Shown one piece after another: positions 1-19,992 of a DNA stretch of 19,992 nt. Numbering within the stretch: position 1 is the first letter of the stretch; every line of letters begins with the position of its first letter. A program made the translations under genes and the position numbers. This stretch comes from Promethearchaeota archaeon. Its GTDB lineage: Archaea; Asgardarchaeota; Hermodarchaeia; Hermodarchaeales; Hermodarchaeaceae. The notes under the pieces are model-generated. The model was given only the letters and a program-made list of their open reading frames with translations. It was not told the DNA's origin and did no database searches. The stretch is from positions 6,682 through 26,673 of the forward strand of contig JBHLMG010000028.1 in the NCBI GenBank assembly GCA_048938385.1, read 5' to 3'.

Positions 1-1
1 G

Positions 2-64
2 GTTAGAGAATTCATAGATTCGGATAACGCGCAATACATAGCCATCATTGAAAAGATAGCCTAG
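2..64 (+). CDS. 3' end of a gene entering from the left (…VREFIDSDNAQYIAIIEKIA*), product unknown
   Basis: Open frame from position 2 to TAG at 62-64, followed by a T-rich tract. A second copy at 19873-19905 differs only at third codon positions, which supports that this frame is coding. Confidence 0.6.
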   Translation, partial: VREFIDSDNAQYIAIIEKIA

Positions 65-69
65 ACCAT

Positions 70-120
70 CATCTTCTTTTCAATCAGTTTTTCTTTTTAC
101 TTCCTCTTTTTGATAGTTTG
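70..120 (+). terminator. Oligo-T/pyrimidine tract, probable archaeal terminator between convergent genes
   Basis: tcttcttttc…tttttctttttacttcctcttttt directly after the stop at 64. Confidence 0.4.
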
Positions 121-165
121 TCTAAACGGAGTTAAAGGCGTTCCTGGCGATAAAGAGAAGAGGAG

Positions 166-852
166 CTAATGTATCCAACCGGATTCTTCGTAGATTTTCT
201 TTCCTGGTCCAGCAACAAGGTACTCTAGAAATTTCTTGGCGAGGGATTTCTTTTGGGAATTGCTTATGATAGCTATGCCTGTGCTTCGAAAGACCTGATA
301 TTCAGGAGGGAGTTCTATGACTTCAGAGGTTTTGGGCCAGGTAGTTCCAAAGGTGTTCCAGCCAAAGATGGCATCAACGGTTCTTTTATGAATGAGAGAC
401 ATAATATCACCGCAGCCATCGGCGCGATTAGTAATGTTGGGTAAAATAAGATCTGTGATTTTGGCTTTACTACAGATATCATCCCAAAGGCCCAACAGGC
501 AGCCACTTATTGAAATCCCAACTTTCATGTTTTTTCGTGTTAAATCGGCGAGTGAGTGAACGCCTTGGGGATTGTTGGGAGGAACGAGGATGACAGCTCG
601 TCTGTACCCGACACTTCTTCGACTTGTGTTGTCAATTATGCCCTTCCTTGCGGCTTCATCGAGGAGATATTCTGCTCCACACTGGAGGAGATCGCCGGTC
701 TTTGTCTCTGTGATTTTCATAAAGAGATCTTCAGCTTTACCCGTTATGAAACGGAATGTTACCCCGGTGTTTTCACTGAAGAGTTCAGATGTTTTTCTAA
801 GTGGGGGTGCTGTGGCGCCTGACGAGTAGACGAGTAGATTGTTCTCTGGCAT
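166..852 (-). CDS. ModA/WtpA-like molybdate/tungstate-type substrate-binding protein, no signal peptide
   Basis: 228 aa; LVYSSGATAPPL, GKAEDL, GDLLQCGAE, VPPNNPQGVHSLADL, VDAIFGW and AKKFLEYL…GKKIYEESGW match the ModA-like SBP pattern. An in-frame upstream stop at 886-888 with no intervening ATG/GTG/TTG excludes an N-terminal leader. Confidence 0.8.
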   Translation of the reverse strand: MPENNLLVYSSGATAPPLRKTSELFSENTGVTFRFITGKAEDLFMKITETKTGDLLQCGAEYLLDEAARKGIIDNTSRRSVGYRRAVILVPPNNPQGVHSLADLTRKNMKVGISISGCLLGLWDDICSKAKITDLILPNITNRADGCGDIMSLIHKRTVDAIFGWNTFGTTWPKTSEVIELPPEYQVFRSTGIAIISNSQKKSLAKKFLEYLVAGPGKKIYEESGWIH

Positions 853-982
853 ACGAAATCGAATAGGTTTACTCCATGGAGGTTTTTATCCTATGCTTTT
901 CGCTAGCGATCTGGCGTTTTCAGTTCTTCAATTGAAGTGATAGCGGAGTAGTTGAAAGGAGGCTTTGATGATGACGAGTTCT

Positions 983-2677
983 TTATGGTGTAACAACCTC
1001 GATTTTGAGTTTGGGCTTTCTGAAAACTTCAGCTTGTTCTTCGAGGATATTTCGTGCGATGTTTAAGGCTGCTTCATCGTCATAGACGCCTTGAGCGTTT
1101 TTCAGCGCATCTTGGAGCATCTGACGCTGCACTTTGAGCTTTAGATCCCCAATCGTTAATGCCCCAATCCCATAGGTGTCAGGAAGTAACTCACGAAGAT
1201 CATCCATTGGCGTTAGTGATTCAATACCACTTGGAGATACCGCATTCACATCTAGCAAGATTTTTGTCCCTAAAACAGATTGCAGCTGTTCGAGGGATAC
1301 TAATTGAACGCCAGGAGCCCCAACGGCGAAAATCAAAGTAGCGTCATTGATAAGCTCATGAATTGCCTTTGGTGAAGTTGATTGAGCCCCTTCCACCTTG
1401 TTACTTTCAATGGATGCGCGTTTTGCTACTTCTTGGGCGCGTTCAATTTTCCGCGAAGTTAAAACCGTAATGGCTCCACTCTTGGAGAGTAAGTGAGCTA
1501 GACTTTCGCCAACGGGTCCAGTTCCTGCAAGAATTAAAGCCGTGTTGCTTTTGAGCGTCCCTTGACGAAGTTGATGCAGAGCTGCTTCGGCTTTAGCAAG
1601 CATGGCTGCAGAAGTGGAAAAGGCTCCGTGTGGGTCAACAATGACGGATGTTTCGAAAGGTTTCACCATTGCCTTTTGAATTCTGTCCGCCATCTGGCGA
1701 GCAACAGAAACCTGACGGCCTCCAACAAAGAAGCAGAGATGCTTTACTCCTTTGGTCCCTCTTGAAAAGATGGCGTCTTGGACAAGGTCTTGAATTTGAT
1801 CAAGTGACACCCCAGTGTATGGGACTACGACATCAAATCCTGCGTCATACGCTACACAGATATCAAACGGGCTAGCGTGGTCATCCGCTTCTAGGAAAAA
1901 AAGGATGTTACTTAGTTTTGTTTTGGGGCGTTTGATTACGGGTATATAAGAAACTGAGGAGACTCCTGTGAGTTGGGTCATTCCTTTTAGTTCTTCCTTA
2001 GGTAATTCGGAAAGAATCTGTTTAAAGATTATAGGAACTACTTCTACTTCTAAGGACTGTAAGAGTTCCATTAAGCCTTGGTAATGTTGAGGGCTGCTTA
2101 GGTGAAAGGCTGTTATTCGTTTCTTTTTGAGAAGATCTGCTTTGTTTAAAATCCCCATGGCAATCCAGCTTTCCCGGATTCCAAATTGTACTTGTCTAAT
2201 TTCTTCTTCAAGTTCATCGTGCAAATATTGTCCATAGGCTACAAGTCGATCTATGTTATCTTGTACTTTTGGAGTTATTTTTTCACCCGACAGGACCTTT
2301 AAGCCTTCTAAGATTTCATTTCGCTTTTCCAATTTCAGCTTTATACTACGTGAGAGAAAACTGTGAGCAACCTCATCCATATCAACCGCGTATAGCGGGA
2401 TCTTTAATTTCGCAAATACGCTGGCTAATGGGTTGTCTTCATGGAATTCCTTCGTACTACGCAAACCTAACTCATCAGTCACAAATTCGGGCTGTTCTGA
2501 TTCTGCAATCTCTTTTACCATTTCACAATACGCCATGGAAGGTCGTTTAATTGCGGTCATCTTCGATGCAGATGCAGAAGAGAGAGCAGGGATTCGCCAA
2601 GGTTCATCATAGGCCTTTCTAATTAAAAAAACTCGCAGCTTTTTTCCTTTCAAAGGAGCAAGTTCTAGTGTTTTCAA
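983..2677 (-). CDS. mtdB: NAD(P)-dependent methylene-H4MPT dehydrogenase (MtdB/MtdA family) with a ~250-aa N-terminal extra domain
   Basis: C-terminal half has HASPFDICVAYDAGFD, QDAIFSRG, FFVGG, DPHGAFSTSAA, Rossmann LAGTGPVG, DVNAVSPSGI and GIGALTIGDLK. Start placed at TTG 2677, which has AGGTGA 4 nt upstream (564 aa); the longest ORF begins at 2791. Confidence 0.85.
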   Translation of the reverse strand: MKTLELAPLKGKKLRVFLIRKAYDEPWRIPALSSASASKMTAIKRPSMAYCEMVKEIAESEQPEFVTDELGLRSTKEFHEDNPLASVFAKLKIPLYAVDMDEVAHSFLSRSIKLKLEKRNEILEGLKVLSGEKITPKVQDNIDRLVAYGQYLHDELEEEIRQVQFGIRESWIAMGILNKADLLKKKRITAFHLSSPQHYQGLMELLQSLEVEVVPIIFKQILSELPKEELKGMTQLTGVSSVSYIPVIKRPKTKLSNILFFLEADDHASPFDICVAYDAGFDVVVPYTGVSLDQIQDLVQDAIFSRGTKGVKHLCFFVGGRQVSVARQMADRIQKAMVKPFETSVIVDPHGAFSTSAAMLAKAEAALHQLRQGTLKSNTALILAGTGPVGESLAHLLSKSGAITVLTSRKIERAQEVAKRASIESNKVEGAQSTSPKAIHELINDATLIFAVGAPGVQLVSLEQLQSVLGTKILLDVNAVSPSGIESLTPMDDLRELLPDTYGIGALTIGDLKLKVQRQMLQDALKNAQGVYDDEAALNIARNILEEQAEVFRKPKLKIEVVTP

Positions 2678-2854
2678 ATAATCACCTGCCCTTTGGGGGC
2701 AGTAAAGACTCCTCGCCATTGAAGAAAAAGTCGATGAAAATTTATTTTGAAAGAAATCATGACAAAAATTGTCGTCAACTTTTTTGCTCATTACAAACAG
2801 GCTAAGCTAGCGCAATTTTTGTTGATATGGCTTCGATATAATAGATATTCCAGC

Positions 2855-4189
2855 CTAACCTTTCGATTCACGAAATCTAATATCTGTATGAGTAGCACAA
2901 GAAACACAGGGATCAAAACATCGAATGGCCATCATTGCTCGTTCGAGGATTTTTTCATTCGACCAACCAAGATCTAAACAAGCCGTCATGACATTTTTTA
3001 CAACTAAAGCTATCGCACGGGCATTAAGCTCGGTTGGTACTCGAATATCAAGACTCTCAATTCTTTCTTTATCGTCTATTTTCACTTGGTATAGGAGTAT
3101 TCCTCGTGGAGCTTCAACCGCGCTCGCTCCTACAGTGGGTCGTGGTTCCGAAGCGATTGAGACTTCTTCATGTACCGACCATTCTGTTTCTAAAAGCCTG
3201 ATCGCATTGGTTATCGCAAATTCAATTTCATCGATTCGGAGAAGGCCTGAACGAAAAAGGTTGGGTGTTCCTATTTGTGATGCTTTGCTCTTTTTGGGTT
3301 TAGTTTTGAGATCTGCTAATCGGGCATAGGGTCCTGCGAGGAGGTTTTTTGACTCATCGCTTGATTTGACATAAACTATCTTGGTTGGAGCTTCAAACAA
3401 GTCCTGTTCGACTAGATGCTCAGAGAAATCGTGACAGGGAATTATTTGGGGGGCTCCATCCTCTGAAATGAATTTGACTTGATTAACACCAGAGAATCGA
3501 TTTGCTTCTGTTTCAAAACAGCTGATATAAAGAGGAAGAGGGAGAGCATAGTTTTGGATTTCACCTTCGATTTCATTCAGTAACCAGCTGTAGTACTCTT
3601 TGGTCCATTTTACCCCGGAGAGCGTTGCATGGAGTTGTCGAATAAGGTCTTCTTGTTGGGTGATAGTGATATTTTGTACGATTCCGCCTGGAATCAGGTT
3701 AAAAGCCAAATTTGTATTACCCGCTGTAGCTGTAATTAGCGCCTCTGCGCAATTGTATAATTTCGTAGCAATTGGGAGAACACGGGGTTGCGTGCGATCT
3801 ATACCAATGATATCTTGACGAGAGATTTGGTTAGTTAGGTGCATTAGATCAACTAAGGTGGAGAAAAAAACGCTGTAGGTATGCGATCGGATGATTTCCC
3901 CTAACAGGGCCAGTTCTCGGATTAACTCTGCAATTGGAGGAATTGATACATCAGATGTTGATTCTATTGCCTTTATTGCTCCGATTCTATGTGAAACTGG
4001 GCAAATCCCACAGATTCGAGGTACAATTTTTGGTAAGTCCTTTACTTTTTGTCCAGTTAAGACCCCCGTGAAGTCCCGTGCAGTGGACATGTTATAAATT
4101 ACATTTACAATACGGTCCTTCTTCCGTGTAACGATAAGCTCACTTTCGCCTTCAATGCGGGTCATGGGCAAAGATAATCGAATTTTCAA
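2855..4189 (-). CDS. mvhA: Group-3 (MvhA-like) [NiFe]-hydrogenase large subunit, divergent
   Basis: L1 RICGICPVSH, L2 FDPCVSCATH plus a 10-aa C-terminal extension, TRIEG and EAPRG. The TTG start overlaps the upstream TGA (TTGA, 4186-4189). Confidence 0.88.
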   Translation of the reverse strand: MKIRLSLPMTRIEGESELIVTRKKDRIVNVIYNMSTARDFTGVLTGQKVKDLPKIVPRICGICPVSHRIGAIKAIESTSDVSIPPIAELIRELALLGEIIRSHTYSVFFSTLVDLMHLTNQISRQDIIGIDRTQPRVLPIATKLYNCAEALITATAGNTNLAFNLIPGGIVQNITITQQEDLIRQLHATLSGVKWTKEYYSWLLNEIEGEIQNYALPLPLYISCFETEANRFSGVNQVKFISEDGAPQIIPCHDFSEHLVEQDLFEAPTKIVYVKSSDESKNLLAGPYARLADLKTKPKKSKASQIGTPNLFRSGLLRIDEIEFAITNAIRLLETEWSVHEEVSIASEPRPTVGASAVEAPRGILLYQVKIDDKERIESLDIRVPTELNARAIALVVKNVMTACLDLGWSNEKILERAMMAIRCFDPCVSCATHTDIRFRESKG

Positions 4190-4920
4190 TGTTTGACCTT
4201 CAGCTCCGGTTTTTGATATCTAAAGGCAAGTGCGGCATATTCCCGAATCGTATCGCTGACTTTTAATACGGAGAAGAGATTGGCGATGGCAGAGGGGAGA
4301 TTTCGGTCAATCGCGCCCATGCAACCATCACAAGGCGTGCCTCCATTAATACAATGGGCCTCACATCCAGCACGGGTTACCGGACCTAGACAAAGGACGC
4401 CTTCGCGTAAGAAACAGCTTGTTGGTGGATGCGTCGCATGTAATGATGTTATCTCGATGTCATATGTTTGATCTTGTGCAAAGGGGCATTCTCCACACAC
4501 ATTTTTCTCAGGTATTTCGATTTCAGAACCGTCAATTGCGCTCATCAGGAGATTTCCAATAAGCCTCCGTGGCGGGGGACAGCCAGGTAATGACGAATGC
4601 GGATCAACGAACTTATTGACAGGCTCAACCTGGATGTTGGGCGAGTGACTCATTATTCCCCCCAGAACGGCGCAACTTCCAAGAGCGATAATTTTGGTTC
4701 CTTCTGACCATAGTTTCCGAAGAAGTTCAGCATCCTCATTCCGAGTAACTCCACCTTCCACGAATACCACATCTAAATCTTTATCATCTTGGATATCGAA
4801 AATTAATCGAAAAATCTGAATATCTACAGATTTAAGGAGTTCAGGGAACAGGGCACAACCGAGTATAGCAAACATGCAGCCGCTACAAGAGTTCAGCTGA
4901 AGGAAACCCATCTTGGGCAT
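4186..4920 (-). CDS. mvhG: [NiFe]-hydrogenase small subunit (MvhG/HydD-like)
   Basis: SCSGC, VEGGV, ALGSCAVLGG, LPGCPP, VCGECP, CFLREGVLCLGPVTRAGC…C…PCDGCMG. ATG overlaps the upstream TAA by 1 nt at 4920. Confidence 0.9.
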   Translation of the reverse strand: MPKMGFLQLNSCSGCMFAILGCALFPELLKSVDIQIFRLIFDIQDDKDLDVVFVEGGVTRNEDAELLRKLWSEGTKIIALGSCAVLGGIMSHSPNIQVEPVNKFVDPHSSLPGCPPPRRLIGNLLMSAIDGSEIEIPEKNVCGECPFAQDQTYDIEITSLHATHPPTSCFLREGVLCLGPVTRAGCEAHCINGGTPCDGCMGAIDRNLPSAIANLFSVLKVSDTIREYAALAFRYQKPELKVKH

Positions 4921-7448
4921 TAACTTAACAGCTCCTTTAATTCGGTGGCAAATTGATTGACCTGGGAAGCAAAAATGTGGCCCTCAACTGCTGATACATT
5001 CAGTACGCGAACGCGTTTTTGTAATTCTTCTCCATAGAACTGTGAAAGAACGCTAATTCGTTGACTCGCCTTCTGGATACCAAAAAGATAACGGCATGCA
5101 GTTTCATGACAGCCAACAATCATGACGCCGTCAAATCCATAGTTTAGAGCATCTATCACAAAATTTGCATCGATAGAACCCGTACAAGGCAATCTAATTA
5201 TCATTGCACTAGTCTCATAGTCCAATCGACGAATACCAGCATTATCTGCTGCGGGGTACCCGCAAGAGTCGCAGGTAAGAATAAGTATTCGTGGTATGAT
5301 TGCACCCATAGACAAGGCAATCATCGCGGCTTGGATTTCCTCCTGAATTGGAGGTGAAGACAGGGCTCCTGTGGGACAGATTGCGACACAATCTCCACAG
5401 CCTTCACATTTTAGAGTATCAATACGGAGCGTATCTGCTGTGATAGAGATGGCTTTGAAAGGACAAACCTCTAAACAAAGATTACACAGCCCACATTTTT
5501 CTTGATTTATTTGAATAGGTATATCTCCTGCTGGAAGGTTATCCTTTTCTAATAATAGGAGAACTTCTAAAGCGACATTTCGCGAGTCTGTTACTAGTTC
5601 GGAATAAGATTTAGGACCCGTTAGTGAGCCACAGGCCCAAATACCTGAGGATAGGCTTTGGGGATCAAGAAAACCGCGTCTATCCAAGGAAAAATTTGTC
5701 ATTGTACGAAGGGCTAATTGTTGATCTCCCGGGGCCATACCCATGTTTAGAACAATGAGATCCGCTGGAAAGCGATTCGCTCCCGTTTCAATAAACCGCT
5801 TTCGTCCCCGATGTATAACTTTTATCTCTTCACAAAAGTGAATATGGGGATCTTCCGGGATGAAGATGTTTCGATCTGGCGGAATTCGAGATTTCTCGTA
5901 AATAATATTGATAGAAGTATTTGGAGCTTTATGCTTAACAACATCTATGAATTTTAGCGCGACATTACAGCAATAGTGTGAACACGCATTGATAGAATTT
6001 TGGCATTGGAGGATAACTATAGATTTAGCGAGTTTGCCATTTATTTGTCGGAGTATGCTGCCTCCTGTTGGTCCATCAGGAGCAAGCATTCGTTCAAATT
6101 CAGATGAGGTGATAATGTCCATTGATGGGTTATATTGAATTGGATCTCGGTGTTGAATGGTCTTGGGATCACAAACTTCTGCCCCCGTCGCTAGAACTAT
6201 AGCTCCAACCGAGAACTTCTTAGTTTCAGGTCGTTGATCAAGGTCAATGGCATGAGACGGACAAGCCTTTTCACATTTCCTGCAATTTCGACAATAATCT
6301 ATGTTCTCTTCATCAATAACTGGTTTGTTGGGATATGCAGCAGGACATGGTATATGGATAAGTTTACGCTGCGAAAAGTTAAACTCAAATTCATCTGGAC
6401 GAGACTCCGGACAGATAGTAGTACAGGACCCACACATGATACACTTTGTTAAATCGACATATCTAGGTTGTTGGGTAGCGGTAATTTCGTAATTACCTAT
6501 CGTACCTGAAATATCAGTGAGTTCAGTGTTAGTAAGAATTCGTATCTTGCCGGAAAGGATGACAGATGATACATCCTCAGCGATCATGCAAGGGCCACAA
6601 TCTATGGCGCCGTAGATTCGCTCCCATCGACGGGCGATTCCACCTAGGCAAGACTGTCTTTCTAGCAGAACAATCGAGTGATTAGATTGTGCTAGAACCT
6701 TTGCAGCTTCCAATCCAGCTAGTCCACCACCAATGATGGCGACACTTTTCCGAATTGGTAGGGTTCGTTTTGGGATTGACACCCGATGTCGGAGCATTGC
6801 CACGCTTGCCCTGATTAGTAGTAGAGCTTTTTCCGTAGCTTGTTCGGGCTTATTTTTATGAACCCAGGCACACTGTTCGCGGATATTTGTAAATTCGACT
6901 GGTAATTCTAATTGCATTCGAATTGTAGTAAACATTTGGCTATGAAGACGAGGCGAGCAGGCAGCAATTACCAGATTGTTCAAAAAGTGCCGCTCACACC
7001 ATTCTTTGAGCTTCGCAACATTTTCTAATAAACATAAATGCTGAAACACCATCGTGCGTTCAACAAAAGGGAGGGCGTTGACTTTCTCAACAAGTTCACC
7101 GACATTAATGGTCTGACGGATTTCTTCGCCACAAGTGCAGATAATTACTCCAATACGGAAGATTGCTCCACGTGAATCAGCTTCGCTTATATCAATTGAT
7201 TCTCCCGCCATTAGTTGGTCCTTCGCAATCATCAAGCGGATTGCACTTCCACCCGCAGCTGAAAGTTGATAAAGTCCATTTCGTTTCTCAATAAATCCTT
7301 CAAGTTTTTTAAGATGATAATTAAACAGACCAGTTTTTTTAAGCCCTAATCGTTTCATCAAATCATTATAGGTGATTAGCCGTTCGGCATCTAATATCCG
7401 AAGAATCTTTTCGCGGAGAGGGTGAGCCAATGCCGCATAGATATTCAT
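4920..7448 (-). CDS. hdrA: Fusion: N-terminal winged-HTH (ArsR-like) + heterodisulfide reductase subunit A-like FAD/Fe-S protein + C-terminal MvhD-like [2Fe-2S] domain
   Basis: aa 1-~75 ALAHPLREKILRIL…TYNDLMKRLG…GLFNYHLKKL (wHTH). HdrA motifs IGVIICTCG, AACSPRLH, NIREQCAWVH, IIGGGLAG, DCGPC, four ferredoxin-type CxxCxxCxxxCP motifs, EFERML and CSHYCC. MvhD motifs TCDSCGYPAAD, RLPCTGSID and DGVMIVGCHETACRY. Confidence 0.92.
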   Translation of the reverse strand: MNIYAALAHPLREKILRILDAERLITYNDLMKRLGLKKTGLFNYHLKKLEGFIEKRNGLYQLSAAGGSAIRLMIAKDQLMAGESIDISEADSRGAIFRIGVIICTCGEEIRQTINVGELVEKVNALPFVERTMVFQHLCLLENVAKLKEWCERHFLNNLVIAACSPRLHSQMFTTIRMQLELPVEFTNIREQCAWVHKNKPEQATEKALLLIRASVAMLRHRVSIPKRTLPIRKSVAIIGGGLAGLEAAKVLAQSNHSIVLLERQSCLGGIARRWERIYGAIDCGPCMIAEDVSSVILSGKIRILTNTELTDISGTIGNYEITATQQPRYVDLTKCIMCGSCTTICPESRPDEFEFNFSQRKLIHIPCPAAYPNKPVIDEENIDYCRNCRKCEKACPSHAIDLDQRPETKKFSVGAIVLATGAEVCDPKTIQHRDPIQYNPSMDIITSSEFERMLAPDGPTGGSILRQINGKLAKSIVILQCQNSINACSHYCCNVALKFIDVVKHKAPNTSINIIYEKSRIPPDRNIFIPEDPHIHFCEEIKVIHRGRKRFIETGANRFPADLIVLNMGMAPGDQQLALRTMTNFSLDRRGFLDPQSLSSGIWACGSLTGPKSYSELVTDSRNVALEVLLLLEKDNLPAGDIPIQINQEKCGLCNLCLEVCPFKAISITADTLRIDTLKCEGCGDCVAICPTGALSSPPIQEEIQAAMIALSMGAIIPRILILTCDSCGYPAADNAGIRRLDYETSAMIIRLPCTGSIDANFVIDALNYGFDGVMIVGCHETACRYLFGIQKASQRISVLSQFYGEELQKRVRVLNVSAVEGHIFASQVNQFATELKELLS

Positions 7449-7579
7449 ACTGTGATCCTTCTTGATTTTCTGCGGAAAAACATCTATGATAACTTCAATT
7501 GTCTTGGAAAGGAGCTAAGACAAAAATGCTTGCCCTGTTTCAAAAAGGAATGAAAAAGGGCTTTGACAAGTTCCTATAA

Positions 7580-7822
7580 TTAGTGAGTCAGCAACTCTTT
7601 CGTACGCTCAGAAGTAAGGGGCGGAGCGCGATAGCGAGTCTGGCGACAGCTACGACAGACATAACGAGCAATAACATTAAGAACCCCGCACCATTGACAT
7701 TTCCAAAAATCCACTGTTACCAGTGTTATGTCGCTTTTGCGTCTTATATAACGACAATGCTGGCATAGGCGTAGATGTATAAAATTAGATACTCCACATA
7801 TAGGGCAAGTCCAATATTTCAA
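7580..7822 (-). CDS. Small protein with two tandem RanBP2/NZF-type zinc fingers
   Basis: WTCPICGVSNFIHLRLCQHC and WKCQWCGVLNVIARYVCRSC both fit W-x-C-x2-C-x3-N-x6-C-x2-C. TTG start with GGGGTGA 6 nt upstream. Confidence 0.8.
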   Translation of the reverse strand: MKYWTCPICGVSNFIHLRLCQHCRYIRRKSDITLVTVDFWKCQWCGVLNVIARYVCRSCRQTRYRAPPLTSERTKELLTH

Positions 7823-8040
7823 CCCATATCACCCCACAATGATCCTTCTTACGGCCTATTCATAGAGCCTCCAAACTTTTTTCTCGGGATGTGTTGCGTT
7901 ATTTCTCTTTAGAGATTCGTTGTTTTGATGGAACCTAATTTCACATCCTCAGCATACATTAGAAGGGAATTATGAAACAAAAAGACTCTGAAAAAAATCA
8001 TTTCAAATGTTTGACAAACAAATTTATCTTTAGATGACCG

Positions 8041-8259
8041 CTAGACAAACTGCTCAGTTGCTTGAAGTATTCGGAAGGGAAATAGCAGGGCTTTAATTGC
8101 AATTTCAAGGTCATCAACTAGGTATTCATAAGACTGACCGGTTTCAGGTTTATAGTGTCTTCCAGCCTTCCAAGCACAAAATGATCATTCCAAGCAGAAC
8201 AGTTGATAGTTGGCATATCTACCATTTTCCATTGAGGGAATTTGCAAAGCTTTCAGCAT
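8041..8259 (-). other. Candidate 72-codon ORF with one in-frame TGA inside C-L-E-(TGA)-S-F-C: possible selenoprotein, pseudogene or chance
   Basis: Manual translation MLKALQIPSMENGRYANYQLFCLE*SFCAWKAGRHYKPETGQSYEYLVDDLEIAIKALLFPFRILQATEQFV*. ATG abuts the CDF stop (TAAATG); TGA at 8185-8187. Confidence 0.2.
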
Positions 8260-9564
8260 TTAAACATCAGTTATCGGGTCATCATCAGTGATGTTTTTTG
8301 CCTCGTCATCTTTGGGCGTGGCGATTAAGTGGGGTAGTTGTTCATCTAAGAAGGCGCTAACATTGTCTAAACAGGTTTGTTCCAAGTTGAGGCAATGAAT
8401 GTCCACTAGGGCGTTTCTTAGAATACGAAACGGGGTTTCTCCTATCTCTCCTGCTAGAAGGGCGTTGACATTGATATCTAAAAGCGCTTTTGCTGAATTT
8501 GTGCCATATTGTTCTTTTTGTGACGGCCCTGGGTTTTTCATGGTTCTCCAATGAAAAAGTTCACTATTCTTAACATCCATAATCAGGAAGTAAGGCGATG
8601 CCTCAAAGGATGAGTTAGGTAGAGATTCGGGAGTTGAACCGGCCTTATCTACAGGGATTGCTATCCGAAATGATTCAAGCCTAGTAGGTTCAAGATGAAC
8701 AAGGAATGTCAGCATTTCAGGGTAGGTAGCAGCGACTCTCATTTCAATTTCATCCGAAACCCGATGAGCTTGTGATAAGGTTAAATCCGCAGAAACCTCT
8801 AAATGGGCTTCACCAAAGCAAATGGGTCCTGCCTGACGGATTTTTATGTCATGAACGCCTTGCACACCTCTAACTTGGGAAGCTAATTTCGTAATTTCTT
8901 TCACTTGATCAGGCTTTGTCACCGCATCCATCAAGATCAATAAGGAACTGTACGAAATTTCCAAGCTACTCTTTAAAATAACCAGACCTATGATAAAGCC
9001 AACTACGGCCTCAGCCCACCAAATACCTACTCCTTCAAAAAGTAAGCCGACAAGAACAACTAATGAAGCGTACAAATCCATTCTGTAATCCTGACCAATA
9101 CTGTAAACCGCTTCACTCCCCGTTTCTCGTCCAATTTTTTTCAAATACCAAGACTGTACAATAATTATGGGAATCGAAACCAAAGCCACTATTAGGGCTG
9201 CATCATAAAACGCAATTTCTATGGGTAATAGAATGTGCATTATTGCCTGCCAGAGAACTAGTAGTCCTGTTCCAAAGATGAAGATTGCAACAACTAATGC
9301 CGCCATTGTCTCAGCCTTGAAGTACCCATAGGGATACTTCTGACTAGGTGGGCGTTGAGCTAGCCACAACCCGAGGTACACAGTTGATCCAGCGATTAAA
9401 TCGGTAAAGGAATCGATAGCTTGAGCAAAAAGCCCTACACTACCTGAAAAGTATCCTACAATACCCTTTGAGAGGGCAAGGAAAATCACAACAACCATTG
9501 CCCATTTGATGACTCGACGACCCCGATCCAATTGGTGATCAATAACCCCTATCGGTTTACTCAT
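8260..9564 (-). CDS. Cation diffusion facilitator (FieF-like) with C-terminal NifB/NifX-type domain
   Basis: SGSVGLFAQAIDSFTD, YPYGYFKAE, DYRMD, dimerisation domain VHDIKIRQAG…AHRVSDEIE…VHLEP, then RIAIPV…PYFLI…KNP…G…GEIG (NifX-like). Confidence 0.9.
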   Translation of the reverse strand: MSKPIGVIDHQLDRGRRVIKWAMVVVIFLALSKGIVGYFSGSVGLFAQAIDSFTDLIAGSTVYLGLWLAQRPPSQKYPYGYFKAETMAALVVAIFIFGTGLLVLWQAIMHILLPIEIAFYDAALIVALVSIPIIIVQSWYLKKIGRETGSEAVYSIGQDYRMDLYASLVVLVGLLFEGVGIWWAEAVVGFIIGLVILKSSLEISYSSLLILMDAVTKPDQVKEITKLASQVRGVQGVHDIKIRQAGPICFGEAHLEVSADLTLSQAHRVSDEIEMRVAATYPEMLTFLVHLEPTRLESFRIAIPVDKAGSTPESLPNSSFEASPYFLIMDVKNSELFHWRTMKNPGPSQKEQYGTNSAKALLDINVNALLAGEIGETPFRILRNALVDIHCLNLEQTCLDNVSAFLDEQLPHLIATPKDDEAKNITDDDPITDV

Positions 9565-9929
9565 AATATTCCACTGGTTTCCAAATTTCTTGATCCTGAT
9601 GAAAATGTGTTGGTGAGTGACCGATTATTGCATATTAAAAAGCAATTACTAATATTCCAAAAAACAACTAAAAGCTCATAACTTTAACTTTTGCTTTGCC
9701 GTTAAAGTCGAGTAAAAAAAATTTCGAGGCGTTGTCCGTTGCGCAAGGCGCGTGTCGAAGACATGCATGTATTTTGCAACAAATGGTTGAAAGGAAGATT
9801 TGCATCAAATCAAAAGATGGCAAAAAAGGTGGAAAGGCTTGCGTTGATTTCGAATTAAAAGAGATGTTATCCAGCAGCTTTAACGAGAAAGGTATTTCGG
9901 CTTGTTCAGGGATATAGAAGAGGGGAGGT

Positions 9930-10904
9930 TTGAATTTGGGTTTCTGGTTAAATACGCTTACGCGTAAAATGAGGATGCCGTATCCGGTCTTTTTTGGATT
10001 AGTTGCATTGGTATCGTATCTATTGGGGGTTTCGGTTATGATTGGTACAGATAATCTGGCGCGCTTCTTGACTCAGCTAAACTGGGTGTTTCTTGCTGTG
10101 ATCGGGGCGTTTTCAGGGATGTTTGTTGTATTCATATATCGGAAGTTTTTGGATTCGCTCGATGATGTTAAACCGCTGGTAGGTTCTGAGAAAGAGTTTG
10201 AAGAGTTGAAAAGCCAGGCAATGCAACGTCTCTCGCATTGGTTGCAGTGGGTTCCTGTGCTGTTTTGGATTGTTGTGAATTTAGTGATTTTTCTTGAGCC
10301 AACTACAATCATTTGGGAGTTTTATGGTTCGTATAATCAAGTTCTACTAGTAGCGATTTATTATCAGGTAGCGGCATTACCGGCGAATATTTTCGGAGGA
10401 ATTTTCATGTATATGGTCCCATTCGGAGTGACGGTTGCATATCGGGATATCTGTACTAAAACTGAATTTAGCCGAGATCGATTGCTCTCAGAATGGATGG
10501 CGCCATTTGGTGGGTTTAGAAACTTAATCACTTTAGCCCTATTGATCACAGGCATCTATTCGATTATGGTCTTGTTGACTTATACTGACGCACCCTCTAT
10601 CTTTCCTTATAGTTCAATATTGATAATGATCATCCCAACACTGGTGTTACCTCACTATTATTTTCACCATCTTTTTTCACATGCCCGAAGCGCTCAACTC
10701 GACGATGTTCGCCAAGAACTGTTAAAGATTCCAATCGAGGAAGACCAAGATTCGTCTCGTCGGATTCTCTTGCTGTTAGAAGAGGCGCGAATAGAAAGGA
10801 AAAGGACATGGTTAATCGATATTGTTACAGCCGTAGAGATCCTAGTAGTAGCGCTAATGCATGTTCTCCTCGTAGAAATCCTCACACTAGTCTTTCACAT
10901 TTAA
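9930..10904 (+). CDS. Hypothetical polytopic membrane protein
   Basis: 324 aa with about 7 hydrophobic segments separated by charged helical loops; purine-rich GAGGGGAGG before the TTG start. Confidence 0.8.
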   Translation: MNLGFWLNTLTRKMRMPYPVFFGLVALVSYLLGVSVMIGTDNLARFLTQLNWVFLAVIGAFSGMFVVFIYRKFLDSLDDVKPLVGSEKEFEELKSQAMQRLSHWLQWVPVLFWIVVNLVIFLEPTTIIWEFYGSYNQVLLVAIYYQVAALPANIFGGIFMYMVPFGVTVAYRDICTKTEFSRDRLLSEWMAPFGGFRNLITLALLITGIYSIMVLLTYTDAPSIFPYSSILIMIIPTLVLPHYYFHHLFSHARSAQLDDVRQELLKIPIEEDQDSSRRILLLLEEARIERKRTWLIDIVTAVEILVVALMHVLLVEILTLVFHI

Positions 10905-11054
10905 GACCCAATTTAAACCTGACAAGAATACTCGAATTCCTAGATTGTGGTGTTAGACTAGAGCCTGTTAGTTTTCGAGCCCTTATACGCTACTTTTCAA
11001 GAGTTGCGAAGAACTGCATTTTTTACCATCTCAAAAAAACACCAATAGCATCTA

Positions 11055-12335
11055 TCACACAGGTGGCGCAAGCAGGAAGATAAAGAATGAGCAAAAGACA
11101 ACTTGGATGATGCTCACGAGAATCCCGATGATGAAAAACGCGCGTATGGATATCTCGGAATTCTTGAAAGTGGTCATTGAAATGATTAACAGAGGTATGG
11201 TTCCAAGGGGGCTTGCTGTTCCGCCCAAAGCAGCCCCAAATCCGATCGCCCAGAAAAGGGGGTCCCGTAATCCTATGGACCAGCCCATGGCTGTAGCCAT
11301 TTTCACTGCTAAGGGAGCGAAGGTGGTAGCTATGGGAGATCCACCAATGATTGATGCGCCCAGCCATGTTACCCATAACATCATCAAAGATGCGGGTATT
11401 AGAAGTCCGCCACTGGCTTGTAAGATTCCTTCCGAGACGACTAAGAGAATGCCAACATACTCTAGGGCCCCAGAGAGAACGAAGAGCCCACCGATGTAAA
11501 AGATGATGTCCCATTCGACATCGCGGAGACTCGTCCGTGGATCAGCTTGACTGGCAATCATGAAAAGTGTCATACCCGCAATTGCTACTACATATGCTTG
11601 TGGAAAGAGTGCAAACCCCACGAGGAGAACGATAAAGAGACTGGTATATACCCAGAATAATCGACGACTCGGCACCATCATCCAGGGATCAAAATCCATT
11701 ACCTGCTCAAAGGCCTCTTTGTTGACTAATACCAATTTATTCCGAATTACAAAAAATACCACAACCAATGTCACAGTCAGCACAATGATAGATAGACTCC
11801 AAAAATGTAGGATGTAGTAGACGAAATCAAAGCCTGCGTAATTGGCAACAATAACATTTGATGCCGTGCCAATTAGAGTAAAAGCGCCACCTGCACCTAC
11901 GGCTAGCATCTCGCCCAGTAAAAACACATGAGGCTTGAGTTTGAGTGCCTGACACACTAATATCGTCAAATACCCTACTATCAAAATTACCACAGTATTC
12001 GAGAGAACCGTCGACAAGCCCGCAGTAAGCAAGCAAAAAAGGACGAAGAGTTTTTTCGGATTACCTCGAGTTAGTCGAATGAAATGGATGGCAAGAAACT
12101 GAAATACTCCTGCACCCCGAATCACTTCAGCTACGATGGTCATCGCCGTAATAACAAGAATTGGCTCTAAGCGCACCATTGTTAAAATCTCTGAGCCTGG
12201 TACTCCATTTGTGATGAGGGCAATCGATACTAGCACTGCACCAATCAACGCTGCCATCGTGTGATGCACCCTACGCGTTACAATTAGTAACACCGTCAAC
12301 AGGAAAATTAGTAAAACCAGCAGCCAAAGCTCCAA
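11055..12335 (-). CDS. ArsB/NhaD/CitMHS (ion transporter superfamily) permease
   Basis: 426 aa, about 11-12 hydrophobic segments; GGAFTLIGTASNVIVA, VEWDIIFYIGGLFVL and GAALGGTASPLG. Confidence 0.85.
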   Translation of the reverse strand: MELWLLVLLIFLLTVLLIVTRRVHHTMAALIGAVLVSIALITNGVPGSEILTMVRLEPILVITAMTIVAEVIRGAGVFQFLAIHFIRLTRGNPKKLFVLFCLLTAGLSTVLSNTVVILIVGYLTILVCQALKLKPHVFLLGEMLAVGAGGAFTLIGTASNVIVANYAGFDFVYYILHFWSLSIIVLTVTLVVVFFVIRNKLVLVNKEAFEQVMDFDPWMMVPSRRLFWVYTSLFIVLLVGFALFPQAYVVAIAGMTLFMIASQADPRTSLRDVEWDIIFYIGGLFVLSGALEYVGILLVVSEGILQASGGLLIPASLMMLWVTWLGASIIGGSPIATTFAPLAVKMATAMGWSIGLRDPLFWAIGFGAALGGTASPLGTIPLLIISMTTFKNSEISIRAFFIIGILVSIIQVVFCSFFIFLLAPPV

Positions 12336-12338
12336 CTT

Positions 12339-12349
12339 GGATCACCTCC
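12339..12349 (-). promoter_or_regulatory. Strong Shine-Dalgarno GGAGGTGATCC
   Basis: 11-nt complement of the conserved 16S 3' end (GGAUCACCUCC), 3 nt before TTG 12335. Confidence 0.8.
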
Positions 12350-12627
12350 ATCCAACCACACATAGTGTAGGAACATGTTTTGTTTTTAATGCATCATGCT
12401 TGCGTTCAGACAGGATATAAGTTAACGGTAGGCCGGCTCTTTTTTTCGGTGGCGTAGATGCTATTTTCGGGGGCATCGAAGGCTCTATTTGTTATTTTTA
12501 ATCCAAAGGTTTTTTCGTTGGATTTGAGTATCGTTATTAGTAGGAACAAATGACGGTGGAGCCAATCTGTATCAGGATGAGAGGGTTGTCCGTCAGTCAT
12601 TTTAGATTGAAGCCCAGAGGTGAATAA

Positions 12628-12810
12628 ATGGCTAAAGAAGTTAAGTGTCCTAAATGTGGCGAAAGACGAAAGATTCGCCTTATGTTGTTGGATACGCCTG
12701 AGAACCGAAAAAGGGAAGATAAAGACCCGGAAGGCATTCTCCTCGTGGCATCAAAGGCATTTGATGGCAAAATGGAATGCTTGAAGTGTAGGCACTTATG
12801 GCCTGCGTAG
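12628..12810 (+). CDS. Small Zn-ribbon protein (CPKC…CLKC-x3-W)
   Basis: 60 aa, two CxxC pairs, GAGGTGA 4 nt before ATG. Confidence 0.8.
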   Translation: MAKEVKCPKCGERRKIRLMLLDTPENRKREDKDPEGILLVASKAFDGKMECLKCRHLWPA

Positions 12811-12881
12811 TTGTTGGTTGTTTTTCAGGTCAATACTAAAGGGCGTGGATGGTAAACGCGTTTTACTTTGAAATAAAAGAT

Positions 12882-13583
12882 CTAGTCTTTCATTAGTTTT
12901 GAATGGCAAGTGTCATTACATACTTCTTCAGGATTCAGTGAAACTACGCTTATTGCTATGGCTATCGGTTGTCTGAGTGGCTCCTTCCAATTGCGCTTCA
13001 CTTGAGAAAGATGTGTCCTTAGATCCGTTATGAATTCTTTGAGTCTGGTGTCTAAATCATCAAATTGTCCTTCTTCAGCTACATGAAACCCAATTATTTT
13101 GGTGACCTTTGGACACATTTCCCGATCCCCGGTTTGTGACATGTGCCTCATGGAGAGCATGAGTCGCGTGGTGAGTTGGTTGAGGAGGAGGGGAAGCGTT
13201 TCCCAGGCTTGCAACCAACGGGTTACGAGTTGTGATTCGTTCTTTTCTTGGGCGTATTTGACTAATCCCTCCGAGGTGGCTTGTTTCAGTAGTTCTCCAA
13301 GGCTTTGGTGGATGTAATAGTGTGTGCGATATCTTCGATCAGTGACGGTGAGGTCTTCCTCTTTTGTGAGTAGCCCGATCTTTGTCATCAGGGCTAGATT
13401 TCTGAAAACGCTTGCGTGGGCAAGTTCGGTCTTTTCTTTGAGTTCTGAGGGGGTTGTTTTGCCAAATAGTTGTAGGTAGGAATAGATGAGAAGTGAGGAG
13501 TCCTGACTGATGACTTGGGTGATGTCTTGGATTCTAGCAAGTTGGGTATCAGAGGTTGTAGTCGAGGGGTGATTGTGATGAAT
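12882..13583 (-). CDS. Winged-HTH transcriptional regulator (ArsR/TrmB-like N-terminus), probable ATT start
   Basis: The frame stays open 5' of ATG 13388 up to a TGA at 13590-13592 and encodes LLIYSYLQLFGKTTPSELKEKTELAHASVFRNLALMTKIGLL (wHTH). No in-frame ATG/GTG/TTG lies upstream of 13388; GAGGTGA sits 6 nt before ATT 13583. 233 aa. Confidence 0.8.
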   Translation of the reverse strand: MHHNHPSTTTSDTQLARIQDITQVISQDSSLLIYSYLQLFGKTTPSELKEKTELAHASVFRNLALMTKIGLLTKEEDLTVTDRRYRTHYYIHQSLGELLKQATSEGLVKYAQEKNESQLVTRWLQAWETLPLLLNQLTTRLMLSMRHMSQTGDREMCPKVTKIIGFHVAEEGQFDDLDTRLKEFITDLRTHLSQVKRNWKEPLRQPIAIAISVVSLNPEEVCNDTCHSKLMKD

Positions 13584-13740
13584 TGGGGGTCACCTCTTTA
13601 GAGTTAGTTAGCGATTGGAGCATTTTGATTGGCTAGTCCTTGATTGGAGAGCCCATAGGGAATATGTAGTATATCCGTCGGATAATATATCTTGTGTGAT
13701 ACAGGTTTACGCGTCGAAAGTCGATAATGATTGTGCTTTT

Positions 13741-14601
13741 TCAACGGACCATTGCTAATCGGCGATTTGGGTAGTCTATGATTAGCGTATAATTCTTCAA
13801 GAAGGGGTATCCGAGAATGCCATAATCGATTTTATCACCTTTTGGAGAAACTACATTGAGATCGATGACGCCAACGGCAACATTTTCCTGTGTGGCTGTG
13901 CCAACAGCGAGTTTCTCCAAGGTTGCAGCGAATCCGGTGGCTACCCCAATGGGACCAGTACACACGCCTTGAGAGCATCCTTGGGCTTGTACGGCTTGTT
14001 GCTCTTCACTGCTTTGTGATGGGTTTTCAGTGATTCCTAGCTCAGTGGCAAGTGTAGGAGTGATTACCGTTCCTGAAGATCCAGTGTCAAGAATCAGTTC
14101 AAAGGGTCCCTGGGTATTAATGTAAACGGGAACTCTCATTAAATGTGTGTCTTGGACATACTGGAAAGGAATCCATTCAACACCATCCTTGGCCATAATT
14201 TTAGAACCCGGTTGTTTATCGAGTTGGACTGTCGAGGCACGATAATCGATCTGGACGATGTAGTCTTTCAAAATATCCTGGCCAAGGACTCCTGGAGTTA
14301 AGCACCCAGCGCCCATGGCAGGACCAAGATCGATTACGACGACCTCCTTGTTGAGAAAAGTCTCAGTTCCTAACTGGAGGCTTTCCACCATAGCAGATTT
14401 AACAGGAATTGGGGTTCCTCCCACACCCGAAGCTTTGGCTTTGGCACCCTGATATGTTTCTATGCCTAGTTGATCTGCGAGCACCTTTGAGATCACCGTC
14501 ATTCCCGCTCCGGTATCTAGAGTAAAGTCGAAGGGTCCCTTCTCGTTTATATACACAGGGAGGTGAATGTGGCCAGATTCTTTGGCGATTTTCATTTTCA
14601 T
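13741..14601 (-). CDS. Tandem two-domain retropepsin-like aspartyl protease
   Basis: PVYINEKGPFDFTLDTGA…GVLG and PVYINTQGPFELILDTGS…GILG; no signal peptide evident. Confidence 0.9.
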   Translation of the reverse strand: MKMKIAKESGHIHLPVYINEKGPFDFTLDTGAGMTVISKVLADQLGIETYQGAKAKASGVGGTPIPVKSAMVESLQLGTETFLNKEVVVIDLGPAMGAGCLTPGVLGQDILKDYIVQIDYRASTVQLDKQPGSKIMAKDGVEWIPFQYVQDTHLMRVPVYINTQGPFELILDTGSSGTVITPTLATELGITENPSQSSEEQQAVQAQGCSQGVCTGPIGVATGFAATLEKLAVGTATQENVAVGVIDLNVVSPKGDKIDYGILGYPFLKNYTLIIDYPNRRLAMVR

Positions 14602-14647
14602 TTTTCTTCATCTGCATTAGATTGGTTGCGTTTCTTTAGCCATACTA

Positions 14648-14687
14648 TATCATAGATGATACAAGTTAATCTGTCTCATCAATGATA
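14648..14687. promoter_or_regulatory. Two operator-like palindromes (TATCAT-N2-ATGATA) beside the protease TATA-like element
   Basis: TATCATagATGATA at 14648-14661 (perfect) and TCTCATcaATGATA at 14674-14687 (1 mismatch), adjacent to an AT-only run at 14685-14695. Confidence 0.5.
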
Positions 14688-14807
14688 TATATTAAGGTTC
14701 CGAATCGATAAAAGAAGCAGGTCTGTGAGAGGGGACGCGTTTTGGAGCAAGGGTGCATTCATGTCGATTCAATAACTGTTTTTTGCTTAGCATCGTTAGT
14801 GTAGAGC

Positions 14808-15572
14808 ATGAGCGCATACCCTACAGTAGAACACGAAATAGCGGCCAAGAAAATCGTAGAGCTTTGTAGTCGAGACCGGCAAGTTATGAGCATTCTGTTG
14901 ATTGGTTCGTGTGCTCGAGGGAAGGCATCTAAGGATTCGTGTTTGGATGTTGTTCTGTTAGTATCAGAGAAAACAGAAATTAGCCGAGTTCGTGAACATT
15001 TTGAACGGTTATTTCAGCGAATACCGGAGATCGTTCAACTTCGAGAAGCTGGAAAATATTCGCAGGTTGATTTGATTGTGTCGGATGGTAAAATTGAGGC
15101 TCAAGAACGGGATTGGACATCAGGCCCTGATGAATTTGAGTTGGAGATCGGAAATTTCTTTGTGTATTCAGATGTGTTGTTTGACCGAGAGAAATACTTT
15201 GACACGATGAAACAACCCTACCTTCCCTTTTATGCAGAAACCCTGCGAGAGCAGCGGTTAGCCCAGGTGAAGATGTATATGTACAATAACCTCGACCACA
15301 TTCCGTTGTATGTGCAACGAGGGTTGTTCTTTAACAGCTTCAGTCGATTGTATAATGCCTCGAAGGAATTTCTACAAGCCTTATTCATTTCTAAGAAGGT
15401 GTACCCAATCTCTTATGATAAGTGGATTAAAGAACAATTGGTCGAAGTTTTGAAAGAACCTAAGCTCTATCGAGAATTTGTTAAGTTGTCAGAAATTAAG
15501 AATTTAGAAAGTGAAGAATTGATTCAGAAAGCCGACCAATTAAGAACACTTGCTCAACAGCATCTTGACTGA
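14808..15572 (+). CDS. Pol-beta superfamily nucleotidyltransferase domain protein with helical C-terminal domain
   Basis: LLIGSCARGKASKDSCLDVVLLV (GS motif, with CxD in place of DxD) and a later VDL strand; 254 aa. Confidence 0.8.
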   Translation: MSAYPTVEHEIAAKKIVELCSRDRQVMSILLIGSCARGKASKDSCLDVVLLVSEKTEISRVREHFERLFQRIPEIVQLREAGKYSQVDLIVSDGKIEAQERDWTSGPDEFELEIGNFFVYSDVLFDREKYFDTMKQPYLPFYAETLREQRLAQVKMYMYNNLDHIPLYVQRGLFFNSFSRLYNASKEFLQALFISKKVYPISYDKWIKEQLVEVLKEPKLYREFVKLSEIKNLESEELIQKADQLRTLAQQHLD

Positions 15573-15737
15573 TAAACCCAGAATTGATGAGGGCAGTGTG
15601 TTTTCAATGGATTTAACGCCAGCCCAGCAGGTTTCGAAGACATCTGTGCAACTCCGATCAAATGGGTTGAAAGATAATTTGTTTCTCATAATAGGATTAT
15701 ATTATCCACAAATGTTATTGACCAAATTTGGTGTGAT

Positions 15738-16940
15738 TTAGAGGCCTTCATGCAGGTATTTGAGTAACTGCGTTTTATTCATCTTAGCGATTCCTAGATC
15801 CTTGAGGGTGACGCCAGTTTGGAAGAAGTCGATTTTCGTCATGACGGAGGCGAGTGTAATGAATGATTCGATAATTGGTGTCTGGACACCGAACTTTTTG
15901 CCTAGTTCGTAGAAGATGTGACATCCCACGGGTACATCTTCGGTGATGTACCTATTGTGAATGGTATAGGGTCCTGTGGCTTTGAGGAGATGGAATTGTT
16001 CAGTAAAGGGTACGACCACATCGGGGCCCATAAATTCTGCGCCCAGTATGTTTGTTCGTGAAAAGAAGTCCTGTTTGTCAAAGGGTTGAATCCCTACTCC
16101 AATGGCTTCTGCGATTTGGCGTTCCTCTTGGTAGAAGGCGTATTGGATTTCTGAGATTGATGGGCAGTAAGCGTGGGAGTATATTGAGAAATCGTATTTG
16201 TCGTGTCCAAAGATTATGCCCCAGTTTTCCATGACGCCTACACCGAGAATGGTGCCTGGGACATGGAGCATGGGATTGACGTTGCTCAGTCCGATATCGA
16301 TGACGGTGTCGCCTTCAACCGGATTGACAACCGAATCTAAGGGGGGAAAATACTGTGCGGATTCCAAAAAGGCGGATTGGTCTGTAGAGGGAAGAGTGGC
16401 ACCCCGTAGTGTGATTGCCCGATACAGAAGATTCAGTTCTGGGAGTTTCACGCCCCCTTCAGTTTTAATGCGAACACCGTAGGGTTGGCTGGACCATTCG
16501 CCGATGATGACCTTTTTGTCACAGCCCAACTCGTGCATCATCTTTCGTAATAACAGAGATCCAAAATTTCCTGTACAGAAGTGAATGATCATGCCATCTT
16601 CTAAATGTGGGATTAGCTTTTCAAAAAATGCTTTGAATCCAATAGCCGGAATACTTACGGAAATAATTCCAGCGCCTTCAACCGCTTCCTTCATATCGGT
16701 GGTAATCGTATCAATTTTAGCGAGACCGTCTCGCTTGAAGCCATATAGGTTTACTTGCGGTCCTGAAAGCCGTAGTTCTCGGGTCTTGATAATTTTTCCT
16801 AATTCCTTGGCAAATTCAGGTAACTCGTATAGCCGAACTTCGCGTTTGGCTAGCGCACAATCGGCGGCTTGACATCGTCCTGTGGTGCCTCCTCCAAGAA
16901 TTGCAATAGGTTTATCTTTCAAGTGTTTCATGTTGGTCAT
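15738..16940 (-). CDS. NAD/NADP octopine/nopaline (opine) dehydrogenase family protein
   Basis: Rossmann IAILGGGTTG, GNFGS, LSNVNPMLHVPG and NRYITEDVPVG…FGVQTP. Confidence 0.9.
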   Translation of the reverse strand: MTNMKHLKDKPIAILGGGTTGRCQAADCALAKREVRLYELPEFAKELGKIIKTRELRLSGPQVNLYGFKRDGLAKIDTITTDMKEAVEGAGIISVSIPAIGFKAFFEKLIPHLEDGMIIHFCTGNFGSLLLRKMMHELGCDKKVIIGEWSSQPYGVRIKTEGGVKLPELNLLYRAITLRGATLPSTDQSAFLESAQYFPPLDSVVNPVEGDTVIDIGLSNVNPMLHVPGTILGVGVMENWGIIFGHDKYDFSIYSHAYCPSISEIQYAFYQEERQIAEAIGVGIQPFDKQDFFSRTNILGAEFMGPDVVVPFTEQFHLLKATGPYTIHNRYITEDVPVGCHIFYELGKKFGVQTPIIESFITLASVMTKIDFFQTGVTLKDLGIAKMNKTQLLKYLHEGL

Positions 16941-17010
16941 ATGGCATCACTGCATACAATGGTTTTGATAAACAAAAAAGGTAAGCATTCATTCACATAA
17001 GATATTAAAA

Positions 17011-18297
17011 TCATAATGCGAGGTAATGGACTAGTTGTTTTGTCATGTTGAGTAGGTCATTGATTCGGACCCATTCGTCGGGTTGGTGGGCAGAAATATT
17101 GTCTAATGTTGCTGCTCCAACTCCGATGAATTTGTCTGTGTTTAGTGCGTGAGCGACAAAGCCCATGTCGGTGGAGCCGGAAGCACCGCCATAAACAAAG
17201 TCACTATCTTGGTAGCCATGAACGGCTTTCAACGCGGCTCGCATTTTCTGTGAATATCGGTTTTCTGTGTCAGCTTTAAAGGGATAGTTAGCATGCGTAA
17301 ATGTAATTTCAACATCTATGGCTTTACTGTTGGCTTTTCCTCGTTCAATGGCGGCACGAATCTCTTCGACGATATCTTCATAGTGTTCTTCGGGTATGTA
17401 CCGTCGATTAATGAGTAATTCACATTCTGAGGGGACAATATTGGCTTTGTTGCCTCCGCGTATAATGGCAAGGCTAAACATCGGTGTCATCTGATCTGAC
17501 GGGGCTCCCAGACTTCGTAGCGCCGGAATGAGCGGAACCTTGGATTCTCGTTTTTCTACTTCTTTTTTAAGTTTGAGCAATTCGACGATGAGAGGCATCA
17601 TCTCTTCTACTGCATTTATCCCAAGAAAGTTCATCCCAGAGTGGCAACTTCGTCCTTTAGTGCGAATGGCAATATCGACCATGCCCGCTATACCCGCCAT
17701 GATAATTGGGAGCTGGGTGCCAAGTTCGGTATTAAGAATGTGTCCTTTCACATAACCTTCTTTGGCTAAGTGATAGATGCCTGGATAAATCCCAATTTCT
17801 TCATCAGTGCAGAGGGTACAGATGATATTGAAGTGGGGTGTAAGGTTGAGTTCATTCATGACCTCTAGGGCCACGAGCATGCCAGCGATACCTGATTTCA
17901 TATCACAGGCGCCTCGACCATACAGCTTGCCATTTTCAACAATACCGGCAAAGGGATCCTTTGTCCAAGGCTCTTCAATGGGTACGACATCCATGTGGGC
18001 ATAGATGGTGACCGCTTCTTTTTTTCCATGTTCGCGAGTGGCAACAAGATTGATACGGGGGCCTTCAAGCGGATAGGGAATTGCTTTGATATGTTCATCC
18101 GGAACAATTACCCGTTCAGTAGTAAAGCCGAGGTTCTCGAATTGCGGCTCCAAGAAGTCGACTAGGTCTGCATAATTGTTACCTGGGGGGACAACCGTGG
18201 GAATCTTAATTAATTCTTGTAAGAGGTTGATAATCCGATCACGTTTTTGTTCAACCGCCTTAAACACATGTTCCACAGAGGGCTGTTTAGCACTCAT
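17011..18297 (-). CDS. M20 family metallo-amidohydrolase (ArgE/DapE-like)
   Basis: AHMDVVP, LYGRGACDMKSG, TDEE, GRSCHSG, GGNKANIVP, GSTDM and AHQPDE. Confidence 0.92.
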   Translation of the reverse strand: MSAKQPSVEHVFKAVEQKRDRIINLLQELIKIPTVVPPGNNYADLVDFLEPQFENLGFTTERVIVPDEHIKAIPYPLEGPRINLVATREHGKKEAVTIYAHMDVVPIEEPWTKDPFAGIVENGKLYGRGACDMKSGIAGMLVALEVMNELNLTPHFNIICTLCTDEEIGIYPGIYHLAKEGYVKGHILNTELGTQLPIIMAGIAGMVDIAIRTKGRSCHSGMNFLGINAVEEMMPLIVELLKLKKEVEKRESKVPLIPALRSLGAPSDQMTPMFSLAIIRGGNKANIVPSECELLINRRYIPEEHYEDIVEEIRAAIERGKANSKAIDVEITFTHANYPFKADTENRYSQKMRAALKAVHGYQDSDFVYGGASGSTDMGFVAHALNTDKFIGVGAATLDNISAHQPDEWVRINDLLNMTKQLVHYLAL

Positions 18298-18420
18298 GAT
18301 AAAAATCGCCTCCGGCTGAAAGTGGTTCGCTAAGTCTTATAAGCTGACCTCATCAAGGAAGAATAGACTCTTCCTCCTCTGACCCCCACAAAGGGAATGG
18401 GGGGCTTCTCGAGGCTTTAG

Positions 18421-18429
18421 ATATATATA
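18421..18429. promoter_or_regulatory. ATATATATA TATA-like element in the divergent M20/MFS intergenic region
   Basis: Near-symmetric gctttagATATATATAgagc between two divergently transcribed genes. Confidence 0.35.
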
Positions 18430-18529
18430 GAGCATCGAATCATAGCTGCTATGAATTTGGTTCGATGGGCTGTGGTCTGTCTTTTTTAAGATTCACAACT
18501 AGTCATACCGGTTTGTGGAGCGTGTTGTG

Positions 18530-19762
18530 ATGGGTGAATATAGTGATGAATCGTGGCGTAATTGGTGGTTAGCGCCTTTTGGGATATTCTACTTTGGACA
18601 GGGATATGCCTTGTCAGCCCTGGGTCTGTTCATGCCCATATACTTGGTTACTGTGCTAGGAGTTCCATTTGAAATTACGGGCTTAGCCTTAGCCGTGATT
18701 GGGATTCCATGGATGCTGAAAATCATCTTTGGTGCCATCAGCGATTCGTTAGCGTGGGGTCGGTTTGGACGGCGGCGTCCCTATATCATTTTAATGGCGT
18801 TGCTGGCGGCAATCGGGTGGGCATTAATTCCTTTCTTTCCAGAATTTAACATTGTATTTGTCGCTACACTCTTCATAGTTGCCTTAGCAACAGCATTTGC
18901 TGATACCACTATTGATGGATTTGCGGTGGATATTACCCCTTCTGATCGGCGGGGAACCTTACAGGGTATGATGTGGGGGGGAAGAGCAGCTGGATCCATT
19001 TTAGGAGCCCTAGCAACCGGCATTATCGCTCAAGCCATTGGATGGCCCATCGTTTTCTATCTTGGAGCTATAATTTTATTAGTGATGACAGGAGTTTGCG
19101 CTTTTCTTAAAGAACCTGCCAAACCATCAGGGCGTAAGATGTGGAGTGCACTCAAGACCGGTTTCTCGTCAAAAGGTGTTTGGCTCTCCCTATTATTTAC
19201 GCCGATTTTAACAATGAGTTTCGTATTTTATTTCCAATGGGGAGGGTTATTCATCGAAGAAACTGTGGCTTTAAGCTTATTAGAGGTTGGTCTGGTTCTT
19301 GCCCTCATGAACACTGGAGCCGCCATCACCGGATTCTTTGGAGGACCCCTTGCAGACAAAATTGGGCTCCGACGTGCCGTGGCTGGGCTGGTGCTGGTTC
19401 AAATTATTGGGCTAGTCGCATTACTGTTTGTTCAACCAGGGAACCTCTATCTGGCTCTTGTGATTATGTTCATTCATGGTCTATGTTGGGGTCTGGCGAA
19501 TATTGCTTGGCTTTCCCTTGCCATGGCTTCATGTCCCCGAGAAGTGGGGGGGACATTCTTCTCGATCTTTGCCATGATCTTTAATATCGGATCTATGCTT
19601 GCAGTGGTTCTAAGCATTTTCATTAAACCAGCCTTCGGATGGCCCGGTTTTATCCTTACCCTCATTGTTCTAACCTTAATTAGCGAATTCATCGGAATTT
19701 TGGCAGCTTCACAAGTCAAACAAGCGACCGCCATCAAAACTCCACCTCTTGAAATGACTTAG
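18530..19762 (+). CDS. MFS transporter (AmpG/BT1-like)
   Basis: About 12 TM; PWMLKIIFGAISD…GRRRPY, DTTIDG and GGPLADKIGLRR. ATG 18530 chosen; in-frame GTG 18515 is an alternative. Confidence 0.9.
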   Translation: MGEYSDESWRNWWLAPFGIFYFGQGYALSALGLFMPIYLVTVLGVPFEITGLALAVIGIPWMLKIIFGAISDSLAWGRFGRRRPYIILMALLAAIGWALIPFFPEFNIVFVATLFIVALATAFADTTIDGFAVDITPSDRRGTLQGMMWGGRAAGSILGALATGIIAQAIGWPIVFYLGAIILLVMTGVCAFLKEPAKPSGRKMWSALKTGFSSKGVWLSLLFTPILTMSFVFYFQWGGLFIEETVALSLLEVGLVLALMNTGAAITGFFGGPLADKIGLRRAVAGLVLVQIIGLVALLFVQPGNLYLALVIMFIHGLCWGLANIAWLSLAMASCPREVGGTFFSIFAMIFNIGSMLAVVLSIFIKPAFGWPGFILTLIVLTLISEFIGILAASQVKQATAIKTPPLEMT

Positions 19763-19843
19763 ACACACACAATCATCATCTCACCTGTTGAAGTTACGAA
19801 ATTCAATTAGAGATGAAGCAGAAGCTAAACCAGGATAGGAGGC

Positions 19844-19905
19844 AGAGATTTTTTTTAAATCAAGTGGACTCACAATATATGGCAATTATCGAAAAGATAG
19901 CCTAA
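19844..19905 (+). pseudogene. Remnant copy of the 3' end of the gene ending at position 64
   Basis: QYMAIIEKIA* vs QYIAIIEKIA*; 27/33 nt identical over 19873-19905 vs 32-64. Upstream RDF/LNQVDS aligns to REFIDSDNA if a 2-nt slip in the T8 run (19849-19856) is removed. Confidence 0.6.
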
Positions 19906-19962
19906 GACCCTCATTTTTCATTCCACAACTCCCTTTTTTGCTGCAAGCCGTTTCTTCTGTCA

Positions 19963-19992
19963 TTATTTGCTTCTCGGTTGAAGTTCGAAGAC
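19963..19992 (-). CDS. Possible 3' end of a gene entering from the right (…VFELQPRSK*)
   Basis: Nine open codons ending in TAA followed by TGA; too short to assign. Confidence 0.25.
   Translation of the reverse strand, partial: VFELQPRSK

Follow-up and report, generated by a model that had tools for sequence, protein, structure and literature searches.

The locus analyzed here raises the question of why genes for a [NiFe] hydrogenase and for an HdrA protein bearing a wHTH domain should lie beside a gene for an Mtd-type dehydrogenase. It is part of a 19,992-nt stretch of DNA from a Promethearchaeota archaeon, which we call the window. The first-pass annotation had proposed that these genes tie H2/ferredoxin electron flow, or its sensing, to C1 chemistry, with Mtd acting as a non-heterodisulfide partner in place of HdrBC. 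An ORF check of the window confirmed the placement of the five co-oriented genes of the cluster, all on the minus strand; they are given below with a small ORF that lies upstream of hdrA.

4920–7448, minus strand: wHTH-HdrA-MvhD fusion, 842 aa; Pfam DUF7347, HTH_20 and FlpD, NCBIfam HdrA2/HdrA
4186–4920, minus strand: MvhG-like [NiFe] hydrogenase small subunit, 244 aa; Pfam Oxidored_q6, NCBIfam VhuG
2855–4189, minus strand: MvhA-like [NiFe] hydrogenase large subunit, 444 aa, TTG start, with L1 and L2 motifs
983–2677, minus strand: N-domain and Mtd fusion, 564 aa; Pfam Mpt_N
166–852, minus strand: leaderless SBP_bac_11 (ModA-like) gene, 228 aa; Pfam E-value 1e-35
7580–7822, minus strand: zinc-ribbon ORF upstream of hdrA, 80 aa; weak match to Pfam Zn_ribbon_RanBP

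The overlaps and gaps noted in the annotation were also present. The mvhG start overlaps the hdrA stop (TAATG at 4918–4922) and the mvhA TTG start overlaps the mvhG stop (TTGA at 4186–4189), while gaps of 177 nt (2678–2854) and 130 nt (853–982) lie on either side of the Mtd fusion gene. No RNA-seq run was found to contain this DNA.

The first protein consists of an ArsR-like wHTH (approximately residues 1–75, 7224–7448) recognized by its DUF7347 and HTH_20 matches, an HdrA core (residues 98–708) and MvhD (residues 719–840). The wHTH is conserved, with H9, P10, R12, H45 and Y60 invariant in 23 orthologues and a highly conserved recognition-helix region, TGLxNYHLKKL; it is the sole recurring DNA-binding domain identified in the module. 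The HdrA part aligns with residues 5–634 of HdrA (5ODC_A) and retains the FAD GGG motif and the Fe-S cysteines, and the MvhD part aligns with MvhD (5ODC_D). The best PDB matches of the MvhG-like protein were Mvh/Vhu small subunits (9SFI_I and 5ODC_E), and that of the MvhA-like protein was MvhA (5ODC_F). The latter retains the Ni-Fe cysteine ligands, with intact L1 (RICGICPVSH) and L2 (DPCVSCATH) motifs followed by a 10-residue tail. For each part of the module, the best sequence matches in the PDB were structures of MvhAGD-HdrABC from hydrogenotrophic methanogens (PDB 5ODC, 8RVU and 9SW2). The module shares with them the MvhA, MvhG, MvhD and HdrA homologues, all cofactor motifs and the predicted electron path from the Ni-Fe site through the MvhG clusters and MvhD to the HdrA FAD. 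Unlike that system, the Asgard module has MvhD fused to HdrA, carries the wHTH on the HdrA N-terminus, lacks a CCG-domain (HdrB/D-type) gene on its contig, and occurs in an organism without a methanogenesis context, where it is accompanied by an Mtd-type gene that has the same operator.

The longest ORF of the fourth gene spans 983–2791, but the true start is a TTG codon at 2677, preceded by the ribosome-binding site GGTGAT and giving a 564-aa protein whose length agrees with that of all homologues. Residues 1–252 (1922–2677) constitute the N-domain and residues 253–564 (983–1921, including the stop codon) an MtdA/MtdB-type dehydrogenase. In an AF2 model of the protein (pLDDT 88.7), the C-terminal half adopts an Mpt_N plus Rossmann architecture matching MtdA (PDB 1LU9; TM-score 0.94 by target, 31% identity). 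The N-domain of about 255 aa had no Pfam match and no clear PDB match; it shows weak TraB/GumN likeness, and stand-alone paralogues exist. From the fold alone, we infer an NAD(P)-type methylene-H4MPT dehydrogenase function and cofactor. MtdA/MtdB of methylotrophic bacteria (PDB 1LU9 and 6TLK) have the same Mpt_N and Rossmann fold and GTGPVG dinucleotide motif, and homologues of about 290 aa were 34–43% identical over the best tblastn segments (about 40% for proteobacterial ones). In contrast to these enzymes, the Mtd fusion is archaeal, is about twice as long because of its conserved 255-aa N-domain, sits under a putative wHTH-HdrA operator and coexists with a canonical F420-dependent Mtd encoded elsewhere in the genome.

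The linkage of mtd to hdrA was upheld by a synteny test. The wHTH-HdrA gene was found in 121 of 400 Asgard genomes, as a single copy in each, and the Mtd fusion in 144. When both were on the same contig they were approximately 1–15 kb apart, either co-directional or divergent, with one exception at 431 kb (distances obtained by hand pairing of coordinates). Within the genus the two genes co-occur or are both missing (in genomes G097 and G099, mtd is on short contigs). The order hdrA-mvhG-mvhA-mtd is co-directional in the genus (loci L089–L094) and in family f31 (L095–L098 and L009), where g78 also has a 93-aa wHTH-only gene immediately before mtd; families f14, f20 and f21 have a divergent arrangement in which a stand-alone N-domain paralogue precedes mtd. 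Adjacency is conserved in two gene orders in at least six Asgard families, whose proteins are just 30–40% identical. The best explanation is a conserved Asgard module comprising four of the five genes, with hdrA(wHTH)-mvhG-mvhA as one transcription unit and the N-domain/Mtd fusion as the other. The linkage of Mtd to wHTH-HdrA is what this analysis adds, and we found no published description.

Inspection of the control regions revealed a palindrome, GA(C/T)AA-N6-TT(G/A)TC, upstream of both hdrA and the Mtd unit in five families. The sites in the window are as follows.

2761–2776: operator-like palindrome; the start codon of the Mtd fusion lies about 100 nt downstream
7488–7534: two tandem palindrome copies, 40–86 nt upstream of the hdrA ATG
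8013–8028: a third site that fits the relaxed palindrome exactly, some 190 nt upstream of the zinc-ribbon ORF

The site at 2761–2776 lies directly 5′ of an A/T-rich, TATA-like block (approximately 2736–2750), giving the Mtd fusion gene its own promoter-like region with a putative operator; a palindrome at about −100 of mtd was present in 7 of 7 loci of the genus and in family f31. In the tandem pair, which is kept in genus relatives, the copy at 7488–7503 matches the relaxed pattern exactly and that at 7519–7534 has one mismatch. An exact GACAA-N6-TTGTC was found upstream of hdrA in g79 of f31, and f14, f20 and f21 have the palindrome in their divergent intergenic region. At locus L113 wHTH-hdrA is 11 kb distant, yet a perfect TGACAA-N6-TTGTCA lies upstream of the N-domain/mtd pair; the wHTH-only loci L099 and L100 had no clear palindrome. 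Overall, 9.6 kb of control regions contained 29 matches, compared with 5 in the remaining 294 kb of the loci, an enrichment of about 180-fold for a pattern that was widened after some sites had been seen and for related, non-independent genomes. The window alone showed a modest excess (7 matches versus 2.9 expected, attained by 6 of 200 shuffles).

Adjacency and the shared operator support a functional tie of the Mtd fusion to the hydrogenase/HdrA genes and suggest that hydrogenase-HdrA probably senses hydrogen or redox state. Of the two options in the annotation, sensing fits better because the only recurring DNA-binding domain identified is on HdrA itself. We lean, by a small measure, toward a trigger enzyme resembling PutA, in which the hydrogenase-HdrA complex would regulate its own operon and the Mtd gene. 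H2 oxidized at MvhA would load the HdrA Fe-S clusters and FAD by way of MvhG and MvhD. An HdrA dimer would place two winged helices on the palindrome, allowing Mvh-HdrA to act as a trigger enzyme, and the HdrA redox state would alter DNA binding and thereby adjust expression of the operon and of the Mtd paralogue. The latter would connect NAD(P)(H) with the Wood-Ljungdahl pathway at its methenyl/methylene-H4MPT step, alongside the canonical F420-dependent Mtd. If so, a hydrogen-splitting enzyme with its own DNA-binding domain probably sets how C1 units are processed. However, a four-subunit metalloenzyme is a costly sensor, the intact catalytic motifs equally fit a working enzyme that merely autoregulates, and a separate, unlinked regulator could bind the palindrome.

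In PutA of E. coli and Salmonella, a single polypeptide combines a flavoenzyme with a DNA-binding domain, and the promoter of its gene contains an operator; archaeal RbkR is another trigger enzyme. The proposed switch, flavin redox state, is common to PutA and the Asgard protein, but folds and chemistry are unrelated, and the sensor proposed here would be a multi-subunit [NiFe] hydrogenase/HdrA complex. HoxBC-HoxJ-HoxA of Cupriavidus, a regulatory H2-sensing [NiFe] hydrogenase of group 2b that signals via a histidine kinase and a response regulator, provides the idea of a hydrogenase reporting H2 to the transcription machinery. That hydrogenase belongs to another group; the DNA-binding domain of the Asgard module is inside the complex itself.

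We considered the possibility that the N-domain/Mtd fusion physically takes the place of HdrBC and forms the high-potential arm in a bifurcating Mvh-HdrA, with electrons from H2 passing to ferredoxin and, via Mtd, to methenyl-H4MPT or NAD(P)+. The annotated absence of hdrB held for CCG-domain genes, as none is on the contig (all 14 genome matches were on other contigs) and none was noted in the module loci of relatives, which were probed only with the five window proteins and, for L109, also by Pfam. Adjacency of the Mtd fusion is also tight and conserved, and its extra N-domain could serve a docking or cofactor role. A precedent exists in MetFV-HdrABC-MvhD of Moorella thermoacetica, where HdrA/MvhD proteins are wired to the Wood-Ljungdahl pathway at a redox step of the C1 carrier; that complex contains HdrBC and a flavin/Fe-S MetFV reductase acting at the methylene-to-methyl step. 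The Asgard gene, however, encodes a dehydrogenase that works by hydride transfer, lacks any invariant or near-invariant cysteine and has no recognized flavin/Fe-S motif to accept single electrons from HdrA clusters, leaving a physical complex unsupported. Moreover, the family, which occurs in Asgard, Bathyarchaeia and Hadarchaeales, is common in the latter two without Mvh or HdrA nearby, beside F420-Mtd, Ftr and a PhoU-type protein. Finally, the gene order flips between co-directional and divergent, and mtd has its own promoter-like region and operator, as is usual for a regulator and its target. This part of the original proposal found no support, and we regard replacement of HdrBC as unlikely.

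Alternatively, the module could be an ordinary bifurcating Mvh-HdrA that borrows HdrBC-type or other acceptor subunits from elsewhere, with a wHTH that only autoregulates and mtd simply co-regulated as part of the Wood-Ljungdahl pathway, without any special electron link. The genome does contain seven CCG-domain (HdrB/D-like) proteins encoded on other contigs, some beside other HdrA paralogues, as well as three further Mvh/HdrA clusters (C46, C51 and C2), and the MvhA and HdrA catalytic motifs are all intact. However, HdrA and MvhD are already encoded within the paralogous clusters, which therefore need no extra HdrA, the proteins of these clusters are only 24–33% identical to those of the module (tblastn), and the same survey of loci noted no CCG-domain gene near wHTH-HdrA. 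We consider this alternative improbable.

It is less probable still that another transcription factor, such as a global regulator, binds the palindrome while the wHTH on HdrA is vestigial or makes protein-protein contacts. Although wHTH domains can mediate such contacts and many multidomain proteins of archaea contain DUF7347-type domains, the palindrome is essentially confined to the module: the sites at 7488 and 8013 are the sole intergenic matches to the relaxed pattern in the 2.48-Mb genome. It also co-occurs with wHTH-HdrA across families and was missing where wHTH-HdrA is missing, as no match occurred across the 499 kb covered by Bathyarchaeia fusion loci, and conservation of the recognition-helix region likewise argues for DNA binding by HdrA.

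A fortuitous neighborhood with no functional link is true of the ModA-like gene but highly improbable for mtd, as it is contradicted by cross-family conservation and the shared operator.

The ModA-like gene, which the annotation had counted as a cluster member, is a chance neighbor outside the conserved module. Neither the loci of relatives nor the rest of the genome contained a homologue of it; its product scored far below the NCBIfam ModA cut-off and belongs to a widespread leaderless SBP family of about 230 aa. The coding sequence of the zinc-ribbon ORF is kept upstream of hdrA in L089–L091, and this ORF is possibly the first gene of the regulated unit in the genus. One further element was observed next to the Mtd fusion gene.

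2686–2702, minus strand: hairpin CTGCCC-loop-GGGCAG, directly adjacent to the Mtd-fusion ribosome-binding site

The stem of this hairpin is partly kept in genus relatives.

The first-pass annotation had described 166-7448 as a hydrogenase/HdrA cluster lacking HdrBC and tied to an MtdB fusion and a ModA-like protein. ORF calls bore out the five minus-strand genes, and both of the gene overlaps reported there, TAATG and TTGA, are present in the sequence. The source MAG is 2.48 Mb and 89.8% complete, the window lying at 6682-26673 of its contig C38, and close homologues carry the names Hermodarchaeota, Thorarchaeota and Promethearchaeota. A sequencing-run search matched DNA of the window in sediment and mangrove DNA runs; no RNA run was among them. 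The contig genes downstream (HpaB, PEMT, HXXEE and others) are unrelated to the module, by which we mean genes 1 to 4 below.

Genes of the cluster at 166-7448
4920-7448, minus strand: gene 1, 842 aa, with a winged helix-turn-helix (wHTH) domain (residues 1-75), HdrA (98-708) and MvhD (719-840)
Minus strand: gene 2, MvhG-like; best solved relatives are Mvh subunits
Minus strand: gene 3, MvhA-like; best solved relatives are Mvh subunits, L1 and L2 motifs intact
TTG start at 2677 with GGTGAT upstream, minus strand: gene 4 (mtd), Mtd fusion of 564 aa, the same length as all homologues
Minus strand: gene 5, leaderless SBP_bac_11 (ModA-like) protein of 228 aa

The MvhA, MvhG, MvhD and HdrA features of the MvhAGD-HdrABC complex are all matched by the module. 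The MvhA-like protein contains both CxxC motifs, L1 (RICGICPVSH) and L2 (DPCVSCATH), and its best PDB match is MvhA (5ODC_F). The MvhG small subunit and the MvhD [2Fe-2S] adaptor are both present, the latter as the C-terminal domain of HdrA. The HdrA part, aligned to 5ODC_A (residues 5-634), is complete, with the FAD site and the inserted and C-terminal ferredoxin domains, and its cysteines and GGG motif are conserved. Whereas HdrB, with its CCG domains, and HdrC accompany these subunits in the MvhAGD-HdrABC complex, no CCG-domain (HdrB/D-type) gene is found anywhere on contig C38, which upholds the absence of an hdrB-type gene from the cluster. No CCG gene was noted at the relatives' module loci either, in a probe of these loci with the window's five proteins and, at L109, with Pfam. 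The idea that the hydrogenase is a degenerate pseudo-enzyme was rejected because the CxxC pairs are retained in all lineages checked.

Some orthologues vary in these subunits. Loki-type MvhA orthologues of family f20 (loci L109, L110, L116 and L125) terminate exactly at the His of DPCxSCA(T/S)H, and the Loki-type orthologue at L117 (family f21) has a six-residue tail after the L2 His; in all five, L1 reads RICGLC(H/Y)ASQ, with Gln replacing the last His. In one member of the window organism's genus (L093), the His of L2 is replaced by Asn. Several cysteines shared by the window protein and methanogen HdrA are lost from the f20 Loki-type wHTH-HdrA orthologues, for example in the CS..YCC stretch and at the fourth Cys position of the first inserted ferredoxin motif. 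These losses suggest that HdrA in this lineage lacks at least one Fe-S cluster.

The Mtd fusion belongs to a large family of proteins of about 565 aa that spans Asgard archaea, Bathyarchaeia and Hadarchaeales and is named NAD(P)-dependent methylene-H4MPT dehydrogenase in databases. In the fusion a Pfam Mpt_N domain (3e-30) precedes a Rossmann NAD(P) domain, and the AlphaFold model, built with 70 sequences, has a pLDDT of 88.7. In a Foldseek comparison the C-terminal half matched MtdA of Methylorubrum (1LU9) with a TM score of 0.94 by target, an rmsd of 1.8 and 31% identity. The GTGPVG dinucleotide motif is invariant, with G385, T386, G387, V389 and G390 unchanged across the family alignment. 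We infer that the fusion has the MtdA/MtdB fold, and methylene-H4MPT dehydrogenase is its predicted activity. MtdA and MtdB are single-domain proteins of about 290 aa, whereas the fusion includes a conserved N-domain of 255 residues.

The N-domain model (pLDDT 88) has an alpha/beta core and a long helical hairpin. A Foldseek search against the PDB returned nothing below E 0.01; in a wide VIA-align search the hairpin (residues 100-173) dominated, with middling alpha/beta matches such as CbiL (Z 8.6). In the ESM Atlas the hits were the protein's own family, stand-alone Asgard paralogues of about 210-240 aa and, weakly, TraB/GumN-like folds (TM 0.50). Since the fold searches gave no convincing solved relative, we did not assign it a TraB/GumN identity. 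Some Loki-type genomes have two tandem copies of a gene pair in which the stand-alone N-domain paralogue accompanies the Mtd fusion (L109, 7487-12649, and L110). A CTGCCC/GGGCAG hairpin at 2686-2702 adjoins the ribosome-binding site of gene 4; genus relatives appear to retain part of it, so the fusion may be controlled at translation.

The proposed linkage of the ModA-like gene to the cluster did not hold up. We rejected this gene as a module member because it has no homologue at any of the relatives' loci and is one of a widely distributed family of short substrate-binding proteins (SBPs) without leaders. Its product matches Pfam SBP_bac_11 over its full length (1e-35), within the type II SBP fold family of ModA, and scored far below the cut-offs of both NCBIfam ModA/WtpA equivalogs (18.9 versus 288 bits, and 16 versus 355). 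It has no signal peptide or lipobox, the chain beginning directly at the mature fold, and no transporter (modBC) genes flank it.

The remaining four genes are conserved together. Both the genus (L089-L094) and family f31 (L095-L098 and L009) keep the order hdrA-mvhG-mvhA-mtd, with 53-58% protein identity in HdrA and the fusion; at L092 mvhA is still beside mtd. In families f14, f20 and f21, mvhA, mvhG and hdrA form a unit divergent from a stand-alone N-domain gene, which is followed by mtd. Among 400 Asgard genomes, wHTH-HdrA occurs in 121, exactly once in each, and the fusion in 144. Within the genus the two are both present or both absent, mtd lying on short contigs in G097 and G099. When pairs on the same contig were matched by hand from their coordinates, the distance was about 1-15 kb in all but one case (431 kb). 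Of family f31, g78 has neither the hydrogenase nor the HdrA body and carries a 93-aa wHTH-only gene directly upstream of mtd. In Bathyarchaeia no Mvh adjoins the fusion and an HdrA-like match was found at one fusion locus only (L025), about 8 kb away; in Bathyarchaeia the fusion adjoins a PhoU-type protein, near F420-Mtd and Ftr. At L130 (Bathyarchaeia) and L131 (Hadarchaeales) the fusion is flanked by a 342-aa MazE/AbrB-like and PhoU-domain protein, and at L130 additionally by F420-dependent Mtd and Ftr. The 342-aa protein may be a different dedicated regulator of the same fusion gene.

It had also been proposed that the Mtd fusion is the physical electron acceptor that replaces HdrBC. This explanation lacks support: the family alignment contains no invariant or near-invariant Cys in the fusion, N-domain included, the fusion is present without HdrA in other phyla, the relative orientation of hdrA and mtd differs between lineages, and mtd is preceded by its own promoter-like region.

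Alignment of the mvhA-mtd spacer from seven genus members revealed an invariant TGAC...TTGTCAT block 5′ of an A/T-rich TATA-like block. The palindrome GACAA-N6-TTGTC is located about 100 nt ahead of mtd in the genus and in f31 (2761-2776 in the window). It is also found upstream of hdrA, as an exact copy in g79 of f31 and as two tandem near-matches in the genus:

7488-7503: candidate palindrome upstream of hdrA, near-match, kept in genus relatives
7519-7534: candidate palindrome upstream of hdrA, near-match, kept in genus relatives

The palindrome recurs in the divergent intergenic regions of f14, where there are two perfect copies, f20 and f21. The relaxed form GAYAA-N6-TTRTC matched 29 times in 9.6 kb of control regions and 5 times in the remaining 294 kb of the same 17 loci, a comparison qualified by the relaxation of the pattern after some sites had already been seen, by the non-independence of related genomes and by the A/T-richness of intergenic DNA. 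No relaxed match occurred in 499 kb of Bathyarchaeia fusion loci. In Loki-type genomes with wHTH-hdrA 11-15 kb from mtd, matches are found some 750-800 nt ahead of mtd, and at L113 a perfect palindrome precedes the N-domain/mtd pair. The window's own genome contains six copies of the relaxed pattern where its composition predicts about 13, and the only intergenic matches are the two on contig C38. Some genus relatives also have the 80-aa double zinc-ribbon ORF (7580-7822) that lies upstream of hdrA. About 190 nt further upstream is a third operator-like site (8013-8028), so the ORF may be part of the regulated unit.

The wHTH on HdrA matched Pfam DUF7347 (3e-13) as well as HTH_20 and HTH_24, and phmmer found 539 relatives. 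This ArsR-like domain is the only recurrent DNA-binding domain identified in the module, and its recognition region is strongly conserved. HdrA is a dimer in solved complexes. The simplest interpretation is that wHTH-HdrA binds the palindrome, through which it would control the Mtd unit as well as its own operon. ArsR/SmtB-like regulators share with the module the wHTH signature and a palindrome at their own promoter (7488-7534 here), and DNA binding by the module's protein is predicted. The module also resembles PutA-type trigger enzymes, in which an enzyme and a DNA-binding domain are on one polypeptide with an operator at its own promoter; a substrate- or redox-dependent switch of DNA binding, as in such enzymes, is proposed for the module. 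Such a trigger enzyme would receive its redox input from the hydrogenase, H2 setting the redox state of HdrA and this state in turn setting DNA binding.

A further reading, which we offer tentatively as possible rather than probable, is that the module is a one-component archaeal 'regulatory hydrogenase' of Asgard archaea. A DNA-bound [NiFe] hydrogenase-HdrA-MvhD complex would sense H2/ferredoxin redox directly via its flavin and Fe-S chain and turn a dedicated NAD(P)-linked methylene-H4MPT dehydrogenase on or off. The module differs from the group 2b regulatory [NiFe] hydrogenases, whose large subunit ends at the L2 His and which partner a HoxJ-type kinase. In contrast, the window MvhA has a 10-residue tail beyond this His, its sequence is nearest Mvh, and the module has no kinase. 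If the one-component regulatory reading is true, redox sensors would include a new type, a transcription factor made of a hydrogenase-flavoprotein complex, and in the prokaryotes most closely related to eukaryotes it would set the direction of the Wood-Ljungdahl methyl branch, reductive (H2 uptake) or oxidative (syntrophic H2 release).

Mvh, HdrA-MvhD fusions, MtdA/B and ArsR-type regulators are known parts. We found no published description of the combined arrangement, and the searchable papers treat Asgard Mvh/Hdr as methanogen-like. These genes are usually annotated as methanogen-type MvhADG-HdrABC despite there being no heterodisulfide to reduce (for example PMC8163825 and PMC11291895). 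Three points are added here: the Mtd fusion, along with the N-domain paralogue, appears from gene order and shared sites to be the conserved co-regulated partner of wHTH-HdrA; the fusion is a widespread two-domain protein; and the ModA-like gene has no relation to the system. Models of Asgard physiology, and of the syntrophy proposed for eukaryogenesis, turn on hydrogen metabolism and on the direction of C1 flux. About 30% of the Asgard genomes sampled carry the distinct HdrBC-less paralogue defined here, with its own DNA-binding domain, a candidate 16-bp operator and, as predicted target, an uncharacterised two-domain Mtd. The purpose of the hydrogenase, Asgard H2/redox sensing and the role of the archaeal 565-aa Mtd fusion thereby become directly testable.

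The module is neither the sole Mtd nor the sole Mvh/Hdr of the organism. A canonical F420-dependent Mtd is encoded on contig C36, and Mch and Ftr on C51. At least three further Mvh/HdrA clusters (C46, C51 and C2) and a lone HdrA-MvhD-type paralogue (C48) are present, as are seven CCG-domain proteins, some adjoining paralogous HdrA genes. In tblastn searches the module shared 24-33% identity with its paralogues elsewhere in the genome, and it is thus an extra, distinct system. In the C51 cluster two HdrA genes stand in tandem, with Mch about 8 kb and Ftr 14 kb away. An HdrA on C2 is broken by in-frame stops (three TGA, one TAG and one TAA), which could be selenocysteine codons or reflect mRNA introns, introns having been seen elsewhere in the genome. 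Within the window, a CDF cation-efflux transporter (8260-9564) has a C-terminal Nitro_FeMo-Co (dinitrogenase cofactor-binding-like) domain, and a 286-aa protein (13741-14601) has a tandem pair of retropepsin-like aspartyl protease domains.

Follow-up and report, generated by a model that had tools for sequence, protein, structure and literature searches.

The window, which is the whole 19,992-nucleotide stretch of Promethearchaeota archaeon DNA that was analysed, encodes a single chain in which a winged helix-turn-helix (wHTH) domain of the ArsR type is joined to an HdrA-MvhD redox subunit. This fusion protein is probably a self-regulating trigger enzyme, the HdrA-MvhD subunit of a [NiFe] hydrogenase module of the group 3c type. 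In the proposed mechanism, a dimer of the linker-tethered N-terminal wHTH would bind the palindrome (T)GACAA-N6-TTGTC(A). Its predicted operators lie at three promoters of a 7-kb cassette: that of the fusion-mvhG-mvhA operon, which has two sites, that of the Mpt_N gene, where the putative operator adjoins the BRE/TATA region, and that of a zinc-finger gene. The enzyme would thereby set its own synthesis and that of a linked dehydrogenase of the C1 pathway. The computed evidence comprises the fold, the conservation of the recognition helix, the conservation, spacing and promoter position of the palindrome, and the co-occurrence of the palindrome with the fusion. A trigger enzyme has a catalytic and a DNA-binding domain in one chain and an operator at its own promoter, and computation finds each of these here. 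The concept of an enzyme fused to a regulator has precedents in PutA, BirA, NadR and the archaeal RbkR.

Architecture and distribution of the fusion protein

The fusion gene occupies positions 4920-7448 on the reverse strand and encodes 842 amino acids with no internal stop. Its parts are as follows.

7209-7448, reverse strand: wHTH domain of the ArsR type, residues 1-80 (Pfam DUF7347, AF2, Foldseek, PDB profile)
7158-7208, reverse strand: flexible linker, residues 81-97, from the wHTH to the HdrA N-terminal Fe-S domain (AF2 pLDDT, variable sequence)
5289-7157, reverse strand: HdrA core, residues 98-720 (NCBIfam HdrA/HdrA2, Foldseek 5odc_A, invariant Cys)
4923-5288, reverse strand: MvhD/FlpD [2Fe-2S] adaptor domain, residues 721-842 (Pfam FlpD, NCBIfam VhuD)

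An earlier, sequence-only reading had described a complete ArsR-like wHTH in the first ~75 residues, in frame with HdrA through a linker of ~20 residues and with no stop between them. This description holds: positions 7224-7448 are indeed residues 1-75, the reading frame is uninterrupted, and the linker corresponds to a low-confidence AF2 stretch of ~17 residues.

Residues 3-71 match Pfam DUF7347, an archaeal wHTH family, with 50.2 bits against a gathering cut-off of 27.6 (profile positions 4-75 of 77), as do the relatives. Pfam HTH_20 (23.1 bits against 27) and HTH_24 are below threshold for this wHTH, and one relative (P0037) reaches HTH_20 at 30.8 bits. The AF2 model of residues 1-96 (pLDDT 85.8) has the topology of the ArsR/SmtB fold, with helices at residues 10-22 and 27-34, a recognition helix at 39-48 (KTGLFNYHLKK), a wing at 53-62 and a final helix at 64-80. 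The top Foldseek matches (3f6o, 1u2w, 1y0u, 7p6f, 4omy and 3pqj, with probability 1.00) are ArsR/SmtB repressors (ArsR/CadC/NolR/BigR), part of them solved with DNA, and a comparison with PDB profiles matches 1y0u (E 2e-6). Foldseek also returns wHTH dimerisation domains of O-methyltransferases, which do not bind DNA.

Among 21 relatives, residues T39, G40, N43, H45, L46, K55, Y60 and L62 are invariant, and the recognition-helix pattern TG..N(Y/F)HL is unchanged from Hermod- to Bathyarchaeia at overall identities down to 37%. Residues 1-96 contain no Cys and no α5 metal motif, and thus no ArsR-type inducer site, so that any signal would have to come from the enzyme body. The ArsR-type wHTH fused to HdrA-MvhD is genuine and conserved.

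The linker has a pLDDT of 59-65 in the full-length AF2 model, falling below 50 at residues 88-93, and its sequence varies among relatives (alignment A1). Beyond it, the HdrA core consists of an N-terminal Cys-cluster domain, a thioredoxin-reductase-like FAD domain, and inserted and C-terminal ferredoxin domains; Pfam places HdrA-type FAD and Fer4 domains across residues ~98 to 700. The GxGxxG motif and the cluster Cys ligands are invariant (alignment A4), and Foldseek aligns this part with 5odc_A at E 5.6e-54 and a TM-score of 0.76 (normalised to the target), in keeping with the HdrA fold. NCBIfam HdrA/HdrA2 models match from residue 98 at scores under their equivalog cut-offs (383 bits against 1300, and 541 against 1100). 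By sequence, the protein is therefore a member of the HdrA family, and these scores do not imply a role as a CoM-S-S-CoB reductase subunit. The MvhD/FlpD domain matches Pfam FlpD with 110.1 bits against a cut-off of 22.3 (residues 721-840) and is also matched by the NCBIfam VhuD model.

Four further genes of the window accompany the fusion gene.

4186-4920, reverse strand: [NiFe]-hydrogenase small subunit, MvhG/VhuG-like, overlapping the fusion-gene stop (Pfam Oxidored_q6, NCBIfam VhuG)
2855-4189, reverse strand: [NiFe]-hydrogenase large subunit, MvhA/VhuA-like, group 3c type (Pfam NiFeSe_Hases; NCBIfam VhuA, best match)
983-2677, reverse strand: Mpt_N protein (Pfam Mpt_N with 104.6 bits, and a Rossmann domain)
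7580-7822, reverse strand: 80-residue protein with two RanBP2-type zinc ribbons, upstream and co-oriented (Pfam Zn_ribbon_RanBP, sub-threshold)

The small-subunit gene follows the fusion gene in every locus. The translated large subunit carries the motifs RICGICPVSH and DPCVSCATH and retains its C-terminal tail, ending in DPCVSCATH+TDIRFRESKG. There are no hdrBC genes in the cassette; its fourth gene, in 11 loci including the window, is that of the Mpt_N protein. This protein combines an N-terminal domain of ~270 residues, which has no assigned function, with a part resembling the MtdA/B methylene-H4MPT dehydrogenases. Its start is probably the TTG at 2677, codon 39 of the open reading frame, where homologues begin. 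An Atlas search with its N-terminal half returned only Asgard clusters of hypothetical proteins and a TraB/GumN lead at 0.78, which is chance level. Homologues of the zinc-finger gene are found upstream of the fusion gene in three other loci (L014-L016).

The fusion also occurs outside this assembly. Of 400 Asgard genomes, about 118 carry an uninterrupted open reading frame of ~850 residues that covers query residues 1 to ~220, and the fusion is also encoded in Bathyarchaeia. Sequences from NCBI, JGI, ENA and Logan form 24 protein clusters of 840-885 residues with the wHTH-HdrA-MvhD architecture, and the search for this architecture in independent genomes, which the sequence-only reading had proposed, thus confirms it. 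One candidate variant, a Sigynarchaeota protein of 147 residues (P0156) thought to end at a selenocysteine codon, was dropped: its stop is a TAG near a contig end, and the same locus in another assembly (G281) has an uninterrupted 841-residue frame. Within the genus, the fusion and Mpt_N are gained and lost together (six genomes with both, two with Mpt_N on truncated contigs, seven with neither), and in the sister genus both are missing from all four genomes. Literature searches on DUF7347, on HdrA with helix-turn-helix in Asgard archaea and on heterodisulfide reductase with winged helix returned no description of the fusion.

A candidate operator at the cassette promoters

The candidate operator is a 16-bp palindrome, (T)GACAA-N6-TTGTC(A). 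Four sites in the window are placed as follows, with each sequence read on the gene strand.

7519-7534, unstranded: candidate site 1 of the fusion-gene promoter, GGCAA-GCATTT-TTGTC, -71 to -86 from the ATG
7488-7503, unstranded: candidate site 2 of the fusion-gene promoter, GACAA-TTGAAG-TTATC, -40 to -55 from the ATG
2761-2776, unstranded: candidate operator of the Mpt_N gene, GACGA-CAATTT-TTGTC, about -84 to -99 from the TTG at 2677
8013-8028, unstranded: operator-like site of the zinc-finger gene, GATAA-ATTTGT-TTGTC, about -191 to -206 from the TTG at 7822

Sites 1 and 2 are 31 bp apart and are the only such pair (at most one mismatch, within 60 bp) in the 2.48-Mb genome. Site 1 is conserved in L014-L017 with a variable spacer, and site 2 has counterparts at -56 to -61 in L014, L015 and L016. 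At the Mpt_N promoter, each of the 11 cassette loci (window included), which span two families, has a site at -96 to -102 in which only the N6 spacer varies; the site is exact in L017, L019-L022, L012 and L024, and L015 has an exact site at -149. The form GATAA-N6-TTGTC recurs in the homologous position upstream of the zinc-finger gene in L014 and L016. Exact palindromes are also found at cassette promoters of distant lineages, namely Loki (L008), Sigyn (L005), family f14 (L038, L039) and Bathyarchaeia (L006). The sequence-only reading had singled out 7449-7580 as the DNA to be bound, and it is there that the palindromic candidate lies which recurs at the other promoters and in these relatives.

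The spacing of the palindrome is specific. Non-redundant cassette loci totalling 175 kb contain 13 exact copies of GACAA-N6-TTGTC and 44 matches with no more than one mismatch, compared to 0-2 exact and 1-23 near matches at every other spacer from 0 to 20, so that N6 alone is enriched. Reversed control words gave 0-2 exact and 2-15 near matches whatever the spacer. The window holds 5 of the 65 genomic sites, compared to 0.5 expected. There is no genome-wide enrichment (65 sites compared to ~83 expected, 8 of them intergenic), and none stands out outside the cassette; the regulon would therefore be tiny, and the argument is one of position and conservation. The palindrome also tracks the fusion. 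It precedes the Mpt_N operon in all five fusion-positive Loki genomes, and lies upstream of Mpt_N in one of 13 sampled fusion-negative genomes (one truncated contig left out), the exception being a genome that is 79% complete. No recognisable site lies within 260 nt of the fusion promoters of L022-L024 and of several Loki loci, where transcription may start at a promoter farther upstream.

The operator had at first been read as TTGTC-N15-GACAA. This reading was rejected, as it corresponds to the inner half-sites of two adjacent sites of the GACAA-N6-TTGTC type, and with it went a 20-bp half-site spacing that would have demanded an HdrA dimer as scaffold. The earlier proposal that an HdrA dimer positions two HTHs on a palindromic operator thus survives in part: a candidate palindrome exists, but its half-sites are 11 bp apart from centre to centre, so that a compact ArsR-like wHTH dimer fits and the HdrA scaffold is not required.

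The palindrome is probably bound by the wHTH itself. At the fusion promoter, the distance of 40 nt between site 2 and the ATG suggests autorepression; the remaining sites adjoin the BRE, where either repression or activation could result. The same genome encodes a membrane-anchored DUF7347 paralogue (C36) with a similar recognition helix (SGKLNFHLQKL), which, judging from that helix, could bind the same palindrome.

What the enzyme may contribute to DNA binding

By analogy with PutA and RbkR, DNA binding may respond to the state of the enzyme, either to H2-derived reduction of its FAD and Fe-S centres or to assembly of the complex. A more far-reaching reading is a one-component hydrogen sensor, in which electrons from H2 would reduce the flavin and Fe-S centres of HdrA-MvhD-MvhAG and thereby alter how a pair of wHTHs engages the GACAA-N6-TTGTC operators. 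In that case, the H2 level would directly govern how strongly Asgard archaea transcribe the genes of the hydrogenase and of the H4MPT-pathway dehydrogenase, and neither a kinase nor a second messenger nor a separate regulator would be involved. We consider this reading possible but rather unlikely.

A simpler mechanism, judged unlikely, is that the wHTH recognises the palindrome without conveying any information on H2 or redox state, as a plain autoregulator that was fused to the first gene of its own operon. It would then provide dosage or assembly feedback, with the free subunit on DNA and the assembled subunit either the same or sequestered. The lack of Cys or other sensing residues in the wHTH and the flexible, poorly conserved linker are consistent with this mechanism, as is the survival of the wHTH apart from HdrA. 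It is found as a 93-residue gene overlapping the Mpt_N start, and an in-frame wHTH-Mpt_N fusion arises from one extra A in an A-run (stand-alone and fused forms in L001 and L025, direct fusion in L025), so the domain may be attachable to whichever gene comes first. However, these stand-alone forms look like recent deletion derivatives, and their loci have no exact or one-mismatch operator except for a single one-mismatch site in L026, which is frameshifted. Moreover, the HdrA fusion has been kept for very long, across ~118 Asgard genomes as well as Bathyarchaeia, with identities of 37-45%, although loss through a stop or start would be easy.

It is less probable still that the wHTH serves protein-protein contacts, such as dimerisation or the docking of Mpt_N or another partner, and that a separate factor such as a stand-alone DUF7347 paralogue reads the palindrome. 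There is a structural parallel in BamF, whose wHTH is a subunit interface in a bifurcating complex of the HdrA/MvhD type (cryo-EM, bioRxiv 10.64898/2026.04.10.717634), and the Foldseek matches to methyltransferase dimerisation domains, the similar recognition helix of paralogue C36 and the genomic link between wHTH and Mpt_N, including the direct fusion in L025, point the same way. Against this, the invariant residues form the recognition helix and wing (T39, G40, N43, H45, K55, Y60) and no separate surface patch, the palindrome tracks the presence of the fusion and not the mere presence of Mpt_N, and Bathyarchaeial and Helarchaeotal cassettes keep the wHTH with no adjacent Mpt_N gene. A complex prediction for the wHTH with the Mpt_N protein scored 0.00 and 0.00, which gives no verdict and is evidence for neither side.

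Finally, the fusion could be an artefact of assembly or gene calling, produced by a chimeric contig or by an overlooked stop or start between two genes; this explanation has virtually no chance of being correct and was rejected. Logan unitigs do break within the wHTH coding region at 7278-7304, but at these breaks, which coincide with a depth spike, the unitig ends overlap. The wHTH/HdrA junction at 7154-7223, where the sequence-only reading had called for a chimera check around 7150-7250, is bridged by Logan contigs of a single sediment study, in four runs of which two were not flagged as a possible source. The same uninterrupted frame of ~850 residues recurs in the protein clusters, in ~118 genomes and in many independent assemblies.

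A self-regulating trigger enzyme thus remains the preferred reading. Models of Asgard syntrophy and of eukaryogenesis give hydrogen metabolism a central place, and to our knowledge almost nothing is known about its regulation in Asgard archaea. Here a defined domain, a 16-bp candidate operator and a predicted three-promoter regulon are kept in ~30% of sampled Asgard genomes and in Bathyarchaeia, and since all three are defined and conserved, the question lends itself to simple tests in vitro. Should DNA binding be gated by the redox state of the enzyme, the complex would be the first of all hydrogenases and electron-bifurcating complexes to act as a transcription factor in its own right, and it would sense H2 by a mechanism unlike the sensor-kinase cascade of group 2b. 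In addition, an HdrBC-less Mvh-HdrA module would be functionally tied to the unusual Mpt_N fusion protein, a hint as to which electron acceptor the module uses physiologically.

Comparison with known systems

Among sensory hydrogenases, those of group 2b (HupUV/HoxBC) signal through a separate histidine kinase (HoxJ/HupT) and response regulator (HoxA/HupR), and their large subunit has no C-terminal tail. If the H2-sensor reading is true, both systems tie a [NiFe] hydrogenase to the regulation of hydrogenase genes. In contrast to group 2b, the enzyme described here is of the group 3c type, has the tail and bears the DNA-binding domain itself; moreover, there is no kinase or response regulator in the window.

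The methanogen MvhAGD-HdrABC complex (PDB 5odc) shares the HdrA fold, the MvhD domain and neighbouring genes for MvhG and MvhA. It differs in that MvhD is here fused to HdrA, the cassette has no hdrBC, and a gene for an MtdA/B-like Mpt_N protein follows. We know of no solved HdrA that bears a DNA-binding domain. In the BamF subunit of class II benzoyl-CoA reductase, the wHTH likewise sits inside an electron-bifurcating machine of the MvhD/HdrA type, where it is an internal interface to BamI (bioRxiv 10.64898/2026.04.10.717634), whereas here it is N-terminal, linker-tethered, of the ArsR type and accompanied by candidate palindromes in its own promoters.

The ArsR/SmtB repressors (CadC 1u2w, NolR 4omy, AF0168 1y0u) have the same fold, helix order and recognition-helix pattern HL..L, and a palindromic operator with half-sites about one helical turn apart, as in the candidate operator here. 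Unlike them, the fusion wHTH has no metal or thiol site, scores below threshold with the Pfam ArsR-type models HTH_20 and HTH_5 and is attached to a 760-residue enzyme.

The closest parallels in concept are trigger enzymes. PutA of E. coli and Salmonella is a flavoenzyme of this kind, a proline dehydrogenase with an N-terminal ribbon-helix-helix DNA-binding domain that moves to the membrane, and in the model for its action FAD reduction switches the protein off DNA. It resembles the fusion protein in joining a redox flavoenzyme and an autoregulatory DNA-binding domain in one chain, with operators, here predicted, in its own promoter region. It differs in that its DNA-binding domain is not a wHTH and in that the enzyme here, an HdrA-MvhD subunit with Fe-S and FAD centres, belongs to a [NiFe] hydrogenase module. 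PutA is mentioned together with RbkR, the archaeal riboflavin kinase and regulator, which has a wHTH-like DNA-binding domain, operators predicted by comparative genomics, and DNA binding modulated by substrate and product (PMC5397151). Both RbkR and the fusion protein are archaeal enzymes with a wHTH and with operators predicted in their own and in pathway promoters; RbkR is a small, soluble kinase of vitamin metabolism that was validated in vitro, whereas the fusion protein, a putative regulator, is an 842-residue redox subunit of a multi-subunit hydrogenase complex.

The fusion protein and its cassette

The sequence-only reading described a winged helix-turn-helix (wHTH) domain fused to HdrA-MvhD, and Pfam, AlphaFold2 (AF2) and Foldseek confirm this observation and its coordinates. 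The gene belongs to a cassette of five co-oriented genes on the minus strand of the window:

7580-7822 (-): double zinc-ribbon protein, 80 aa, Arg-rich, two RanBP2-type zinc ribbons
4920-7448 (-): wHTH-HdrA-MvhD fusion ORF, 842 aa (Pfam)
4186-4920 (-): [NiFe]-hydrogenase small subunit, VhuG-like
2855-4189 (-): [NiFe]-hydrogenase large subunit, VhuA-like, RxCGxCxxxH and DPCxxCxxH motifs intact, C-terminal tail present
983-2791 as called (-): Mpt_N protein, 565-602 aa (Pfam Mpt_N, 104.6 bits)

The fusion protein has four parts. A DUF7347 wHTH at residues 3-71 (50.2 bits, cut-off 27.6) is followed by a linker, the HdrA body, which begins at residue 98, and a C-terminal MvhD/FlpD domain. With an alignment of 21 relatives, AF2 folds residues 1-96 (pLDDT 85.8) into a canonical winged helix, with helices at 10-22 and 27-34, a recognition helix at 39-48, a β-hairpin wing at 53-62 and a long helix at 64-80. 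Foldseek matches this domain to ArsR/SmtB-family repressors in the PDB at probability 1.00 (3f6o, CadC 1u2w, AF0168 1y0u, SrnR, NolR with DNA, and BigR), and a profile search of PDB sequences finds 1y0u at E 2e-6. In the full-length model (pLDDT 83.6) the wHTH is still folded, and the low confidence of residues 81-97 indicates a flexible tether. The body matches solved HdrA 5odc_A (E 5.6e-54, TM 0.76).

Fifteen wHTH positions are invariant in 21-22 relatives (L7, H9, P10, R12, I15, L19, T39, G40, N43, H45, L46, K55, Y60, L62 and G66); they make up the hydrophobic core, recognition helix and wing. The domain diverges no faster than the enzyme: in Loki, Hel and Bathy relatives, identity is 37-42% for the whole protein and for the domain alike. 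The wHTH contains no cysteine, and therefore no ArsR-type metal or thiol site.

The C-terminal half of the Mpt_N protein is an MtdA/B-like methylene-H4MPT dehydrogenase, and its N-terminal ~270 aa form a conserved domain with no Pfam family. The 602-aa call probably starts too early, since codon 39 is a TTG at which homologues begin and a candidate operator falls within the supposed first 38 codons. The Mpt_N gene of Loki and Sigyn loci encodes 557-558 aa and is preceded by a separate gene of 204-213 aa that has no Pfam family. Related loci L014-L016 also have the conserved zinc-ribbon gene upstream of the fusion gene. Directly 3′ of the large-subunit gene, the Lokiarchaeial cassette has a HATPase_c gene (histidine-kinase-like ATPase, 351-353 aa; L008/L009 11695-12756). 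Beyond the cassette, window 8260-9564 (-) encodes a cation-diffusion-facilitator transporter (Cation_efflux and ZT_dimer) with a C-terminal dinitrogenase FeMo-cofactor-binding-like domain (Nitro_FeMo-Co, 32.5 bits).

Distribution of the fusion

An assembly artefact does not explain the fusion. In one sediment study, contigs from four metagenome runs bridge the junction at which a chimera had been considered, and two of these runs carry no flag as a possible source. Unitig breaks at 7278-7304 fall on a depth spike over conserved recognition-helix codons. The architecture also recurs in other genomes, as the sequence-only reading required. A word-indexed search recovered 24 protein clusters, 840-885 aa long, that combine DUF7347, HdrA and FlpD; they derive from NCBI, JGI, ENA and Logan assemblies, and identity over residues 1-230 is as low as 41%. 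An exhaustive HMMER search added representatives, one from Bathyarchaeia. In a six-frame search, about 118 of 400 Asgard genomes contain an uninterrupted ~850-aa ORF aligning from query residue 1-3 to ~220; these genomes belong to at least eight families. Within the genus the cassette is accessory: six genomes have the fusion and Mpt_N, two have Mpt_N on truncated contigs and seven have neither, as is the case for all four genomes of the sister genus.

In papers on Asgard archaea, the genes are classed as ordinary MvhADG-HdrABC or as group 3c hydrogenase (PMC8163825, PMC11291895). A survey of archaeal fusions records HdrA-HdrA-MvhD fusions and no DNA-binding domain (PMC11237513), and "DUF7347" occurs in none of the papers searched. 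In a Helarchaeota locus, a 499-aa FrhB/FdhB-like protein with an N-terminal wHTH (weak HTH_5 match; L010 16246-16526) is encoded 7 kb downstream of the fusion gene. Fusions of a wHTH to an enzyme may recur in Asgard archaea.

A candidate operator

The operator was initially read as TTGTC-N15-GACAA, which occurs once in the window (0.01 expected), once in the 2.48-Mb genome, and once in each of four congeneric loci, in the corresponding position. Upstream regions of 40 further genomes replaced this reading, giving as the real unit a 16-bp palindrome, GACAA-N6-TTGTC, often ATGACAA-N6-TTGTCAT. Four candidate sites lie at cassette promoters:

7519-7534: site 1, fusion promoter, GGCAA-N6-TTGTC
7488-7503: site 2, fusion promoter, GACAA-N6-TTATC
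2761-2776: Mpt_N promoter, ~90 nt upstream of the likely TTG start
8013-8028: zinc-finger promoter, GATAA-N6-TTGTC, ~190 nt upstream of the gene

Sites 1 and 2, each with one mismatch and 31 bp apart, are the sole pair in the whole genome with at most one mismatch each and less than 60 bp between them. Five of the genome's 65 sites fall in the window, compared to 0.5 expected. The fifth, GACTA-N6-TTGTC (17029-17044), precedes an octopine-dehydrogenase-like gene (15738-16940) by ~90 nt and may be due to chance. A promoter block similar to the one at Mpt_N follows the zinc-finger-gene site.

All 11 cassette loci of families f1 and f31 have the Mpt_N-promoter site at -96 to -102. The match is exact in L017, L019-L022, L012 and L024, and exact sites occur further out in L015 (-149) and, as a second copy, L017 (-151). 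The N6 spacer is free, and neither the half-sites nor a TTCAT(A/C)G.C.TT block downstream of them varies. The zinc-finger-promoter site is kept in L014 and L016. Exact palindromes are also present 100 nt upstream of the 213-aa gene-Mpt_N operon in Lokiarchaeial L008, in a divergent intergenic region in Sigynarchaeotal L005, as two copies ahead of the fusion gene in L038 and L039 (family f14), and at both borders of the hydrogenase cluster in Bathyarchaeial L006. When 175 kb of non-redundant cassette loci were scanned, half-sites spaced by N6 had 13 exact and 44 near matches, compared to 0-2 exact and 1-23 near for each other spacer from 0 to 20, and 0-2 exact and 2-15 near for reversed control words at every spacer.

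Genomes were also sorted by presence of the fusion before the region upstream of the Mpt_N operon was inspected. The palindrome is at the same position in 5/5 fusion-positive Lokiarchaeia and absent from this region in 12/13 fusion-negative genomes (families f3, f13, f19, f20 and f30), among them four g53 genomes with 92-97% completeness; the one fusion-negative genome that has it is 79% complete. One further "negative" was set aside because its contig is truncated where the fusion gene would lie. This co-occurrence is supportive rather than a formal test, since kin are not independent.

Proposed regulation by the fusion protein

The palindrome could instead be bound by a membrane-anchored DUF7347 paralogue. 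The window's genome encodes two such proteins, whose hydrophobic C-terminal halves suggest that they are probably membrane-anchored:

C36:28337-28543: DUF7347 paralogue, recognition helix SGKLNFHLQKL, similar to the fusion protein's
C17:10648-10857: DUF7347 paralogue

Alternatively, the wHTH could be purely a protein interface, as can occur in this enzyme class; class II benzoyl-CoA reductase has an extended MvhD-like adaptor, BamF, whose wHTH contacts BamI (bioRxiv 10.64898/2026.04.10.717634). There is, in addition, a link between the domain and Mpt_N. One clade has lost the HdrA body and the hydrogenase genes and keeps the wHTH and linker as a 90-93-aa gene before Mpt_N, its TGA stop overlapping the TTG start:

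L001 6001-7976; L025 4501-6475; L026 2456-2726: deletion derivatives of the cassette

In L025, one extra A in an A-run creates an in-frame wHTH-Mpt_N fusion of 658 aa. These derivatives look like decaying remnants, since they have no exact or one-mismatch operator save one one-mismatch site in L026, which is frameshifted near the wHTH C-terminus.

DNA binding by the fusion protein, as the sequence-only reading proposed, and its autoregulation are well supported by the comparative evidence. The two half-sites of the palindrome are centred 11 bp apart, a distance at which a compact ArsR-type dimer would read them in adjacent major grooves. Solved complexes (5odc) contain HdrA as a dimer, and one wHTH pair would thus come from each HdrA dimer. 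In the fusion promoter, 40 nt separate the end of site 2 from the ATG; the site would have to overlap the core promoter, which suggests autorepression. In the other two promoters, those of Mpt_N and the zinc-finger gene, the operator adjoins the upstream side of an A/T-rich TATA-like element, a position compatible with either TFB/BRE blocking or recruitment.

The H2/redox input of the same proposal is plausible by analogy. In PutA, DNA binding is controlled via FAD reduction. Archaeal RbkR is controlled by substrate and product (PMC5397151). By comparison with these two, binding by the fusion protein may plausibly be modulated by H2-derived reduction or assembly state. The protein itself is best read as a variant of the known trigger enzymes.
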